Part shown: positions 1-64,000 of the stretch, piece by piece
How positions within the stretch are numbered: position 1 is the first letter of the stretch
How the letters are laid out: every line of letters starts with the position of its first letter
Origin: a virus
Virus record (IMG/VR): IMGVR_UViG_3300032242_000818
Location: 100,718-164,717 of that record
DNA: 64,000 bases
Direction: 5' to 3' (one strand)
Notes under the pieces: generated by a model
Databases searched by the model: none
Told to the model about the DNA's origin: nothing
What the model saw: only the letters and a program-made list of their open reading frames with translations
Translations under genes and position numbers: made by a program

Positions 1-306
1 GCGTCTTAGAAATGCATAGTAAATAATTTGTGTAAAATAAGCAAAAGGATTACTAGACTTTGCTGGATCAAAGTTATCAATATACTGAATGCAGTTTTCA
101 ATTCCATCTAAAATCATATCATCACGATACGAGTAATTAATGAAGTTGGGTTTGTATGATAAGTGCGTTGCTATCTTTAAAATACATTCACCAATATAAT
201 TACTAATAACTGGCTTTGGTAAACCATTCTCTTCAGCATGTTTAACTTTTTCTTTCATCTCAACGATTGCTGCGAGAAAGTCTTTATTGTTTACGTAATG
301 AGCCAT
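1..306 (-). CDS. gp55: Late transcription sigma factor gp55 (N-terminal part, runs off window; not in ORF track)
   Basis: Manual translation MAHYVNNKDFLAAIVE...YIGECILKIATHLSYKPNFINYSYRDDMILDGIENCIQYIDNFDPAKSSNPFAYFTQIIYYAFLRR is the typical gp55 signature. Confidence 0.95.
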   Translation of the reverse strand, partial: MAHYVNNKDFLAAIVEMKEKVKHAEENGLPKPVISNYIGECILKIATHLSYKPNFINYSYRDDMILDGIENCIQYIDNFDPAKSSNPFAYFTQIIYYAFLRR

Positions 307-344
307 AGCATTATTTGCTTCCTTAAAATTATCAACATATCCAT

Positions 345-373
345 AGTATACCTTATGTAATGATGAAAAGCAA
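345..373 (-). promoter_or_regulatory. Sigma70-like promoter for gp55
   Basis: TTGCTT-17 nt-TATACT on minus strand upstream of gp55 ATG. Confidence 0.6.
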
Positions 374-408
374 ACTCATTTGACTACGCATCTTGCAGTC
401 ATTTAAAT

Positions 409-437
409 TTGCCTTGTGTGCCGAACAGTTGTATAAT
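409..437 (+). promoter_or_regulatory. Sigma70-like promoter pointing antisense into the uvsY-uvsW operon
   Basis: TTGCCT-17 nt-TATAAT on plus strand. Confidence 0.5.
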
Positions 438-461
438 AACCATGTCGGGTTTGATATTGAG

Positions 462-911
462 TTAATGTTTAGTATCGTTTCCTTCAATGAACCAACCTTC
501 TGGTTCTGCTTTCTCTTCTCCAAGAACTTCCTCTAGTTCTTCTCCAAAGATATTCGCCAGCATCTTAATTCTCTTTCTGGCTTCTTCTGCAGTAATTCTT
601 TCTGCTTCTTGGACTTCCCCCTCTGCATTATGTTGCATAACAATTTTTTGATAGTGGGGAATCATAATCTCTTTCATTCGCTTAACAAAGATTATATTCT
701 TTTTATCTATATCAAAAACATTATCATCAGTAAATTGGCAATAAGGGTGGGCAGTTATATGCTCTTTACCTTCATTTATTATAGGAATCGTTTTGATTAT
801 CATTGGATCTAAGATTTGCATGTGAGTTGCGTCTTCTTGCTCCAACACACACATAAGTTGTTCACCAGTAGTAAGTTTCATAATAATATAAGATTCGTTA
901 CCAGTTAACAT
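462..911 (-). CDS. Conserved T4-like hypothetical protein (possible Sm-like fold) between uvsW and gp55
   Basis: IMKLTTGEQLMC N-terminal motif; position typical of cyanophage-like T4 relatives. Confidence 0.65.
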   Translation of the reverse strand: MLTGNESYIIMKLTTGEQLMCVLEQEDATHMQILDPMIIKTIPIINEGKEHITAHPYCQFTDDNVFDIDKKNIIFVKRMKEIMIPHYQKIVMQHNAEGEVQEAERITAEEARKRIKMLANIFGEELEEVLGEEKAEPEGWFIEGNDTKH

Positions 912-2380
912 AAGTCTACCTCAACCAGTTTAATTTTAAATTCTTCTTCAGCATAAGTTTTATATCGCTCAGCTGCATGATTTAAAGTATGATTCTTCCA
1001 TGATTTCCAATGCAGGTCATCAGCGAGGTCAAATAGATTACAAGTAGTTTTACCATCTTTCAAACGCAACCCACGACCAATACTTTGTAAGTTACGAATT
1101 TTACTTTTAGATGGCGACGCAAAAATAACATTCTCTAAAGAAGGTATATTAATACCAGTAGAGAAAGTTCCGAAAGAAGCAATAATAATAGCATCTGATT
1201 CGCCTTCAGTTATATGACGAATTGCTTCTCTATCTGTAGTCTCAGTTCCACCATAAACAAAGAAAACTTTTCTTTTATCATGGACTTTATTTTTAATAAG
1301 TTCGTAAAGAACTTTACCGTGCTTTTCAACGTATTGAAAAAGGACTAGCGTATTACCTTTAGAATTTACTGCCAAGTTTCGGATAAATTTATTTCTTGGT
1401 TCACAAGAAACTAGCCAATCCATTTCTTCTTGGTACGTTTTATTTTTACGCTCTTTACGAATTTCTTCATTATACTTTAATAGTACACACATTATATTTA
1501 GTTCAGCAAGTTTCCCACTATCCATTAACTTCTTGGTAGTAGTAACTCTATGCACTGGACCAAACATACCTTCAAGCACTAATTTATGGATCTTCTTATT
1601 ATCTAATGTTCCCGTGGTGCCAATGCGGTAGCGGATCTTATCCATCTTTTCCATAACTGTGGTAAGAGACTTTGCTTTAAATTGATGCGCTTCATCACCA
1701 AAAACAACATTGAATTGAGCAAACCAAGATTTAGGTTGTAGATAAACCGATTGCCAAGTTGTAATTAAAACTTCTTTGGTAAAGTCTTTAGAGAATCCTG
1801 CATATAATTTTTGACAGTGTTCCTGTGTTGACCAACCATTTACCTTTGAGTAATCTTCAAAGTCAGTATATAATTGTTCAACCAGTGAAGTTGTTGGCAC
1901 TATAATAATACATTTACGTCCTTCGCTTAAATGCCAACGCATAATAGAATAAATGATAAATGACTTACCAGAAGCAGTTGGTGATAATAAAAGTGTGCGT
2001 TCTTTAGATAAAGCAGTTGTCATTGCTTCTATTTGATAATCGCGAATCTCAATTTTTTCTGGTAACTCTAATACCTTTACAAACTCTTCTAAATCAGAAG
2101 TTGTTAAAACATTAATATTTGATACAGTATTTACATATTCAACAGCATAACCATTAGTTGTTGCAAAATGTTCAACGTAAGAAACTAAACCAAGATAAAG
2201 TGTTTTACGTATACCATCGTATAAGCGAACCTTACCATCCCAAAGACGTGCTCTAAACTGAGGTGTAAACCTAGCACCTGGATATTCATATGTAAAGAAG
2301 TCTGCTAGTTCTTTCTCAACGCTTGGGTCAGAAAATACACGAACATAAACTTCATCAAGTTTTTCAATTTTTAAAATCAT
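905..2380 (-). CDS. uvsW: UvsW SF2 RNA-DNA/DNA-DNA helicase
   Basis: SPTASGKS Walker A, DEAH, QSIGRGLR motif VI; likely start MILKIEK coupled to uvsY stop (TGATG). Confidence 0.95.
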   Translation of the reverse strand: MILKIEKLDEVYVRVFSDPSVEKELADFFTYEYPGARFTPQFRARLWDGKVRLYDGIRKTLYLGLVSYVEHFATTNGYAVEYVNTVSNINVLTTSDLEEFVKVLELPEKIEIRDYQIEAMTTALSKERTLLLSPTASGKSFIIYSIMRWHLSEGRKCIIIVPTTSLVEQLYTDFEDYSKVNGWSTQEHCQKLYAGFSKDFTKEVLITTWQSVYLQPKSWFAQFNVVFGDEAHQFKAKSLTTVMEKMDKIRYRIGTTGTLDNKKIHKLVLEGMFGPVHRVTTTKKLMDSGKLAELNIMCVLLKYNEEIRKERKNKTYQEEMDWLVSCEPRNKFIRNLAVNSKGNTLVLFQYVEKHGKVLYELIKNKVHDKRKVFFVYGGTETTDREAIRHITEGESDAIIIASFGTFSTGINIPSLENVIFASPSKSKIRNLQSIGRGLRLKDGKTTCNLFDLADDLHWKSWKNHTLNHAAERYKTYAEEEFKIKLVEVDLC

Positions 2381-2817
2381 CACATTCCAGCGAGGAACTT
2401 CTTCCATTCAACAGCAGTTTTAATCTGCCAGTCTCTTGCTTTAATTTGACCAAGAACTGACTCAAGGAAATATATCATTGTTTCTAGATAATCAATTTTT
2501 ATCTTTAAGGTATTTAGTTCAGTATCTCCCTGTAGAAATTCATCCATTTCATTCTTTAATGGCTTAACACCTTGCCATTGTTCCCATCCAAGTGTTGTTA
2601 ATTCTTCTCGTGATAATTCACCACGATACAAACGAAATTTATTTTTACGAAGGATGTTACAGTCAGAACTCAACTTAGTATGTTTGAGTTTGACATTGAC
2701 AAGTAGTTTTAAATACTTAGCGTGGAGTTTGGGGGTTGCTGTGGTTGTTTCACCAAGATAGTTATCATCTATCTGGCAATCAACATCCCACATATCTTGC
2801 AATTGTTCTATATTCAT
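2380..2817 (-). CDS. uvsY: Recombination mediator UvsY
   Basis: W..DCQIDD, PKLHAKYL, RDWQIKTAVEWKKF; adjacent to uvsW. Confidence 0.9.
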   Translation of the reverse strand: MNIEQLQDMWDVDCQIDDNYLGETTTATPKLHAKYLKLLVNVKLKHTKLSSDCNILRKNKFRLYRGELSREELTTLGWEQWQGVKPLKNEMDEFLQGDTELNTLKIKIDYLETMIYFLESVLGQIKARDWQIKTAVEWKKFLAGM

Positions 2818-2834
2818 AATAACCTCAAAATAAC

Positions 2835-2863
2835 ATTATACTACGAATCTGCAAAAAAGTCAA
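2835..2863 (-). promoter_or_regulatory. Sigma70-like early/middle promoter of uvsY
   Basis: TTGACT-17 nt-TATAAT, then GAGG RBS before uvsY ATG. Confidence 0.75.
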
Positions 2864-2868
2864 ATTAA

Positions 2869-3387
2869 TTATGCAAACTTGTAGTGTCCAAATTTAAATG
2901 TAGCACTACCAACCATGTAAGAAACATCATTGTTAGTAGAAGCAAATGTAAGAGTCTCTAGAGATGTTGGGAATAAATCATAAAATGTAACACTTCTAAT
3001 AGGATTATTATTAGAATCAAGAATTTGCAAAATACCATCAGAATAGTTTTTTGCCAATTCATCATATTGAACATTGTCACCAGAAAGTAATGTTGTATAC
3101 TGTTGATATGATTCAGGGAAACCTAAAGCAACAATCCAGTTATAGATGATGTTATAATTCAACATTTGTTCATCAATTAAGAATTGAACTTGCAATGGTT
3201 CATACGAAAGCGTATCTCCAGGCAATGGTTGCGTAGAGAATGGGGTTGAAAAACTTGGATCACCTAATGTAAGCCCAGGAAGACTTGCTTGCTGACAAAA
3301 GAATGTAACATTCGGAACCTTAGATATACTAAAGTTAAACCCATTAGGCGATAATGGGTTTAATCCAGCTGGAATAGAAATTGTCAT
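2869..3387 (-). CDS. gp3: Tail completion / sheath stabilizer gp3
   Basis: NPLSPNGFNF, FFCQQASLPG, FYDLFPTSL; position after gp23 and before uvsY. Confidence 0.88.
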   Translation of the reverse strand: MTISIPAGLNPLSPNGFNFSISKVPNVTFFCQQASLPGLTLGDPSFSTPFSTQPLPGDTLSYEPLQVQFLIDEQMLNYNIIYNWIVALGFPESYQQYTTLLSGDNVQYDELAKNYSDGILQILDSNNNPIRSVTFYDLFPTSLETLTFASTNNDVSYMVGSATFKFGHYKFA

Positions 3388-3527
3388 TATTTTTGTTGCG
3401 CAGAAGCTGCAATATCAGAATCAGGATTATTTTGATTGTGCTCTTCAGTATCAACAGTATGGTGCTCATCCCCTTCTGGTGGGGTTAATGGTGTTAATTC
3501 TGCTGCAGGTTTTGTTGAAATTGGCAT
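3387..3527 (-). CDS. 46-aa acidic small protein MPISTKPAAELTPLTPPEGDEHHTVDTEEHNQNNPDSDIAASAQQK (not in ORF track)
   Basis: AAGGAG RBS, upstream CTAAATA late promoter, TAATG stop/start coupling to gp3. Confidence 0.7.
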   Translation of the reverse strand: MPISTKPAAELTPLTPPEGDEHHTVDTEEHNQNNPDSDIAASAQQK

Positions 3528-3556
3528 TTTAAACTCCTTTGAGTAGGTTATTTTAT

Positions 3557-3563
3557 TATTTAG
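3557..3563 (-). promoter_or_regulatory. T4-type late promoter (CTAAATA)
   Basis: Variant of TATAAATA immediately after the gp23 terminator. Confidence 0.65.
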
Positions 3564-3567
3564 GAAG

Positions 3568-3596
3568 AAAAAAAGGGGAACCGAAGTCCCCCTTTT
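3568..3596 (-). terminator. Rho-independent terminator after gp23
   Basis: GGGGA-cUUCGg-TTCCCC stem-loop followed by U8. Confidence 0.9.
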
Positions 3597-3636
3597 AAAT
3601 ACCGCTTCTATGTCGGCTTAGTAGCCAACTCGATGA

Positions 3637-4917
3637 TTACATCAAGTTAGTAACTTTTACGCGACGGTAGTAGTAGTTCTCGTTAGCAGTTAGACCGCCA
3701 GTACCATCCAATGAAACGAATGGGTTAGCAACCATGCCATAACGAGTCTTGAAACCAATCTTTGGTTGGAAGCTGTTAGGATCAACAGCACGAACCATTT
3801 GTAGAGGTACGTATGGGCAGTAGAACAAACCAGCGTCAAAAGCTGATTGACCTTTGTAACCAACTACGAAGAATTGGTTAGCAGACACGTTTGCAGAATA
3901 TGGATCAACATAAACTTTATACTTGCCATTTAGAACACCAGCGAAAGTAGTGCTTGTATCATCAACAGTTAGATTGTTCTTTCCAGATAGACCAGATTGA
4001 TAATCCAACACACCAGCCATTGCTAGAGCAGAAGCAACGTCAGCTGAAGTGATGATAAAGTTACCACGACCACGACGAGTTTGTTGACCGATAGCATTGG
4101 CTTCACGTTCGATTTGGAACATTAGACCTTTGAATTTCTCAACAGACCAACGACCATTAGAGTCAACGTCTAGGTCAAAAGTACCAGCAGTAGCAGTACC
4201 AACTTGAGCACCTGGCTTAGCAGTAGTGTAAACTGTACGAACAACTTCACGGTTGATCTCAGCAAGAATCTCAGTAGAAAGAATGTTGCTTAGTTCGCCT
4301 TCAGCGTCAAGACCATGAACAGCCTTCAAGTCTTGTGCTAGTTCAACTGAGTATTCAGCTTTCAAAGCACGAGTCTTAGCAGTTACAGAAGTCTTTTCGA
4401 TTGAGAAAGCCATTTGACCGAAAGAACCGTCACCAGTTCCGCCTTGGCCAAGACGTTCAGCTGCAGCAGTAGTAATACCAGTACCAGTAGTTACGTCACC
4501 ACCAGCAACAGTACCACCTTGAGTACCAGTACCAGCCTTAGTAGTATCGGCTTCGTTGAACAATGCCTCAGTACCACCTTGTGTAGAGTAGCGTGACTTC
4601 ATTGCGAAAATCAAGCCAGTTGGCTGAGTCATTGGTTGTACACCAGCGATATCATAAGCGATAAGTTGTGGCATTGCACGACGTACCAATGAGATCAATA
4701 CTGGGTCAAACTTAGCGATACCGCCAGTGTCACCATAAGAGCCAACAGCGTTAGTAGGAGCAGCTTCGAAAAGTGCTTCTTGTTGTTTGCCCATTTCGCG
4801 TTCTTGGTTTTCTAGAAGAACGGCAGTTACTTCACGCTTGTATGCGCTGTCGATTGGAGCAGAGCCTTCGTGATTTAACACTGGTGCCCATTTTTCCATT
4901 AATTGTTTGCGATCCAT
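3637..4917 (-). CDS. gp23: Major capsid protein gp23
   Basis: KWAPVL, GVQPMTQPTGLIFAM, KTRALKAEYSVELAQDLKAVHGLDAE, FQPKIGFKTRYG. Confidence 0.99.
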   Translation of the reverse strand: MDRKQLMEKWAPVLNHEGSAPIDSAYKREVTAVLLENQEREMGKQQEALFEAAPTNAVGSYGDTGGIAKFDPVLISLVRRAMPQLIAYDIAGVQPMTQPTGLIFAMKSRYSTQGGTEALFNEADTTKAGTGTQGGTVAGGDVTTGTGITTAAAERLGQGGTGDGSFGQMAFSIEKTSVTAKTRALKAEYSVELAQDLKAVHGLDAEGELSNILSTEILAEINREVVRTVYTTAKPGAQVGTATAGTFDLDVDSNGRWSVEKFKGLMFQIEREANAIGQQTRRGRGNFIITSADVASALAMAGVLDYQSGLSGKNNLTVDDTSTTFAGVLNGKYKVYVDPYSANVSANQFFVVGYKGQSAFDAGLFYCPYVPLQMVRAVDPNSFQPKIGFKTRYGMVANPFVSLDGTGGLTANENYYYRRVKVTNLM

Positions 4918-4938
4918 TTTGGATTTCCTTTTAAAAAT

Positions 4939-5958
4939 TTATTTGTTGTTGAGTACTGATAGGTATGCAGACATTTTAGCATCTACAACTTTTGATCCAG
5001 CTTCAGTGATAACTTCAACTGGAGTATCAGTTACAACAGATGTTACACCTGATGTAGTTTTAGTAGTGAAATAAGATTCACGTAAAGTCTTGACTTTAGT
5101 TTCATAAGTTTCAGCGTCTTCGAAAGCAACTTCAGCAACTAGACCAGCAAACTTTTCAGCTTCTGTATCAGTCAAACCTTCGCTAACTGTCTTAACAACT
5201 TCGCTTCGTTTTGCTTCATTGATAGATTTTGTCAATTCAATGTTAGCAGCAACTTGTTCATCAATCTTAGATTTAAGTGCACTGATCTGGTCTTCCATGT
5301 CGCCAAGTAGGTCATACTTTTCTTCAGGAACATCAATATAGTGTTCTTCGAATAGTCCTTTCAGACCATCAACGAAACTTTCTAAAATGTCAGACTTAAT
5401 ACCACGCTCAAGGGCAATTTCATTCTGTGTCATCCACTGCTCAGCAATATAGCCGAGGTATCCATCAACTTGCTCAACAATACCCTCAATTTCTTCAGCA
5501 ACAGTAGTAGCTACTTTTGCTTCGAACTCTTCTTCTAAACGTGCAACTTCAGCAGTTACACGGGACATAACTGCAGATTCAAAAATCGTAGCAGCTTTAG
5601 TCTTGAATTCTTCTGAAAGTTCATCAGTGCCAAACATAGCATCTAGATCTTCTTTCATACCTTTAACAGCATTACCATTACGCACTGGCTTTTGATCACC
5701 ATTGTGTGGGTTCATAGAACCAGTAGGTGCATCTTCTGCATCCTTTTCGTCAGTAACATTGTTACGTGCATTATCTGGGTTTGGTGTTTCGCCACCATTT
5801 GGTACAGCGTTACCTTGGCGAATTGGTTCTTTATCGCCACCTGCAGAATTTGCAGTAACGTCTTTTTTACCTGTTTCAGCGCCAGCCAATTTGGCTTCGT
5901 CTAATTGCTTTGCTTTAGACTCTGCTAAAATTTCAGCGATTTTTTGTTCGATTGACAT
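4939..5958 (-). CDS. gp22: Prohead core scaffold gp22
   Basis: LSEEFKTKAATIFESAV, VDGYLGYIAEQW, LRESYF; upstream of gp23. Confidence 0.93.
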   Translation of the reverse strand: MSIEQKIAEILAESKAKQLDEAKLAGAETGKKDVTANSAGGDKEPIRQGNAVPNGGETPNPDNARNNVTDEKDAEDAPTGSMNPHNGDQKPVRNGNAVKGMKEDLDAMFGTDELSEEFKTKAATIFESAVMSRVTAEVARLEEEFEAKVATTVAEEIEGIVEQVDGYLGYIAEQWMTQNEIALERGIKSDILESFVDGLKGLFEEHYIDVPEEKYDLLGDMEDQISALKSKIDEQVAANIELTKSINEAKRSEVVKTVSEGLTDTEAEKFAGLVAEVAFEDAETYETKVKTLRESYFTTKTTSGVTSVVTDTPVEVITEAGSKVVDAKMSAYLSVLNNK

Positions 5959-5986
5959 CTTTGTTCTCCTAACTGGATAGTTCTGT

Positions 5987-5997
5987 TATTTATTTAT
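5987..5997 (-). promoter_or_regulatory. Late promoter (tandem ATAAATA) for gp22-gp23
   Basis: ATAAATAAATA in gp21/gp22 gap, followed by AGGAG RBS. Confidence 0.65.
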
Positions 5998-6000
5998 TAA

Positions 6001-6654
6001 TTATCTGATTTTACTCAGAAAGTGTTGGAAAGCCTTAATCTTTGCTTCCTCTAGATTTCTAGAAGAAGTTTTCTTAATGAAAGATTTTACCTCTTCAATG
6101 TTTTGTTCCACAAACTTTCCATCAACAAATGTCCATTCCTTACCTTCCATAATGCCACGTACGTAAGCATCAGGGGCTGAAGGATCAGCAACGATATCAG
6201 CTGCAGTAGACAGCATGAAGTCGTCTTGAACAACTTGTACACCTTCGTTATTAGTCTTAAGTGAACCCATTGCTCTTGAAGAAACACCAAGGTTTGCGCC
6301 ACCTTCTAAAAGACCTCTAGCGATTTGACCCATTGGAGTTTCTAAAATCTTGGCACGACCAATATAGTTCGTACCTTCTTTGCGTAAAGAAGTAATCATA
6401 TGTGATACACGATCAAGATTAATACCTGGACCTTCTGGGTGACCAAGTTCACCATATGCGCGATTATTCTCTACAGCTTCTTTAATGTAACGACCAACTT
6501 CACGATCCATTGTACTTTCTTTATACATGCGACCATTGCGGTTAGTAATTTCTGATTGAAGGAAAACACCTTCAATAAAATATTGCTTTGGCTTACCTAA
6601 TTTCTCTTCAACGATTATATTAGTAGTATCAAAGACTTCTCTAATTAGTTTCAT
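6001..6654 (-). CDS. gp21: Prohead protease gp21
   Basis: IEGVFLQ, GELGHP, GVSSRAMGS, DIVADPSAPDA. Confidence 0.97.
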   Translation of the reverse strand: MKLIREVFDTTNIIVEEKLGKPKQYFIEGVFLQSEITNRNGRMYKESTMDREVGRYIKEAVENNRAYGELGHPEGPGINLDRVSHMITSLRKEGTNYIGRAKILETPMGQIARGLLEGGANLGVSSRAMGSLKTNNEGVQVVQDDFMLSTAADIVADPSAPDAYVRGIMEGKEWTFVDGKFVEQNIEEVKSFIKKTSSRNLEEAKIKAFQHFLSKIR

Positions 6655-6656
6655 AG

Positions 6657-7121
6657 TTAGACCTTATCTGGAGAACCACTAACAGTGGTAGAAGCACCAA
6701 CACGAGTAACGTCGTCGTAAGCACCATAAGTAGCAGGCTCAACTTTAGTATCCCAACCAGCTAATTTACGTAGAACTAGATAACCAGTTGACGCAGCACC
6801 TGTTGTAGTGATAACGATATTTTGAGTATTCTGAATGCCATCACTAATACCATTTTGAGTTAAATCTAATACTGGAGCATTTTCAGGCGCAGCTGCTAGA
6901 ATAGAAACACCATTTCTTACAATTTGTACGCCAGAAGTTAATAAACCCATTGAAATAAACTTAACAATGTTTACTGTTGGAGTATCAGAATTTCTTGCTT
7001 GAGTAGTAGCAGCTAGTGTAGAGATATCAATAGTTGCAGCAGTATCAGTTGAACTACCTTCATACTTAATGATAGTCTCTTGGTTAGTATTTCTAATTAT
7101 TGTGGTTCTAGTAGCAGCCAT
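6657..7121 (-). CDS. Hypothetical head-region protein
   Basis: Clean ORF with RBS in the gp20-gp21 interval. Confidence 0.6.
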   Translation of the reverse strand: MAATRTTIIRNTNQETIIKYEGSSTDTAATIDISTLAATTQARNSDTPTVNIVKFISMGLLTSGVQIVRNGVSILAAAPENAPVLDLTQNGISDGIQNTQNIVITTTGAASTGYLVLRKLAGWDTKVEPATYGAYDDVTRVGASTTVSGSPDKV

Positions 7122-7123
7122 CT

Positions 7124-7669
7124 TTATTCCTCTATTTGTTCAAGCACATGAAAGAAGTTCTCTTTTGACTCTCTCATATACTCGACTATTTCTTTTTGAT
7201 TATTCAATAACTTATTTAGGATATCTTGCGTATCTTCATTTATTGCAACAGTAGAGTTGTCTGCAAGAATATAATGTAATTTACCTTCAACGATTCTATC
7301 AAGTTTATTCAAAGAACGAATTTTATGAACGACTGGATCAACACTAAACATATTTGAAGAAGCAAGTTCTACGTATGATTCTATTAATGTATCAGTAACT
7401 TTAATATCGTGATGTTCTTTAATAATACTAGCCACTGTATGTTCTGAAATTTCTTGATAAGTGTCTTTTGCTATTTTATCAGCCAGTTGATGTGTATCGT
7501 AATTTTCTTTAATATATTTTCTTGCTTCTTCAATCGTTTTAAATTTAGCGTCTAAACCATTAATTAAAATCTTACCTTCGTCAGTTTTTTCAATTAACTG
7601 GCGATAAGATCTAACACTTTCAACAATGTTAGATTTTTTAAGAAAAGATTTTAATTCGTAGTATTTCAT
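7124..7669 (-). CDS. Hypothetical prohead-region protein
   Basis: ORF in gp20-gp21 interval with ATGA overlap to the upstream gene. Confidence 0.6.
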   Translation of the reverse strand: MKYYELKSFLKKSNIVESVRSYRQLIEKTDEGKILINGLDAKFKTIEEARKYIKENYDTHQLADKIAKDTYQEISEHTVASIIKEHHDIKVTDTLIESYVELASSNMFSVDPVVHKIRSLNKLDRIVEGKLHYILADNSTVAINEDTQDILNKLLNNQKEIVEYMRESKENFFHVLEQIEE

Positions 7670-7857
7670 TCTTCTGAATTATTTGGCTCTTCAACTGTTA
7701 TATCTGGTTGTTTAAACATGCTTTGTGCAACAGCAGTATGCATGTCTTCTAAACGTGCTGCAATTTTTTCAGCCATAGCTGCATTAAAAGCATCTTCAAT
7801 TCCAGTAGCATCTTTATTGACAATTGCTGAAACTAAATCTAAAGTATGTTCACTCAT
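7666..7857 (-). CDS. Small prohead core protein (gp67-like by position)
   Basis: Small acidic helical ORF right after the portal, AGGAG RBS. Confidence 0.6.
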   Translation of the reverse strand: MSEHTLDLVSAIVNKDATGIEDAFNAAMAEKIAARLEDMHTAVAQSMFKQPDITVEEPNNSEE

Positions 7858-7866
7858 AATATCTCC

Positions 7867-9456
7867 TTATTGACCAGCAGGTTTTGGTGCATCAGCAGTT
7901 GGTGCTTCAACAGCCTGTGGCGCATTTGCTTGTAAAAAATTCTGTTGGGCAGCTTGGGTAACACCAGCAAGTTGTCCAGTACGTTCTGCATCGCTTACAT
8001 GGTATTCTTCATCTTGATCCATCTGACTTTGCATTTCTTCAATTTCATCCTCAGTCTGCATAAGAACATTTTTCTTAACCCAGTCCATTGAATAAAATTT
8101 ACCAAGATATGGTTCAATTAATTGTAAAGCATTTAAACGACCCATCAACACTTCATTATCTTTTAACTCAGCGTAATGATTATCGATTACGTAGTTATAA
8201 CGAATGTCTTGTTTAATTAATTCCCAGTCCTCTGGGCGCATAATATTTTTAGCGATTAACTGAACACGCAATGCGTCAGTAAATATATGACTAAACTTTT
8301 GACGGAGTCTTACAATAAACTTATTAAACTTAACCTCATCACGACTAATTTCTTGTGCACGACCAATACTAAAACCACCTTCTTGCTGAAGACGACCAAT
8401 TGGTACATTTAGAGCACGATATAATTTTTGCTGGAAGTATTCAATATCTTGGATCTCACCAAGATTTTGACCACCTGGAAGAGTAGTAATTTCAGTACCC
8501 TTACCACCTTCACGACGTGGCATCCAGAAGTCTTCCATCATTGACAAGTGGCGACGATCATCTCTGACCTCGCCTGTCGTTGCATCATAAACAATCTTAT
8601 TACGGAACTTGTTCATGATATCGTTTACGTATTGTTCTGCCTTAACCTTTGGCAAGTTACCTACGTCAACATAAAATATTCTACGCTCAGGTGCACGACT
8701 AATACGATAGATAACTAAACTATCTTCAATCATCTTCAACTGGTTTGTTGGCTTAATTGCTTTGTGCAAATAAGACATCATCATACCAGAGTTAGCATCT
8801 AGGAAACCAGATGGAACATAAACAACAGAATCAAGGGAGAGTTTAACACCTTGAGTTGTTTGTTCAGTAATACCTTTGTCATTGTAAAGATAGTATTCTT
8901 GTACTTCTTTAACAACCTCAACACCTTGAGGAGTTCTTGACTTAATTACATTTTTAATCCTACGAATCTTACGTGGATCAATGTAACGTAACTCAACAAT
9001 TCCTTGTTTTAAATTTTTTTCATCTAATAGAATATGAAAATATAAACGACCATCAACATACCAAGTTCTAAAGATCTCATGACCACGTTCTTGGAATTTT
9101 AATAGTTTAACTATCTCATCAAATTCAACACGAATTTTTTTCTTAATTGTTTCAGAAACATCAACATCATCTAAGTTAATAGTAACTGTTTGATCTTCTT
9201 CATCATAAACAATTGCTTCACTAACAATATCTTCAATTGCACCATCACAGTCACTGTAAGTAGCAACTTCACGATAACGACGGATTAGGTCGTTTTCGTT
9301 TTTAATTACACCATCTAAATCCATGACCATACCGTAGTAACCACCAGCATTTACGCCAGTGTTTACTACAGTCGATCCATCTTGAGGATTAGGCGCAACA
9401 ATACTGTCAATCGCACTATCCTTTTTTCTTAGGATTTCAAATCCAAATAATTGCAT
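7867..9456 (-). CDS. gp20: Portal vertex protein gp20
   Basis: LFGFEI, WYVDGR, YRISRAPERRIFYVDVGNLPK, EDFWMPRREGGKGTEITTLPGG. Confidence 0.99.
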   Translation of the reverse strand: MQLFGFEILRKKDSAIDSIVAPNPQDGSTVVNTGVNAGGYYGMVMDLDGVIKNENDLIRRYREVATYSDCDGAIEDIVSEAIVYDEEDQTVTINLDDVDVSETIKKKIRVEFDEIVKLLKFQERGHEIFRTWYVDGRLYFHILLDEKNLKQGIVELRYIDPRKIRRIKNVIKSRTPQGVEVVKEVQEYYLYNDKGITEQTTQGVKLSLDSVVYVPSGFLDANSGMMMSYLHKAIKPTNQLKMIEDSLVIYRISRAPERRIFYVDVGNLPKVKAEQYVNDIMNKFRNKIVYDATTGEVRDDRRHLSMMEDFWMPRREGGKGTEITTLPGGQNLGEIQDIEYFQQKLYRALNVPIGRLQQEGGFSIGRAQEISRDEVKFNKFIVRLRQKFSHIFTDALRVQLIAKNIMRPEDWELIKQDIRYNYVIDNHYAELKDNEVLMGRLNALQLIEPYLGKFYSMDWVKKNVLMQTEDEIEEMQSQMDQDEEYHVSDAERTGQLAGVTQAAQQNFLQANAPQAVEAPTADAPKPAGQ

Positions 9457-9483
9457 TATATAATACCTTCAGGTAAATTAATA

Positions 9484-10071
9484 TTATAGTGGGAAACTAC
9501 CAACTGGAGTATCAACAGAAACATTAACACCAAAGCCAGCAGCTGCGCCAGTAGCAGATGTAAAGAAGTTGTATTGGAACTCTACATCAAACTGTTCGAT
9601 AGCATTTTGTTGTTCGTAATCTAAACCGATTGCAGAAACAGTAGTTGGATAAGCATCAACAAACTTATAAGTCTTGATAATTGAACCACTACGATCTAAT
9701 TGGTGTACTTGTAAGTCAACTTGGTAATCTTCAGGATTAACACGACCAGAAGTAGTATCATAGTTCTGAATACCAGATTGCCATTGCTCTAGTGCATTAC
9801 GGATACCAAAAGTAGTATCGTTGTAAATTGTCACAGTCCATGGTTGGAATGTACGCTCACCAGCAAAGTTAACTGGGCGACCACGATAGAGAACACCGAT
9901 GTTCTCAATAGTAGAAGCAGGTAACTGAGCAGCTTTACACAAGAACTGTGCACGCTGACCAGCTACTGGACCAAGAGTAACGAAACTTGGAAAGGTTAGT
10001 TCAACACGGAATTGGTTTGGGCGAGCACCGCCACCCAACATCTGCGCTTTAAAATCAGCAATATTTGCCAT
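9484..10071 (-). CDS. gp19: Tail tube protein gp19
   Basis: GGARPNQFRV, FLCKAAQLP, AGERTFQPWTVT. Confidence 0.96.
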   Translation of the reverse strand: MANIADFKAQMLGGGARPNQFRVELTFPSFVTLGPVAGQRAQFLCKAAQLPASTIENIGVLYRGRPVNFAGERTFQPWTVTIYNDTTFGIRNALEQWQSGIQNYDTTSGRVNPEDYQVDLQVHQLDRSGSIIKTYKFVDAYPTTVSAIGLDYEQQNAIEQFDVEFQYNFFTSATGAAAGFGVNVSVDTPVGSFPL

Positions 10072-10091
10072 TTATTTCTCCTTAGTTCTTT

Positions 10092-10098
10092 TATTTAT
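10092..10098 (-). promoter_or_regulatory. Late promoter for gp19
   Basis: ATAAATA in gp18/gp19 gap. Confidence 0.6.
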
Positions 10099-10104
10099 CT
10101 ACTA

Positions 10105-12279
10105 TTAAGCACCGACTTCAGTAAAGCTGATAGAAGAACGAGCAGCAATAAAGTTCAGAGTAATGTAGTTGATAGAACGATTTGGCTTAACATAGATGTC
10201 AGCAACAAAGTTATTAGAATCAATAACTTCACCAGTGTTGTTAGATCCATCGCATACTACTTTAAAATCAGTAATACCACGACGACCTTGTACACCACGT
10301 AAGAATGGTTCTACTAGGTTACGGAATTGTGCTTGAGTAAAGCTGTCGTTGAATTCAAACAACTGGAACTTAGCAGCAGTAGCAATTGATTTTTCCATAA
10401 CGATGAATAGACGACGTACGTTAATACGATCGAAAGCAGATGGTTTAGCAAGCAATGTCTTGTCACCGAATAGAACAGTACCTTCACCTGGGAAAGTAAC
10501 AACTGGGTTAACACCAGCAGCGTAAAGAACATCACGATCTGCTTTAGTTGGATTAACTGCCAATTTAACTACGTTCTTAATCTGACCACGATTTAAACCA
10601 CCTGGAGAGAACCATGGGTCATTAGTGTTGTCAGTACGAGCGCATAGACCAGCAACGTCGCCATTCAAAGGAACAAAACGATATACGTCATTGTAACGAT
10701 CGTATTGGTATTTGTAACCAGAATCCATAACAGCATATGAAGTGCTAGAGATTGCATTACGGAAAGCAACTAGAGGAGTTGTGGCAGTAGAGCCATTTCC
10801 AGTAATCGGAGCACCAGTAGACAAGTTTTGTGGAGATACGAATGCTACGCAGTCAAGACGTGTTTCACAGATATTAGAAATAATATACTGAGCAACAGTA
10901 GCAGTAACACCACCGCATGGAACTAAAGAGATGTCATAAGTGGCATCATCAGCATATAATGACCATGCAGTTTGTAGTTGACCATCAGTAGCTGCAAGAT
11001 CATCAACACCACCAGATAGTGAACGATCAATAGGAGCAGATAAGTTTACAAAAGTTTTGGCAGTTGAAGACGTACCCCAATTTGTACCAGAAGTAGGGTG
11101 ATCCATCCAGTAGATATATTTAGAATCACCATTAATTACGTTAGCGTAATAGTTGCTAGTACCATTTGGTAATTTACCATCAGATGATTTAGAAACATAA
11201 GCAAATTTTTCTAAAATAGATCCTGGAACACCAGTCCATAAACCATCTTCATCGATAACGATTACGTGTAATTCGTCTTGTGAACCACCAACACTAGTAG
11301 CCCAAGTAGATGTACCTGGAGCAGTATTAAAGTTAGAAGCGTATGTCCAAGTAGAGAAACCTACTGAATCACACATAGAAACTTTTAATGAGTTACCTAA
11401 TGTTCCTGGATACTTAGCAGCCCACTCACCAACAGTACCTGCGCCTGTTGAGTATGTGTTTAGATAATCTGTGGTATTATTAATTTTTACGCCACCAGTA
11501 GTTACAGCAGCAGTAAATGTAGCACCAGTACCGCCACCACCAGAAATAGTAACTGTAGGAGTAAGAGTATAACCTGTACCTGGATTAGTAATAGTAATAG
11601 AAGCAACAGTAGAAGAAGAGATTGTAACAGTTCCAAGGGTAGCATTAATACCAGAGCCTACGTTACCAAGAGTAGCAGTAGGCGCAGAAGTATATCCTGA
11701 CCCACCAGAAATAACTACGATACCAGTAATTGCGCCACCAGAAACAGTAACAGTACCTGTAGCAGTAGTACCACCAACAACTTGAGGAGCACTAAATGTT
11801 ACGATAACACCAGAAACATATCCTGAACCACCAGCAGAAACAGTTACAGCAGTAACAGCGCCACCAGAAAGAACAGCAGTACCAGTTGCTTGAACACCAC
11901 CAGAAACATCTGGAGTATTAAACGTAACTGTAGGGACAGAAGTATATCCTGATCCAGGAGCAGTTCTAGTTACAGAAGTTACAGTGCCAGATAGAGTAGC
12001 AACAGCATTACGTGCATTAGTTGTATCCGCACGAGTTACTAATAAAGCATTAGTATAAGATAGGAAGTTTGCTGCAGTAAAGAAAGATTTATAATTAACA
12101 TCATTTGGTTTACCAAAGAGAGAAACTAGTTCGTTCTCTGAAGTAACCTGAGTTGGGGACATAACTGGACCCCATTGGAAAGCACCAGCAAAAGCACCAC
12201 GGCTTGTAGATACTGCTGGAACGATCGCTGAAAAATCTTTTTCTACGACTGCAACGCCTGGAGATAATTGGAAAGGCAT
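10105..12279 (-). CDS. gp18: Tail sheath protein gp18 with inserted GSGYT beta-modules
   Basis: SPGVAVVEKD, GAFQWGP, PWFSPGG, FDRINVRRLF, KPNRSINYITLNF. Confidence 0.98.
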   Translation of the reverse strand: MPFQLSPGVAVVEKDFSAIVPAVSTSRGAFAGAFQWGPVMSPTQVTSENELVSLFGKPNDVNYKSFFTAANFLSYTNALLVTRADTTNARNAVATLSGTVTSVTRTAPGSGYTSVPTVTFNTPDVSGGVQATGTAVLSGGAVTAVTVSAGGSGYVSGVIVTFSAPQVVGGTTATGTVTVSGGAITGIVVISGGSGYTSAPTATLGNVGSGINATLGTVTISSSTVASITITNPGTGYTLTPTVTISGGGGTGATFTAAVTTGGVKINNTTDYLNTYSTGAGTVGEWAAKYPGTLGNSLKVSMCDSVGFSTWTYASNFNTAPGTSTWATSVGGSQDELHVIVIDEDGLWTGVPGSILEKFAYVSKSSDGKLPNGTSNYYANVINGDSKYIYWMDHPTSGTNWGTSSTAKTFVNLSAPIDRSLSGGVDDLAATDGQLQTAWSLYADDATYDISLVPCGGVTATVAQYIISNICETRLDCVAFVSPQNLSTGAPITGNGSTATTPLVAFRNAISSTSYAVMDSGYKYQYDRYNDVYRFVPLNGDVAGLCARTDNTNDPWFSPGGLNRGQIKNVVKLAVNPTKADRDVLYAAGVNPVVTFPGEGTVLFGDKTLLAKPSAFDRINVRRLFIVMEKSIATAAKFQLFEFNDSFTQAQFRNLVEPFLRGVQGRRGITDFKVVCDGSNNTGEVIDSNNFVADIYVKPNRSINYITLNFIAARSSISFTEVGA

Positions 12280-12334
12280 TGTAATTCTCCTTGTTAATAA
12301 GTTTTACTTTTAGACAGAAATCTTGTCTACCATT

Positions 12335-12341
12335 TATTTAG
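12335..12341 (-). promoter_or_regulatory. Late promoter for gp18
   Basis: CTAAATA in gp17/gp18 gap. Confidence 0.6.
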
Positions 12342-12356
12342 TTTTTATTGGTTTTC

Positions 12357-13934
12357 TCAAAAATTCAATGGATCTTTTTCGCCATTTCCATCATCATAGA
12401 ACCCAAAGGGAGTAAGTTCATCCTCAATCGCTTGAATCTGTTTCTCGTACATAATAGTTCTTAGGTTTATGTTATTTAGGTCTTTAAAATATGGCTGAGT
12501 TGTAAGCCATCCGAAAAGAACTAAAGGCATAACCAAGTCATCATGGTATCCCTCATCTGCCTCATACGAACCTTTTTTCTCAATAAAAGTAGAGATTTCA
12601 GAGATCGTATCCGCATCAGTGATTAATAATTTATTTTCTTCGACTAAAGACTTGAAGTTATGACACCCAATTCGTTTAATCTTTTTATCAGTGTTAACTC
12701 CAAGTTGTGTTTTACCACCACCGAAACCAGCACCAACATATTGCCCATTAGTATGTCTATTAACAAACAGGATATTCTCATATTCTAATTCATTGTATAT
12801 GATATGGGCAACCTGTTCGCTAACATTTATCTCAATTAAGAGATATGCTTCATTATATTCTTTACCTATTTTGTATAAAATGTTTGGATATAGTAGAGGA
12901 CTAATGTCATTCTTTCTATACTTTGCAACAATTCTATATGGTGATTCAGTAATATCAATAACCTGAAATGCTGAGTAGTCGCCACCAACACCTTTTGCGA
13001 CGTCAGCCACTAAACAATATGTATGACCTTTTTGTGGTCTTACATAAACATCCAATCCATCTTTTTCGTAGATCTTTGGATCAATAGGCATTCTAGCAAT
13101 AACATCGGCATTGATCAATGTTAAACTAGAACCTAAGAATTTACAAGTAACCTCTTGGTTATATTTAAGTTCACCAAGCATTGCCTTTTGTTCAGCTGCC
13201 CATTTTTCATCACGACCTGGAATTTCCCAATAAGGAATAAACAATGGAGTAAAACCATTACGACCATTCTCAGCATCATTCCAGAATTTCCAGAAGTGAT
13301 TATAACCAAGTGGTGTTGAACTCAGCAGAATCTTAGTTGTTTCACCAGCAGAAATAGTTGGGTAAACAGAAGTAAAGAATTCTTCAGCTACGTTATTAGG
13401 AATAATCGCAGCCTCATCAACGTAAAGCATGTTAACAGACTTACCACGGATACCAGAAGTAGAAGTTGCAGCAGTAAATACTTTGCTACCATTTTCTAAT
13501 TCAATATCACCTTTGTTCCAAGTAGTAACACCTTGTTGCATCCAAATAGGCAGCATCTCATACATAGTTTGATAACGATCTAGTACTTCTCTTGCAGATG
13601 GTGCTTTATTAGCCAATATGGCAACAGTTTTATTTGCTTGGAATAAAGTATACCATAAGATATATGCGGCAGAAGTAGTAGTCTTACCTTGTTGACGACC
13701 TTCCATAAGAATGATGCGTCGGTTATTATGAATAACATCCAACTTTTTCTTTTGACACTCATATAACTTAAACAGCTGAAGACCATGGTCAAGCGTAACA
13801 ATATAGCAATAATTTTCTACAAAGTAAATATAATCCTGAGCACATTTCATATACTCACGAATATTATCTGGTGTAAAATCAACAGTAACACCAGCAGCTT
13901 TTAAGTTCGAATTCGAATTATATATTTCTGCCAT
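12357..13934 (-). CDS. gp17: Terminase large subunit gp17
   Basis: GRQQGKTT Walker A, YVDEAA Walker B, DVAKGVGGDYS and HDDLVM nuclease motifs. Confidence 0.98.
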   Translation of the reverse strand: MAEIYNSNSNLKAAGVTVDFTPDNIREYMKCAQDYIYFVENYCYIVTLDHGLQLFKLYECQKKKLDVIHNNRRIILMEGRQQGKTTTSAAYILWYTLFQANKTVAILANKAPSAREVLDRYQTMYEMLPIWMQQGVTTWNKGDIELENGSKVFTAATSTSGIRGKSVNMLYVDEAAIIPNNVAEEFFTSVYPTISAGETTKILLSSTPLGYNHFWKFWNDAENGRNGFTPLFIPYWEIPGRDEKWAAEQKAMLGELKYNQEVTCKFLGSSLTLINADVIARMPIDPKIYEKDGLDVYVRPQKGHTYCLVADVAKGVGGDYSAFQVIDITESPYRIVAKYRKNDISPLLYPNILYKIGKEYNEAYLLIEINVSEQVAHIIYNELEYENILFVNRHTNGQYVGAGFGGGKTQLGVNTDKKIKRIGCHNFKSLVEENKLLITDADTISEISTFIEKKGSYEADEGYHDDLVMPLVLFGWLTTQPYFKDLNNINLRTIMYEKQIQAIEDELTPFGFYDDGNGEKDPLNF

Positions 13935-14684
13935 TTATAAACCTTGGCCAGTCCACTGCTCCGAAGTAACTGTTGCACTAGTCAAATCGCCTTGCGCAAC
14001 ATAAACTCTATGAGCACCAGCAACTTCATTCTCTCCAATATTAGCATTAACCTGAGTAATAATATTTTGACCAGAAACTGGACCGTATAGATTAAGTTTC
14101 ATTTCAAAGTTAAGTGTATGAGTAACAAATCTTCTATCTGTAAATGAACCATCATACTCATCAACAACTGATACACTATTTAAAATAACTGGAACATCCA
14201 TGGTAATCCCCATCTCAGGAACCATGTTAATTGTTAAATTATATTCAGGTGTAAAAGTAGGAAGGATCTGTTCAATAATTTGCATACCATCTTCTTGTGT
14301 TTTTGTTAACACATAAAGGGACAAATCTAAATTATATGGAACAGGGGTATATACAGTTGGCTTAGTTGAAGCAGATGCATCTGATTGAATCTGCTGCATA
14401 CGATTTAGTTTACGAGAAGAATCATAAGTATAACCCATAATCTCAAAAGACATTCTTGGTAAAGAAATCATAGTTGTGTTATTTTCTAAATCAGACTGCT
14501 GATCTAAACGAACTAACCATTTTTCTTTTGGTGCATATGAAAGAGGAACTTGTAAACGCTGAATAGTATCACCATTAACAGAGTCGCCTTGTTTGCGATC
14601 AATATAAACATCGCTGAATAAACGACCGAATGCTACGATCGCCTTTCTTATAGAACCATGATAGTAAACATTTCCATTAAGCAT
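13935..14684 (-). CDS. gp15: Tail sheath stabilizer / terminator gp15
   Basis: AFGRLFSD, VPLSYAPKEK, LPRMSFE, QIIEQILPTFTP. Confidence 0.95.
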   Translation of the reverse strand: MLNGNVYYHGSIRKAIVAFGRLFSDVYIDRKQGDSVNGDTIQRLQVPLSYAPKEKWLVRLDQQSDLENNTTMISLPRMSFEIMGYTYDSSRKLNRMQQIQSDASASTKPTVYTPVPYNLDLSLYVLTKTQEDGMQIIEQILPTFTPEYNLTINMVPEMGITMDVPVILNSVSVVDEYDGSFTDRRFVTHTLNFEMKLNLYGPVSGQNIITQVNANIGENEVAGAHRVYVAQGDLTSATVTSEQWTGQGL

Positions 14685-15606
14685 TGTTTATTTCTCCGAA
14701 TGGATTATGTTCGTCAAAGTTTATTACACCAGTTGCTGCAGTTTTAAATGTATCATTCTCACCAAAACCATCAGAAGATTTATTGATATCAATATCAATG
14801 GTTGTCGTTGCAGCAGCACCACTTCCACCGCCACCAATAAAACTTACAGTTGGAGCAATAGAATAACCAGTACCTGCGTTTGTGATAGTTATCCCAGTAA
14901 TCTTATTTAAAGTTGCACCAGTTGTTCCTCTAATTGCAGTAGCCGCAGCACCGATTCCAGAAGAACTAGTAAATACAACAGTTGGAACAGAAGTATATCC
15001 TGAACCACTATTTGTTAATGTAATAGTATGCACACGACCATGAATGTTTCTAGTAGTATTAGTACTGAATGTTTTAAGAGATTCAAATGCATCAACCTCA
15101 GCAATACCAGTATCAATTCTTTCTGAAGAGTACTGGAATAATTCAACTTGAAGTTTATAAACATATAGTTTACCGAGTTGATAAAATGGATCTAGATGTT
15201 GAACAAATTTAAGTTCAAACAAACCACCAGTAAGCGGGAAGTAAATTAAATCACCTTCATTTGGGCGAGAAGGAATTGTAGTTGCACCATAACGACCAAC
15301 CAATTGATTCCAACGTCTACGAGCAACTACTAAAGTTGCAGACTGTTCAATCATTAAACCAAACTTCTGAATGAAAGCACCCTGACCACCAAATGAGTCT
15401 ACGTTCTCAAAATACATTTCGATAGGAAATGCAGTTTTAAATTGAGAAAGGCGATCTTCACCTAGAACATTATCCTTAGATACTAAGGATCTTGGAATGT
15501 AGAATACCTCATTACCATAAATCTTTAATGATTCAATGATAATATCTTCAATCAGGTACTGTTCGTTTTTAGTTCCCTGAGAAAAATATACATTTACTGT
15601 AGACAT
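14677..15606 (-). CDS. gp14: Neck protein gp14
   Basis: ESLKIYG, YIPR, RPNEGDLIYFP, PFYQLGK, ELFQYSSE. Confidence 0.95.
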   Translation of the reverse strand: MSTVNVYFSQGTKNEQYLIEDIIIESLKIYGNEVFYIPRSLVSKDNVLGEDRLSQFKTAFPIEMYFENVDSFGGQGAFIQKFGLMIEQSATLVVARRRWNQLVGRYGATTIPSRPNEGDLIYFPLTGGLFELKFVQHLDPFYQLGKLYVYKLQVELFQYSSERIDTGIAEVDAFESLKTFSTNTTRNIHGRVHTITLTNSGSGYTSVPTVVFTSSSGIGAAATAIRGTTGATLNKITGITITNAGTGYSIAPTVSFIGGGGSGAAATTTIDIDINKSSDGFGENDTFKTAATGVINFDEHNPFGEINNA

Positions 15607-15607
15607 T

Positions 15608-16573
15608 TTATCCTAAGAAGAATTCTAGCGGAGCTGATTTATTTTGTAATTCGTCTTCTAAGGTTTGAATTTCATTCATGGCTTCAGCATATAACTTATC
15701 GCCATCTAATGTTACGCCACCTGGAAGTTGAAGACCTGTAAATTTCTTTAGGTTAGTACCCCATTGACGTTTGAATTGAGCAGTAGTATAACGCTTGATC
15801 CAGTTTTCATTCCAAACCTTTGAGAACTCAGCTGGGTCAAGAGCACGATATGCTTGAACAATAATATAGTCCCCAAACTGAACATCAGTTGCCCAGTTAA
15901 TATCTAAGTAAAGACGATTTTGTAAACGATTAAAGCGATATAGCGTATGTCCATTCAACTCTAAATCTAACAGAGCCAAATGAGACATAACAGTTTTAAA
16001 GTAAATGATAGATGTAGATGTTAAATCATACAAGTCATTTAAACGTAATTGATATTGCAAATCAAAGATATTCTTAGAAGAAGATGCTTGACCAATGGAT
16101 AGCACTTTTTGTACACCGTAAACAGCATCGGGAATATCTATGTATTTCTTATCGTACTCACCAAGCGTACAAGGAGTACCTGAACCAAGAGTAGCAGTAA
16201 CACCGCCACCAGTAATAGTTTCACCAGCAATAAAAGTACCAACTACGTTTTTAACAAGTAGTGTATTACCAGTAGAAGCAACTGAGTTTTCTCTAGTTAC
16301 TGTTGCCTTTGCGCCAGAAGTCCCACCAACGATTGGTTGTTCTAAACCAAACGATGCAGCATTACCTGTAGTAAGAGTAATAGTTGAAGCGTGGATTTGA
16401 CACTTAAGATATATTTGTTCTATACCCTCATAGTGATATAGACGCCAGTAATCTAGCACCTGATCAATACGATCTTCTAACTGATCATCGTCTACGTTAA
16501 TCTCCAAAACTGGAGCACCTAGATCTCTGAGGCAGTATTGCTTTAGATCTTCTCTACTTGTTGGGATTGCCAT
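15608..16573 (-). CDS. gp13: Neck protein gp13
   Basis: YCLRDLGAPVLEINVDDDQ, KRQWGTNLKKF, LPGGVTLDG. Confidence 0.96.
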   Translation of the reverse strand: MAIPTSREDLKQYCLRDLGAPVLEINVDDDQLEDRIDQVLDYWRLYHYEGIEQIYLKCQIHASTITLTTGNAASFGLEQPIVGGTSGAKATVTRENSVASTGNTLLVKNVVGTFIAGETITGGGVTATLGSGTPCTLGEYDKKYIDIPDAVYGVQKVLSIGQASSSKNIFDLQYQLRLNDLYDLTSTSIIYFKTVMSHLALLDLELNGHTLYRFNRLQNRLYLDINWATDVQFGDYIIVQAYRALDPAEFSKVWNENWIKRYTTAQFKRQWGTNLKKFTGLQLPGGVTLDGDKLYAEAMNEIQTLEDELQNKSAPLEFFLG

Positions 16574-16584
16574 TTAATTATACC

Positions 16585-18171
16585 TTAGATCTTAAATGCG
16601 AGTGCTTCACCTTTAATTACTGCTGTTCCAGAAGAACAAGTAGCATAAATGGTTAGAGTATTGGAAGAAATAGTTGCAGTAAACGTAGTATTAGTTGCAC
16701 CAGTTTGAATTTCAACTGCAGTTAAGTAGTTGTCAGACAAAGTTACGGTAGTACCATCATGAACAAACATTAAACGCAAAACTCTATATGCAGTACCATT
16801 GGTAACTAACATTTCAATAGTGCCACCACGATGAACTGTTTTATCAAAAGTAGTAATAGCAGTTGCACCAGTTCCAGAAGTAGTACCTGTAAATGTTTTT
16901 AAACTTCTAATACTATCTTCAATATCAGAAGTATTAATTTGTGTAATAACTGTTTCAGTATTAACAGTACTAGTTGTACCTTGAACTGTTAAGTTACCAG
17001 CGATAGTAACGCCAGAATTGGTAATACCCATTGCTTTCTGCGCAGCATTACCAGCTACGTTCTGAACAAAGAATTCCAATTCACCGTTGGCAGCACCAGC
17101 AGAAGTTTCTGCTCTGATGTAAGTATATTTGTTAACAGAAGAAACACCACCAAGTGAAGACCAAGCACCAGAAGAATATCCCTCGAAAGAAACTTGATCG
17201 CTATTGTAGCGGATCATACCAGTTGCTGGAGTCCAAGAACGCTGAGCAGTTGTGCCGACTGGAACTTGTAAATAACCAAGAACAGTAATACCAGTAATAC
17301 TACCAGCAGTTGGAGTTGTGCCACCAGTAACTGTAACAGTAATACTTGTTGAAGAAACAATACTTGCAATTACTACGCTAGTAGGTGAATTATATAAAGT
17401 CCCAGTTCCTCCAGTTACTTTAATTTCTTGACCAACAGAAAGACCAGTTGTTGATGACATACCAGTAACTGTTACTGTCCATGGACCAGAACCAGTAATA
17501 TTTGGAGAAGTAATTGTACCATTACCAAAACTACCATTACCCATTATTAGGTTGGTTAAACCAGAGAACGTAGTTACTGTTCCACCAAGAGGAACAGCAG
17601 TAGATCCAAGAATAACTTGACCAGCTGCCCAAGTAGGAGAATAACCAGCACCAGCTGATTGTAAGAACGTACCAGATGCGCCAGCAGTAATGAATGTAGT
17701 TAAAGATGTATCAGACTGAATCAATAACTGACCAGCAGAACCACCAGTAATGTTAGAAGCAGAAGTAGCAGTAGTAGCATTACCAGCAGTAACAGAGGAA
17801 GCGTTAACCCAAACTGGAGAACCTGTACCACCAGAAACTAAAATTTGTCCAGAAGTACCTGCAGCAGAAAGAGCTAAACCAGAAGCACCAGAATAAGCAA
17901 TCGCACCAGCAACACCACTCAATGAAGATCCTGTACCACCATATGCTAACCCAACAGCTGTACCAGTCCAAACAGAACCAGTACTAAAAGTTTTATTGAG
18001 AGCAGTCTGGGCAGTAGTAGTGTTCAGCATAATCGCTGCGCCACCACCAGTCACACCATCGTGAAGTCGGATTGTTTTTACATCGGTATCGATCGAGATC
18101 TCACCATTCGCCCCAGTGAACGCATTGTTCTGGGTAGTAGTTCCTCGTCTAAATTGTACTTGTGTTGACAT
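16585..18171 (-). CDS. Fibre protein with Mtd-N-like N-terminal domain
   Basis: QVQFRRGTT...GEISIDTD...HDG N-terminus, GGTG repeats, GMIRYN motif. Confidence 0.75.
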   Translation of the reverse strand: MSTQVQFRRGTTTQNNAFTGANGEISIDTDVKTIRLHDGVTGGGAAIMLNTTTAQTALNKTFSTGSVWTGTAVGLAYGGTGSSLSGVAGAIAYSGASGLALSAAGTSGQILVSGGTGSPVWVNASSVTAGNATTATSASNITGGSAGQLLIQSDTSLTTFITAGASGTFLQSAGAGYSPTWAAGQVILGSTAVPLGGTVTTFSGLTNLIMGNGSFGNGTITSPNITGSGPWTVTVTGMSSTTGLSVGQEIKVTGGTGTLYNSPTSVVIASIVSSTSITVTVTGGTTPTAGSITGITVLGYLQVPVGTTAQRSWTPATGMIRYNSDQVSFEGYSSGAWSSLGGVSSVNKYTYIRAETSAGAANGELEFFVQNVAGNAAQKAMGITNSGVTIAGNLTVQGTTSTVNTETVITQINTSDIEDSIRSLKTFTGTTSGTGATAITTFDKTVHRGGTIEMLVTNGTAYRVLRLMFVHDGTTVTLSDNYLTAVEIQTGATNTTFTATISSNTLTIYATCSSGTAVIKGEALAFKI

Positions 18172-18194
18172 AGTCTTCCTCTATTTTTGTATAT

Positions 18195-21071
18195 TTATGC
18201 CTGTGCTTCAGACCAGAATAAGTTAATATTAGTGTTAGAAGTAGTTGTTGAAAGATTCTTAACAACTACCGCAAGAACGTCTGGACCATCTGGGTAATTT
18301 GAATAACCACCAATGGCAGAGTTTGTTAATTCTTTTAGGTTTGACAAGTCAATCTGCGCAAACCCTCCAGGTTGACCCAATGTACTAAAGTTTTGTTCAC
18401 CTGGAGTCGCAGCAGTAGTAGTACTTGTAGAAACCTGAGCAAACGAAGGTTGAGAACCTAAAGCAATAGTATTAACCGCATTCCAAGTTAATGATGAAGC
18501 ATCAATATTACCTGGATTTAAAATACCATATACCTGAATAGACTGATCGCCTTGAACTTGTAACTGTTGAAGTAGTAACTGCGCACGATTAATAAGGTCG
18601 CGATCACCGAACTGACCAGCAATTGAGTTTGATACAGATGGTGCTAATCTTAAGAAGAATGCAGTCTTAGATTGTCCTGATGTTAATGAAATACCAGTTG
18701 CAGCGTAGTTAAAGTAGTAACCACGATCTGAATCAAATCCGCCATCCATAATATAAGAAGAACCCCAGTGGTTAACAATTGGTGAACAAGTACAAGTAAT
18801 TAAAGTTACCGCAGTGTATCCATTACCAACAGCATGACTCGCTGCAGCGCCACCAGAGAATGTCTTATTAGAACCACCAACGAACATTGAGAATGATGCA
18901 CCACGAGTACATCCAGTTAATGTATTACCTGCTTTACCAGTATAATTAATATATTCATTTTCAATAAGAATAGTACCACCAGTAGCTGGGAAACGAGAAG
19001 CATCATATAATACAACTGAAGTAACAGAAGTATTCATGGCAGTTGCTAAACGATCGCGAGCTGATTCATTAATCGCTTGATAGCGAACTGCACTGTTACC
19101 AGTACGCATATATGCTTCATCGTTCACGTTGTTTTGTTTCATACGATGAACAGGAATCATATTACCATCTGGACCACGTAGCATAAAGTCAATAAAACCA
19201 GCACCATACCAAGAGAATGAAACCCCAAGCATTTGCATTTTGTTTAGGTTAACTGCATAACCAGAAATACCAGTACCATCAATCTTATCAAAGTTAAACT
19301 GAGATTGTGGAACACGTGTATCAATAATTTGAGCAATCTTGATACCTGAAGAGGCATTAACACCACGATACTCTGGGTTAATAGACATAGTAGTATCATC
19401 AGTAATAGAACCAACACGATATGTCATACCACGAATAACAATACTATCGCCTTGTTTTAACTGTTGAGTAAAACGAGTTGATGTGCCAGTAATTGCCTGA
19501 GACCCTGGAGTAACAGAAATAAATCCTGATAACTGATATGTTGCAGAACGCTTAACAACTGCTAATTCTTGCCCATCAAATTCCCAGAATAATCCATTTT
19601 GATCATCGAATGGACCGCATCGAGTACTTGCACCAATCCAATTCTTAACTGTAACACGTGGTAAGTTAGTAATAACAGCAGAAGTGCTACCAAGAACTGC
19701 TTGGGCATTAACTGTGAACGTAGATTCGTTAATAATAGAAACTACACCATATGTACCATTGTAACCAGAAGTAACAACACCTGCAATCTCAACAGTACAA
19801 CCAGATTGTAAACCATGGTCAACTTCAGTTGAAACTGTAATTGCTGAACCAACAGTTGTAGCAGCTGCAGAGATTTGGTCAAGGTTTAAAACTGGATTGA
19901 ATAAAACACCAGAAGTCCAAAGAATACCTTTACCTGATTGGTAACGCATATACTTTTTAGTTTGACGAGCAACAGATGCGCCATGTGAAGGTAAGAATGT
20001 ACCAATGTTAACACCACCATCGAATGGTCTATGTTGAACATAAGCATCAGAACGAGTGAATGTATTTGCAACAATACTAGAGTTTTGTACTGCGCCACCA
20101 ACTCGAGCAGTAAATGTAAACGTAGTTGCAGAAGGTACTGTTTCAACGAAAAAGTTACCATTCATTAAACTGTGATAAGTTCCAGTAGAAGTAACTACGT
20201 TAACAATAGGCGCACCAGCAATTAAACCATGGTTTGCTGATAAAGTTACTGTAATTTTTGAAGGAGAGTTACCATCAGAAGTATAACCAGTAACTGGTAA
20301 ATTTGCACCAGCATAGAAACCACCACGACGTGCGTAAGTAGATTGGTTAAAAACAGAAGTTCCGCTAGTTCCTACAATACCTTTAGCAAAGTAAGTAAAC
20401 GAATTATTATCAGGAACAGAGGTAATAACGAACGCACCTTCAGCACGAGCAGCAGCAGAAGTTCCTGCGCAACCGAATACAATAACTGGAGTAGCAATTG
20501 AGAGACCGTGAGCCTGTGAAGTGGTAACAGTCATAACAGATGGGTTACCACCATCTGATGTAATATTAGTTACGAACAAGTCAAGACCTGGTTTTTCGTA
20601 GATACCTGGAATACCACGGATATCTGAATAGTTCTGCCACTTAGTAGGCTGTAAACCATATTCAAAGTCAGCGTCAATTAATGATTGTGGATTAGCAACA
20701 CGTTGGCGTTCAATAGCATCAACACCAAAAGCATATGGGCGAGTAATGTTACCAACATATTTTGGAGCATCAGAGTAAATAGCCAACTTATCAGTTGACA
20801 ACATTGTTGAAGTATCAGCTGCAAAAGTTACAGTAGTTACACCAACCTGTTCAGAATATTGAGCAGTACCACCCATAAAAGTAGTATCAGTAGCATCATA
20901 TGCAATCGTACCATTCTTTGTTGGGTCACCAATAGCGTAGATGTTTGTTTGCTGAGTTTTATTCGCAATAATCAAAAGCTGAGTTAAATCAACTTTACCA
21001 GGGAACTTAACAGTTCCTGATCCCGCTATGTTTGGTGAGAAAATATATTTTTCAACTAACTGACGTGCCAT
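18195..21071 (-). CDS. Large virion structural protein with repeated beta-modules
   Basis: QSLIDADFEYGLQPTKW, repeated TVT...HGL modules, RYQSGKG; located in the fibre block. Confidence 0.7.
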   Translation of the reverse strand: MARQLVEKYIFSPNIAGSGTVKFPGKVDLTQLLIIANKTQQTNIYAIGDPTKNGTIAYDATDTTFMGGTAQYSEQVGVTTVTFAADTSTMLSTDKLAIYSDAPKYVGNITRPYAFGVDAIERQRVANPQSLIDADFEYGLQPTKWQNYSDIRGIPGIYEKPGLDLFVTNITSDGGNPSVMTVTTSQAHGLSIATPVIVFGCAGTSAAARAEGAFVITSVPDNNSFTYFAKGIVGTSGTSVFNQSTYARRGGFYAGANLPVTGYTSDGNSPSKITVTLSANHGLIAGAPIVNVVTSTGTYHSLMNGNFFVETVPSATTFTFTARVGGAVQNSSIVANTFTRSDAYVQHRPFDGGVNIGTFLPSHGASVARQTKKYMRYQSGKGILWTSGVLFNPVLNLDQISAAATTVGSAITVSTEVDHGLQSGCTVEIAGVVTSGYNGTYGVVSIINESTFTVNAQAVLGSTSAVITNLPRVTVKNWIGASTRCGPFDDQNGLFWEFDGQELAVVKRSATYQLSGFISVTPGSQAITGTSTRFTQQLKQGDSIVIRGMTYRVGSITDDTTMSINPEYRGVNASSGIKIAQIIDTRVPQSQFNFDKIDGTGISGYAVNLNKMQMLGVSFSWYGAGFIDFMLRGPDGNMIPVHRMKQNNVNDEAYMRTGNSAVRYQAINESARDRLATAMNTSVTSVVLYDASRFPATGGTILIENEYINYTGKAGNTLTGCTRGASFSMFVGGSNKTFSGGAAASHAVGNGYTAVTLITCTCSPIVNHWGSSYIMDGGFDSDRGYYFNYAATGISLTSGQSKTAFFLRLAPSVSNSIAGQFGDRDLINRAQLLLQQLQVQGDQSIQVYGILNPGNIDASSLTWNAVNTIALGSQPSFAQVSTSTTTAATPGEQNFSTLGQPGGFAQIDLSNLKELTNSAIGGYSNYPDGPDVLAVVVKNLSTTTSNTNINLFWSEAQA

Positions 21072-21080
21072 GTTATATCC

Positions 21081-22232
21081 TTAGAATCCGAAAATAATTG
21101 AGTAACCAAGATAATCTGACTTCACAGATTGATCAAGGTTGTTAATAGAAACAATACCGTCTAATCGCAATACACCGCAATCATACGAAAGTGGAACTGA
21201 ACCACCGACTGAGCCTAGATCTTCTGTTGCAATAATATTGGAATCATATACATAACCAAGATCTGAAGTTGCTTGAGCTGCGAAGGTTGCCGAAGAACCA
21301 GAAGTACCAGTGTATCCAATTTGAATACCACCACTGGTATTAGTAATTTGAATATATGAACCAGCACTAATACGGTTCAGAGTAAATCCATTTGAGGAAT
21401 TACCGATTAAAATTTGACCAACTTCAGGTAGAGTTGTTTGGCCAGTACCACCCTGCGCAATACCCAATTGAGTAGTCAGAGTTAAAGAATTAAGAGTTGT
21501 ATCACCAGCATTAAGTGTACTACTTAAAGTAGTTGCACCAGTAACACCCAGTGTGCCACCGATAGTAGTATTACCAGTAATCCCCATAGTTGATGAGAAC
21601 GTACCAGTTGTGCCAGTAATACCAGCTGCAACAATATTAGCAAGAGTTCCAGTAATTACTTCAGAACTATTGGTTGTATTTAATAGGAAACGAATATCAC
21701 CAGTTGCTTGTTTATAACCGATAAAACCGTATCTGTTAGCACCAGAATAATAATTGAATTCTAGACCACGATCTTTACTATCATTAGAAGATAGTGTGCC
21801 ACCACCAACAGCAGTACCAATTCTAATAATTGGATCAACAATAGTAGTTACTGTTGAGTTAATTGTTTCAGTAGTACCATTAAGTGTAATATTTCCAGTT
21901 ACAGTTAATGATCCACTGATGGTAGTATTACCAGTAACACCAAGAGTGCCACCAATAGTAGTATTACCAGTAACACCTAATGTTCCACCAACTGTGGCAT
22001 TACCACTTAACCCTAATGTTGCTCCAGTGAAACCACCTGCACCAAGTGCAAGATTAGAACCTGAGATTACGTTTGTTAGATTCGCACGAGCAGTTTCATG
22101 ACCACCAGCAGAAGAACCATCATGGATATGCAATGACTGGTTAGTAGTATCAAGCGTGAGTTCTCCCGCAGCACCAGTAAATGTGGTGTGTTGGGCAGCA
22201 GTACCTCTTCTAACTTGTAATTGAATGGCCAT
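21081..22232 (-). CDS. Fibre protein with Mtd-N-like N-terminus
   Basis: QLQVRRGT...GELTLDT...HDG; GGTLGVTGNTTI repeats; DRGLEF. Confidence 0.75.
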   Translation of the reverse strand: MAIQLQVRRGTAAQHTTFTGAAGELTLDTTNQSLHIHDGSSAGGHETARANLTNVISGSNLALGAGGFTGATLGLSGNATVGGTLGVTGNTTIGGTLGVTGNTTISGSLTVTGNITLNGTTETINSTVTTIVDPIIRIGTAVGGGTLSSNDSKDRGLEFNYYSGANRYGFIGYKQATGDIRFLLNTTNSSEVITGTLANIVAAGITGTTGTFSSTMGITGNTTIGGTLGVTGATTLSSTLNAGDTTLNSLTLTTQLGIAQGGTGQTTLPEVGQILIGNSSNGFTLNRISAGSYIQITNTSGGIQIGYTGTSGSSATFAAQATSDLGYVYDSNIIATEDLGSVGGSVPLSYDCGVLRLDGIVSINNLDQSVKSDYLGYSIIFGF

Positions 22233-22243
22233 ATATTATTCTC

Positions 22244-24805
22244 TTATACTATTGAACCATGGTCTTGCATGGTCATAACTGTTTCCGTGATATATCCAAA
22301 ATCGTAGGGAACAACCCCTGAGGCAGTTGATCCACTTGCTCCAGTAACAGCAACAGTGCCATCACCTGCGATTTGTAAACCACTACCAATTTTAATACCA
22401 CCAAGTACCGAACTGGAAGCGATTGGAAGAGTATAACTTCCACCACCACCTCCAGAAGACGCAGCCCACTGAACACCAGATCCAGTAGATGTTAAAACAT
22501 AACCGCTTGTACCAGTACTACCGTCAGCAGTTAATGAACCAGTAATTATTGGACTATTTAGTGTTTTATTAGTTAGTGTTTGAGAACCAGTATTTGTAGT
22601 TACAACTGAGGTATCTACAGAAATAGTTCCAGTTGTAGTAATTGCGCTACCAGTAGAACTTGTTAAACCAGTTCCAGCTGTAATAGAAGTTACTGTTCCA
22701 GAACCACCACTAGAAGCAGTTGAACTAATAACACCACTACCATCGATAGTAATTGTAGTACCATCAACTTTAACAGCACCAAATGCACTTGTTGTTGCAA
22801 CAGGTAATCTAGCAGCAGCGATAGTACCAGTAAGATTACTTGCAGCTAAAGAACCAGAAAGAGTAGTTGCGCTGAAAGTTCCACTTAATGCTAAAGTAGT
22901 TGTGCCAGAAGTCCAAGATAACGCAGTAAGTGGACTAACAGCAGTTGTTGAACTTGCATAATATGCTAGTTGGCCAGCAGTACCTGCGTTAACAGTACCT
23001 GAACCAGTACCACCACTACCTGACGAACTAATAATACCATTGGCATCAATAGTAATAGAAGATCCATCAACACGAACCGCACCTAATGCACCAGTAGTTG
23101 CTTTAGGCAATGATGATGATTGGATAGTTCCAACGATATTTGCAGCAGTAACAGAACCAGCAGATCCAGAAACTGAACCAGTAATTGTATTAGTAACTGT
23201 TAAGTTTGTAAGCGTACCAACAGAAGTTAAACTTGAGTTGACTACGTTGGCTGCTAATGTTGTTCCTGTTAATTGACCAGCTGCTGCAGCACCAACTGGA
23301 GCAGAAGCAGTAATAACACCATTGGTAATTGTAATAGAAGTACCATCAATCTTAACCGCACCAAGTGTAGTTGTTGTTGCGACTGGTAATCTAGCAGCAG
23401 GTAATGTTCCGCTAGTTATATTTGAAGCATCAGTTGTATCAGTGGTTGCTGACGTAGCAAGACCAGTGATTTTACTTCCTGCTAAACTTGTAATCCAAGT
23501 AGGGTTAGCGTATGATACTGTTGTATAAACACCATTAGTAACAGAACCAGCATTTCCAGTAACACTACCAGAAATTGGGTTAGTAACAGTAAGGTTTGCT
23601 AATGTACCAACAGAAGTTAAACTTGACGAAACTACGTTTGAAGCAAGAGTAGTTCCTGTTAATGCTGAAGCTGGGGCAGTAATACCAGATTGAGTAACAG
23701 AAATAATACCACTGGAAATACCGATAGTAGTTCCATCAACTTTAACACCACCAAGTTGTGTTGCTGAAGCAGTCGCTAAACCAATAGTTCCACTAGTATT
23801 TGTAATTCCACTAGTACCAACTACTGGAATAATTACGCCACCAAGCGTTGTGGTAGTTGCAGCACCAAGCGTATATGAACTTGTGCCAGTAATTGTTAAT
23901 GTTTTGGTTGAACTATTTGTTGTTAAAGTAATACCAGTGCCAGCTGCTACTGTTAGCGTATCAGTTGCAGAACCAGCAGTAATATTTGTTTGACCTGAAA
24001 CTGCAACTGTAGAAAATATTGCAGAGGGTATAGTTGGTTTATTTGTTAGATCAGTATATGAGCCACTAAACAAAGTAGGTTTGTTTATAAGGTCAGTATA
24101 AGATCCAGATGTAGCAACAGTTGCTAATGAAGGCGCACCAGATAAACTAGAATATGCACCATCAAAAACTGTGGAAATAGTACCAGCTGTTACTGATAAA
24201 CCACTACCAACAATTACACCACCAAGTGTAGTTATCGTTGCAGCTGGAAGAGTATATGATGCAGGAAGTGCTGCCCAAGCAACACCAGTTCCAGTAGATT
24301 TTAAATAATATCCATTAGTACCTACTGAACCACCAGCAGATAATGTGCCTGTTAAAACTGCGTTACCAATAGATGGTGCAGTTAAAGTTTTATTTGTTAG
24401 GGTTTGTGAAGAAGTAAGTTCAACTAAAGTTTTGCGACCACTACCAGTACCTATTGTAAGAGTACCAATAGAAGAATCATAAACTGCTGATGCAACATCA
24501 GTCTGACTAGCAGAAGTTGATGTTGGTAGGATTAATATACCTTGATCAAGCGTGACAGTACCTTGACTAATACTTGGTGTATTAAGTACTGGACTTGTAA
24601 GGGTTTTATTTGTTAGAGTTTGTGTTGCTGTTAGTGTAACTATACCAGAGTTATACGCAGCAAAGGATTGGATAATGTTATTAGCATTTTTGAAATACAG
24701 TAAGCCATCAGCATAGTTTAATGCCAATTCACCGTAGTCCAAGTCAGTCGTTGCTGGGGCTTTGCCCACTACAGACGACTTCTTGAGTAAAACTTTATTA
24801 CTCAT
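22244..24805 (-). CDS. Long repetitive fibre protein
   Basis: KKSSV...GELALNYADG N-terminus; multiple AT..LGxVKxDG, QTLTNKTL, SGSYTDL and SSLTSVGTL repeats. Confidence 0.78.
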   Translation of the reverse strand: MSNKVLLKKSSVVGKAPATTDLDYGELALNYADGLLYFKNANNIIQSFAAYNSGIVTLTATQTLTNKTLTSPVLNTPSISQGTVTLDQGILILPTSTSASQTDVASAVYDSSIGTLTIGTGSGRKTLVELTSSQTLTNKTLTAPSIGNAVLTGTLSAGGSVGTNGYYLKSTGTGVAWAALPASYTLPAATITTLGGVIVGSGLSVTAGTISTVFDGAYSSLSGAPSLATVATSGSYTDLINKPTLFSGSYTDLTNKPTIPSAIFSTVAVSGQTNITAGSATDTLTVAAGTGITLTTNSSTKTLTITGTSSYTLGAATTTTLGGVIIPVVGTSGITNTSGTIGLATASATQLGGVKVDGTTIGISSGIISVTQSGITAPASALTGTTLASNVVSSSLTSVGTLANLTVTNPISGSVTGNAGSVTNGVYTTVSYANPTWITSLAGSKITGLATSATTDTTDASNITSGTLPAARLPVATTTTLGAVKIDGTSITITNGVITASAPVGAAAAGQLTGTTLAANVVNSSLTSVGTLTNLTVTNTITGSVSGSAGSVTAANIVGTIQSSSLPKATTGALGAVRVDGSSITIDANGIISSSGSGGTGSGTVNAGTAGQLAYYASSTTAVSPLTALSWTSGTTTLALSGTFSATTLSGSLAASNLTGTIAAARLPVATTSAFGAVKVDGTTITIDGSGVISSTASSGGSGTVTSITAGTGLTSSTGSAITTTGTISVDTSVVTTNTGSQTLTNKTLNSPIITGSLTADGSTGTSGYVLTSTGSGVQWAASSGGGGGSYTLPIASSSVLGGIKIGSGLQIAGDGTVAVTGASGSTASGVVPYDFGYITETVMTMQDHGSIV

Positions 24806-24856
24806 CCATATCCCTAAAAAGGTTAGCTGGGGATAAAAATCCCCAGTGTTATACTA

Positions 24857-24863
24857 TATTTAG
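24857..24863 (-). promoter_or_regulatory. Late promoter followed by CTGGGGAT/ATCCCCAG hairpin (24827-24846)
   Basis: CTAAATA in intergenic gap; perfect 8-bp inverted repeat in the leader. Confidence 0.55.
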
Positions 24864-27650
24864 TTAGTACGTACCACCATCAATTTGGAAACCATCCAAA
24901 GTTGATGTCGTTGCGCCAGCACCAGTAATGTTGGTACCAACGTAGATTGCTTTAGTTACTGCCAAACCACCAGACATAACAACACCAGCAGTTGTTAAGT
25001 TAGTAGCATCAGTACTATTTGTTAGAGTAACTAGACCAGAAGCAGCAAGAGTTGTACCACTAAAACTAGAAGCAGTAATTGTTTTATTGCTTAATGCTTC
25101 AGTTCCTGCTAAAGTAGCAAGAGTACCACTTGTTGGTAGAGTTACTGAAGTATTACCAGTAACAGCGATTGCAGTGCTAAATGCACCTGTTAAAGATAAT
25201 GAACCAGCAGTAGAAACATTACCACCTAGAGTAATAGTATATGATCCATTATTAACACCAGTACCACCATAAGTTGGTCCAATAATAGTACCTTGCCAAG
25301 TACCAGTACCAATAGTACCTAATGTAGTAATTGAAGTCTGACCAACATATGATGCAGAGATATCAATATTATCAGCGTTAGCAATAATTCTATTTGTAGT
25401 ACCAACTACGTTTAAAGTATTACCAGATTTAGTTAAACCATCACCAGCGATAACAGAACCAGCACCAGAGAACTGAACGAATGTTAAAACAGTTGTATCA
25501 ATTGTTACACTGCCGTCTGTTGTAAGAACATAACCATTGTCTGCACCAATAGTACCTTCTTCAACAAAAGTAAACATTCCTGGAGTAACTTCACCACTTG
25601 GAGAGTTATCAGCATCAGTGGCACGAGTCAATACCCAGTTAGTAGAAGCAGAACCAACAGTAGTAACAGTATAGATACCGTTATTTTGACCAAGTGTTTG
25701 ATCTTTAACTAAAACACGATCGCCAGAAACTAGGACGATACTATCAATAGTAAGAGCAGCTTGGGTTCCAGAGTTAGTAAGTGTTTTACCAGCACCTGTA
25801 CCAGAAGCAGTAGCAGTTAAGTTGGCAGTAGTAGCAACACGAACTGAATCTTTAATATCCAGTGCTTGTTTAACAGCATCAACATAACCTTTATTGGCAG
25901 CATCAGTTGCTTGAGTAGGAGTTGCGACTGAAGTAATACGGAAACTACCAACGTCAACAGTACCAGAACCAGTTGGTGTAAGATTAACACTTTGGTTAGA
26001 GCCACCAGCTGCGAATGTTAACGAACCAGTACCAGTGATAGAACCAGTTGTAGAACCAGTACCACCATAAGCAACACCGATAGTATTACCATTCCAAGTA
26101 GAACCAGAACCAATAGTCTTATTTTGTAATGTTTCAGTACCAGTTAAAGTAGCAAGAGTACCACTTGTTGGTAGTGTTAATGATGTGGTATTAGTAGCAG
26201 TTAATGTTACACCATATGCTCCAGCAGTAGTTAAAGTGCTACCATCTGCTAACGCTAAAGTTGCACTAGTTGCAGGAGCAGTAAACGCTACTTTGTTTAT
26301 AGATGTAGCAGTGGCAACACCAAGAACTGGAGTAACTAATGTTGGACTAGTAGCAAGAACAACTGAACCAGTACCAGTTACAGCTGTAATACCTGTTCCA
26401 TTAATCTGGAACACATTACCTGTTGCAGCAGTATTAAATGTCTTGTTAGTAAATGTATCAGTAGTGGCACGACCAACTAAAGTATCTGTAGAAGTTGGTA
26501 GAGTTAATGTACCACTGTTAACAATAGTTGCAATTACTGGAGAAGTAAGAGTTTTATTTGTTAGAGTATCAGTTGTTGCTTTACCAACTAAAGTATCAGT
26601 TGTAGCTGGTAGTGTTAGAGTACCAGAAGCAGTTGCTGAAGCAGCAAGAGTAGTAGTGCCTGAAGAAGAACCAGAGAATAATGCACCACCAGAACCAATA
26701 GTTGGAGTTGTAAGAGATGGGCTTACTGCAAATACATTAGCACCAGTACCAGTATAAGAGTTGAAACCAGTAATCTCTTGTACCCATGTTTCTGCGCCAG
26801 TCGATGCAACAGTGAATGTTACTTGTGTACCAGCCTGAATAGTAGCAAGAGCACCAGAAGTAGAAGTCTGAATAGTCAGAGCACCAGTACTATTGTTAGT
26901 AAGAATAAATTCTTGACCAACAGTAAGAGTAGCGGTAGAAGGTAACTTAATAGTCTGACTAGTTGAACCAGTAAAATATTGGTTTGCTGAACTAGATGCT
27001 GTTAGAGTAGTAGTTGTTCCACCAGTAGCAGTTGAAGTATAACCACCTGCGCCGATAGAAGAAATTGTAACTGTTTGACCAGATACAGAAGTGGTAATAC
27101 CATTACCACCAGTAAAGGTTAATGTTTGGGATAGTAGAGCAACAGAACCAGTAGTAGCACCACCAGCTGCTAAACTTAAAGTAGCAGCAGAAGCAGCCCA
27201 AGTAGATGTACCACTACCATCAGTAGTTAAAACATAACCATTAGTACCAGCTGATCTTGGTAATGTCCAAGTACCAGCAATCTGAACCATGCCAGTGCCG
27301 TTTGGATTAAGTACTAAGTTACCATTGGTATTAGTTGTGCTTAATGTATTACCAGTTAATTGAGTATTACCAACTAACCATTTGTCAATTGTACCAGTTG
27401 ATGATAGAACTGGAATTGACGATGCGTTTGTAGTTAACGTGCCAGCAGTTGATGCGTCGATTAAACCAGTATAGTAAGTACCACCAATAACATAGTGGTT
27501 TGCTGCATTACCTGCAGTTTCTGAACCGATACCAATGTAAAGTCTATTACCACCTGCGCCAGCGTAGGCTGAATATGCTAATTCACCTGCGCCAAGAGTG
27601 GTTGGATTACCTGCTGTCGATGAACGCTTTATTCTAATTATTGATGCCAT
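24864..27650 (-). CDS. Fibre protein
   Basis: IKRSS..GELAYS N-terminus, TLTLP.TDTLVG repeats, DAANKGYVD/SVRVATT/DRVLVKDQ/NGIY fibre domain, ends DGGTY. Confidence 0.8.
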   Translation of the reverse strand: MASIIRIKRSSTAGNPTTLGAGELAYSAYAGAGGNRLYIGIGSETAGNAANHYVIGGTYYTGLIDASTAGTLTTNASSIPVLSSTGTIDKWLVGNTQLTGNTLSTTNTNGNLVLNPNGTGMVQIAGTWTLPRSAGTNGYVLTTDGSGTSTWAASAATLSLAAGGATTGSVALLSQTLTFTGGNGITTSVSGQTVTISSIGAGGYTSTATGGTTTTLTASSSANQYFTGSTSQTIKLPSTATLTVGQEFILTNNSTGALTIQTSTSGALATIQAGTQVTFTVASTGAETWVQEITGFNSYTGTGANVFAVSPSLTTPTIGSGGALFSGSSSGTTTLAASATASGTLTLPATTDTLVGKATTDTLTNKTLTSPVIATIVNSGTLTLPTSTDTLVGRATTDTFTNKTFNTAATGNVFQINGTGITAVTGTGSVVLATSPTLVTPVLGVATATSINKVAFTAPATSATLALADGSTLTTAGAYGVTLTATNTTSLTLPTSGTLATLTGTETLQNKTIGSGSTWNGNTIGVAYGGTGSTTGSITGTGSLTFAAGGSNQSVNLTPTGSGTVDVGSFRITSVATPTQATDAANKGYVDAVKQALDIKDSVRVATTANLTATASGTGAGKTLTNSGTQAALTIDSIVLVSGDRVLVKDQTLGQNNGIYTVTTVGSASTNWVLTRATDADNSPSGEVTPGMFTFVEEGTIGADNGYVLTTDGSVTIDTTVLTFVQFSGAGSVIAGDGLTKSGNTLNVVGTTNRIIANADNIDISASYVGQTSITTLGTIGTGTWQGTIIGPTYGGTGVNNGSYTITLGGNVSTAGSLSLTGAFSTAIAVTGNTSVTLPTSGTLATLAGTEALSNKTITASSFSGTTLAASGLVTLTNSTDATNLTTAGVVMSGGLAVTKAIYVGTNITGAGATTSTLDGFQIDGGTY

Positions 27651-27664
27651 CTTTTATTCTCCGA

Positions 27665-27916
27665 TTAAAATTCGCCACCTTCCATATTCTGCGCATCTAG
27701 CGTAGTGGAAGCTGTCCATTTATTTGTGCTTGTTTTGTAAACAAGTATTGACCCATTTACTTTACCATTAGTAGTGACATCGACATCGGCGATGTTTGAC
27801 ATAGATTCAACCACAGCTGGTGCAGCTAAATTTGTTTGTGAAAGCGTAAGAACACCTTCTGAAACTGCGACCGATAATGCTTGGTCTGGGGTTACGACTG
27901 CTATTGTATCTGCCAT
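27665..27916 (-). CDS. Small fibre-associated protein
   Basis: IADVD...NGSILVY...KW motif; ends MEGGEF; TAATG coupling to upstream gene. Confidence 0.65.
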   Translation of the reverse strand: MADTIAVVTPDQALSVAVSEGVLTLSQTNLAAPAVVESMSNIADVDVTTNGKVNGSILVYKTSTNKWTASTTLDAQNMEGGEF

Positions 27917-28251
27917 TATATTTGTGTAATTTGTGGGGTTATTGTTACGATACCTTCTACAACTCTGGTTTTTGTTCCAGAAGCAGAGGTAATCTCCACG
28001 TCATATAGCCATCTCCCTGCGGGAATAGCTGAAGAAGCTGAAGCGGATAGTTGGAGTCTCACTTTACCGTTAGCTGCATCATAAACTGATGCTGTAAAGG
28101 CGTAAGCTGTGGATGAACTGTAGGACTTTCTCATCTGAGAAGCCACAGTGTAATTGCTTAAATTCAAAGGTTGTCCGTTGGTAGAACTGACAGTAATTAT
28201 GTTACTGTAATCACTTCCAGCGTCAACGAAAAGATTGCTAATAGTAGCCAT
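27916..28251 (-). CDS. Conserved small virion protein (Ig-like beta fold)
   Basis: LNLSNYTVASQMRKSY, GRWLYDVEI, RVVEGIVTITP. Confidence 0.7.
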   Translation of the reverse strand: MATISNLFVDAGSDYSNIITVSSTNGQPLNLSNYTVASQMRKSYSSSTAYAFTASVYDAANGKVRLQLSASASSAIPAGRWLYDVEITSASGTKTRVVEGIVTITPQITQI

Positions 28252-28284
28252 TGACCCATCCTAAACACTATTCTTATACCTCTT

Positions 28285-28292
28285 TATTTATA
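28285..28292 (-). promoter_or_regulatory. Consensus T4 late promoter TATAAATA
   Basis: Exact match upstream of 27916..28251. Confidence 0.75.
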
Positions 28293-28318
28293 AGATACGG
28301 AAGTTGGGTTTTGCAGAA

Positions 28319-29704
28319 CTAAATTGCAGCAATCGGAATAATTTTTTTAGGTTTACGAGTCTTTTCTGGTTTACCATTGACCCACCAAAAGATATCTTTA
28401 CGATCTTCTCGTTGGGGTCCATTGATATAAATTGGAATATGGCCAGTCATAAGTTCAATTCCATTTGCAAAAACTGTAATATTATCACTAAATGCATTAT
28501 TACAAGAAGCATCCCATAAAGGACCAGTTAAAAACATGCACGCACCTTTGCATATATGTACTACAGGACAAGTTGGACAATCTTTACGATCGCTCCAATG
28601 TGTAGCTGTTTTAACCTCTATATCTTTTAAATTACTAACATGGCCAATATGATGAGATAAACCAGAGGGGTTTACTGAAACTGTACTTACATTCTGACAA
28701 GTTAAAACATTACCATTTAAATCAACTGCAATATTTTCAGACTTATCCATACCACACTTTTGAGCAACAGTTTCTAACCTTCTTCCTGTTGCAATAGTTT
28801 CAACAAAATTCTTAATTTTTTGATTTATAGTTATAAATTTGGATGCTTTATAATCTCGAATTTCAAGATAAGAAGAATTTCTAAATCTAACATCTTCTTC
28901 TTCATCTAACAATGAGTTAGCCAAACCACCATCATCATAAGCATCAACAAAACTACCCTCACCGATAACAAGAAATTGTAAATATTCTTCACCAAGTTCT
29001 TTAATTACTATGTTCTCAAAAAACTTTTGAATATTTTCCCTACTAATATTTTTAGAGTTTATCATTGCATTTAGGGATATCTTATTCTTTGGAGCAAGAC
29101 GTTTAAATAAGTCTATGATAGCATCTTTGGATTTTGGGTCATCAAATGGATCTGGACCGCGAACAGGCTGTCCTGGACCATCATGTGATATTGCAACAGT
29201 AAAATTATACTTTTCTAAAAATTCATTTTTTTCAGAATCCAAAATACTACCATTTGTAATAACTAAATTATTGCAGTTTGGATATTTTTTGTTTATTGCT
29301 TCAACCAATGGTTTCATTGTTTTCCAGTAAACAAAAGGCTCACCACCCCAATATTCAAATGTTACTTCGGAACCCAAACCATCAGCACCACCCTCGAACC
29401 AAGTAGACATATTATCTACAAATGGTTGAACATCGTCAGGGTTGGTAGAATCTGCTGTTGGAACAAATCTCTGAGAACAATAGTCACACTCAAAATTACA
29501 TGAGAGACCTAATTGTATTTTTACAACTCGTAAGTTTTTCTTGCCAATTTCAATTTTTACTTGATTAGTCACATCTCTTGTTTCTGAATCTGAAATAACA
29601 TTTTTGCCATCTGGCCATGTTAATTTGCTAGAAACAGAATCGTAATTTACAAATGTTTTTTCTTGAGTAACTGGATGAACTAAATCAATTTTGAATAAAG
29701 CCAT
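28319..29704 (-). CDS. Radical SAM enzyme with C-terminal SPASM domain (anSME/AslB / peptide-maturase type)
   Basis: CNFECDYC (CX3CX2C), GGEP, ITNG, ISHDG; SPASM cysteines KCG...LTC and CPTCPVVHICKGAC...SC. Confidence 0.92.
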   Translation of the reverse strand: MALFKIDLVHPVTQEKTFVNYDSVSSKLTWPDGKNVISDSETRDVTNQVKIEIGKKNLRVVKIQLGLSCNFECDYCSQRFVPTADSTNPDDVQPFVDNMSTWFEGGADGLGSEVTFEYWGGEPFVYWKTMKPLVEAINKKYPNCNNLVITNGSILDSEKNEFLEKYNFTVAISHDGPGQPVRGPDPFDDPKSKDAIIDLFKRLAPKNKISLNAMINSKNISRENIQKFFENIVIKELGEEYLQFLVIGEGSFVDAYDDGGLANSLLDEEEDVRFRNSSYLEIRDYKASKFITINQKIKNFVETIATGRRLETVAQKCGMDKSENIAVDLNGNVLTCQNVSTVSVNPSGLSHHIGHVSNLKDIEVKTATHWSDRKDCPTCPVVHICKGACMFLTGPLWDASCNNAFSDNITVFANGIELMTGHIPIYINGPQREDRKDIFWWVNGKPEKTRKPKKIIPIAAI

Positions 29705-29721
29705 ATTATATCCTATAATGT

Positions 29722-29753
29722 AAAAAAGTCTGGTGGATTTCTCCTACCAGACT
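29722..29753 (-). terminator. Rho-independent terminator upstream of the radical SAM gene
   Basis: AGTCTGGT(A)GGA-GAAA-TCCACCAGACT followed by a U-run. Confidence 0.75.
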
Positions 29754-29759
29754 ATTTAT
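29753..29759 (-). promoter_or_regulatory. Late promoter for the radical SAM gene
   Basis: ATAAATA abutting the terminator 5' arm. Confidence 0.55.
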
Positions 29760-29771
29760 TATGTAAAATTA

Positions 29772-30557
29772 TTAAGCCAATACTTTAGAGAATGTATTAA
29801 CATTAGTAAATAATTTGTGCCCAGCTTTAACTTGTACAGTAGTACCAGATGTTAAACTATCTGTTAAGATATTAAAAGATCCAATACCATTAGTTAAAGA
29901 AACTACATTTCTATCTAGAATTCCAGTAACTTGAGATATATAGATTTTATCTAAAGATGTGTCTGTTGTAGAAACATTAACTAAAATTGTATCACCAGGA
30001 GATACAGTTGTTTGTGTAGTAGAAAGAGTTACTGGAGCAAAAATAGTTTTCCATTTAGTAAATCCTGTTGGAGCAGTACCTACATTAGTAACAACTGTTG
30101 TTTTATGACCAATGTCATTTCCGTTAGAAGGATCTGGCGATTTAACAATATATGAGAATGTTGTAAAATTACCAGATTCACTATCAACAAAAATTCTAAA
30201 AGGTATTTCTGAATGACCATCACCAGAAAAGAATATATTAGAAGATTTATTAAGTTTTGTTTCATCTAAAATAGAAACTAAATCATTTTTTGTAATAGAG
30301 CGTTCATCAGAAGAAGAACCCAACAGTTCTTTGTCTTCAAATCCAAAAATACTTTGTGAACAAAATCTATTTTGTGATTGTAATACATCTAAATCTAATG
30401 AGATATTACATAAAATTTTATTATTATCTTCAACATGAATAAATTGATATTTTAAATTTGTTTCAGTAATATTAAAATTATGTGTAAACGATGCTTCGCT
30501 GGATGTTATTCTTGAAAAAATTTCAGCAGGAGAATCTGTATTGTAAAAATTAGTCAT
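29772..30557 (-). CDS. Hypothetical protein with probable C-terminal Ig-like domain, between the CNCNCNC fibre and the radical SAM gene
   Basis: Intact ORF with AGGA RBS; beta-rich C-terminus (TVSPGDTILVNV...VSLTNGIGSF...VQVKAG). Confidence 0.7.
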   Translation of the reverse strand: MTNFYNTDSPAEIFSRITSSEASFTHNFNITETNLKYQFIHVEDNNKILCNISLDLDVLQSQNRFCSQSIFGFEDKELLGSSSDERSITKNDLVSILDETKLNKSSNIFFSGDGHSEIPFRIFVDSESGNFTTFSYIVKSPDPSNGNDIGHKTTVVTNVGTAPTGFTKWKTIFAPVTLSTTQTTVSPGDTILVNVSTTDTSLDKIYISQVTGILDRNVVSLTNGIGSFNILTDSLTSGTTVQVKAGHKLFTNVNTFSKVLA

Positions 30558-30569
30558 TATTATTTCCTA

Positions 30570-31682
30570 TTAGCAGTTACAGTTACAGTTACAAACAGCA
30601 CCAACCTGACATGAACCGTAGTTACCATGCTTGGCCATATAGACTGAAGTAACACGTGGTGGGTAGACGTTACCATGGCCACCAGATCCTTGGCCAGTAC
30701 CATCCAAGAAACCACCATAATTACCTAAGTTGTTACCATATTGTGACAAGAAATATGGCCATCCGCCTTGAGCAGAACCAGCAATACTTGAATATGATAC
30801 ACTTGAAACAATGACCGCACCAGTAGTACCTTGAACCGATGTAACAGGAACAGAAACAATAACGGCACCAGTGTTACCTTGAACCGATGTAACAGCAGCA
30901 GAAATAGTTGGGTTACCAGCAACACCATCGCCGTTAGTAACAGAGATACCAGCACCAGCAGTAATAGTACGACCAGCAGCAGTACCTGCACCAGTCAAAG
31001 CAACCATACCAGTAGAAACACCAGAAACTGCAGATAATTGGGCATTATATGCTTGTACGTTAGTTCCAATAACCACACCAAGCGTAGAACGAGCAGTAGA
31101 TGCATCAGCATCCGCCATATGACCACGCATATAAGTAGAAGATGTATAGACTGAAGCAGTTCCTAAACCAGTAAAATATGGAGTAGCATTCGCTGCAGAA
31201 GTTAAACCAGCAAGAGCATTGCCAGAAGCGGTATATGCTTGCACATCAGTGCCGATTGCTAAACCAAGAGCAGTACGAGCACCAGAAGCAGTCGTAGCAC
31301 CAGTGCCACCACCTGCAATAAGAACTGTATAGTTCAAACTTGCGGCGATAGAAGCAGTACCAGTTAAAGCAGCAGTAATAGTACCAGCAGAAAAGTTACC
31401 AGATGCATCACGAGCAACGATAGTATTTGCAGTATTTGTAGAAGCAGCAGAGCGAGCACCAGAGTTAAACGTCAGAGTATCTGAGTTTAAACCAGAAGCA
31501 GCTGCATATCCAGTAACAGTATTGAGTTTTGCTAATACGTCTGCTGCAGTATAACTCGCAGCGGTTTGGCCGAGAGCAATCTGAGTAGAAATATTTGAGA
31601 AGTTTTGATCGACTTCAGCATTGGTAAGAGGGCTACCTTTGGTAGATCTTAGCGTAATCGATGGAGCAGTTATAGATGCCAT
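30570..31682 (-). CDS. Fibre protein with Cys/Asn-repeat C-terminus ([13 protein letters not shown])
   Basis: [18 protein letters not shown] anchor, [35 protein letters not shown] fibre repeats. Confidence 0.8.
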
Positions 31683-31702
31683 TTAAGTTTCCTTAGTCAG
31701 TC

Positions 31703-31930
31703 TTATTTAGTAGATACCAGCTGTTGAAGTAGCTGTTTTATATCTGATAATTCATTCTTTATGTTATTTATGTCTTCTGTATGTTGAGAAATTTCAGCTT
31801 CTCTGGCTTCAGTTTTTTTCTTCTGAAAGAGGTATTCTTCATACTCAGTCCTATTATTATTTAGGATTGCGCCAGTAGCTATATCTCGAACTAAACTGGC
31901 GTGTCCCTCAACTTTCAAAAAATCATTCAT
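31703..31930 (-). CDS. Small conserved coiled-coil protein
   Basis: KVEGHASLVRD..TGAILN plus C-terminal heptads; likely start MNDF. Confidence 0.7.
   Translation of the reverse strand: MNDFLKVEGHASLVRDIATGAILNNNRTEYEEYLFQKKKTEAREAEISQHTEDINNIKNELSDIKQLLQQLVSTK
31704..31710 (-). promoter_or_regulatory. Late promoter for the CNCNCNC fibre cassette
   Basis: CTAAATA about 20 nt upstream of 31682 ATG with AAGGA RBS. Confidence 0.6.
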
Positions 31931-31931
31931 A

Positions 31932-34900
31932 TTATGGACAAGCAATTAAACGGAAATCCTTAATAATTGGTACGGCTGCTGTATTAGTAGAAGTCATAAC
32001 CAATTTTACCTGGATCGTGTCAAACGAAGGCATACCTGTTAATGTATATGTAATATCACTAAAAGTAGGGTTTCCATTATCTACCTTAGTAACAATACCA
32101 TCAGGTGTCATTAAGATATATTTAGCTGGTGTTAAATTTGATGCATCACCAGTACAAGATTTATAGTATACTGCAACATTGGCTTCTGCAGGGATATTTG
32201 CGCTTAACATAACACGCATATAAGTCGATGCATTTGCAAATTTAACAGGAGTAGTTACATATTTACTGACAGAACTGCTTCCAACTGGAGCAATCTCATC
32301 AGCAAACAGAATTCTAGTAGTAACAGTTGTACCAGAAACTGCAGCCTCACCAGTAAAGGTTGTATTTAAAGTAAGAGTTCCAGTAGTTCCATTATCCGTA
32401 AATCCAGTAACTAAGAAAGTTCCATTATTTCCAGAAGTGGTTGCACCAGAGATAGTTACATATTTACCGATACCGATACCAGCCATGGCAGTTCTAACTG
32501 CAGAAACTGTAGAAGTTATAGTTCCGCCAGAAACAAAAGTAAATGCACCAGTAGAATATGAGAAGGCAGTAGATAAATCTAATGGATCCACGTTGGTATT
32601 AGACTGAGTTGGGGAGTTCAATTTGTTACTAACTGCGATTAACTTTGTACGAGTAGTATCAATAACAGGAGAAACTGCATCATTTGTGGTTGATATTAGG
32701 GCAGCAAAAGTTAATGATTTATTACCAGAAAGTAAAACATTCTCATTGCTCTCAGAACAAATCATTCTTGGAGAATAGAAAATATTATTCTGATTTCTTA
32801 GCGCAGGAGAGAACCCTGAATCAATTACGTTTGGAGTTTGACTGCCATCAATTGATTTACCAGAAGTAGTTTTGATAGAGAATGTAGATGTTGTATCAGA
32901 GAAATTCTGCATCTGAACAACTGGATTTACTACATCAAACTGGACATTTCTACTTGCCTTTACTAATGTACCACCAGTATATCCAGAAGTTGTTGCGCTA
33001 GTTGTAGAACTAAATGTATAACAATTCATATCTACATTACTGATAATATGATTAGTATATATTTCAACAGCAGGAATACCATTAATTGGAGCAACATATT
33101 GGAAAGCAGCACCAGTAACAGCAACACCAGCATTAGAACCTAGTGTTAAAGAAGTATCGCTTGCAATAGCAGAAACAGAACCGATTAAAACATCCTGTGA
33201 ATTATACAAAGCAGAACCGACTGCTAGTTCAGTAGTAAATGCAGTACCTACACCAGTAACAGTTGCGCTACTAGTTGAAGCAGTAATAGTTCCAGTTCCT
33301 GGATCATTAGCATTAACTGCAGAGATATCTACAGTTGAACCAGTTGGCATGCCATGATCATAATGCCACACACGAACTAAATTAGATCCAGAAATAGTTT
33401 CGAATGGATTGTTATCTAATGTATCATATGGTAAAACATCATTAACAAATTCAACATCACCAACAACTGAAGTATTAAACTTTGCACGATTAATAGTGAA
33501 CTTAATATCAGCATTATCATCAGCAGTCCAAGTAGATGCGTTCTGTGATTTAAACATTACACCAGCATATGGTTGCTCAGAAATAGTTCTTCCAGATCCA
33601 GGGATTTGATCGCCCATATAAGATACCCAAATATTGTAACCATTTGAGTCAGACTGGAGGACAAAACAATATTCAGTTGCGTCTTGTAAATATACTGGAC
33701 TCTCAAAAGTAAATCTAGTTGGAGTATCATAACTATGTCTTTGAGAATTATCTGGCATAGCAACATAATTAGCAGATAAGTTTACTTGTTCTGGACGTAA
33801 AGTTACTACGCTAAATGGTAGAATAGTCTTACCTGGAGTACCATTTACCATCTCACGAACTTGTAAAGTAACTGGCATTGAACTATCTTTTGTAGCAAAG
33901 AAAATATCAATAGAAGTTATAAATGCTCCACCCTTTTGTTGAACTAAGAAAGATTGAGCAAGTGGATCATACCAAACGCCACCACTACCAAGTGTTTTAG
34001 TAGAATCCTGCCAAACAGTTTGATTACCAGAAACTTGTTCAGTAACGATTTGTCCATTTCGAACGGCATTAACTGTTTTCTGAGTACTATTTAAAATACC
34101 AGTTGCTTCATAAGTAGCAATACCACGTGAAGTATAATCTCCAGCGTAAGTTGATACATCTTTTAATGCAAATTCTCGTTTACCAGTTCTAAAACGTACT
34201 GAATCAGTTTGTGGGATATTGTATAGAAACTCAACATCACCACCAGCAGTAGTTACTAATGTTGTTGGCGTAGTTACAGAAACTACAACACCTTGAGCAC
34301 TACTAATAGAACCAGAGATTGTATCATCTTTAGCAAAAGAACCTTTGATATTCACAAGACTTAAACAATAAGCATTATTAGCATCAATATAAACATTAAC
34401 GACAACAGCAGAAGCAGTTCCTGCTCCATTACTAATAACATCACCTGCATTAAGACACATCTGAGCATCACCAAGAATTCTTCGTTTTAATTCAGATGCT
34501 TGTCCGCCTACGTTTGTTTTATAATCAAAAGTACCAGATGATGGTGTGTATATCATTTTAACTGCAGGAGTACAGTAAGATGAAACATCTGCCCCATCAA
34601 AGTAAGGATAGAATCTAGTTGATGGTTTCAACTTATGTGCTTGAACAAGAATATTTCTTGAACGAATATACGGGATAACTGCAGTAGAAACTGTAACATC
34701 TGAGACTGTTTCATAATCAGTTTTAAGAGCAAGTTTAGTTTCAATACCACTTCTTGATTGACCAACTTGAGTAGCAGTAGTTTGAGTTACTGTATAACTA
34801 CCAGCATAAATTCCCCAACCACCATTTAGACTAAAGTTTCCACCAGTAATACCCCTTGCTGCAGCATAACCAGCAGCAGCACCATTATACTGTACAGGAC

Positions 34901-37900
34901 CAGCAATACTTACTCCAGTCCATTCAGTTTGCCATGCGTTCCAAACTGTTCCAAGCGCACCTGCTTTTTGTGCGAGATTTAAAATAGTACTGTAATTACC
35001 TTCAACCTGTTGGATAATATCTGGAAGACGATTTACTTCAAACCAATCATCAGAAGGAGGATTTAATTGAACATCACCAATAAACGTAAAGATAGCAAAT
35101 GGATTAATATTCTCCAAACGAGAAGCATACTGCTGAGTTATTAATGGAGTAGTTGTATAAGGTAATGTAATAATATCACCAGTCAACTGATAATTGGCAG
35201 ATGTTCTGGCAGAATTATTAGAATATTTTTCTAATAAATTAACATTATACTGAGAATAAAATGGACGTAATTGATTTTGCTCCATATCAATTGCACATAG
35301 ATAATCTTTTGATTTACTATTTGCTAATTTGCTTCCACTAAAGTTATCAACAACGAAACCATTTTTCATACGATCTAGACCACTAGAATCAGTAATCTTT
35401 AATGCTTGAGTTTCTTGTTCTAATAATGATAAAGAAGTATAGTATTCAAGATTGTTAATTCTAGATTCTAGTCTTCCGATATCACGCATAGTATATCGCT
35501 TATTATCTACTTTTCTTGCGGATATATTAGTAGCATCTGCAGTAAATGTATATGCAGTTAAGTCGATTGTATAAAGCACCATACCCAAATCTGGATCTGA
35601 TGGATATCCAGGTGTTAATGAAGAAACACCAGTTATATCAAAAATATTACCATTAATATCTACTGCAATTTTATCTTTTCTTGGTAGATAGTAACTATAA
35701 TCAGCAGTAGCTGCTTGTCCACGTTTTGGTATAGCAGAAATAATTGAACCAGTTCCTACAAAGTTTTTAACAGTACCAGAAGATTTATTAGCAACACGTG
35801 GACGGAAATCCAATGAATCTCTTAAAGTTGGTGATATAGTTTTATAATCAATGTTACTATAAGAGTTAACATCGAAATAATCACCAGCGCCATGTTCAAA
35901 ATATTGATATGTTACTTTAAATGGATTTGATGGAGCAGCAAAAGATGGGTTTAATGTTAGAGATGCCCAATCATAGTAAGTAGTTTTCTGACCATTATCT
36001 ACTGTAAATCTATCAGAGATATCAACAGTATATGCACTAGAAGCTGGAGTAGAACCCCATGCTGCACCTGGAGCCATCATAATACTTACAATTTTAAATA
36101 AGTCAGGTTTGTCCAAATAAACAACTGCTGCTTGTGCAGCAATTTGAGTATTAAATACCTCAGAAGTATTTGTAAGAGTTTTAGTCTTTTCAAATCCTGA
36201 ACCATTTCTAATAACTACTGCAATAACAGAAATAGAATGACCAGACTGACCACTAGGAACAACAATAGTACAAGTTGAACCAGATGGAGTAATAGAATCT
36301 GGCACAATAATAGCACCACCTGATGTTGCATCATTATCAATAACAGTATAATTAGTTTGCTCAGATGCTGGAGCAAAAGTACCCGATGTACTTAATGTAA
36401 TAGATGTTCCAGTTGCAGTTTGAGTAAATTTTTGGTAACAGTAGTATGTAGTATTATTAGTTCCACCTGTACCAGCAGTTCTCATTGATCGAATTGCGTT
36501 ATATGGTAATGGGAATATTAATGATGTTTTATCTGCTTCTAAAATTTGAGTAGTACATCTAGCAATAGTTGCACCAGTTACTGTAATTGAAGTATCAACG
36601 GTAATAGTTCCTTGGGCAGAAACTGTGGCGACTTTACGATAAGAACCACCAATTCCACCAATTAAAACTAAATCATTTACTTTTAAATCAGTTAAGAAAG
36701 AAGTTCCAGTGCCAGTAATAGTTGTGCCTGAAGCAGTAACTGAACCAATCAATTGTGTAACTACTGGGCTGATATCAGCAGTAAAGTTTAAGTTTGAATC
36801 TGAAGGAACAGTGTACGCTAAACATTTAACATCAGTATTAAATGCATATCCTGAATTCATCTGAACATCAAATAAACCAAGTTTATAAACTGCCGAATAA
36901 CCTACTGGTAGACCAGTATGCCATTCCATATAACGAGCACGAGCATAACCAACAATAGTACCTTGAGGCGACCCACGATTTGAAGAACCAGTAATTGCAT
37001 TATAAAGTGTAACTTGTGCCAGTTCTTCTACTTTTGGCAAATTATTTACATTGGTAACCAATACATAATTACCAACAGTAGTATCAACTACTGAAGCAGT
37101 CGCTTGAACATAAGTACGTGCTTTATCAACAGGAATATATGTTACCGCAGTTTTTTCAATTTCATATCCATGAACATATGCTTTACCTGCTTCAATACCA
37201 ACAGCAACCTGAGATTCATTACCATTTAAAAATATACCGCGATTGTATGGTGGCGCAGTATCATACTGCCAATTAACACCAGTTGCTCCTGGACCATCAT
37301 ATGCAGAAGAAGTAGTATGAGTTGGAGGTGTTGTAACTGAAGTTGCGCTATTTAAAGCAGTGTATGTGATACCATTATATGTAACGATATCGCCAATTAG
37401 ATAACCAGTATTTTGAAGCCAAGTTCCACGATTATTATTGCGATGTTCACGAATATCAATATCGAAACCACGAACAGAATAATCTCCAGATTCATCATAT
37501 GTACGACGAGCCATCTCATCAGCAAGTAAAGAATACTGTGTTTTATCAACAATAGTTTTAATTGAACCATTAGTAACACGAATTAACTCTACAAAGTTAG
37601 AATCAGAAATTGAATCAATTCCAAGTTTAGTTAATGTTAAATCAATGTAATAACGATGTGCACCTGGAGCAGCATAGTTATATGAGTTTTGAGCATTATC
37701 TAAAAGAGTTTCATCTTGTTCTGGAGTAATAATTTCTTCAGAGACATTTAGACCAATACGATATGTTGGAGTAGTTGTATATTTGTCAAGAACAATAGTT
37801 TGAGTATCAACCAAACAGAAATGACCATTTATATAATAAACACCCTGATTAACTGTTGCAAGAGAACCTTTACCAACAGATCCAGCTCCACTTTGAATTT

Positions 37901-38378
37901 GAACTGAATATACTGAATCGCTAGTTATTAATACTTCATTAGCAGCAAAAGTTTTAGTTGTAGTATTTGTGCCAGATACAGTATAATTTAAATATAATGT
38001 TGTTGGATCACTGGCTTCTGCGCTTTGGCATAAAGTAACTGTTGCTTTTACACCAGTTGTTTGACCAATTAGAGTTTTACCTTTTAAATTCTTTAAAAAT
38101 GTTTCAACTGCTACACTATTATACAAAGATTGTAATTTTACATAATCTGCACCAGCTCCAGGCTGAGTTATAGTTTGAACTGATGCTTGTCCAGGGATAA
38201 CCATAGCACCCTGTTTGAATATAGCATCACCATGACGTTTAATTTGATTCTGCAGAATACTCTGCATTTGAGTTAGTTCGCGAGCCTGAACCGCAAAAGA
38301 TGGGCGATAAAGAATACGATAAAACTTTTTGGCTTCATCGTAATCATCATTATACGGTTCGGTATTGAAATCTAGCAT
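31932..38378 (-). CDS. Very large virion/baseplate protein (DUF4815-like)
   Basis: FNTEPYNDDY...RPSFAVQARELTQMQSILQNQI, APGAHR, ARRTYDESG, RYTMRDIG, DPLAQSF. Confidence 0.85.
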   Translation of the reverse strand: MLDFNTEPYNDDYDEAKKFYRILYRPSFAVQARELTQMQSILQNQIKRHGDAIFKQGAMVIPGQASVQTITQPGAGADYVKLQSLYNSVAVETFLKNLKGKTLIGQTTGVKATVTLCQSAEASDPTTLYLNYTVSGTNTTTKTFAANEVLITSDSVYSVQIQSGAGSVGKGSLATVNQGVYYINGHFCLVDTQTIVLDKYTTTPTYRIGLNVSEEIITPEQDETLLDNAQNSYNYAAPGAHRYYIDLTLTKLGIDSISDSNFVELIRVTNGSIKTIVDKTQYSLLADEMARRTYDESGDYSVRGFDIDIREHRNNNRGTWLQNTGYLIGDIVTYNGITYTALNSATSVTTPPTHTTSSAYDGPGATGVNWQYDTAPPYNRGIFLNGNESQVAVGIEAGKAYVHGYEIEKTAVTYIPVDKARTYVQATASVVDTTVGNYVLVTNVNNLPKVEELAQVTLYNAITGSSNRGSPQGTIVGYARARYMEWHTGLPVGYSAVYKLGLFDVQMNSGYAFNTDVKCLAYTVPSDSNLNFTADISPVVTQLIGSVTASGTTITGTGTSFLTDLKVNDLVLIGGIGGSYRKVATVSAQGTITVDTSITVTGATIARCTTQILEADKTSLIFPLPYNAIRSMRTAGTGGTNNTTYYCYQKFTQTATGTSITLSTSGTFAPASEQTNYTVIDNDATSGGAIIVPDSITPSGSTCTIVVPSGQSGHSISVIAVVIRNGSGFEKTKTLTNTSEVFNTQIAAQAAVVYLDKPDLFKIVSIMMAPGAAWGSTPASSAYTVDISDRFTVDNGQKTTYYDWASLTLNPSFAAPSNPFKVTYQYFEHGAGDYFDVNSYSNIDYKTISPTLRDSLDFRPRVANKSSGTVKNFVGTGSIISAIPKRGQAATADYSYYLPRKDKIAVDINGNIFDITGVSSLTPGYPSDPDLGMVLYTIDLTAYTFTADATNISARKVDNKRYTMRDIGRLESRINNLEYYTSLSLLEQETQALKITDSSGLDRMKNGFVVDNFSGSKLANSKSKDYLCAIDMEQNQLRPFYSQYNVNLLEKYSNNSARTSANYQLTGDIITLPYTTTPLITQQYASRLENINPFAIFTFIGDVQLNPPSDDWFEVNRLPDIIQQVEGNYSTILNLAQKAGALGTVWNAWQTEWTGVSIAGPVQYNGAAAGYAAARGITGGNFSLNGGWGIYAGSYTVTQTTATQVGQSRSGIETKLALKTDYETVSDVTVSTAVIPYIRSRNILVQAHKLKPSTRFYPYFDGADVSSYCTPAVKMIYTPSSGTFDYKTNVGGQASELKRRILGDAQMCLNAGDVISNGAGTASAVVVNVYIDANNAYCLSLVNIKGSFAKDDTISGSISSAQGVVVSVTTPTTLVTTAGGDVEFLYNIPQTDSVRFRTGKREFALKDVSTYAGDYTSRGIATYEATGILNSTQKTVNAVRNGQIVTEQVSGNQTVWQDSTKTLGSGGVWYDPLAQSFLVQQKGGAFITSIDIFFATKDSSMPVTLQVREMVNGTPGKTILPFSVVTLRPEQVNLSANYVAMPDNSQRHSYDTPTRFTFESPVYLQDATEYCFVLQSDSNGYNIWVSYMGDQIPGSGRTISEQPYAGVMFKSQNASTWTADDNADIKFTINRAKFNTSVVGDVEFVNDVLPYDTLDNNPFETISGSNLVRVWHYDHGMPTGSTVDISAVNANDPGTGTITASTSSATVTGVGTAFTTELAVGSALYNSQDVLIGSVSAIASDTSLTLGSNAGVAVTGAAFQYVAPINGIPAVEIYTNHIISNVDMNCYTFSSTTSATTSGYTGGTLVKASRNVQFDVVNPVVQMQNFSDTTSTFSIKTTSGKSIDGSQTPNVIDSGFSPALRNQNNIFYSPRMICSESNENVLLSGNKSLTFAALISTTNDAVSPVIDTTRTKLIAVSNKLNSPTQSNTNVDPLDLSTAFSYSTGAFTFVSGGTITSTVSAVRTAMAGIGIGKYVTISGATTSGNNGTFLVTGFTDNGTTGTLTLNTTFTGEAAVSGTTVTTRILFADEIAPVGSSSVSKYVTTPVKFANASTYMRVMLSANIPAEANVAVYYKSCTGDASNLTPAKYILMTPDGIVTKVDNGNPTFSDITYTLTGMPSFDTIQVKLVMTSTNTAAVPIIKDFRLIACP

Positions 38379-38403
38379 TCTTTTACTCTTTAAGTTATTT
38401 GTT

Positions 38404-38410
38404 TATTTAT
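38404..38410 (-). promoter_or_regulatory. Late promoter
   Basis: ATAAATA between gp8 and the 2148-aa gene. Confidence 0.6.
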
Positions 38411-38411
38411 G

Positions 38412-41219
38412 TTAGAAATGTATAACAGTTCTTAGAGTCACGTTCTGATCAGCAGTAGGGGTAAAGGCTACTTTGTTGTCAATAAACAACATATGTCCAG
38501 AATATTTATCTGCGTTTGGAGGGGTTACACCAGATGCAGAAAAAGTATTTCCAGCAGCATTTAAAAATACATTACCAACAGCAGGAGTTGCATTATCTAA
38601 TGATTGTAATAAACAACCAGTTGTTGTAAGAGCAACAATCCTAAACAGTGGACCAGTTGCAGACCCAAGATTAACTGCCATATCTTGGGTGAAATTAGTA
38701 GTATCAATAAAACCAGTAATTACATAACACGCAGAAGCAAGAGCACTTGCTAAGTTACCATATGCGCCAAACTGGCGAGGGTTTTTAATAATACCTAATT
38801 GACGGAAGTCATTATTTACAGCAAATCCTTGATTAGTATCTTTAGATACATTGCTGTAGAACATTAATGTTTTAGCAAACATACCAGTAATTGGATCTTT
38901 ACCATGGCCACCATATGGAGCCATAACACCACGAGCAACAGCGCCAGTACCAGATCCCTGATCAAACGCAACTTTACACCAACGATAACCAAGACCATAA
39001 TTCGTAACTTCAATTTTACGTATTGCGCCATTATACACATGAGCAGTAGCAGCAGCACCTGTTCCATCACCAGTAATAGTTATAGGAAAATCTGAACCGT
39101 AACCATAACCACCAGAAATAACTGGGTAAGCCATAATACGACCATCAGGTGTTAGTAGTTCAGTATTGGCTTGCAGCGTGTTAATATCGCCTGGAGAAAG
39201 ATCTGCGCTTACTTGCGCAGAAGTCCCATCACCAGTTACTGTAAGGTTAGCATAAGTGTAACCAATACCACCATCATCAATCTGAACTGATTTTATCTGT
39301 CCGTTAGTAATCAAAGGAATTAATTTAGCTGATGATTGAACACCAACAAAATAACCAGTAGCACCAGTACCTGCAGAAACTGGAGTAATTGTAACTGTTG
39401 GTAGAGCAGAATAACCTGAACCATATTTTAAAACAGCAGTGCCTGAGGCAGTAACACCAGCATATTTAATAGTTGCAGTACCATTAGCAGCAGTCTGCAT
39501 TGTTGCAGTGCCAAGAAGTAAACCAGTTCCACCACCACCTGTAAAAGTAATTAATGGAGGATTGATATAACCAGTACCAGCACCTGAAATTGTAATTGAA
39601 GTAATAACACCTGCGGAAACAACAGCAGTTACAACAGCATTACTGCCACCTGGAACATCAGGTGCACTTACAGTAAAGGTCGGCGAACTTGTGTATCCTG
39701 ACCCACCATTAGTTACTGGTACTGTAGCAATAGATCCATTAATCGTTGGGGCAGTAGTAGAAGTTGTTCCTGCAACAGTTACCGTATAAAGTCTATTTGA
39801 ATAATAAATTTGTTGACCAACAGTAACAGCAGTAGAAGAAGTCCATTGAGTTCCAAACTGCAATGTTGGAACTGAAGTATATCCATCTCCAGAGTTAGAA
39901 ATATAAACTCTTGATACTGAAGTACCATTCATAATTGCCTGACCAACAAAGCCACCACTACCAGAAAGTGTTAAAGATGGAGCAGAAGTATATCCAAGAC
40001 CACCACTGGTCATATTAATTTCATACACTTGTCCATTTAAAGTATAACCAGTAACAACACCACTAGTAATAGTTAATGTTCCAGTCGCTCTAGTTCCAAT
40101 ATATTTAAGTGCTGCAGTACCATTAGCAACTACACCAGATTTATGATTTGGTCCAGGACTAGCAGTAGTCCCTGATACTGTGCATTCATATAAATTATTA
40201 TTGTATTCTACTTTTTGTCCAAGAAGAATACCAACACCAGCAGTCCAAGTATTTGCTCCATTAAATGGAGGAGCAATACTTAATGTTGCTCCAGAAGTAT
40301 AACCTGAACCACCAGAAGATAGTGTTAATGATTTTAATAATAATGGATCTGATGAACGATAACCATCACCTGCAACAGTAATATTTGCAAAAGTATAATT
40401 TTGGCCAGCATTGTCAATTTTAACATTCAACAATTCACCACCAGAATAGAACTGCGAGCGAATAGAGTTAACGACTGGCATATAAACATCAGTTAAGAAT
40501 TTATTGCGGAGAGCAATTGGAATACTGTATAAGTATTTCCACATGTATCCGTCTGGCATAATGACAGGATCTACAACAGTACCAACTGGTTTATATGTAG
40601 AAATTGCATTATTATTATTATCTAAAACTTTATATACATTATAATCATCAGTAAGTGCATAACAATTTGTATCTTCTAGACGCTGTGCGCCTGATGGAGC
40701 AATACTAACAACAGCAGTTGCATTAGCAGCAGCTCCTCCACCACCAGAAATAGTAACAGTAGGGATAGAAGTATATCCATACCCACGAGATGTTAGATTT
40801 ATGTTAGTAATAATACCATTATTAACAACTGCTACTGCAGCAGCACCAGATCCACCACCACCTGTTATTGATACTGTTGGAGTTCCAGAAAATCCATAAC
40901 CACCAGCAATTAAATTAATACCTTGAACTTCAGTAGAATATTGATCATCATACATATCCCAAACCTGACCAGTTACCCAGTCTTTTCTTGGGATAACAAA
41001 AGCCACATCTGTAGAGTTGACTTCTTTTAAAGTTATTATTTCATCTCTTGATTTGAGTTCATAATCAAAACTATCAATTGGATATGGTGGATTGGTTTCA
41101 TCCGTCCAACGAACAGTTTTACCTAAAAAGTAGTAATACCTTGCGCTACGATTTTGGATTTCATTATATACTGCGTCAGCAATAGAATTGTCTAACGGAG
41201 ATTTTAGTAATGATGACAT
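38412..41219 (-). CDS. gp8: Baseplate wedge gp8, enlarged by inserted modules
   Basis: YYFLGK..W, FVIPRKDW, VYKVLDNN, DGYMWKYLY, GGHGKD, DFRQLGIIKNP. Confidence 0.88.
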   Translation of the reverse strand: MSSLLKSPLDNSIADAVYNEIQNRSARYYYFLGKTVRWTDETNPPYPIDSFDYELKSRDEIITLKEVNSTDVAFVIPRKDWVTGQVWDMYDDQYSTEVQGINLIAGGYGFSGTPTVSITGGGGSGAAAVAVVNNGIITNINLTSRGYGYTSIPTVTISGGGGAAANATAVVSIAPSGAQRLEDTNCYALTDDYNVYKVLDNNNNAISTYKPVGTVVDPVIMPDGYMWKYLYSIPIALRNKFLTDVYMPVVNSIRSQFYSGGELLNVKIDNAGQNYTFANITVAGDGYRSSDPLLLKSLTLSSGGSGYTSGATLSIAPPFNGANTWTAGVGILLGQKVEYNNNLYECTVSGTTASPGPNHKSGVVANGTAALKYIGTRATGTLTITSGVVTGYTLNGQVYEINMTSGGLGYTSAPSLTLSGSGGFVGQAIMNGTSVSRVYISNSGDGYTSVPTLQFGTQWTSSTAVTVGQQIYYSNRLYTVTVAGTTSTTAPTINGSIATVPVTNGGSGYTSSPTFTVSAPDVPGGSNAVVTAVVSAGVITSITISGAGTGYINPPLITFTGGGGTGLLLGTATMQTAANGTATIKYAGVTASGTAVLKYGSGYSALPTVTITPVSAGTGATGYFVGVQSSAKLIPLITNGQIKSVQIDDGGIGYTYANLTVTGDGTSAQVSADLSPGDINTLQANTELLTPDGRIMAYPVISGGYGYGSDFPITITGDGTGAAATAHVYNGAIRKIEVTNYGLGYRWCKVAFDQGSGTGAVARGVMAPYGGHGKDPITGMFAKTLMFYSNVSKDTNQGFAVNNDFRQLGIIKNPRQFGAYGNLASALASACYVITGFIDTTNFTQDMAVNLGSATGPLFRIVALTTTGCLLQSLDNATPAVGNVFLNAAGNTFSASGVTPPNADKYSGHMLFIDNKVAFTPTADQNVTLRTVIHF

Positions 41220-41231
41220 TTAAATTTCCAA

Positions 41232-41678
41232 TTAACTGATTGTAACAACCCATGTAACAGCGATAGAATCACCAGCTGCTTTATTAACTACAGGGAATGT
41301 TGTGCGGCAAAGCATAGTACCAGCTGAAGAAGCATTTAGAACAGCAGCCTCAGTAATAGCACCAGTACCAGTACCAGCTGGGAAAGTCGCAGTATAAGTA
41401 ATTGCGTTTGCACTGTTAGAAGAAGACGCTAAAGTAACACGACCTGCCTCAGTACCTAATTGAGTATCAGCTGCTTGTGGAGTTGATGTTGCAGTTCCAA
41501 TAGCCATATGTGACATAATCGAAGAAGCAGTGCCAACTGCACGATTTGCCAAATATGTTTTGCCAGCAGAAACTACTAAATTTTTTGCTTTGCGGATTTC
41601 TTTAATATTGCCTTGAATATTACGGAGAACAATTTCAAGTTCGCCAGTAGGGGTAAATGTATCGTTTAGGTTTATCAT
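41232..41678 (-). CDS. Small virion protein (tail/baseplate-associated)
   Basis: NLVVSAGK, HMAIGT, GAITEAAV, FPVVNK; GGAG RBS before MINL. Confidence 0.65.
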   Translation of the reverse strand: MINLNDTFTPTGELEIVLRNIQGNIKEIRKAKNLVVSAGKTYLANRAVGTASSIMSHMAIGTATSTPQAADTQLGTEAGRVTLASSSNSANAITYTATFPAGTGTGAITEAAVLNASSAGTMLCRTTFPVVNKAAGDSIAVTWVVTIS

Positions 41679-41691
41679 TATATCTCCTTGA

Positions 41692-43626
41692 TTAGAAAGT
41701 TGTTGGTTCACCAACATATGAACCAGTGTCATTTAAGAACCATCCTGCTTCAACATATGGATTAAATAAAATCTGTCCACCAGAATCTGTTGGTGAAACT
41801 GTAGAATTTTCAGTTGGACCAGCCAAAGTAGCATGAGTTCCAAGAGGTTTTGTTATATCGAAATACGGTAATGTTCTATTTAGTAATGTTCCAGTATAGT
41901 CAACTGTACCTACTGTATCATCATCTAAAGTATATCCATCATTTAAAGTATGATCGTACGCAATAGAATTAATAAGTTTAGAGATATATTTAATCTCTGT
42001 ATTAGTTCCTGAGACTGCTGAATCTGAAACTGTAATTGAAAGAATCTTAATTAATGATTCAATTGCAGTATTAATTGTAAATTCATTACGGAGATCATAT
42101 TCACCAAATATTGCCATACCAGCAGGGTGAATCAGATTCTTAACAATTGTTTTGTATGTATTTAAAGATTGATCAATCTTAATTACATAAGAATGTGATT
42201 GGTAAAATTTACTATCTTGGATGTAAATAGCATCATCTAAGAATCCATCATTATTAACATAGTATCCTGGATATTTAGCAAGTGGTCCAAGAGATACTTT
42301 AATAATAGCAGGTGTAGTTGTTGTGGCTACAGAGTTAGCAGAACTAATACCAAATTCACGAACAGTTAAACCAGCATAAGTGCCATCGATAGCAGCTGGT
42401 CTAAGAGAAGCAACAGCTGTTAAAGAACTAGAAGTTGTTCCTGCAAAGTTGGCAGTTAAAGTTAAACTAGTATTACTGGCAACACTTTGAACCTTATATA
42501 CAACTCCAGACAAAGTTATAATGTCGCCAAAGGTTAGTTCAGAAGCAAATAAAGTTCCAGAACCAGTAATAGTTGCGCTACCATTAGTGGCAGTAAGCGT
42601 TCCTGTTAAAGTTGAATTAATGGCTAAATTATAATCTGAAGTGTTAATAGAACCAGTCTCTGCAAATCCAGAAGTTTTCTCAGTAATACCCAACGCTACT
42701 GATTTATTTGCTGGTGCTAGAAAACTATCAACACGAGAAATAATAACACCTTCAGTTGAAGCAGTATCTTGCCCCTTTTGAGAAGTTATTGAAGAGGTAA
42801 AGTCAGTAGTATAACCAGTACCAAATTTAATAAACTGCGCCTGGGAAATACCACCAGCAGAATCAACAGCGGAAACTTTCATAATACTTCCATATCCTTG
42901 GAAGTTATTAATATTGTATAGATCTCCAACTTTAAAACCAGTTCCTGCCTGTTCAACCATTAATGTTGAAGTAGTTGGTAAAATTAAACCATTAAATAAT
43001 ATATTATTATTACTATCAAGATATCGTAAAGTATCACCAACTGAAATTGTGCCAAAGAAACGACGATCTAAAATAAACTCATATACATCATCAGAAATAC
43101 GAATTGCTCTATCAACTTCAACCTCAACATATTGACGACGATCAATAAGAACTCTAACGATCTTTGTTGTAGTTACAACATCAACCATTTTCCCAACAAT
43201 TGTTTGCGGGTTACCAATTAATATTTTTACAAAAACTGAAACGTCTTGATTCCATTTTCCATCAGATGCACGTAACATTTGAGTTGATGGGTATTGGAGT
43301 GTAATATCCTTATTGAATAAGATTCTAAACAGAAGTCTAAAACTTGATTCACTACCTTTTGCAAGATAAAGATCTTTAATTCTTGTGATTAAAAATCTTT
43401 CATCAACAGTTGAATACGGCAATTTCTGAGCGAGTTCAGACTTAAAGTAAGTAATAAATGCATCAAGAGTTGTATCAATGTCGCGTAATGTTATTGGATC
43501 TTTTTGCGTAGTTTCTAAAAATTCATAATACGCTTTTAAAAAATCAACGAATGTTTGATATTCTTCCCTGACAAATTCAGGTAGCTGTGATGCTACTATC
43601 GATGAAACTTTAGGTCTTGTAATCAT
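41692..43626 (-). CDS. gp7: Baseplate wedge initiator (gp7-like)
   Basis: QLPEFV..FLKAYYE, LYLAKGSE.SFRLLF, IQDSKFYQ.HSY, HPAG; follows gp6. Confidence 0.75.
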   Translation of the reverse strand: MITRPKVSSIVASQLPEFVREEYQTFVDFLKAYYEFLETTQKDPITLRDIDTTLDAFITYFKSELAQKLPYSTVDERFLITRIKDLYLAKGSESSFRLLFRILFNKDITLQYPSTQMLRASDGKWNQDVSVFVKILIGNPQTIVGKMVDVVTTTKIVRVLIDRRQYVEVEVDRAIRISDDVYEFILDRRFFGTISVGDTLRYLDSNNNILFNGLILPTTSTLMVEQAGTGFKVGDLYNINNFQGYGSIMKVSAVDSAGGISQAQFIKFGTGYTTDFTSSITSQKGQDTASTEGVIISRVDSFLAPANKSVALGITEKTSGFAETGSINTSDYNLAINSTLTGTLTATNGSATITGSGTLFASELTFGDIITLSGVVYKVQSVASNTSLTLTANFAGTTSSSLTAVASLRPAAIDGTYAGLTVREFGISSANSVATTTTPAIIKVSLGPLAKYPGYYVNNDGFLDDAIYIQDSKFYQSHSYVIKIDQSLNTYKTIVKNLIHPAGMAIFGEYDLRNEFTINTAIESLIKILSITVSDSAVSGTNTEIKYISKLINSIAYDHTLNDGYTLDDDTVGTVDYTGTLLNRTLPYFDITKPLGTHATLAGPTENSTVSPTDSGGQILFNPYVEAGWFLNDTGSYVGEPTTF

Positions 43627-45461
43627 TATGAGCGACTAGAAGTAAATGTATAGTTATATCCACCACGAAGGTCGCCAGAAGCAGTTGGGTCAGGAATTGC
43701 TGTTACTTTTAAGTGTTCTGGAGGAATGTGCGCAATTTGAGTAAGTGCTGAAACTACGTCATTTGATAATGGGCGAATTGAAAGTTCTAAATCCAAATTA
43801 GCCAAAGCAGTAATATTTAAATTTTTAATATCAACAACACCATTTGTATAATCAATATTACCAATTGTTGGGTTTACAATAATTTTAATACCATTAGTTC
43901 CATAGCGGAATAAACGAACATACTGAACACCATCATCATCAAGGTAATGAATCTCATCACTTCCTGCAATATAGAAGCCAGTACTCTTAAATGATTCTTC
44001 TGGTTGCCCAGCACTCCAAATAGGGTTAATTAAATTAAGTAAATATTGCGCAGAAGTATTATATCTAACAACCAATGCTCTACGTAATAAAATAGTAGTA
44101 ATATTATTTGTTATTGATGGATCAGAGTTATCAATTAACTTACTAAGTTTAGAGAATCTAAATACTCCATCAAATCTATCCAACTCATTAACATTATAAG
44201 CATTAATAGTATTTGTGACAATACCAGCAATCTCAGAAGCAGTTTTAGAAGTTGCTTGTTCATTATAATATATGGTAGTTGTTATAGCAATGTTAATATA
44301 TTCTGGATCAACAATAACTGGAACAACAGAAACTACATTTCTTGATTGAAGAATAGATGATATCAATCCAGATTTTTGTGTAGTAGTAAGTTTATCTGCA
44401 TCTTTTGGTTTAATACAAATATAAACTTTACCATAAACTGGTGGATTATTATCTTCACCACCCCAACAAGTAACAGAAGCAGCATCAGAAAATAAAGAAT
44501 ATACAATTGATTTATAATCATCAGGGGTTACGCAACGATTTTGAGAAGCGTACATTCTTGGTGCATTAAAACGAATACTATCAATATCTTCAGAAGATGC
44601 ACCATTTGCTGCTGCGCCAATTGTAGTAATATTGATCTGTGCGCTTGCAATTAAGGTTGGTCCGCCATATGTAAACTGTCTTGCTTTATTTGGTGCATCT
44701 AAACTAGAAACAAAATAATTCATATGAACAATATTACCACTATCTAATTTCATACCAAGATTGCCATCGCCAAATGTTATTTCATATAATGCATTATCTA
44801 TTTCTTTTACCCAATAAGACTTACTAGTTGAATTAACATTGACTAAACTATCTGCTTTTGCAAAAGTAGTATATACAGAAGAAGTTGCGGATTCTTGGAC
44901 ACGGATTGTTAATGTATTTAAATCAATATCTGAATTTGGGATAATATAACGTGTATTAGTTCCAACAGTAGTATTAAATGTTAATGGCGTTCCTTCAGTA
45001 ATAACTAAATTTTGAAACACAAAAACACCAGTAGCACTTGTGTTGGTAACTGAACCAGTAGTATAGAATGTATAATTTTTACCATCAATAGTAGTATTGA
45101 ATGGAGTATATGCTGGTAATGTTAAAATTGTTGCACCAGAAGATGGAGCAGAAACTGTCAAAGTTATAGTAGCCTGAGCGCAAGTAGCAGATCTTGGCGA
45201 ATAACCAAGCATTTTAGAAAGAGAAACTACACTATTACGTTTTCTTGCTGAATCAAGAAACATCTCGTTAATAGCAAGGTTATTATACAAAGCATTATAG
45301 TGAGTATTATAAGCCAAAACATCAAGAATAACAGACATTGCGGAGCCTTCAAAATCGTAATCTTGAAACTCGGTTTGTCCGCTAAGGAAAGTTTTTAAGT
45401 TTGTTTTAATATCATCAAAATCTAATGTTGTGACATTAATCTTTTTATTAGTAGTTGCCAT
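43626..45461 (-). CDS. gp6: Baseplate wedge gp6
   Basis: LDFDDIK, DYDFEGS, LAYNTHY, EITFGDG, QNRCVTPDDY, WGGED. Confidence 0.96.
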   Translation of the reverse strand: MATTNKKINVTTLDFDDIKTNLKTFLSGQTEFQDYDFEGSAMSVILDVLAYNTHYNALYNNLAINEMFLDSARKRNSVVSLSKMLGYSPRSATCAQATITLTVSAPSSGATILTLPAYTPFNTTIDGKNYTFYTTGSVTNTSATGVFVFQNLVITEGTPLTFNTTVGTNTRYIIPNSDIDLNTLTIRVQESATSSVYTTFAKADSLVNVNSTSKSYWVKEIDNALYEITFGDGNLGMKLDSGNIVHMNYFVSSLDAPNKARQFTYGGPTLIASAQINITTIGAAANGASSEDIDSIRFNAPRMYASQNRCVTPDDYKSIVYSLFSDAASVTCWGGEDNNPPVYGKVYICIKPKDADKLTTTQKSGLISSILQSRNVVSVVPVIVDPEYINIAITTTIYYNEQATSKTASEIAGIVTNTINAYNVNELDRFDGVFRFSKLSKLIDNSDPSITNNITTILLRRALVVRYNTSAQYLLNLINPIWSAGQPEESFKSTGFYIAGSDEIHYLDDDGVQYVRLFRYGTNGIKIIVNPTIGNIDYTNGVVDIKNLNITALANLDLELSIRPLSNDVVSALTQIAHIPPEHLKVTAIPDPTASGDLRGGYNYTFTSSRS

Positions 45462-45854
45462 TTATCGTGTTCTCTGTAGCGTTAAATCTAGCGTTATTGG
45501 GGCAGTCGTATTCAAAATTGTAAACTCAATTGAAACATCAATTGTTTGATCGTCTGCAGCTACGACGCAAATAATATCTAATAATTGAACTCTTGGTTCA
45601 AACGTATTAATAACATCCTGTATTGTTCGTTTTAACATAGCACCAAGCATTGGAGATGTTGGTTCAAAAAGAAGTTTTCTAATAGGACTTCCAATTTCAC
45701 TATGAAATGGTCTTTCATAGTTACTAGTAAGGATCAAATTCTTTAGAGCATTCTTTACCGCATCCTCATCGTAACGACGAGTAACATCTTTCGTCACAGG
45801 ATTTTTTGTGAAATTTAGATCTAAATCTGAGAATGTTCTTGTATTATTTGCCAT
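45462..45854 (-). CDS. gp25: Baseplate wedge gp25
   Basis: FSDLDL, AVKNALKNLILT..ERPF, FEPRV. Confidence 0.95.
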   Translation of the reverse strand: MANNTRTFSDLDLNFTKNPVTKDVTRRYDEDAVKNALKNLILTSNYERPFHSEIGSPIRKLLFEPTSPMLGAMLKRTIQDVINTFEPRVQLLDIICVVAADDQTIDVSIEFTILNTTAPITLDLTLQRTR

Positions 45855-45859
45855 ATACT

Positions 45860-45866
45860 TATTTAG
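45860..45866 (-). promoter_or_regulatory. Late promoter for gp25
   Basis: CTAAATA 5 nt upstream of the ATG. Confidence 0.55.
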
Positions 45867-45867
45867 G

Positions 45868-46167
45868 TTATTCTACTGAGGTCTTTGCATTCCCATCAGC
45901 TACTTGATCGTTGTCCGCTATCGGGTCGTTTACCCTTGCAGCAGCCTTACCCTCAAAGAAAGTCTTAGATGCTCCAGAGGTTATTTGACGCTGTTCATTT
46001 TGATGCAAAGACCTATTCGCAGTATGGGCATCAAATTGATCTCCAACTACCCCTATTAATTTACCACCAACATAACTCTTTGTGCATTGATTTTTAGTAT
46101 TTAAACCAGTTGGTGGTCCACCATCCAAACCTTTGCTCATAGCACCTTTATAAGTTAATGCTGTCAT
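45868..46167 (-). CDS. PAAR-like spike tip (gp5.4-like)
   Basis: About 100 aa between gp5 and gp25; GKAAARVND, GDQFDAH. Confidence 0.8.
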   Translation of the reverse strand: MTALTYKGAMSKGLDGGPPTGLNTKNQCTKSYVGGKLIGVVGDQFDAHTANRSLHQNEQRQITSGASKTFFEGKAAARVNDPIADNDQVADGNAKTSVE

Positions 46168-49100
46168 GCTTTTACTGCTGATGGAGGTGTAATAGAGTCA
46201 AGAAGAACAAATTTACCCATAGTGTGAGTTCTATCATTTAACATAGTAAACGCCATTTTTCTTTGTGTGCTTCCATAACCCATATGAACCCAAACCTGAT
46301 CCTGATAACGATACTCTAAAATAATCTGATCATACGGTAATATTTTCTCTAGAGCAGTTGCTAGTTCATATGTTTTACGCATTCTATCTGGAAGTAACAA
46401 AGCAACGTCAATAGCAAATCCTTTGCAATGTGAAGAGTTTGGGGACTCAGTTTTAATTACCCCTTTTAATCTATAACCAGAAGTAATTTTCCATTGTTTA
46501 TTTCTTCCGCCTATTCCTCCTGGAAGAACTTCAAGTGCTGGTTCGAGAATATTTTGACAAGTTTGAGCGAGATTACAAACAATTTCCTGAACAGTAAATG
46601 TTCTTATTTTACCATCAGCCCCTTGTAATTGCTGATCAACAAGTTTATGTTTACCATTTAAACCACCATCCATTAACATACCTAATGTAAAGTTTTTAGA
46701 CATACGATAGTCATCAGTAAAGTTAGTTGTGTTGTAAATAATTTTGCAATCGGTTGGTATTACAGTATTAGATCCGCCAGAAACAGGTGCTGGAGTTTCT
46801 GCTGTAATTGGCACTGGTGGATTAACAACCCCACTTTCTCTAGATTGTTGGGCTGATTGTGCTCTACCTTCTGGAGTAGCATAATCTTCTGGAGTTTCTG
46901 CCGCAGCACCATCAGCTACTTTACGGTCAGGTGGTATTAATTGAGGCACTGTTGGATTTAATGGGTCGCCAGCAGGTGGTGGTGGTAGATCAAAATCTTC
47001 TACATCCTGACCACCAGATGCGCCATTACCGAATTGTCCCTGAGCATAATCAGCATGTAAAGTTCCACCAGCAAGAATATTCATATCCTCTGCTGATTCA
47101 ATCTCAACAGCATTTGATTTAATGCTTGTTCCTTGCCCTGCTTGCATGAATAAATTATTGGCAGATTTTACAGTCATATTATTGGCAGCTACATTAAATG
47201 TTCCAGCAACTTTAATCTTCATATCACCACCAATAGCCATATTCATGTCATTAGCAACACCAAGTTCAACATTGTTTCCTACACGAACATTAGCATTTTG
47301 CGCAACTTCAATATTTGCATCAGTGCGGCAGAATATATTTGCATTACCATCAACTGTTAAATTATATTCACCGCCGATCCAAATAAACCCATTACGTTCT
47401 GTAATAATAAAATTATCACCAACGATATAATTTGTCTGAGTTCCATTTGGATCTACTTCATGGTATGTTCCTGCTCTATGGTAAGTATGAATACGCTCAT
47501 ATCCTGGAGTATCATCAAACTCTTGAATATGTCCAGCCTCTGACTCATAAACTTTATTATATGGATATTGCGCACCATATGAAGGTAGGTTTTGATCCCA
47601 GTTACCTTGATCATATGCCTTCGGAACACCCTTACGGATTGATGCGTCTTTCTTGGCAACAATAGTTCCTTCAACAATACCGCGAGCCAAACGATTTGTA
47701 TCTGGTTCTCCAATATAATCTTTTAGAGGATATTTGTTATTTGGATCTCTAAATCCAGTATTATCAGTTCCATTAGCAATTGATGCTTCTGATGGTCCAG
47801 GTGTTGGATTAGATCCATCTTTTGGTGGCTCAACTGAAGGTGGGTTAGCGTCTTTTTCAACTGCGCCATCTGCGCCAGTTCCGTAAAAGTATTCATAATA
47901 TTTTAATTTTCTAGCAGCAATATCTGGTGAGTTTACACCAACTGCTTTTTTTGCTGCATAAAAATAATCTGGATGAGCATTTGGTTTAACACCAACTGGA
48001 ACACGATCTTTAATATAAAGGGCAGCAACTAATGCACTTACATTAATATCAGCATCAAGCGAGTCAGGATTATTAACAATATCAATATTCAATCCAGCTG
48101 CATTAGCAAGTTTTTGATAACGAGCATAGTTACCCTTACCAGTCAACTGAATAAATCCACGACCATAATACTTACCGCCATCAGCATCAGTTTGATTGCC
48201 AAGAAACCCCTTACCACGCTGAGTTGGACCATATACCCAACTAAAGAATTCTTCTCTAGTAACACCTTTCTTAGATGCATCAGAATATTTCGATGCAGTT
48301 TCTTCAGTTGTAAATGAGTATATTTGTTTTAAACGAGAAGCACTATAATTATATCCTTCTAATTGAGGAATCCAACCAGACTCACCACCAGCGATACCAA
48401 GCAATGCACATTTTTGTTCTTTGGTTGTCAATCCAACTTTGTCACATGCAGCAATAAGTGCCTTAATACCATCAGATGCTTTACCTGAATTTGAAGAAGA
48501 TTTTGGTGGCGGAACTGTTGGGATTGACGTATTTGTTGCAGTTACTGCAGGTGCTGCTGGAGTAGTTGGGCTTGGCTCAGCTGGGGTTGTTCGAATAGGA
48601 GTACCATCTCCACTAACAACTGGATTACCACTACTATCAGTTAATACTCCAGATGCTTTGCTTCTATTTACAGCATCTAAATTAGTTGGGGCTGGTTTAA
48701 ATGTAATAATATTTTCACCGTAACCAGTAACCTGTTCGCTAATAGTAATTTGAGTTAGTGAATCTACAGAAACAATATAACAATCATTGGATAATCCAAA
48801 TCCAAGGACTTTCATATTTGCAGTTAAACCATTAGTTAGATTTGTTCTGCCATTTTCTTTATCAATAAATGTTAATTGTTTACCAGTTACTGGACCATCA
48901 ATAGTTCTTAGAATAGTATCTTTAATTGCATACGATGGTATTACTGCTGCACTATCGTCATCAGATACTGCTTGTGGAGCATGAGGTATTCCACCAACAG
49001 TACCAAGCATAATTGGTTGCTGCATATCTTGATCAGCAAACATAATAATAACAGTTGTTCCTTCGACTGGACCAACTGGAGTATATCCTATACCATTCAT

Positions 49101-49256
49101 CGCAGCAGAACCTATCGGCTGAACTGGAGTTGCCCATGGTAACTGCTGAGTTGGAAGCTGTGTTTTATCGTGCGTATGTAATCCTACAATACGAACCTGA
49201 CAACGACCAAGTTCCAATGGATCTGAACGACTTTCAACTACACCTGTATAAAACAT
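46164..49256 (-). CDS. gp5: Baseplate hub/needle gp5 with GH19 and M15 peptidase domains
   Basis: OB-fold GVVE.R.DPLELGRCQVR; YPYNKV.ESEAGH.QEFDDTPG; YYGRGFIQLTG (GH19); TSGYR..SSH..G.AID..WVH (M15). Confidence 0.93.
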   Translation of the reverse strand: MFYTGVVESRSDPLELGRCQVRIVGLHTHDKTQLPTQQLPWATPVQPIGSAAMNGIGYTPVGPVEGTTVIIMFADQDMQQPIMLGTVGGIPHAPQAVSDDDSAAVIPSYAIKDTILRTIDGPVTGKQLTFIDKENGRTNLTNGLTANMKVLGFGLSNDCYIVSVDSLTQITISEQVTGYGENIITFKPAPTNLDAVNRSKASGVLTDSSGNPVVSGDGTPIRTTPAEPSPTTPAAPAVTATNTSIPTVPPPKSSSNSGKASDGIKALIAACDKVGLTTKEQKCALLGIAGGESGWIPQLEGYNYSASRLKQIYSFTTEETASKYSDASKKGVTREEFFSWVYGPTQRGKGFLGNQTDADGGKYYGRGFIQLTGKGNYARYQKLANAAGLNIDIVNNPDSLDADINVSALVAALYIKDRVPVGVKPNAHPDYFYAAKKAVGVNSPDIAARKLKYYEYFYGTGADGAVEKDANPPSVEPPKDGSNPTPGPSEASIANGTDNTGFRDPNNKYPLKDYIGEPDTNRLARGIVEGTIVAKKDASIRKGVPKAYDQGNWDQNLPSYGAQYPYNKVYESEAGHIQEFDDTPGYERIHTYHRAGTYHEVDPNGTQTNYIVGDNFIITERNGFIWIGGEYNLTVDGNANIFCRTDANIEVAQNANVRVGNNVELGVANDMNMAIGGDMKIKVAGTFNVAANNMTVKSANNLFMQAGQGTSIKSNAVEIESAEDMNILAGGTLHADYAQGQFGNGASGGQDVEDFDLPPPPAGDPLNPTVPQLIPPDRKVADGAAAETPEDYATPEGRAQSAQQSRESGVVNPPVPITAETPAPVSGGSNTVIPTDCKIIYNTTNFTDDYRMSKNFTLGMLMDGGLNGKHKLVDQQLQGADGKIRTFTVQEIVCNLAQTCQNILEPALEVLPGGIGGRNKQWKITSGYRLKGVIKTESPNSSHCKGFAIDVALLLPDRMRKTYELATALEKILPYDQIILEYRYQDQVWVHMGYGSTQRKMAFTMLNDRTHTMGKFVLLDSITPPSAVKA

Positions 49257-50545
49257 TATTTCTTCCTATCAATTTTTAATTGTATACTATCTTTTATCAA
49301 TTCCATATGACATTCGTGGCGCTCTCTTGTAACATAATGATTGATAGCAGAGATAATATAAAACCCTGAAAACATCTGATCAATTAAATCTTGATCATTA
49401 TCAGTTTCGCTTACTGGTTGAGTTTTATTTAAAGTAACAGCAACTTTTTGTCCAACAGTATAATCAGATCTACCTGGAACTGTAATTTCAATTTTACTAG
49501 ACTCTGCTAATTTCATCAAAGAAATTCTCTCTTGCACATGCTTATAATTTGTAGCGTCACCATATCCACTAAAGTTAGCATTATCTCTAGGATAATTTAG
49601 TAACAAAGAATTAGATCTAAATATTGCATTATCTCCAATATTTTTATTTGGATTCAAATGTTTCCATTTATCGTATTTTTCTCTTATGCTGTAATTTTTA
49701 GCATTGTATATTTTTCTATTCAAATCATAAGAAATTAATTTTGAAGAATACATACCGCTACGGATTTTATCCATGTAATCAAAACCAGTTGGAATTATAA
49801 GTTCTTCTATTCTTCTAAAATCTTCAGGTATATTTTTGGCATCACCACCACCTGGAAGTTGATCTCTTGTATACCCATCTTTAGTAAATGATTGATATAA
49901 CCCATTTGTATAAAGGGAATCTAATGATATAAAATAAAACCCATATCTGTTCTCAAAGAATACATAATTCGCAGCATCATTTTTATTAACAGCCAAACTT
50001 GTTGCATAATTAATAGATTTAGCAGGAGACCAAAAGTTTGAAATAAACTTTATGTCTTTATTTGTGGGTTCAACAAATACTTCTTTTTTACTTTGTAAGC
50101 CATTAAAATTATCTGTAATTAAAGACTTAACAATATCTTCTGGTTTACCTGAATATACTTTACTTATTTTTTTATTAAGATCAATGACTGCTTCTGGTGA
50201 AATAAAATGTAGTTGATATGCAACAAGTTTATCACCAAGTAAAACTCGGTCAGTCATTTTATAAATGTAAAATGTTCCTCTAATATTTTTATTTTCTTCT
50301 AATGTTGGAGTAACAATTTGTATTTCAACCATCTCTTCACCAACAAAAGGAAAGAGATTAACTAAATCAAAAGATTCTCTTACAGTTAAAGAGCCAGATA
50401 TAAATGGAGAAAATATATCTTCATAAATTGAAATGGCAATTACCTGAGCAGCAATATCTTGCTTCAAGCCACCACTAGTAAATATGTCACATTTTTCAAT
50501 ACTGACATCACCAGCAAATCTTAACTCTTTATCTGCTGCTTGCAT
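49256..50545 (-). CDS. Baseplate hub protein (gp27-like by position)
   Basis: IYEDIFSPFISG, FFENRYG, ITVPGRSD..VG, SGFYIISAINH; between gp53 and gp5. Confidence 0.65.
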   Translation of the reverse strand: MQAADKELRFAGDVSIEKCDIFTSGGLKQDIAAQVIAISIYEDIFSPFISGSLTVRESFDLVNLFPFVGEEMVEIQIVTPTLEENKNIRGTFYIYKMTDRVLLGDKLVAYQLHFISPEAVIDLNKKISKVYSGKPEDIVKSLITDNFNGLQSKKEVFVEPTNKDIKFISNFWSPAKSINYATSLAVNKNDAANYVFFENRYGFYFISLDSLYTNGLYQSFTKDGYTRDQLPGGGDAKNIPEDFRRIEELIIPTGFDYMDKIRSGMYSSKLISYDLNRKIYNAKNYSIREKYDKWKHLNPNKNIGDNAIFRSNSLLLNYPRDNANFSGYGDATNYKHVQERISLMKLAESSKIEITVPGRSDYTVGQKVAVTLNKTQPVSETDNDQDLIDQMFSGFYIISAINHYVTRERHECHMELIKDSIQLKIDRKK

Positions 50546-51300
50546 TAGATTTCATCTTTATAATTTTTGAGAATTATTGATAACAGATCTCTTGAAATAA
50601 TTTTAATTCTGCGTTTTGATTCATTAACCTCTGCTTCATATCCAGCATTAGTAACTGGAACTGCAGAAGGATAGTCATAAGAAACTATAATACCAGCTGC
50701 ATTTTCATAGTGATGAATTGCTGTTGCTGAATCTCCGTATTTATCAATAACATATTGATCAAGATTTGCTTGAGTTAATGGCCAATCTCCAAGATAATCA
50801 TACATCTCATTTGCCAACATTACTACCCAATGATACATTGCATTACCATAAATTTTTTCAGCAACAATCTCTGGAGTTTCACCTTCAACAATATCATAGT
50901 AATCGTAAACAGTTATGTTGGCAAGAACGTCTCTACGAAATCTAATATTTCTAGTAATATCAGTAAGAATAACTGCTTTAGTTTCAGTATTTAATGAAGT
51001 GTATGGAGTTGATATAGTTACAGTTGGTATAGTAGCATAACCATATCCACCTTGAGTAATAGTAATATCCGTTATTTGTCCATTTTGAACTGTAGCAAAT
51101 GCTTGAGCAGCAACATCAGCTTCTTCTGGAGCAGAGAATGTAACATTAGCAGAAATATACCCAGAACCTGGATCTATAATTTCAATACCAGTAACTGCGC
51201 CACCACTAATAAAAGCAATTGCCTTTGCTTGAGTTCCTGTTCCTACAGTTTTTGTAATATCAAAATCATAAAGAAATTTTGGAAAGTTTTTAAAATACAT
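50545..51300 (-). CDS. gp53: Baseplate wedge gp53 with inserted beta-module
   Basis: MYFKNFP, GETPEIVAEKIYG..HWVVMLAN, WPL, NESKRRIK. Confidence 0.9.
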   Translation of the reverse strand: MYFKNFPKFLYDFDITKTVGTGTQAKAIAFISGGAVTGIEIIDPGSGYISANVTFSAPEEADVAAQAFATVQNGQITDITITQGGYGYATIPTVTISTPYTSLNTETKAVILTDITRNIRFRRDVLANITVYDYYDIVEGETPEIVAEKIYGNAMYHWVVMLANEMYDYLGDWPLTQANLDQYVIDKYGDSATAIHHYENAAGIIVSYDYPSAVPVTNAGYEAEVNESKRRIKIISRDLLSIILKNYKDEI

Positions 51301-52400
51301 TATAGATAATCCTTAACTTTGTCTTTAGTTAATAGAGCAAGTTCACGGAAATTTAATGTAACATCAATTTGAGTTGGCATTCCGTCAGGGAATGTACTAA
51401 ACATACCATTTGGTGTATAATTAATAGCCATATCTGTTAGTACGCAAGAAGTATGACGATGTAAATTTAAATTTTCTTGACCATCATTGTAATAAAAAAT
51501 ATCAAATTCAGAAGGATAGATATAAACAAAGTTATTGTTATCTTTAAACTCTGGATGCATATGATACTTAAATTGTTGAATAATGTTTAATACATTTCTC
51601 GCTTCAACAGAATTTCTTGGAAAGAACTTGTAGTCAAAACTAAATGTTCTAAAGTTGACACCTTTGAATACTTGCTCTTTCTTGGGGTTTGCTGCTAGAC
51701 CAGTAGCAGCAGAGTTTGCTGCTTGGTTTGGACCTTTTGATAAAGCGATATTTGCTAAAATTGCTGCACCTGTTCCAGTAACATCGCTATTTTTACCACC
51801 AGAAGATAACGCTTTCATTATTTCACTACCACCTGCTGCAGCCATAGCAATTGCACCAGTATCTTCTTCATTCCAAGTTACGCTATAATTGATAGAAAGA
51901 TTGTTTGGTATATGAAGAGCAATAGCAGTTTTTAATCGTTTTTGCGAACGTGTTCCTTGAGCACCAACAATAACACCAGTAGCTGCCCCAACAACTGCAC
52001 CAGCAGCTGCGCCTTTTGCTGCACCTTTTGCGTCTCCAGTTAATAGACCACCACCAATAGCACCTTCAATTGCGCCAGCAGTTGCATTTGCTGCAGCTAA
52101 TTGTGTTCCAGTTAACCCCATTGCAACAAGATCACCACGATCTCTTGGTGTTAAATCCTGAACTGATTCTCCTCCACCTGGAGGTTCTAATTTAGAATCA
52201 GTTGAAATATTAATGTAGAAAATAGCATAGTTACCGCCATACGTTCCTCTAGAATCGTATAAATCTGATGGGTATGAATAATTTTGAATAGAATACTTTT
52301 CGCTATCAAATAGTGATGCCTCACCTCTTGGTGTGTAAAGATTCTTTTTTGGTGTAGGAGAAGCTGGTGGAGCTGTTGTTGCTGGTGTGGTATCTGCCAT
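51300..52400 (-). CDS. gp48: Baseplate tail tube cap gp48
   Basis: IALHIP, NPKKEQVFKGVNFRTFSF, YPSEFDI, LNFREL. Confidence 0.88.
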   Translation of the reverse strand: MADTTPATTAPPASPTPKKNLYTPRGEASLFDSEKYSIQNYSYPSDLYDSRGTYGGNYAIFYINISTDSKLEPPGGGESVQDLTPRDRGDLVAMGLTGTQLAAANATAGAIEGAIGGGLLTGDAKGAAKGAAAGAVVGAATGVIVGAQGTRSQKRLKTAIALHIPNNLSINYSVTWNEEDTGAIAMAAAGGSEIMKALSSGGKNSDVTGTGAAILANIALSKGPNQAANSAATGLAANPKKEQVFKGVNFRTFSFDYKFFPRNSVEARNVLNIIQQFKYHMHPEFKDNNNFVYIYPSEFDIFYYNDGQENLNLHRHTSCVLTDMAINYTPNGMFSTFPDGMPTQIDVTLNFRELALLTKDKVKDYL

Positions 52401-52409
52401 TGATTTACT

Positions 52410-52448
52410 CTAAATAGTGGGTTATTGGCTATTCTATTACTTATTTAT
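52410..52448. promoter_or_regulatory. Pair of facing late promoters at the strand switch
   Basis: CTAAATA on + (52410-52416, toward gp4); ATAAATA on - (52442-52448, toward gp48). Confidence 0.55.
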
Positions 52449-52884
52449 GTTCCATAAAAGATTGTTCAAACCTTTATATCCAGAAAAATACACTGGAGAT
52501 CCAACCAATATTATAATGCGTTCTAGTTGGGAAACACGATTTGCGTCTTGGTGTGATAAAAACCCAAGCATTATAAAGTGGCAATCTGAAGAAACTATCG
52601 TTCCATATCGTTGCCCAACTGATAATAAAATTCATCGCTATTTTGTTGATTTTCAGATCCAAGTACAACAAAGGGATGGTACTTTAAAAAGATATCTGGT
52701 TGAAGTAAAACCATCTAAGCAATGTGTTCCACCAGAGTATCCTGGACGTCAAACCAAGAAATATATTACAGAATCTATGACGTATATTAAAAATCAAGCC
52801 AAATGGAAAGCAGCTACTGAGTATGCGAAAGATCGTGGCTGGGAATTCAAAATTATAACAGAGAAAGAACTTGGATTGGTTTGA
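52447..52884 (+). CDS. gp4: Head completion nuclease gp4 (TnsA-like)
   Basis: PEKYTGD, RSSWE, HRYFVDF, VEVKP, NQAKW.AA; likely start MFHK. Confidence 0.93.
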   Translation: MFHKRLFKPLYPEKYTGDPTNIIMRSSWETRFASWCDKNPSIIKWQSEETIVPYRCPTDNKIHRYFVDFQIQVQQRDGTLKRYLVEVKPSKQCVPPEYPGRQTKKYITESMTYIKNQAKWKAATEYAKDRGWEFKIITEKELGLV

Positions 52885-52898
52885 CCTAAATAAACAAT

Positions 52899-53501
52899 AT
52901 GGCAATCAAGAAACCTATCCAAGACGTTTTCGACCAGAATAAATACGATCTTTTAACTGCGGTAAAAAGATCTAGAAGCTGGTTTGAAAAACAAGTGTCT
53001 GCTATGGCACAGCAAAACATCACCCCAAATAAAGTATTAAAGGGTGAACCAAGTCATATGCGCACAGCAATTATGCCTGGAAATTTATATATGTATGTAT
53101 ATGATCCAAAAACAAAAGATGATCTACCATACTATGATAGATTTCCGTTAGTATTTCCTTTCAGAAAAACTGCTGATGGTTTTTATGGTTTAAATATGCA
53201 TTATCTTCCATATGACCTTAGAATTAAATTACTAGACCAATTGCTAGTATTTAAGTCAAATAGTCGCTGGGATGAAACTACAAAAATCAAATATAGCTGG
53301 GCATTAATTGATGGAGTTTCTCGTTATGCTGCAGCAAAACCTTGCGTAAAACAATATTTATCTGGTCATGTAAGAAGCCAGTTTAGACAAATCTACTCAG
53401 AAGACTGGGCAACTGCGATGTTATTACCTGTTGAAAGATTTGTTGGCGCATCTAAACAACAAGTCTGGGCAGATTCCAGAAAAATTATAAGAAGATCATA
53501 A
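52899..53501 (+). CDS. gp2: DNA end protector gp2
   Basis: YDPKTKDDLPYYDRFPL, GLNMHYLP, PCVKQYL; CTAAATA at 52886-52892 upstream. Confidence 0.93.
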   Translation: MAIKKPIQDVFDQNKYDLLTAVKRSRSWFEKQVSAMAQQNITPNKVLKGEPSHMRTAIMPGNLYMYVYDPKTKDDLPYYDRFPLVFPFRKTADGFYGLNMHYLPYDLRIKLLDQLLVFKSNSRWDETTKIKYSWALIDGVSRYAAAKPCVKQYLSGHVRSQFRQIYSEDWATAMLLPVERFVGASKQQVWADSRKIIRRS

Positions 53502-54257
53502 ATGGCAAAATCTCCATTAAACGACTTTATATCTAAAGTAAAGCAAGATGGTCTTGCTAGAAATAATAGATTTTTAGTTTGTATTACCCCAAAACAGCCA
53601 TATCAATTAGACCCAACAGGTAGTTGGCTACAAGATGTATTATTATTGTGCGATCAAGTGCAATTACCTGGAACTAATTTTAATACATCAGATATGAGAA
53701 CATATGGTGAAACTAGAAAAGCCCCATATGAAAGATTGTATGAAGATATCAATATGTCATTTTATGTTGATACTTCAATGACAGTTAAATATTTCTTTGA
53801 TAACTGGATGACATATATTCAAAATCCAGGAACTAGGAATTTTAACTATTATGATGATTATACTTCAGATATTACAATTGAAGTACAAGATTTAAAGAAT
53901 CAAACAAGATACGCTGTTCAATTAAGAGAAGCATTTCCTAAAAGTATAGGTGCTGTTCAGTTAGATCAATCTAACAAAGATATAATGAAGATATCTGTAA
54001 ATTTTGCATACAAATATTATGTTATTGGAGATCCAATATATATTCCTAACTCAGATCATGCGACTGGTGGGTTTGCGTCAATTAATTTTTCTGGTGATTC
54101 GATTAGTCGATATCAGCCAATTTTTAATCAAACACCATCAGCAGTTAGAACTCAAACAGATCCGTTAAATTCTTTTATCAACAGATTAAAGAATTTTGCG
54201 ATAGGCGCAGTTGGCTCAAAGATTGTAACAAAACTACCAGGAATTTTAAGGAGATAA
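53502..54257 (+). CDS. Baseplate tail tube initiator (gp54/gp19-like)
   Basis: GLARNNRF, LCDQVQLPG, EAFPKSIG tube-fold motifs. Confidence 0.75.
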   Translation: MAKSPLNDFISKVKQDGLARNNRFLVCITPKQPYQLDPTGSWLQDVLLLCDQVQLPGTNFNTSDMRTYGETRKAPYERLYEDINMSFYVDTSMTVKYFFDNWMTYIQNPGTRNFNYYDDYTSDITIEVQDLKNQTRYAVQLREAFPKSIGAVQLDQSNKDIMKISVNFAYKYYVIGDPIYIPNSDHATGGFASINFSGDSISRYQPIFNQTPSAVRTQTDPLNSFINRLKNFAIGAVGSKIVTKLPGILRR

Positions 54258-54259
54258 AA

Positions 54260-54739
54260 ATGGCAGATGAAATCGTACAGGAGAAGAAGAAAGATGAAGA
54301 CTGGATGCAAAAGAAATGGCGCCCAGCCATGGGGTGGATGTATATGGTTGTGTGTTTCTTTGATATGGTTATATTTCCAATTCTGTGGGCACTCGTACAA
54401 ACAATACAACACCAACAACTAGTTCAGTGGAACCCACTAACACTTCAAGGTGCTGGTTTATTCCACGTTGCCATGGGTGCTGTTTTAGGTATTGCCGCAT
54501 TTGGTCGTACACAAGAAAAGATCGCAGGGAGCGCAAACAATGCACCGACTACTACCCCACCAGCAACAACAGCCTTCCCAACTGCAATGCCAGCAGCACC
54601 TAGCGTATCTGCGCCAGCACCTAGCGCATTCCCAGCCCCAGTAGCTGCTCCAAGCAGCTTTGGAAGCGCATCTGCAACAAGTTTCAGCGCAGGATTCCCA
54701 GGCGATCCACCAACAAGGAACACTCGTAACGACGGATAA
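54260..54739 (+). CDS. Putative holin (3TM/GTA-type) with Pro/Ala-rich tail
   Basis: WRPAMGWMY, two hydrophobic segments, GRTQEK. Confidence 0.7.
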   Translation: MADEIVQEKKKDEDWMQKKWRPAMGWMYMVVCFFDMVIFPILWALVQTIQHQQLVQWNPLTLQGAGLFHVAMGAVLGIAAFGRTQEKIAGSANNAPTTTPPATTAFPTAMPAAPSVSAPAPSAFPAPVAAPSSFGSASATSFSAGFPGDPPTRNTRNDG

Positions 54740-54741
54740 AT

Positions 54742-55155
54742 ATGAAAATCGATGATACATTATCAGAAGTGTTTAACACAATACCTCAAGAATCAAAACC
54801 CCTTGAAGTGATTGATAGTAATACTGGCGAGGTTATACCTACAACAGAAGGTAAAATCGAAACAGATTATGAAACAACTAGATCGAACCTTCGTGAACTT
54901 CTAATAACTGGGCAGAATGCTTTGTATCATGCGTTAGAAGTGGCGAAACAATCTGAACACCCACGTGCTTTTGAAGTCGTGGGTAACCTTATGAAACAAC
55001 TTGCTGATGTAAACCAACAGTTATTAGATATACACCAGCAAAAACAAAAACTTGATGCTCCAAAGAAAGGTGCTGATAAAGTGACCAACAATGCTATCTT
55101 TGTAGGTAGCACTGCTGAATTGAGTAAAATGATTAAGAAAATGCAAGGAGAATAA
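54742..55155 (+). CDS. gp16: Terminase small subunit gp16
   Basis: DYETTRSNL, SEHPRAFEV, VTNNAIFVGSTAEL. Confidence 0.92.
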   Translation: MKIDDTLSEVFNTIPQESKPLEVIDSNTGEVIPTTEGKIETDYETTRSNLRELLITGQNALYHALEVAKQSEHPRAFEVVGNLMKQLADVNQQLLDIHQQKQKLDAPKKGADKVTNNAIFVGSTAELSKMIKKMQGE

Positions 55156-55158
55156 ATT

Positions 55159-55881
55159 ATGGCTTTGCCAATGAACAGTACACCAACTTATAACTTGGTG
55201 ATACCTTCTACTAAAAAGACTGTTAAGTATCGTCCATTTTTAGTTAAAGAAGAAAAATCGATATTGATTGCGCAACAAAGTGAAGATATTGTTGTTATGG
55301 TTGATACATTAAAAGATGTTATCAGATCTTGTATCATAGATAAAATTGATCCTGAAAGTCTTTCTACTTTTGATCTTGAGTATATCTTTACTCAAATTCG
55401 TGGAAAGTCAGTTGGCGAAATTATTGAATTATTCTTTCCATGTGATGTTGATCATGGCGAACAAAACGATAAAGCAAAGGTAAAAATATCGATTGATCTT
55501 ACTAAGATTGAAGTAGAATTTCCAGAAGATCATACTAACAAAATTGAATTATTTGGTGATGTTGGTATGATTATGAAGTATCCAACTATTGAGATTATGA
55601 CTAAGTTAGAAAAGACTGACTCAGACGATCTTGATAATATCTTTGAAATTGTTGCTGACTGTATAGATTTAATCTATGAAGGTGACAAAATTCACTATGC
55701 TAAAGAAACAAAGAAAGAAGAACTTTTAGAATTTTTATATAATTTAAATTCTGAACAGTTTATTAAAGTACAAAACTTTTTCGCGACGTTGCCTAGGATT
55801 AAAAAGGAAGTTGAATATAACTGCCCAATCTGTGGTCTACATCATAAGAAAGTTTTGGAGGGAATGCAAAGTTTTTTTTAA
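55159..55881 (+). CDS. gp26: Baseplate hub assembly protein gp26-like
   Basis: MALP, YRPFLVKEEK, FDLEYIF..IRGKSVGE, MKYPT, LEGMQSFF. Confidence 0.88.
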   Translation: MALPMNSTPTYNLVIPSTKKTVKYRPFLVKEEKSILIAQQSEDIVVMVDTLKDVIRSCIIDKIDPESLSTFDLEYIFTQIRGKSVGEIIELFFPCDVDHGEQNDKAKVKISIDLTKIEVEFPEDHTNKIELFGDVGMIMKYPTIEIMTKLEKTDSDDLDNIFEIVADCIDLIYEGDKIHYAKETKKEELLEFLYNLNSEQFIKVQNFFATLPRIKKEVEYNCPICGLHHKKVLEGMQSFF

Positions 55882-56066
55882 TGAATCTCTGTCATGAAAA
55901 CTTGGCGAACTATTATAAACTAAATTTCGCTCTGATGCAGTACCACAAATACTCCTTGGCAGAGATTGAAAATATGATTCCGTTTGAGCGAGAAGTGTAC
56001 GTTGCTATGTTAATTCAGTATCTAGAAGAAGAAAAACAACGAATAGAAGCAAACAAGAGACAATAA
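55881..56066 (+). CDS. gp51: Baseplate hub assembly chaperone gp51-like (possibly a frameshift extension of gp26)
   Basis: NYYKLNFALMQYHKYSL.EIENMIPFER. Confidence 0.85.
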   Translation: MNLCHENLANYYKLNFALMQYHKYSLAEIENMIPFEREVYVAMLIQYLEEEKQRIEANKRQ

Positions 56067-56067
56067 A

Positions 56068-57783
56068 ATGGCAAAAAGAAATAGTAGAAAAGCACCAGTA
56101 GTTAATGTAACTAGTTCTACAACAGTAGAAGTTAATGGTGGGATTTCATCATCTGAGTTTAAACAACTACTAGATCTACAGGCTGCTGCTGTTGGTGAAC
56201 TTACTTCTGTCAGAACCTTACTTGAACTTTCTAAAGAAGTAAGTAAATCTTCATCTTCTGCAGCTGCTGCGCCATCTATGTCTTCTGAGAAGATCCTACA
56301 AGATATACTTAAAGTTGCTAAAGAGCAGTTCAAGGGTAGCAGACGTTCTTGGAAACTTCAAGAAGATTTCCAAAAAGAATGGGATAAAGAAGCAAAGAAT
56401 ATTGCTGAGATGGCAAAGGGCATGAAGACCTTTAAAACATTCGGCGAAAAAATGCAAGACAAAAAAGCATCGTTCAAAGAAAACTTTAGTCTTGCTGGAA
56501 TGAAGAAAAATGTTTTAGGTGCGCTTAATGTTGGTGGTATTTTTAATAAGACTCTCGAGCGAGATAAGTTTGTTGAGCAACAAAAAGCATTAGGCAGTAC
56601 TGCTTCTAATAAAGAGTTAAAACAGGATTATGAAAAAGCCCATGTAGCTGCAAAAGAGACTAAGAAAACAGAAGCTGCTATTGAGAAAATAAAATCCAAG
56701 GCTGCTAATGGTGGTCCAGAAGTAAGCGAAGAACATCTTAAAACAGTCAATCCTGAATTTGCTAAACTATTAGAAAAGCGTCAAGCCAATGCTGATGAGT
56801 TTGGTAAATATCAAAGATCAACTGATATCCATAGTCCAACTCCAGTTAATAGAAATATTGTTGAGGGATTAAACCCTGCTCCAATGAGTAAAGTTGTTCC
56901 AAGTTCAACTGCACCAGAAATGGGTAAAACACCCACGTCAACCGCAGCTGAAGCAGCACAGGGTGCTGAAGTTATGGAAGAAGGTAAGAAGATGGAAGAA
57001 GATCAAACCCATCTTCTTAAAGTTATTGCTGAGAATACTGGTGGTGACAGGAAGGCACAAACAAAACCAGCTGAAGAAAAGAAACCAGAGGGTGGTGGTC
57101 TATTAGATACTATTATGAGTTTCTTAGGTGATGGTTTAATGCAAGCATTTAAACGACTATTCAATCCAGGGACTATTCTAAAATCTCTTGGTAAGATCTT
57201 CGCTATTGGTATGATTGTTGGTGCTTTGTTTGAAGGTATTATGGATGGCTTTGATGAGTTTATGAAAACAGGTGATATTGGTAAAGCACTTATCGCTGGC
57301 CTTGCTGGTATTATTGACTTCTTAACATTCGGTTTATTTGATAAAGAAAAGATTAAAGAAGTTATTGGTGACTTCAGTAAGTTCTTGTATGACCATGTTA
57401 TAAAACCATACGTTGATTTTATTACATATATCAAAGATGCATTTATGTCTCTGATTGAAAATATTGGTATACCAGAAATCAAATTTAAGATTCCTGTTAT
57501 CAATAAAGAAGTTGGTATTGGTCCATTTTATCCGTTTAAGAAAGATGCTAAACAACCAGAAGCTGCTACCCCAGAAGCACCTCCACCAACTACTGGTAAT
57601 CAAGTTGATCAACAGTCAGCAGAAAATGCTGGAGCAAAAGAAACACCTGTAGCTGCTAATAAAACTAATGTGGTTAATGCACCAGTTACCACAAATAATA
57701 ATACTACTCAAGTTCAAATGAGACCTGCCATTAGAAATCAGGAATCATCACAAAGCAGGTACGTACAAAGCAAATACGCATAA
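56068..57783 (+). CDS. Tape measure-like protein (gp29-like)
   Basis: Helical K/E-rich N-half, hydrophobic Gly-rich segment, C-terminal NVVNAP..NN; follows gp26/gp51. Confidence 0.7.
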   Translation: MAKRNSRKAPVVNVTSSTTVEVNGGISSSEFKQLLDLQAAAVGELTSVRTLLELSKEVSKSSSSAAAAPSMSSEKILQDILKVAKEQFKGSRRSWKLQEDFQKEWDKEAKNIAEMAKGMKTFKTFGEKMQDKKASFKENFSLAGMKKNVLGALNVGGIFNKTLERDKFVEQQKALGSTASNKELKQDYEKAHVAAKETKKTEAAIEKIKSKAANGGPEVSEEHLKTVNPEFAKLLEKRQANADEFGKYQRSTDIHSPTPVNRNIVEGLNPAPMSKVVPSSTAPEMGKTPTSTAAEAAQGAEVMEEGKKMEEDQTHLLKVIAENTGGDRKAQTKPAEEKKPEGGGLLDTIMSFLGDGLMQAFKRLFNPGTILKSLGKIFAIGMIVGALFEGIMDGFDEFMKTGDIGKALIAGLAGIIDFLTFGLFDKEKIKEVIGDFSKFLYDHVIKPYVDFITYIKDAFMSLIENIGIPEIKFKIPVINKEVGIGPFYPFKKDAKQPEAATPEAPPPTTGNQVDQQSAENAGAKETPVAANKTNVVNAPVTTNNNTTQVQMRPAIRNQESSQSRYVQSKYA

Positions 57784-57808
57784 AAAAAGGGCACCGAAGT
57801 GCCCTTTT
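57782..57808. terminator. Bidirectional terminator between convergent genes
   Basis: A7-GGGCA-CCGAAG-TGCCC-T4; cUUCGg loop on minus strand. Confidence 0.9.
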
Positions 57809-57822
57809 CAACAACCACTGAA

Positions 57823-58734
57823 TTATTCTTCAGCAGCAATTTTCTTAAAGTAAGACATCACATCCTCATCGTCATCATTATCGATAGACTTTTGAGTAGG
57901 TGCTGGTTTAGATTTTAAACTTGGTGCTGAAGCAACAGGCATATTATCTTCAGTCATTGAAGCAGCAGACTTACCAGCAAAAGTATCACCAGAAAGAACT
58001 GCATCAAGTTTCTTCTTCAATTCGTCATAAGACTTGAAGTTGCTACGATCGGTAAACTCAGACAACTTATGTTGAGCATTAACGATACGAACAATTTCTT
58101 CATCACTGTCAGCAACTGGACATGGGTCAGAAAACACGGACTCATCGTAGTTAGCATAACCATCTTTCTTGCGCATACGCAATTTAAAGTTGGCACCTTC
58201 CCATAAGTCAAACACGTTTACTGGCTTTTCATCTTCGAAAGTTGGACGAGCCTTATCCATGATCTTGTCAAAGATCTTCTTACCAAACTTAAACAAAAAT
58301 ACCTTACCTTCATTCTCAGGGTGCTTTGGGTCAGACACAATGAGTACGTTAGCAGTGAAACTTAGTTTACGCTTTTGTTTACGAGCGATCTCTTTGTTAG
58401 CATCAGAACCTGAGTTCCAAAGCATAGTGTTCAATTCACCGACTGGATCATTTTCACCAAGAGTAGTTAGGGAGTTTTCGATATACCACTTTCCAGTTGG
58501 ACCTTGGAAGCCATGGCTAAAGATACGAACCCATGGGAGTTCATCGCCTTCGACACGTGGTAGGAATCGTAGAGTAGCTGTTCCGTTGCCAGCCTTATCG
58601 CCCTCTAGACGCCAGAAGCGATTGTCGTCATAAGACTTCTTTTCGCCACTTTGTGGGTTAGAGATTTTATCAAATTCTCCAGCGATTTTGCTGAAGTCTT
58701 GATTGCGCATTTTACGGAGTGTTTGAATATCCAT
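57823..58734 (-). CDS. gp32: ssDNA-binding protein gp32
   Basis: DNRFW, GNG.A.LRFLP, HGFQGPTGKWYIENSLTTLG, FGKKIFDK, acidic tail. Confidence 0.97.
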   Translation of the reverse strand: MDIQTLRKMRNQDFSKIAGEFDKISNPQSGEKKSYDDNRFWRLEGDKAGNGTATLRFLPRVEGDELPWVRIFSHGFQGPTGKWYIENSLTTLGENDPVGELNTMLWNSGSDANKEIARKQKRKLSFTANVLIVSDPKHPENEGKVFLFKFGKKIFDKIMDKARPTFEDEKPVNVFDLWEGANFKLRMRKKDGYANYDESVFSDPCPVADSDEEIVRIVNAQHKLSEFTDRSNFKSYDELKKKLDAVLSGDTFAGKSAASMTEDNMPVASAPSLKSKPAPTQKSIDNDDDEDVMSYFKKIAAEE

Positions 58735-58757
58735 CGTATGTTTCCTTTGTATTAATA

Positions 58758-58979
58758 TTACGGTTTATTTTTAGTATGTTGTATTTGAATCTTATCATCT
58801 AGTTCAATGTCATCATTAAAGTCTTCATTATTCAAATCATAATCATCTTCAACATAGTTATTTATCGTTCTCATTCCACCAGTTTTTTTACCATTAGAAT
58901 GTTTGGCAGGTTTCCCTGAACGATTACCAAATTCAGTATCATCAAATTTCTTTGATGATTTATAATAAGTGCGACCCAT
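58758..58979 (-). CDS. Small hypothetical protein
   Basis: ORF between gp59 and gp32; basic N-half, acidic C-half. Confidence 0.6.
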   Translation of the reverse strand: MGRTYYKSSKKFDDTEFGNRSGKPAKHSNGKKTGGMRTINNYVEDDYDLNNEDFNDDIELDDKIQIQHTKNKP

Positions 58980-58980
58980 T

Positions 58981-59589
58981 TTAATCTAACTCTTCAACAA
59001 AATGTGTAAATATCTTACGTAGTTTTTCTTTATCGTATTTAACGAAACCAATCAACTTCTTGATTCGTAATAATTCATTACTCCATATATGTTGCACAGT
59101 TGGATTATCAAGCCAGTGTTCAACGATATGATCAAGTTCATTCACAATCACTAAAGTTTCGATTGAAATTTTACCACCAAGAAACAGTTTTAATGCAGCT
59201 GGGTATTCATTAAAATTAAAATCAAAGATACTAGAAGTTGGTAACTTATTTATCTCAACATAAGTCAATAAAGACGCTAGATCATCAATAAAGATTTTAG
59301 TGATACTTTGTTTACGTCTATTCCATTCTGCTAGATTATCATCTGCTTCTTGCCCTGCATAAATGGCTGACTCGTTACCATAAGCAAAATTTGCAACAAA
59401 GAACTGAATGATATCACGATCGTTGCCAATCTTTCTTGCCAACTTCTCAAATATATATCTGTCATTTCTTGCCTCAAATGCCTCACGAGATCCTTTAACA
59501 TTTCCTCTATTTTCAAAGACGTTAAATTTTTCAGAGGTGAAGTGCAATTTCAATGCAAGATAATAACGATATGCTTTAAATCCGTCCAC
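58981..59589 (-). CDS. gp59: Helicase loader gp59
   Basis: YRYYLALKLHF, RNDRYIFEKL, ISIETL; next to gp32/gp33. Confidence 0.9.
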   Translation of the reverse strand: MDGFKAYRYYLALKLHFTSEKFNVFENRGNVKGSREAFEARNDRYIFEKLARKIGNDRDIIQFFVANFAYGNESAIYAGQEADDNLAEWNRRKQSITKIFIDDLASLLTYVEINKLPTSSIFDFNFNEYPAALKLFLGGKISIETLVIVNELDHIVEHWLDNPTVQHIWSNELLRIKKLIGFVKYDKEKLRKIFTHFVEELD

Positions 59590-59770
59590 TTAATTTCTTC
59601 CTACATGCGTTTTTAACTTCAACAGGAAAGTCTGGTGAAATCTCAGCAATAGAACAATCATAACGAATATACCTATCTTCTCTTTTATCTGCCATTCTAG
59701 CAAATGAAATTATTACAACAAGAAATAAAATTGATACTATTGGTGGTATCAAATAAACAATTCTAGACAT
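59576..59770 (-). CDS. Small membrane-anchored protein
   Basis: N-terminal TM helix, YDCSIAEISPDFP..VK.AC. Confidence 0.6.
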   Translation of the reverse strand: MSRIVYLIPPIVSILFLVVIISFARMADKREDRYIRYDCSIAEISPDFPVEVKNACRKKLSGRI

Positions 59771-59978
59771 CTAGTTTTGCTCTTTTAGGTAGATAATTTT
59801 CATCTTGAAAATTTACCTCAAGTTTATCTTTGAGAGATTTATTTACAAGTTTAGCAATATCCTGTGGTTCAATAAAGTTTTCTTTACAATACTGAAGAAC
59901 AGCATCCATATAAGAGATATTGTTATCACGAACAATTTGCTCAATATGCATGGAAAAATCATTAGACGATTTAAACAT
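59763..59978 (-). CDS. gp33: Late transcription coactivator gp33
   Basis: FSMHIEQIV, YMDAVLQYC, LKDKL, NYLP; likely start MFKS. Confidence 0.88.
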   Translation of the reverse strand: MFKSSNDFSMHIEQIVRDNNISYMDAVLQYCKENFIEPQDIAKLVNKSLKDKLEVNFQDENYLPKRAKLDV

Positions 59979-60183
59979 TTTTCTTGATCCAGTATTCAGT
60001 ATTGCGAATCTCTTGACACAATTTATTATACTCGCCTGACTTTTGTTTATAGAGTTTCCAAATAGGGGTGTTTGATTTTTCAGGATCCATTTGCTTATCA
60101 AATTTATCTAGATACATCGTAAAGAATTTATCTAGTTTCATTTTTTCAATTAAGAGTTCTTGGCGTCGTGTTTTGTAATCCAT
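59971..60183 (-). CDS. Small hypothetical protein (probably leaderless)
   Basis: KMKLDKFF..YLDK, PIWKLY; ATG 6 nt after TATAAT. Confidence 0.65.
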   Translation of the reverse strand: MDYKTRRQELLIEKMKLDKFFTMYLDKFDKQMDPEKSNTPIWKLYKQKSGEYNKLCQEIRNTEYWIKKNV

Positions 60184-60189
60184 AATATT

Positions 60190-60218
60190 ATTATACTTTA
60201 TTTTAAGTTAAAAGTCAA
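60190..60218 (-). promoter_or_regulatory. Sigma70-like early promoter
   Basis: TTGACT-17 nt-TATAAT. Confidence 0.75.
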
Positions 60219-60219
60219 A

Positions 60220-60567
60220 TCAATTTCTTCGCATAGTTGCGATTTCTAGTGCTTCTTGATCAGAGAAAACTGGAACTGCATTTGACTTATGCATAGTACC
60301 AATACCTTTGATTTTATCGCCTGTATAAACTGGATTTGGTTTTAACGCACATGGTCCACCAGTGAATGGAAGACTCGGAATCTTAGGTGTCTCACGACAA
60401 GCAGGTTTTCCAAGTGAGTATACCTCGCTGAGTGATTGTGGTTTTGAAACAATCGTCTTTGCTGGATACTTCTTTTTTAACGCTTCCCAACTTGCATCTA
60501 ACTCACGTTGTTTTGCGTTGGGCTTACGTTTCTTTGATTTTCCTGGCGATGTAAAAATCATTTGCAT
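60220..60567 (-). CDS. Conserved T4-like basic hypothetical protein
   Basis: YTG..IKGIGTMHKSNAVPVF motif; likely start MQMIF. Confidence 0.7.
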   Translation of the reverse strand: MQMIFTSPGKSKKRKPNAKQRELDASWEALKKKYPAKTIVSKPQSLSEVYSLGKPACRETPKIPSLPFTGGPCALKPNPVYTGDKIKGIGTMHKSNAVPVFSDQEALEIATMRRN

Positions 60568-60601
60568 AATGTAGTCATCAAAAGTAGTTAACACAGTATA
60601 T

Positions 60602-60630
60602 ATTATACCCCAATTCAAAATAAAAGTAAA
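60602..60630 (-). promoter_or_regulatory. Sigma70-like early promoter
   Basis: TTTACT-17 nt-TATAAT. Confidence 0.7.
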
Positions 60631-60663
60631 GGGATATTTTGTAATCCCCTCAACTTTATAGGG

Positions 60664-60873
60664 TTATTTCGCCTTTGCAGCGTATACGGTACACATAGTA
60701 TTTTGAGGAGAATAAGCACATTTTACTGCAACAGGATCGATTCCCTTAACAATTGCAGATTCAATATTACGCTCCATAGATTTTAATTCTGCGTATTGAT
60801 TATGAGCCATCGCACCAATTAAAGTAATTATACCAATAGTTACTGCAATAATAAATGTTTTTTCATTACTCAT
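60664..60873 (-). CDS. Small membrane protein
   Basis: AGGAG RBS before MSNEK; TM helix; KGIDPVAVKCAY. Confidence 0.65.
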   Translation of the reverse strand: MSNEKTFIIAVTIGIITLIGAMAHNQYAELKSMERNIESAIVKGIDPVAVKCAYSPQNTMCTVYAAKAK

Positions 60874-60899
60874 AGTTTCTCCTTTTTTACGATCGTAAT

Positions 60900-61091
60900 C
60901 TACCATGATCCATCATCCAATACTGCTCTAACAGTTACTGGACCGATATTTAAATAAAATCCATAGTATGCTGGATCCATATCAGTTGGTGTTTGAAAAG
61001 ATCCACCAACTCTCCAGTGATATGGATTTAGTGCAAAACTAATCCATACTCCAGAATATTTGCAGTAATCAAGCAAGGTCTTTAATGTCAT
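60900..61091 (-). CDS. Small hypothetical protein
   Basis: YSGVW...NPYHWR...DDGSW; likely start MTLK. Confidence 0.55.
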   Translation of the reverse strand: MTLKTLLDYCKYSGVWISFALNPYHWRVGGSFQTPTDMDPAYYGFYLNIGPVTVRAVLDDGSW

Positions 61092-61626
61092 CGCATAATC
61101 CCAATTTCTTTGCTTCAATTGCGCTTAACCAAATATCTTGAGGTGGCAATAATACCTCACGAATCTTCGCTTCAGATAATCCAGTACACTTCTTATAATG
61201 CGCAATCATTTTCTTTGTAGTTAAATCAAACTCTTTAACTTGCGCAAATAATTCATGCTCTTTACCAAACGCACCCCATGAATATTGATGACTCAAGATA
61301 GAAGTATTTGGAGTAAGTAAACGATGACCTTTTGCACCAGCAATAAAAATCATAAGACCAGCAGAAGCAACTTGCCCAAGACCAATTGTTCTAACTGGAA
61401 TTGCAGAACCTTTTATCGTATCAATTAATGCAAATGCAGCATTAAGATCACCACCTGGACTTGTAATAATTAAATTAAGTAACTCAGGTGGTTCTTCAGA
61501 AAAGTTTGCTTCAAAAATCCACTCAACAGCAGTCTTAACACTAGTCAGCGTTATTTCTTCCATCAAGAGCATAAAAGAATGTCTTGAATGTTCTTCCTTC
61601 AGCTGCAGATTCATTTTTGTCATCAT
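61069..61626 (-). CDS. clpP: ClpP-family serine protease
   Basis: ITSPGG, GQVASAG (Ser), LSHQ (His), QDIWLSAIEAKKLGLCD (Asp). Confidence 0.92.
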   Translation of the reverse strand: MMTKMNLQLKEEHSRHSFMLLMEEITLTSVKTAVEWIFEANFSEEPPELLNLIITSPGGDLNAAFALIDTIKGSAIPVRTIGLGQVASAGLMIFIAGAKGHRLLTPNTSILSHQYSWGAFGKEHELFAQVKEFDLTTKKMIAHYKKCTGLSEAKIREVLLPPQDIWLSAIEAKKLGLCDDIKDLA

Positions 61627-62137
61627 AGTATTTACCACTTTCTTTATAAAAAATATGTCTACCAATTACGGTAGTCTTTTCGAGTTTCCATCTTGGATTA
61701 ACGTAATCTGCGTGATAGTATAACGCACCTTTTGTTATGTCTTTTAGATTTTCATAGTTAGCATAAACATAAACTGCCACATTCTTAGCATCTTCATAAA
61801 CATCTCTGTTTCGTATAGAAACATTTTGGCAGAACCACGAAAACTGACAAACTGAAGTTGTCTTTTGTTTAACAACTCCGCATATATCTTTTGGGAATCT
61901 AGGATCCTGAGTCCTATTGAGTGTAACAAGAGCAACTGCTTCTTTACCTTCTCTGGCTTCATAACCAGCCTCATGGTAAATATTTTGAGCAAGGCAATCG
62001 ATTTGTTTTTGAGTTTCTTTAGTTAGTTGATTATAACTTACATCGAGTAGAATAGAATCTGAAAACGCATTCTTTGTTAATAATATAATACTGAATAACA
62101 ACAATAATATTGGTATGTATATACGATATGTACGCAT
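61541..62137 (-). CDS. SleB/Hydrolase_2 cell wall hydrolase with N-terminal signal/anchor
   Basis: CLAQNIYHEA, VTLNR, ICGVV, QFSW, GALYYHADYV, IGRHIFY; AAGGAG RBS before MRTY. Confidence 0.9.
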   Translation of the reverse strand: MRTYRIYIPILLLLFSIILLTKNAFSDSILLDVSYNQLTKETQKQIDCLAQNIYHEAGYEAREGKEAVALVTLNRTQDPRFPKDICGVVKQKTTSVCQFSWFCQNVSIRNRDVYEDAKNVAVYVYANYENLKDITKGALYYHADYVNPRWKLEKTTVIGRHIFYKESGKYYDDKNESAAEGRTFKTFFYALDGRNNAD

Positions 62138-62149
62138 ATGTTCTCCTTT

Positions 62150-62179
62150 AAAAGAAGGCAGGTGCGCGAACACCTGCCC
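62150..62179 (-). terminator. Rho-independent terminator-like hairpin
   Basis: GGCAGGTG-TTCGCG-CACCTGCC followed by TTCTTTT. Confidence 0.7.
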
Positions 62180-62188
62180 AATTCCCTA

Positions 62189-62473
62189 TCAGGTGGACTT
62201 TTTGCTAGTAGTCTTTGTATCTAGTGGGATGTTTGAAACATTTGAAACAAAACCATTAAGGGTTTGAGCCTTGGCAATTATTTCTGTTTCGGATGGGTAG
62301 GCTGGAAATCCTGGATGTTCAGGTAACTCGCCACCATTGATTTTAGCAACTTCAAGTTTTGCATGCCAACTATTGCTAATTACTTCACGCTTACCGTAAT
62401 ATTCATCGTTAAGCATGTCTTTCGCCATTTTTAGTAGTTCAAGGCGAATCTCGAACGGAGTCATGTTAGACAT
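62189..62473 (-). CDS. Conserved T4-like hypothetical protein
   Basis: TPFEIRLELLKMAKDML...YPSE.EII.KA..LNGFVS; CTAAATA at 62543-62549 upstream. Confidence 0.75.
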   Translation of the reverse strand: MSNMTPFEIRLELLKMAKDMLNDEYYGKREVISNSWHAKLEVAKINGGELPEHPGFPAYPSETEIIAKAQTLNGFVSNVSNIPLDTKTTSKKST

Positions 62474-62555
62474 AAATGTCCCTTTCTGTGTTGTGTGTAA
62501 AAATGAAGGTTTTATTGGGAACCTACAACCCACTGTATCTATTATTTAGGAAGAA

Positions 62556-62744
62556 TTATTTCTTCTCTTCAGCTTTTTTCTTTGGAGTTGGTTTTGGTGA
62601 CTTTGGAGCAGGTGGGCAATTACCTTTCTTATCCTTAGTTACACAATTTGGTTGATCTTTTGCTGGTTCAGCTGCATATGTAGCAGTCTCAAAACAAACT
62701 ACTGACCAAATTAAAATATTAAAAGCAATTAAAAATTTTTTCAT
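62556..62744 (-). CDS. Small secreted peptide with CX8C and Pro/Lys tail
   Basis: MKK + hydrophobic signal-like segment ending TYA; mature part NCVTKDKKGNC. Confidence 0.6.
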   Translation of the reverse strand: MKKFLIAFNILIWSVVCFETATYAAEPAKDQPNCVTKDKKGNCPPAPKSPKPTPKKKAEEKK

Positions 62745-63262
62745 TTTTTGTCCCTTATGAAATTAAAAGTTACTTCAGGATAATCATTTTGGAGTTTATC
62801 CCAGTTCAACCTCCAATTTACTATTCGTTGTTGTTCAGAATCTGGATTAAAATCATACACCAACGTATTAGTAAAACTCTCAACAGTATCCTCGAACATT
62901 GAGTCAACCCCAAATATATCAAGTTCTGTGTAATCATTTTCGCACATAACCAATGCAGCAACATGACCAGCAGAATAAAATTCAGGATAGTCTGGCATCA
63001 AATCAATAAACAGATTATTGTCAATTATATAGTTTCTAAACCGAATCTCATCAGCAGTACGCCATGCTCTAGTTGTAAAAAAAGCTGGACAAGAAATCAG
63101 TTTAGGATCTCCTACCCAGCGATGTATTACATTACCATCAAGTATAACTGTAGAATTAACTTTAGTCCAAGGTATATTACAACCAATAGTATAATTATAC
63201 TTTAAATTTTCATTAAAAGCAAATCTACTTGGACCATTGCAAACTACTGCAGCCTTCATCAA
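62741..63262 (-). CDS. Sialyltransferase-like (GT42/GT29-like Rossmann fold) protein
   Basis: AVVCNGPS, IGCN, SAGHVA...LDIFGVD resemble Cst-II-type GNGPS and SG...GID motifs. Confidence 0.55.
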   Translation of the reverse strand: MMKAAVVCNGPSRFAFNENLKYNYTIGCNIPWTKVNSTVILDGNVIHRWVGDPKLISCPAFFTTRAWRTADEIRFRNYIIDNNLFIDLMPDYPEFYSAGHVAALVMCENDYTELDIFGVDSMFEDTVESFTNTLVYDFNPDSEQQRIVNWRLNWDKLQNDYPEVTFNFIRDKK

Positions 63263-63826
63263 TTAGAACGAACGAGTGTAAGCAACGTAAGTAGTGTTAT
63301 TAGCACCATCACCACGTAGGCGATCGTAACCAACAGTAACTTTATCTTTTGCAGTTACATTGTAACCTAGTGCATAACGCATTGTGCGCGATTGATCAGC
63401 GTTGGCATCACCTTGGTATGCATCACGATAACGCAATGCTACACGAGCAGTAATATCACCAAACTTAGCATTAACACCTGGCTCCAAAGAATAGTATGTA
63501 AAATCATTTACACCAGACTTTTGTTTAATACCAGTAGCAACACGTAGGTCAGCAGCAACAACAGAAGTTAATTCATACTTGCCAGTTAAACCTGCTTCAT
63601 AACGATTTGTAACAGCATTTGTTGTATCACCAACTGTGGTATAAATACCAGCGTCTACTGCGAATGTATCATTGATAGCAGTTTTTGCTGCAAAATTAAC
63701 GATATGATTTTGTGCTGTATTTGGAACCAAAGGTTGAACACCCCAAGTTGCCGTTACTGAAGACTGAGCAGAAGCAACACCTGCGAAAGCAAGCAAAGTT
63801 GCTAGAAGAACAATTTTAATTTTCAT
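63263..63826 (-). CDS. Small outer-membrane beta-barrel protein
   Basis: Signal peptide ending ASA, alternating amphipathic beta strands, C-terminal Phe (YTRSF). Confidence 0.75.
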   Translation of the reverse strand: MKIKIVLLATLLAFAGVASAQSSVTATWGVQPLVPNTAQNHIVNFAAKTAINDTFAVDAGIYTTVGDTTNAVTNRYEAGLTGKYELTSVVAADLRVATGIKQKSGVNDFTYYSLEPGVNAKFGDITARVALRYRDAYQGDANADQSRTMRYALGYNVTAKDKVTVGYDRLRGDGANNTTYVAYTRSF

Positions 63827-63847
63827 TTATAATACCCTTTTAAGTTA

Positions 63848-64000
63848 AATGGTAGGTTATTCTGTTACGAGGAAACCTACCGAAACCCTAAGCAGTGTTT
63901 AGGCTGCTAATGCGAACTGTGCGTCGTTTGCGTTTACGTTGTTTTAGTTTTTACATCTACTCTGATGAGTTGTCCACTTCTGTACTTGTTGCCCTGTCGA
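63848..64000 (-). ncRNA. ssrA: tmRNA coding piece (5' end outside window), probably two-piece/permuted
   Basis: TCGAC at window edge, PK1-like CATC/GATG + AGT/ACT (63946-63967), tag GCA AAC GAC GCA CAG TTC GCA TTA GCA GCC TAA = ANDAQFALAA (63899-63931), stop codon in AGCAG/CTGCT hairpin loop. Confidence 0.88.

Follow-up and report, generated by a model that had tools for sequence, protein, structure and literature searches.

Why does a phage place the gene for a radical SAM enzyme inside its tail-fibre block? The question is raised by the window analysed here, a 64,000-nucleotide stretch from the genome of a freshwater T4-like phage, in which the enzyme gene lies two genes on from the gene of a fibre whose cysteines are all gathered at its C-terminus. 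The original prediction was that the phage modifies the tip of its own fibre in the manner of a RiPP, using a system composed of the fibre, an accessory protein and the enzyme. The part of it that concerns the pairing of enzyme and Cys tail is strongly supported by the two-way co-occurrence described below. For the rest, the reading we favour, at a probability of roughly 0.55, is a phage-encoded fibre maturation in which the enzyme would modify the Cys tail of the fibre, most likely by installing thioether crosslinks; both the tail as the substrate and the type of bond are what we infer.

The locus has the predicted anatomy of three consecutive same-strand genes, with ORFs of 370, 261 and 461 aa, and PHROG matches of the 370-aa (tail fibre), 80-aa (structural) and 111-aa (fibre-assembly) proteins place this trio in the fibre block (Table 1). 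Fibres of 928 and 853 aa are encoded beyond the 111-aa gene. A homologue of the 80-aa protein immediately precedes the fibre across the T4-like loci, and a homologue of the 111-aa protein is the usual downstream neighbour in the T4-like relatives, where it follows either the radical SAM gene or an optional 2.4-kb insert. The 111-aa protein has no similarity to the genes that follow the radical SAM gene in Achromobacter phages JWF and 2-1, and because of this lack of conservation it was rejected as a core part. A megablast search of positions 27000-33000 against the phage collection gave no match.

Table 1. Coordinates of the features of the fibre locus within the window.
Feature	Position	Strand	Remarks
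80-aa coiled-coil virion structural protein	31703..31945	-	phrog_473, E 1.5e-21; conserved directly upstream of the fibre in T4-like relatives
370-aa tail-fibre protein, candidate substrate	30570..31682	-	phrog_697 and phrog_24210 (tail fibre/structural)
Hypervariable C-terminal fibre tip, ~66 aa	30573..30770	-	between LSQ(F/Y)xNNLGNYG junction and tail
Fibre Cys tail, 13 residues, proposed modification site	30573..30611	-	partly (TGTAAC)n-encoded
261-aa accessory protein, two beta-sandwich domains	29772..30557	-	AF2 model pLDDT 91.8
Intergenic region	29705..29771	-	AATAAATA at 29753-29760; hairpin 29727-29753; then T6, AGGA, ATG
461-aa radical SAM/SPASM enzyme, proposed maturase	28319..29704	-	phrog_1802, 210.7 bits
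111-aa protein, first of next fibre module	27916..28251	-	phrog_1084 / phrog_3304, fibre-assembly family

The late-promoter motifs that had been noted before both the fibre and the enzyme were confirmed in part: the enzyme has ATAAATA 49 nt ahead of its start; the copy nearest the fibre is a weak candidate 83 nt upstream, within the 80-aa gene, and the exact TATAAATA occurs only ahead of the 111-aa gene. The intergenic region, which holds a hairpin of -16.8 kcal/mol (z -4.9), may be a terminator after the structural genes and/or a late promoter for the enzyme.

The fibre contains Cys only at residues 358, 364, 366, 368 and 370, all five inside its last 13 residues, and the composition of its final 66 aa (Gly 15, Asn 8, Tyr 6) agrees with the earlier description of a Cys-free body followed by a Gly/Asn/aromatic tail of about 65 aa. 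Such a tail is more than chance: among the 59 ORFs of 100 aa or more in the window, the fibre alone has CxCxC, and the single CNCNC run in the complete 164.7-kb genome is the fibre tail. It is also conserved, as the prediction implied, since the fibre homologues in 32 unique T4-like loci every one finish in an Asn-Cys run. In the alignment of the fibre C-termini only N70, C71, C73 and C75 are invariant; the stretch from the junction to the tail varies in length and sequence among relatives, so that the adjacent ~50 aa are hypervariable while the tail stays invariant. Among 93 unique partner proteins, Asn precedes 677 of the 1003 Cys, the residue between Cys in the runs is sometimes Ala, Val or Arg, and the longest CxC run finishes no more than six residues from the C-terminus in 74.

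The pair of enzyme and Asn-Cys tail recurs widely, the phages and prophages that have it numbering well above a hundred. Enzyme-family loci were counted where the flank reached 4 kb or more upstream and 1.2 kb or more downstream, which gave 70 loci from IMG/VR, Burkholderiales genomes, JWF, 2-1 and Ralstonia phage RSP15. In 67 of them an ORF on the same strand contains CxCxC and at least two NC, and the remaining three have NC tails of slightly different form, so that all 70 encode an Asn-Cys tail on the same strand. The distant members L251 and L252, which lie on short contigs or in a bacterial RiPP-like context, were left out of this scoring; in L250, a relative scoring only 273 bits, the pairing is still present. 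The converse was scored from the 63 gene ends in IMG/VR that read in frame as NCNCNC followed by a TAA stop: the enzyme is encoded nearby in 40, the flank is too short in 22, and therefore 40 of the 41 with sufficient flank have the enzyme and one lacks it. The predicted co-occurrence is thus two-way and near-obligate across unrelated phage types, and the linkage is far beyond chance. Window fibre, RSP15 gp048 and JWF gp028 illustrate its reach. The window fibre has no detectable similarity to the other two, yet both carry the Asn-Cys motif, and the RSP15 and JWF enzymes are 43-50% identical to the window enzyme; because unrelated fibre bodies share the motif and such similar enzymes, the pairing is, to judge from these comparisons, independent of fibre ancestry. 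The loci contain no conserved candidate substrate other than the Cys-tail partner.

The enzyme belongs to the radical SAM superfamily and to its SPASM subfamily. The predicted motifs are in place: CX3CX2C at C69/C73/C76, invariant in 50 sequences, and the SPASM pattern for two auxiliary clusters (CX9-15GX4C ... CX2CX5CX3C ... C) as C317-x13-G-x4-C336, C376-x2-C379-x5-C385-x3-C389 and C401, all likewise invariant. The ten invariant Cys of the family are accordingly three plus seven, with no eighth SPASM Cys. With TIGR04085, the SPASM model, the score is 33.2 bits (cutoff 27), and in Pfam Fer4_12 reaches 22.8 (cutoff 22) and Radical_SAM 27.3 (cutoff 29.5). The match to phrog_1802, phage radical SAM proteins of unknown function, covers residues 49-408 (E 8.9e-62); this PHROG also stands in the annotation of the enzymes of JWF and 2-1. 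None of the curated NCBIfam equivalogs is matched, all scores being far below cutoff; the top match is anSME, at 62.9 bits, tied with DynA and PapB. The AF2 model (pLDDT 90.6) has its best PDB match in CteB (Z 23.3, 348-364 residues aligned from residue 1), followed by ChlB (Z 20.8) and anSME (Z 19.6), and its core superposes on CteB, anSME and viperin with Z 13-23. CteB leads ChlB and anSME by some 3 Z units, in part owing to the N-terminal region, which in the model consists of three beta strands (3-9, 16-22, 27-29) with no helices ahead of the core; clade members that match only from residue 56 still possess an N-terminal stretch of their own. By sequence, anSME is the only characterised enzyme that aligns over the full length, core and SPASM domain (profile E 5e-9). 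A predicted complex of the enzyme (given as an alignment) with the last 75 fibre residues, three 4Fe-4S clusters and SAM scored 0.01 and weighs neither way.

In anSME, eight SPASM Cys ligate both auxiliary clusters fully. From the match in Cys spacing, auxiliary cluster 1 of the present family is assigned only three Cys ligands, a 3+4 scheme, where the canonical SPASM motif has eight Cys (PMC13692751). CteB has this scheme, with C344/C362/C413 at cluster 1 and C400/C403/C409/C432 at cluster 2 (PMC10177961), as does PapB, and in the CteB/CteA and PapB/PapA systems a Cys-rich substrate is encoded beside the enzyme, as the candidate substrate is here; PapB moreover can act leader-independently at a C-terminus (PMC12715619). 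The window enzyme scores 62.3 bits against the PapB model NF047865 (cutoff 340) and 33.8 bits against the SCIFF maturase model TIGR03974 (cutoff 425); CteB and PapB carry an RRE, a winged helix of ~85 aa, whereas the window enzyme appears to have a three-strand remnant in its place; and their substrates are short secreted peptides with SCIFF or CX3D motifs, whereas the partner here is the tail of a 370-aa virion fibre with (N/A/D)-C repeats, all encoded by a phage. SPASM enzymes that install thioethers on whole proteins are exemplified by QhpD/QhpC and CrpC/CrpA (PMC13692751), which resemble the present case in that the target would be the Cys-rich part of a protein encoded nearby and not a RiPP. 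The QhpD model TIGR03906 gives 38.9 bits against a cutoff of 453, over the core only, and the neighbours are fibre genes, not QhpC-type genes; QhpC is a subunit of a dehydrogenase and CrpA a repeat protein from an archaeon, both recognised via leader and RRE, in contrast to the target proposed here, the extreme C-terminus of a viral structural protein. NxxcB/NxxcA is a Cys-Asn beta-thioether system (PMC9389541); Asn and Cys recur in both, and NCNC formally holds N-x-x-C, but in the phage family the conserved residue directly precedes Cys and can be Ala or Asp as well as Asn, so the N-x-x-C rule, the motif on which the two were compared, does not describe it. The likeness to anSME lies in the (here putative) protein substrate, the apparent lack of an RRE, the full-length alignment and the structural match, against which stand the 62.9 bits with the anSME model TIGR03942 (cutoff 349), the seven instead of eight SPASM Cys, the many candidate target Cys and the absence of the sulfatase motif C/S-x-P/A-x-R from the partner tails.

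The 261-aa accessory protein looks like a beta-sandwich/Ig structural or assembly protein, judged from its model, and neither like an enzyme nor like a RiPP recognition element. Its C-terminal domain is, in the model, Ig-like and of the intimin/invasin (Big_1) type, residues 174-261 matching intimin D0-D1 (6tpl_B) with Z 10.5 and rmsd 2.3 over 85 aligned residues; Pfam scores point the same way below threshold (HYDIN-type Ig, 17.3 bits, for the protein itself and Big_1, 23.2 bits, for its homologue in locus L028). The fold as a whole resembles only uncharacterised phage proteins, including those of RSP15 and RP12 type, and a Foldseek search of the whole model against the PDB gave only generic tandem-Ig matches of low TM and no known fold for residues 1-170. 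As a third co-occurring component it proved frequent but not universal: the family profile matches 66 of 114 loci, accompanying fibre-type partners and missing from the small-protein clade and the JWF-type loci. It has no similarity to the 240-aa accessory of the latter, which therefore have a different middle gene.

Some loci have further features. In JWF, 2-1, a B. paludis prophage and locus L097 the NC run is directly followed by a Hint autoprocessing domain (Pfam Hom_end_hint, 47.5 bits, over the cutoff), cleavage by which would again put the NC run at the mature C-terminus. Some relatives add 2OG-Fe(II) oxygenases, and a movable insert encodes a 96-aa protein, a DctP-like protein and a weakly Asn-synthase-like protein; by analogy with RiPP clusters, these would be tailoring genes that join the cassette. 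Pfam and NCBIfam gave nothing for RSP15 gp046/gp047, for the 240-aa accessory of JWF or for two sets of partners, the small Cys-rich ones and those of 300 aa encoded downstream.

In the fibre maturation that we favour, the 461-aa enzyme would act on the Cys/Asn tail at the very C-terminus of the 370-aa fibre, probably in the reducing host cytoplasm and before or during fibre assembly. The beta-strand preceding the tail may dock on the short three-strand N-terminal sheet of the enzyme, and, by analogy with CteB and PapB, the iron left open in auxiliary cluster 1 (C317, C336, C389) would take up the thiol of one tail Cys, after which the 5'-deoxyadenosyl radical would take a hydrogen atom from the acceptor residue. 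Fold and Cys-ligand pattern point to thioether chemistry of the Cys-Asn/Asp kind, the likeliest product being crosslinks of ranthionine or sactionine type from the Cys sulfur to a carbon of a neighbouring Asn, Asp or Ala. The Ala, Val or Arg found between Cys in some runs means that a strict Cys-Asn/Asp beta-thioether rule, as for NxxcB and PapB, cannot hold everywhere. The receptor-binding tip would gain covalent, redox-insensitive staples that disulfides could not provide inside the cell, and the 261-aa protein may be a non-enzymatic partner that either helps fibre-type substrates to assemble or forms part of the tip as a subunit.

The same tail could receive another radical modification, such as formylglycine-type aldehydes, C-C crosslinks or epimerisation. 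We regard this as unlikely. In its favour are the standing of anSME as top NCBIfam match and as the sole solved enzyme aligned by sequence over core and SPASM domain, its use of protein substrates without an RRE, which the window enzyme also seems largely to lack, and the close structural neighbourhood of ChlB (cyclophane) and TigE (cyclopropyl). The seven SPASM Cys are nonetheless arranged as in CteB, PapB and Tte1186, the substrates have no C-x-(P/A)-x-R motif, and the conserved substrate feature is Cys itself, the hallmark of thioether systems.

An improbable alternative has the enzyme making crosslinks between chains, so that three fibre chains are locked at the tip or the tail is tied covalently to the 261-aa protein as the true distal adhesin. 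One would expect a trimeric fibre, whose three tails come together at the tip, and the 261-aa family accompanies fibre-type partners and carries an adhesin-like Ig domain; but that family is absent from the loci of the small-protein clade and of JWF type, and the SPASM thioether synthases known to us act within one chain on flexible peptides. The Cys ladder could alternatively bind metal. CxC runs resemble metallothionein motifs, their alternation sets all thiols on one strand face, His-rich stretches stand immediately ahead of the tail in some relatives, and the tip of T4 gp37, with its His-x-His iron sites, offers a comparison. That the tail is only a metal-binding or disulfide ladder on the trimer axis, with the enzyme acting elsewhere or helping to load metal or cluster, is nevertheless very improbable, as it leaves unexplained the near-obligate linkage, in both directions and across unrelated phages, between the tail and a SPASM enzyme of a peptide-modifying kind, the additional oxygenase and ligase-like genes, and the fact that the Cys-tail partner is the only shared non-enzyme element.

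The post-translational chemistry known from phage virions consists largely of proteolysis, glycosylation and isopeptide or chainmail links. Radical crosslinks that an enzyme installs on a receptor-binding tip would add a new class to these modifications, and would account for a rigid, covalently braced tip in phages that assemble in a reducing cytoplasm. Chances are about even that a large phage radical SAM/SPASM family, with at least 537 clusters at 50% identity, staples fibre tips and small tip proteins via thioethers in (N/A/D)-C tails, with Hint domains, 2OG oxygenases and ligase-like enzymes as lineage-specific extras. If so, phages of Burkholderiales from freshwater and soil would routinely use RiPP-type radical chemistry in assembling their virions, and a large unannotated family, whose members now go under 'radical SAM domain protein' or, wrongly, 'sulfatase maturase', would be defined. 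RiPP enzymology would gain a leader-poor maturase that is directed at the C-terminus and whose repeat substrate is very simple, and in host-range engineering, fibre-tip swaps made without the tail or the enzyme may fail. The cultured phages JWF, 2-1 and RSP15 make these proposals directly testable. As had been surmised, literature searches on radical SAM enzymes with phage tail fibres, thioethers, RiPPs or SPASM, on NCNCNC and on JWF found no description of such a system. The 'radical SAM maturase' that a paper on cyanophage S-SCSM2R mentions as an antibiotic gene is unrelated.

The original prediction had singled out three genes, for a Cys-tailed fibre, a 261-aa protein and a radical SAM/SPASM enzyme, and these stand with open reading frames and Cys sets as claimed: all five Cys of the 370-aa fibre lie inside its last 13 residues, and the enzyme carries a CX3CX2C motif and seven SPASM Cys. 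The virus record that contains the window is complete (164.7 kb, with terminal repeats) and, judging by the gene neighbours, belongs to a T4-like virus. The late promoter that had also been proposed before the fibre proved to be weak. The gap that separates the enzyme gene from the 261-aa gene holds the motif AATAAATA and a strong hairpin followed by T6, which could keep expression of the enzyme below that of the structural genes. Across the window ATAAATA is under-represented (17 found against about 29 expected); 14 of the 17 copies are on the coding (minus) strand and several are positioned just 5′ of gene starts (28285, 29753, 38404), a bias and placement consistent with putative T4-type late promoters. 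Near residue 320 the 2148-aa structural protein matches the carbohydrate-binding family CBM_5_12 below threshold. A hexanucleotide repeat, (TGTAAC)n, codes for the fibre tail (window 30573-30593, minus strand), and the number of NC units varies from three to five among close relatives, as in-frame slippage would produce.

Features of the window and of fetched loci with relatives of its enzyme (L numbers; coordinates within each locus)
Feature	Location	Strand	Remarks
2148-aa structural protein	31932-38378	-	DUF4815 domain, 193.9 bits
80-aa virion protein	next after 2148-aa gene	-	phrog_473
370-aa fibre	30570..31682	-	
261-aa protein	29772..30557	-	
461-aa radical SAM/SPASM enzyme	28319..29704	-	
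111-aa and 83-aa proteins, then two long fibres	after enzyme, in order	-	
Fibres with Asn-Cys run, then Hint	L001 5712-7154; L003 5670-7121; L104 3778-5307; L097 3235-4365		
Roughly 300-aa partners	L069 5206-6108; L071, L076, L077, L080, others		NC-rich domain, then ~170-aa domain; genes directly 3′ of enzyme
Three tandem paralogues, 81-87 aa	L028 1868-2651; L050 1799-2608		each ending NCNC(A/N)CNC
Three-gene insert	L006 7389-9712; L038 3666-5990		
Related cluster without Cys	L249, Ralstonia phage RP12, NC_041911 81049-96029		

Enzymes 43-50% identical to that of the window were found by tblastn in the Achromobacter phages JWF and 2-1, both siphoviruses, and in Ralstonia phage RSP15. Each of these three cultured phages has, one or two genes upstream of the enzyme, a fibre-like gene that carries the same type of motif, and comparison detected no similarity between these motif-bearing fibres and the window fibre. 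A pattern-plus-tblastn scan of IMG/VR yielded 80 loci, and a second scan of genomes and MAGs yielded about 30 enzyme-family loci, nearly all from Burkholderiales, namely Limnohabitans, Polynucleobacter, Comamonadaceae, Burkholderia paludis and Castellaniella. Seventy loci whose flanks reach at least 4 kb upstream and at least 1.2 kb downstream were scored for a partner, a same-strand protein with an Asn-Cys (NC) tail near the enzyme. In 67 of them a same-strand ORF combines CxCxC with two or more Asn-Cys, and the other three (RSP15, L021 and L029) end in NCQC or NCRNCNC, which brings the total to 70/70. Conversely, of the 63 in-frame NCNCNC-stop gene ends in IMG/VR, where TAA stops were sampled, 40 come with the enzyme on the fetched piece; for 22 the flank is too short, and a single one lacks the enzyme despite enough flank. 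The enzyme profile matched 537 clusters at E 1e-30 or better among 1.84 billion representatives. A 273-bit member, at the weak end among the matches listed, likewise follows a baseplate gene, the gene for a 163-aa protein whose C-terminal end is an NC/DC run, and a gene homologous to that of the 261-aa protein. The enzyme tree divides into three main clades, each matching one kind of partner (fibres of the T4-like group, fibres of prophages, or small Cys-rich proteins), a match that reflects long-term pairing fidelity and not independent co-evolution, because relatives share labels.

Among the 93 unique partners, Asn precedes 677 of 1003 Cys against a background Asn frequency of 9%, and within the longest run the position between Cys is mostly occupied by Asn (183), followed by Ala (67) and Asp (27). 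The run ends within six residues of the C-terminus in 74 of the 93; most of the exceptions have roughly 150-235 residues beyond it. In T4-like fibres the stretch that runs from a conserved LSQ(F/Y)xNNLGNYG junction to the tail is a hypervariable tip, differing in both sequence and length, and only N70, C71, C73 and C75 are invariant in the last 75 residues. The pattern is that of a diversifying, putatively receptor-binding tip with a strictly conserved functional tail. The run of JWF, 2-1, a B. paludis prophage and L097 leads directly into a Hint domain, an intein-like domain for autoprocessing, with Cys as its first residue and no C-extein (Pfam Hom_end_hint, 47.5 bits). Hint domains cut at their own first Cys, and therefore the mature fibre of this type would again end in the Cys run. 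The partners of another clade, roughly 300 aa long, continue through a ...NCNCSKIIC... junction into an uncharacterised domain that spans about 170 aa and has a hydrophobic end. These proteins matched nothing in Pfam or NCBIfam, and the domain may likewise be a module that can be removed or that serves as an anchor. A shufflon PilV-like N-terminal-region match (Pfam Shufflon_N, 29.9 bits) is a further feature of the JWF fibre.

The window enzyme falls in no curated NCBIfam family, its best scores being 62.9 bits for the anaerobic sulfatase-maturating enzyme (anSME), 62.4 for DynA and 62.3 for PapB against cutoffs of 340-450; the unannotated PHROG 1802 is the only family that fits. Against PDB sequences the enzyme profile matched TigE (1e-17) and CteB (1e-11) over the core only and anSME (5e-9) over the full length. 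The AF2 model (pLDDT 90.6) has its best structural match in CteB (Z 23.3, rmsd about 4.2, with 348-364 aligned residues, starting at residue 1), followed by ChlB (20.8), anSME (19.6) and TigE (18.6). N-terminal to the core it has only a three-strand sheet, without a full RiPP recognition element. Ten Cys, three of the SAM cluster and seven of SPASM, are exactly kept in 50 family members, and the SPASM spacing fits the 3-Cys auxiliary cluster 1 and 4-Cys cluster 2 of CteB. PapB and Tte1186 follow the same scheme, and a substrate selenocysteine has been shown to contact auxiliary cluster 1 (PMC10177961).

The reading with the best support has the enzyme modifying the fibre Cys tail, most likely with thioether crosslinks. 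We consider it probable (about 0.8) that the tail is the substrate, and give a thioether product roughly even odds. Thioethers on whole proteins have precedents in QhpD/QhpC and CrpC/CrpA (PMC13692751), and leader-independent action at a C-terminus is possible for PapB (PMC12715619). Such crosslinks would provide a tip that is assembled in the reducing cytoplasm with a covalent, redox-proof brace. Two alternatives keep the tail as substrate, namely other radical chemistry on it and crosslinks made by the enzyme between chains.

A further alternative is that the tail is a metal or disulfide ladder and that the role of the enzyme is unrelated. The relatives carry optional tailoring genes of a kind typical of peptide-maturation clusters, and these genes argue against a purely metal-binding tail. 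In several cassettes, partner and enzyme are separated by one to three genes for 2OG-Fe(II) oxygenases. Many T4-like relatives have a movable three-gene insert for a protein of 96-98 aa, a signal-less solute-binding protein of the DctP type and a protein weakly resembling Asn synthase; whether the insert lies after the enzyme or before it differs between relatives. The window locus has neither the oxygenase genes nor the insert. Our literature searches found no published description of a Cys-tailed fibre with a radical SAM/SPASM enzyme, and the 2026 paper on CrpC makes no mention of phages (PMC13692751).

The 261-aa protein is modelled as two beta domains (AF2 pLDDT 91.8), of which residues 174-261 form an intimin-type Ig domain (Z 10.5); whole-length fold matches were to uncharacterised phage proteins only. 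Its family, which has a common K-A-G-F-K-Y-F-like C-terminal strand, occurs in 66 of 114 loci, in varying position and at times duplicated. In RSP15 the homologue of the 261-aa protein is gp047. A profile search of the 114 loci did not find it in the small-protein clade or in JWF-type loci, the latter having a different gene instead (helical, 240 aa). In our reading the 261-aa protein is associated with the fibre, either as an assembly factor or as a subunit of the tip, and lies outside the catalytic machinery. In L028 and L050, the tandem paralogues lie just 3′ of a fibre with an S74-type C-terminal chaperone-like end, and two 261-aa-family paralogues and three 2OG-Fe(II) oxygenases lie between them and the enzyme.

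The RP12 cluster encodes a virion structural protein together with a His/Tyr/Trp-rich protein of 125 aa and a 295-aa protein that agrees in fold with the 261-aa model. It also has three radical SAM genes; the product of one shares 24% identity with the window enzyme and retains the N-terminal F-x-YDN motif. The same logic may serve other crosslink chemistries. A distant enzyme-family member (296 bits) was also found on a Logan contig (L252 2536-4444), in an apparent bacterial RiPP cluster with a PqqD-like 105-aa protein, further radical SAM genes and a possible 64-aa precursor ending in GGPCY.

Follow-up and report, generated by a model that had tools for sequence, protein, structure and literature searches.

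A complete T4-like freshwater phage very probably carries a working two-piece tmRNA of betaproteobacterial type

At the end of the window analysed here, that is the whole stretch of 64,000 nucleotides from one viral record, we found what is very probably an intact circularly permuted (two-piece) ssrA gene of betaproteobacterial type, which belongs to a complete T4-like freshwater phage and whose RNA would act in trans-translation together with partners of the host. The structure of the gene, its conservation among related phages and the covariation of its helices are direct observations of this work. The phage origin of the sequence is well established, as the window encodes a T4-type gp32 (PHROG 224, 1.8e-104) and a gp59 helicase loader, a gp21-type prohead protease is found at G000:C1:106865-107317, and the virus record has a CheckV completeness of 100% with direct terminal repeats. 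The genome has 37% GC and carries 27 clustered tRNA genes, and its nearest cultured phages by gp32 are the OM43 phage Melnitz (54.5% identity) and the pelagiphage HTVC008M (54.1%), together with cyanomyoviruses.

The sequence-only reading had described the minus strand at the very end of the window as a phage-encoded, apparently permuted tmRNA gene, with a TCGAC, a PK1-like pseudoknot, a resume context, a tag, a stop-codon hairpin and a terminal hairpin, and had noted that neither a T-arm nor a CCA end precedes the next open reading frame. Apart from the pseudoknot, which is taken up below, all of these elements were found in their places, and the remark on the T-arm and CCA was correct, the ATG of the next frame lying 24 nt past the terminal hairpin. 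In fact the window end is the contig end, since the window covers the last 64 kb of a contig of 164,717 bp. The two termini of this contig share an identical 104 bp, which points to a circular assembly of 164,613 bp; window positions 63897-64000 are the same as contig positions 1-104 (the terminal repeat), and a contig position x corresponds to the window position x + 63,896. The gene looked truncated because the circular genome had been opened inside it. With the window alone, neither ARAGORN nor Rfam at gathering thresholds reported a tmRNA, which is an artefact because the contig end splits the gene; when the last kilobase was scanned permissively, RF01850 reached 64.7 bits (E=4e-19, model positions 157-331, the 5' end cut by the window edge), which is far beyond chance, and RF04321 reached 45.7 bits. 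When the ends were joined and the duplicate 104 bp counted once, ARAGORN returned one tmRNA of the class 'Permuted' with both tRNA domains and the tag ANDAQFALAA*, and the T-arm and CCA that had been predicted to lie upstream were found there, 101 nt upstream of GGGGGUG. Moreover, the contig start (L001, minus strand) gives 127.9 bits for RF04321 along the full model (positions 1-213; curated cut-off 47) and, as far as the contig end, 115.1 bits for RF01850 (curated cut-off 84), the overlapping members of the tmRNA clan that it outscored being dropped. The uninterrupted gene can be seen in three viral contigs with 134-138 bits for RF01850 (model positions 1-331) and 128-130 bits for RF04321, two of these contigs sharing the spacer type and two the tag; one of them, L087, matches this phage without a difference from the start of the acceptor piece until beyond the tag. 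Gene order and model scores agree on a circularly permuted tmRNA, with which the apparent truncation is corrected and a well-supported ssrA gene is added to the genome of an uncultured phage.

The whole gene lies on the minus strand. The acceptor piece, of about 62 nt (contig about 282-221), begins with the P2 strands GGUUG (outer) and then UGU-U-CUG (inner) from about position 282, continues with the T-arm GGGAG-UUCGAUU-CUCCC at 248-232 (placed by ARAGORN and the Rfam alignments), and ends at position 221 with the acceptor 3' strand CACCUCC followed by ACCA. After a spacer of 101 nt (contig 220-120), the coding piece of about 165 nt starts with GGGGGUG at contig 119-113 and runs into the window, where its visible 3' 150 nt occupy 63851..64000 according to RF01850 and to ARAGORN on the closed junction. 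GGGGGUG pairs with CACCUCC, followed by ACCA, to give an acceptor stem of 7 bp that includes G3:U70, the identity element for alanine. The TCGAC can be read from the sequence at window 64000-63996, and the P2 3' strands of the coding piece lie within 63968..63996, namely CAG at 63996-63994, GCA at 63992-63990 and CAACU at 63972-63968; according to the structure lines of RF04321 and RF01850, their partners in the acceptor piece are CUG, UGU and GGUUG, and these helices join both pieces. Of the PK1-like pseudoknot of the sequence-only reading, one hairpin is supported: the 4-bp hairpin CAUC-AGAGUA-GAUG is located at the PK1 position (63954..63967) and shows many compensatory changes, its stem occurring among relatives as CAUC/GAUG, UAUC/GAUA, UGUC/GACA, CACC/GGUG, CGUC/GACG, CGAG/CUCG and CGAC/GUCG, whereas the second stem, of at most 3 bp (AGU/ACU), shows no covariation among the relatives and is not supported. 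These comparisons were made by eye on unaligned sequences, the MAFFT alignment of the region being unreliable (43% paired). Further downstream, GUAAAC (63937-63932) precedes the resume codon GCA (63931-63929), the tag frame GCA AAC GAC GCA CAG UUC GCA UUA GCA GCC UAA, which reads ANDAQFALAA*, extends over 63899..63931, and the 5-bp stop-codon hairpin AGCAG/CUGCU (63891..63908) has the UAA in its loop. The last element is the 8-bp terminal hairpin GGUAGGUU-15 nt-AACCUACC at 63851..63881 with a conserved loop (..GUAACAGAAU), which corresponds to the penultimate hairpin of RF01850, is followed by no U-run, and probably closes the mature coding piece at its 3' side. A match to the DUF2815 RNA over the terminal hairpin and the Shine-Dalgarno sequence of the next gene reaches 18 bits where the cut-off is 41 (E=2.3) and was discarded as chance.

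The conservation of this RNA was studied with a phage set chosen by exact match to a 20-mer of the 5' acceptor/P2 region; at least 119 IMG/VR contigs contain this 20-mer, and in at least 111 of these loci, all on uncultured viral contigs, ARAGORN calls a tmRNA, always a permuted one. Among the 80 distinct phage copies used for the covariation statistics, the T-arm shows compensatory changes at 5/5 pairs and is 100% paired, the outer P2 helix is 97% paired with such changes at 4/5 pairs, and the inner P2 helices are 99-100% paired; the terminal hairpin has compensatory changes at 7/8 pairs, and the stop-codon hairpin is 85% paired with changes at 2/5 pairs. In the acceptor stem, compensatory changes occur at 3/7 pairs, G1-C72 and G2-C71 are invariant, and G3:U70 is the same in 80/80 copies. 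The comparison with L087 is especially clear: two double-compensatory swaps in the terminal hairpin are the sole changes within the gene, the flanks are unrelated, and conservation starts and stops exactly at the gene borders, ending right after the terminal hairpin. Because the helices covary and G3:U70 never changes in the 80 distinct copies, the phage tmRNA is judged to be under selection; it varies as a working structured RNA would, with a variable patch in its tag.

As for this patch, the tags of the phage family have the pattern AND-x-x-[F/Y]-ALAA, and the tag ANDAQFALAA itself is also found in 25 related viral contigs. Against L010, the coding piece differs only at tag codons 4 and 5, by two non-synonymous changes (AQ to EL). 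Among phages with otherwise identical coding pieces, these two codons read AQ, EL, EQ, EK, SQ, SV or NV, among others, the rest of the tag being fixed. Such variation could reflect relaxed or diversifying selection on the part of the degron that binds the adaptor.

Concerning transcription, a sigma-70 promoter TTGACA-17-TATAAT with 12/12 matches, the sole 12/12 promoter of the region, is located upstream of the acceptor piece at contig 319-291 on the minus strand. The last helix of RF01850, a rho-independent terminator hairpin that the bacterial members have, is deleted in this gene, and there is no terminator on the minus strand between the tmRNA and the next open reading frame. This frame of 187 aa (63263..63826, minus strand, ATG at 63826) has no Pfam or PHROG match, and its product resembles a small outer-membrane beta-barrel protein because it has a signal peptide and a C-terminus ...YTRSF; it lies directly downstream of the tmRNA in 22/99 related loci. 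Since no terminator separates them, the tmRNA and the 187-aa frame are probably co-transcribed as one unit, and the 3' end of the RNA would have to come from processing. The first strong intrinsic terminator downstream, with a 15-bp stem and then seven T's, is found at 63084..63120 on the minus strand, which is the probable end of this unit. Moreover, an assembled contig of 149 nt from a freshwater metatranscriptome matches contig 102-250 without a difference and covers the T-arm, the entire spacer and the 5' acceptor strand; it would be expected of a precursor transcript, and DNA carry-over could explain it as well, assembled contigs from public runs being records of sequence and not of RNA ends, strand or expression level. 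Small shares are also seen in numerous aquatic metagenomes, freshwater and other, four runs being used as evidence on habitat.

The spacer between the two pieces merits particular attention. Most phage copies have spacers of 59-138 nt, that of this phage being 101 nt, against 24-45 nt in bacteria, a range that leaves out a few ARAGORN outliers and two longer spacers of 61 and 114 nt. The ends of 72 distinct phage spacers pair in one register, position i with position -(i+4), in which 90% of the cells are paired as compared with 39-54% in all other registers, and many compensatory changes are seen at spacer positions 4-11; the closing stem in this phage has 11 bp, and the bacterial spacers form the same hairpin with a small loop. 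The loop itself can be exchanged. For example, L119, which shares about 98% identity with this phage and the whole of its mature RNA, has the middle of the spacer replaced (61 vs 101 nt) with breakpoints 8 nt after CCA and 12 nt before GGGGG; more spacer swaps between the same flanks are seen in DNA runs from the source study. Taken by its pairing pattern, the phage spacer consists of a stem that covaries and of a loop that is enlarged and can be exchanged. The spacer of this phage holds no open reading frame (the frame used by relatives has a TGA) and no Rfam match, and its fold as a whole is not unusual (z = -1.1, the fold having been taken one base off register, L001 221-121), the closing stem being the one part that is supported as structure. 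The two longer bacterial spacers just mentioned, of 114 and 61 nt, are those of L259 and L260 (genomes G198 and G193) from a low-GC bacterial genus in which the relatives have 29-38 nt, and with these two species spacer expansion extends beyond the phages.

A number of relatives (L009, L040, L061, L069, L085, L013, L035, L072, L067, L063 and L088) have a mini-ORF inside the spacer, which in most cases is preceded by a Shine-Dalgarno sequence of AAGGA type and starts at an ATG placed exactly 11 nt behind the CCA. One of them encodes a CPxC...HKC peptide, which occurs in two variants an in-frame 6-nt indel apart; the others encode hydrophobic peptides of 22-41 aa, one basic peptide of 43 aa and one of 61 aa. 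The insert of about 80 nt in this phage has identical counterparts in L010, L044, L087 and L108, and between L044 and this phage there are 11 differing sites in the mature RNA and 0 in the spacer; an insert that stays identical beside a differing mature RNA could indicate constraint or recent transfer. It is conceivable, though we consider it improbable, that the excised spacer serves as a cargo slot and that the insert of this phage is released as a separate functional small RNA, an idea suggested by the loop swaps between near-identical phages, the mini-ORFs of relatives, the sharing of the insert across differing RNAs and flanks, and the match in an RNA library.

From these elements a scheme of action can be proposed, in which we infer the processing, charging and tagging by the phage tmRNA. 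The perfect sigma-70 promoter would drive a single precursor made of the acceptor piece, the 101-nt spacer and the coding piece, from which RNase P and the 3'-end processing enzymes of the host would remove the spacer, and the two pieces would stay paired through the acceptor stem and P2. The alanyl-tRNA synthetase of the host would charge the CCA end, the identity being given by G3:U70. By analogy with established trans-translation, the RNA would then enter stalled ribosomes with host SmpB and EF-Tu, add ANDAQFALAA and free the ribosome, and the tagged chain would go to Clp proteases. The likely gain is that ribosomes are kept free, and perhaps amino acids recycled, while the phage degrades host mRNA or nucleases of the host cleave messages. 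The phage genome encodes neither SmpB nor a ClpX zinc finger nor SspB, and with SmpB missing the function of the tmRNA relies on the SmpB of the host accepting this RNA. Also counting against the scheme are the lost terminator hairpin, the unsupported PK1 pseudoknot and RF01850 scores far lower than those of the bacterial members.

Downstream of the tmRNA, by 2.2 kb and on the same minus strand, the phage encodes a ClpP homologue (61069..61665, PF00574, 6.6e-30) that keeps the Ser-His-Asp motifs when aligned with ClpP proteins of solved structure. Where the flank of related loci is long enough, a ClpP lies 1-2.8 kb downstream on the same strand in 35/68 cases; other conserved downstream neighbours, again counted with enough flank, are ORF114 in 59/84 loci and a cell-wall hydrolase in 60/72. 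The side upstream of the tmRNA is variable between related phages. It holds here a Bug/TctC-family periplasmic binding protein (PF03401, 1.5e-30; L001 1028-1993, minus strand) and a class-I glutamine amidotransferase/peptidase C26 (L001 2066-2614, minus strand), which look like host-like accessory genes in a variable region.

A tag ending in ALAA is a degron of the ClpX type, and the tmRNA and the phage ClpP might accordingly form a tag-and-degrade module whose main role would be to win amino acids from incomplete host proteins for phage synthesis, beyond the mere rescue of ribosomes. This is possible, but we hold it doubtful. The intact catalytic triad, the recurrence of the neighbour in the related loci and the ALAA end of the tag all speak for it, as does the fact that the homologue is not the head protease, because a separate gp21-type protease is encoded elsewhere; amino-acid recycling has also been proposed by the authors of the Melnitz study (PMC9004378). 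However, the pairing is found in about half of the loci, the phage encodes neither the ClpX zinc finger nor SspB, at least one terminator separates the tmRNA from the ClpP gene, and a literature search for a link between phage tmRNA and ClpP brought up nothing relevant; what ties the two genes is their nearness, which is weak evidence.

Somewhat less likely still is a device of counter-defence, in which the tmRNA would rescue ribosomes on mRNAs cut by abortive-infection or toxin ribonucleases of the host, beside the 27 tRNAs as replacements for cleaved tRNAs of the host. The full tRNA set and the strong early-type promoter on the tmRNA are in its favour, and freeing ribosomes from truncated mRNAs is what a tmRNA naturally does. 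Yet the idea is a matter of pure inference, no defence or anti-defence gene is tied to the locus, and general ribosome rescue fits the same facts. That the gene is instead a non-functional leftover, be it a captured copy of a host ssrA or a disused former integration site, is hardly credible, for although tmRNA genes are common integration sites with fragments in prophages (PMC9004378; PMC11915505) and no SmpB is encoded, the gene lacks no part and has a consensus promoter of its own, is kept in more than 110 contigs in which the helices show compensatory changes and G3:U70 is invariant, is 100% identical from the acceptor piece to past the tag between phages with unrelated flanks (L087), and belongs to a lytic T4-type phage, its 20-mer being absent from 185,579 species genomes.

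Turning to the origin of the phage tmRNA in trans-translation that we favour, the signature 20-mer is absent from 185,579 prokaryote species genomes (one per species), which argues against a recent capture and means that no recent donor can be named. A looser motif occurs in at least 120 bacterial genomes, and nearly all of the matches listed are Rhodocyclaceae-type betaproteobacteria with the tags ANDERFALAA or ANDEQFAIAA; in an even sample of the betaproteobacterial order, 4/151 genomes pass the RF01850 cut-off. One genome flagged as unpublished (G029) was left out of every statement. The same order contains a low-GC group (G068, G178 and the genus of G179, with genomes of 1.6-2.9 Mb and a locus GC of 36-44%) whose tags are ANDESYALAA, ANDENFALAA, ANDDKFALAA and ANDEKFALAA, and in one low-GC genus the gene is present in 10/10 species. 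RF01850 gives 250-300 bits for the high-GC Rhodocyclaceae type, 142-171 for the low-GC group and 115-138 for the phages. In a maximum-likelihood tree, the phage, high-GC and low-GC copies each lie on one side of a branch with SH-aLRT 97-99, the sampling of phages by the exact 20-mer and of bacteria by motif being one that favours tidy groups, and the nearest bacterial sequence to the phage clade, from the low-GC genome G068, is reached by a long path of 1.43 changes per site. As placed by this tree, the phage copies are a clade of their own, distinct from every sampled bacterial copy.

The proteobacterial host that had been read from the tag style is plausible. It agrees with the betaproteobacterial type of the RNA and with the tags of the low-GC group, whereas the deep clade of the phages and the precedent of Melnitz, by which the tmRNA type of a phage can differ from that of its host (PMC9004378), count against it; this precedent calls for caution in inferring the host from the tmRNA type. 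The Bug/TctC-like neighbour is uninformative as a host marker, with 25-34% identity to both the low-GC and the high-GC groups. It is nevertheless of wider interest that freshwater T4-like phages hold a large clade of betaproteobacterial-type two-piece tmRNAs, which bears on host prediction from phage tmRNA and tRNA genes and on the question why lytic phages invest in ribosome rescue. Moreover, experiments could start cheaply from the enlarged spacer with its exchanges and from the ClpP gene that is often found nearby.

The closest known system is the two-piece tmRNA of betaproteobacteria, which was reportedly described by Sharkady and Williams in 2004 and which we compared in a sample of Azonexus, Dechloromonas, Thauera, Azoarcus, Propionivibrio, Accumulibacter and Cupriavidus. 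Phage and bacterial genes (RF01850) have the same order of acceptor piece, spacer hairpin and coding piece, the same helices, the motifs GGUUUCGACAGGG and UAAA-GCx-AAC-GA, the loop of the 3' hairpin (..ACAGAAU), the tag style ANDxxFA[LIV]AA and a sigma-70 promoter at the same model place. They differ in score (115-138 bits in the phages against 250-300), in the separate clade and longer spacer of the phages, in the lack of the terminator hairpin in the phages, and in the setting, a phage genome of 37% GC against a high-GC chromosome. The low-GC group comes nearer, being by tree path the nearest bacteria to the phage clade, with similar spacer ends and a similar 3' hairpin loop, and it shares the tags ANDESYALAA, ANDENFALAA and ANDEKFALAA with members of the phage set; however, it stands across a well-supported branch, keeps the terminator hairpin and has spacers of mostly 29-38 nt.

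Among cultured phages, the Synechococcus phage BUCT-ZZ01 (ON615601.1) from a lake, of 156 kb, has a homologous betaproteobacterial-type permuted tmRNA (L002 2274-2674, plus strand; 94.5 bits for RF01850 and 111.9 bits for RF04321) that is missing from its public annotation. Like the tmRNA of this phage, it has a long spacer (111 nt by ARAGORN) and no terminator hairpin, but its tag is ANDETFSMALAA and its branch in the tree is long. The reported host of BUCT-ZZ01 is a cyanobacterium, which is an odd fit with an RNA of betaproteobacterial type. The same phage has a tRNA with a CUA anticodon at L002 1164-1239, which ARAGORN labels tRNA-Pyl. The OM43 phage Melnitz and related marine myophages are, like the present phage, T4-like aquatic myophages with a permuted ssrA behind an early promoter, and in Melnitz too no SmpB is reported and the same functions are proposed (PMC9004378); its RNA, however, is reported as alphaproteobacterial-type with a glutamine riboswitch in the 3' domain, whereas that of this phage is of betaproteobacterial type and no riboswitch was found in it with Rfam.

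Two-piece tmRNAs of phages are already published, and the basic phenomenon is known. In 18,146 phage genomes, Buchholz et al. 2022 counted 133 distinct tmRNAs, of which ARAGORN classed 53 as two-piece, and aquatic phages contributed 50 of the 53 (PMC9004378); a tmRNA database of 2025 holds 79 distinct phage sequences and notes, as spacer contents, a tRNA gene and a repeat element, though not open reading frames (PMC11915505). To this picture the present analysis adds a phage-specific clade of betaproteobacterial type, an expanded and exchangeable spacer loop, the loss of the terminator and a recurrent ClpP neighbour.
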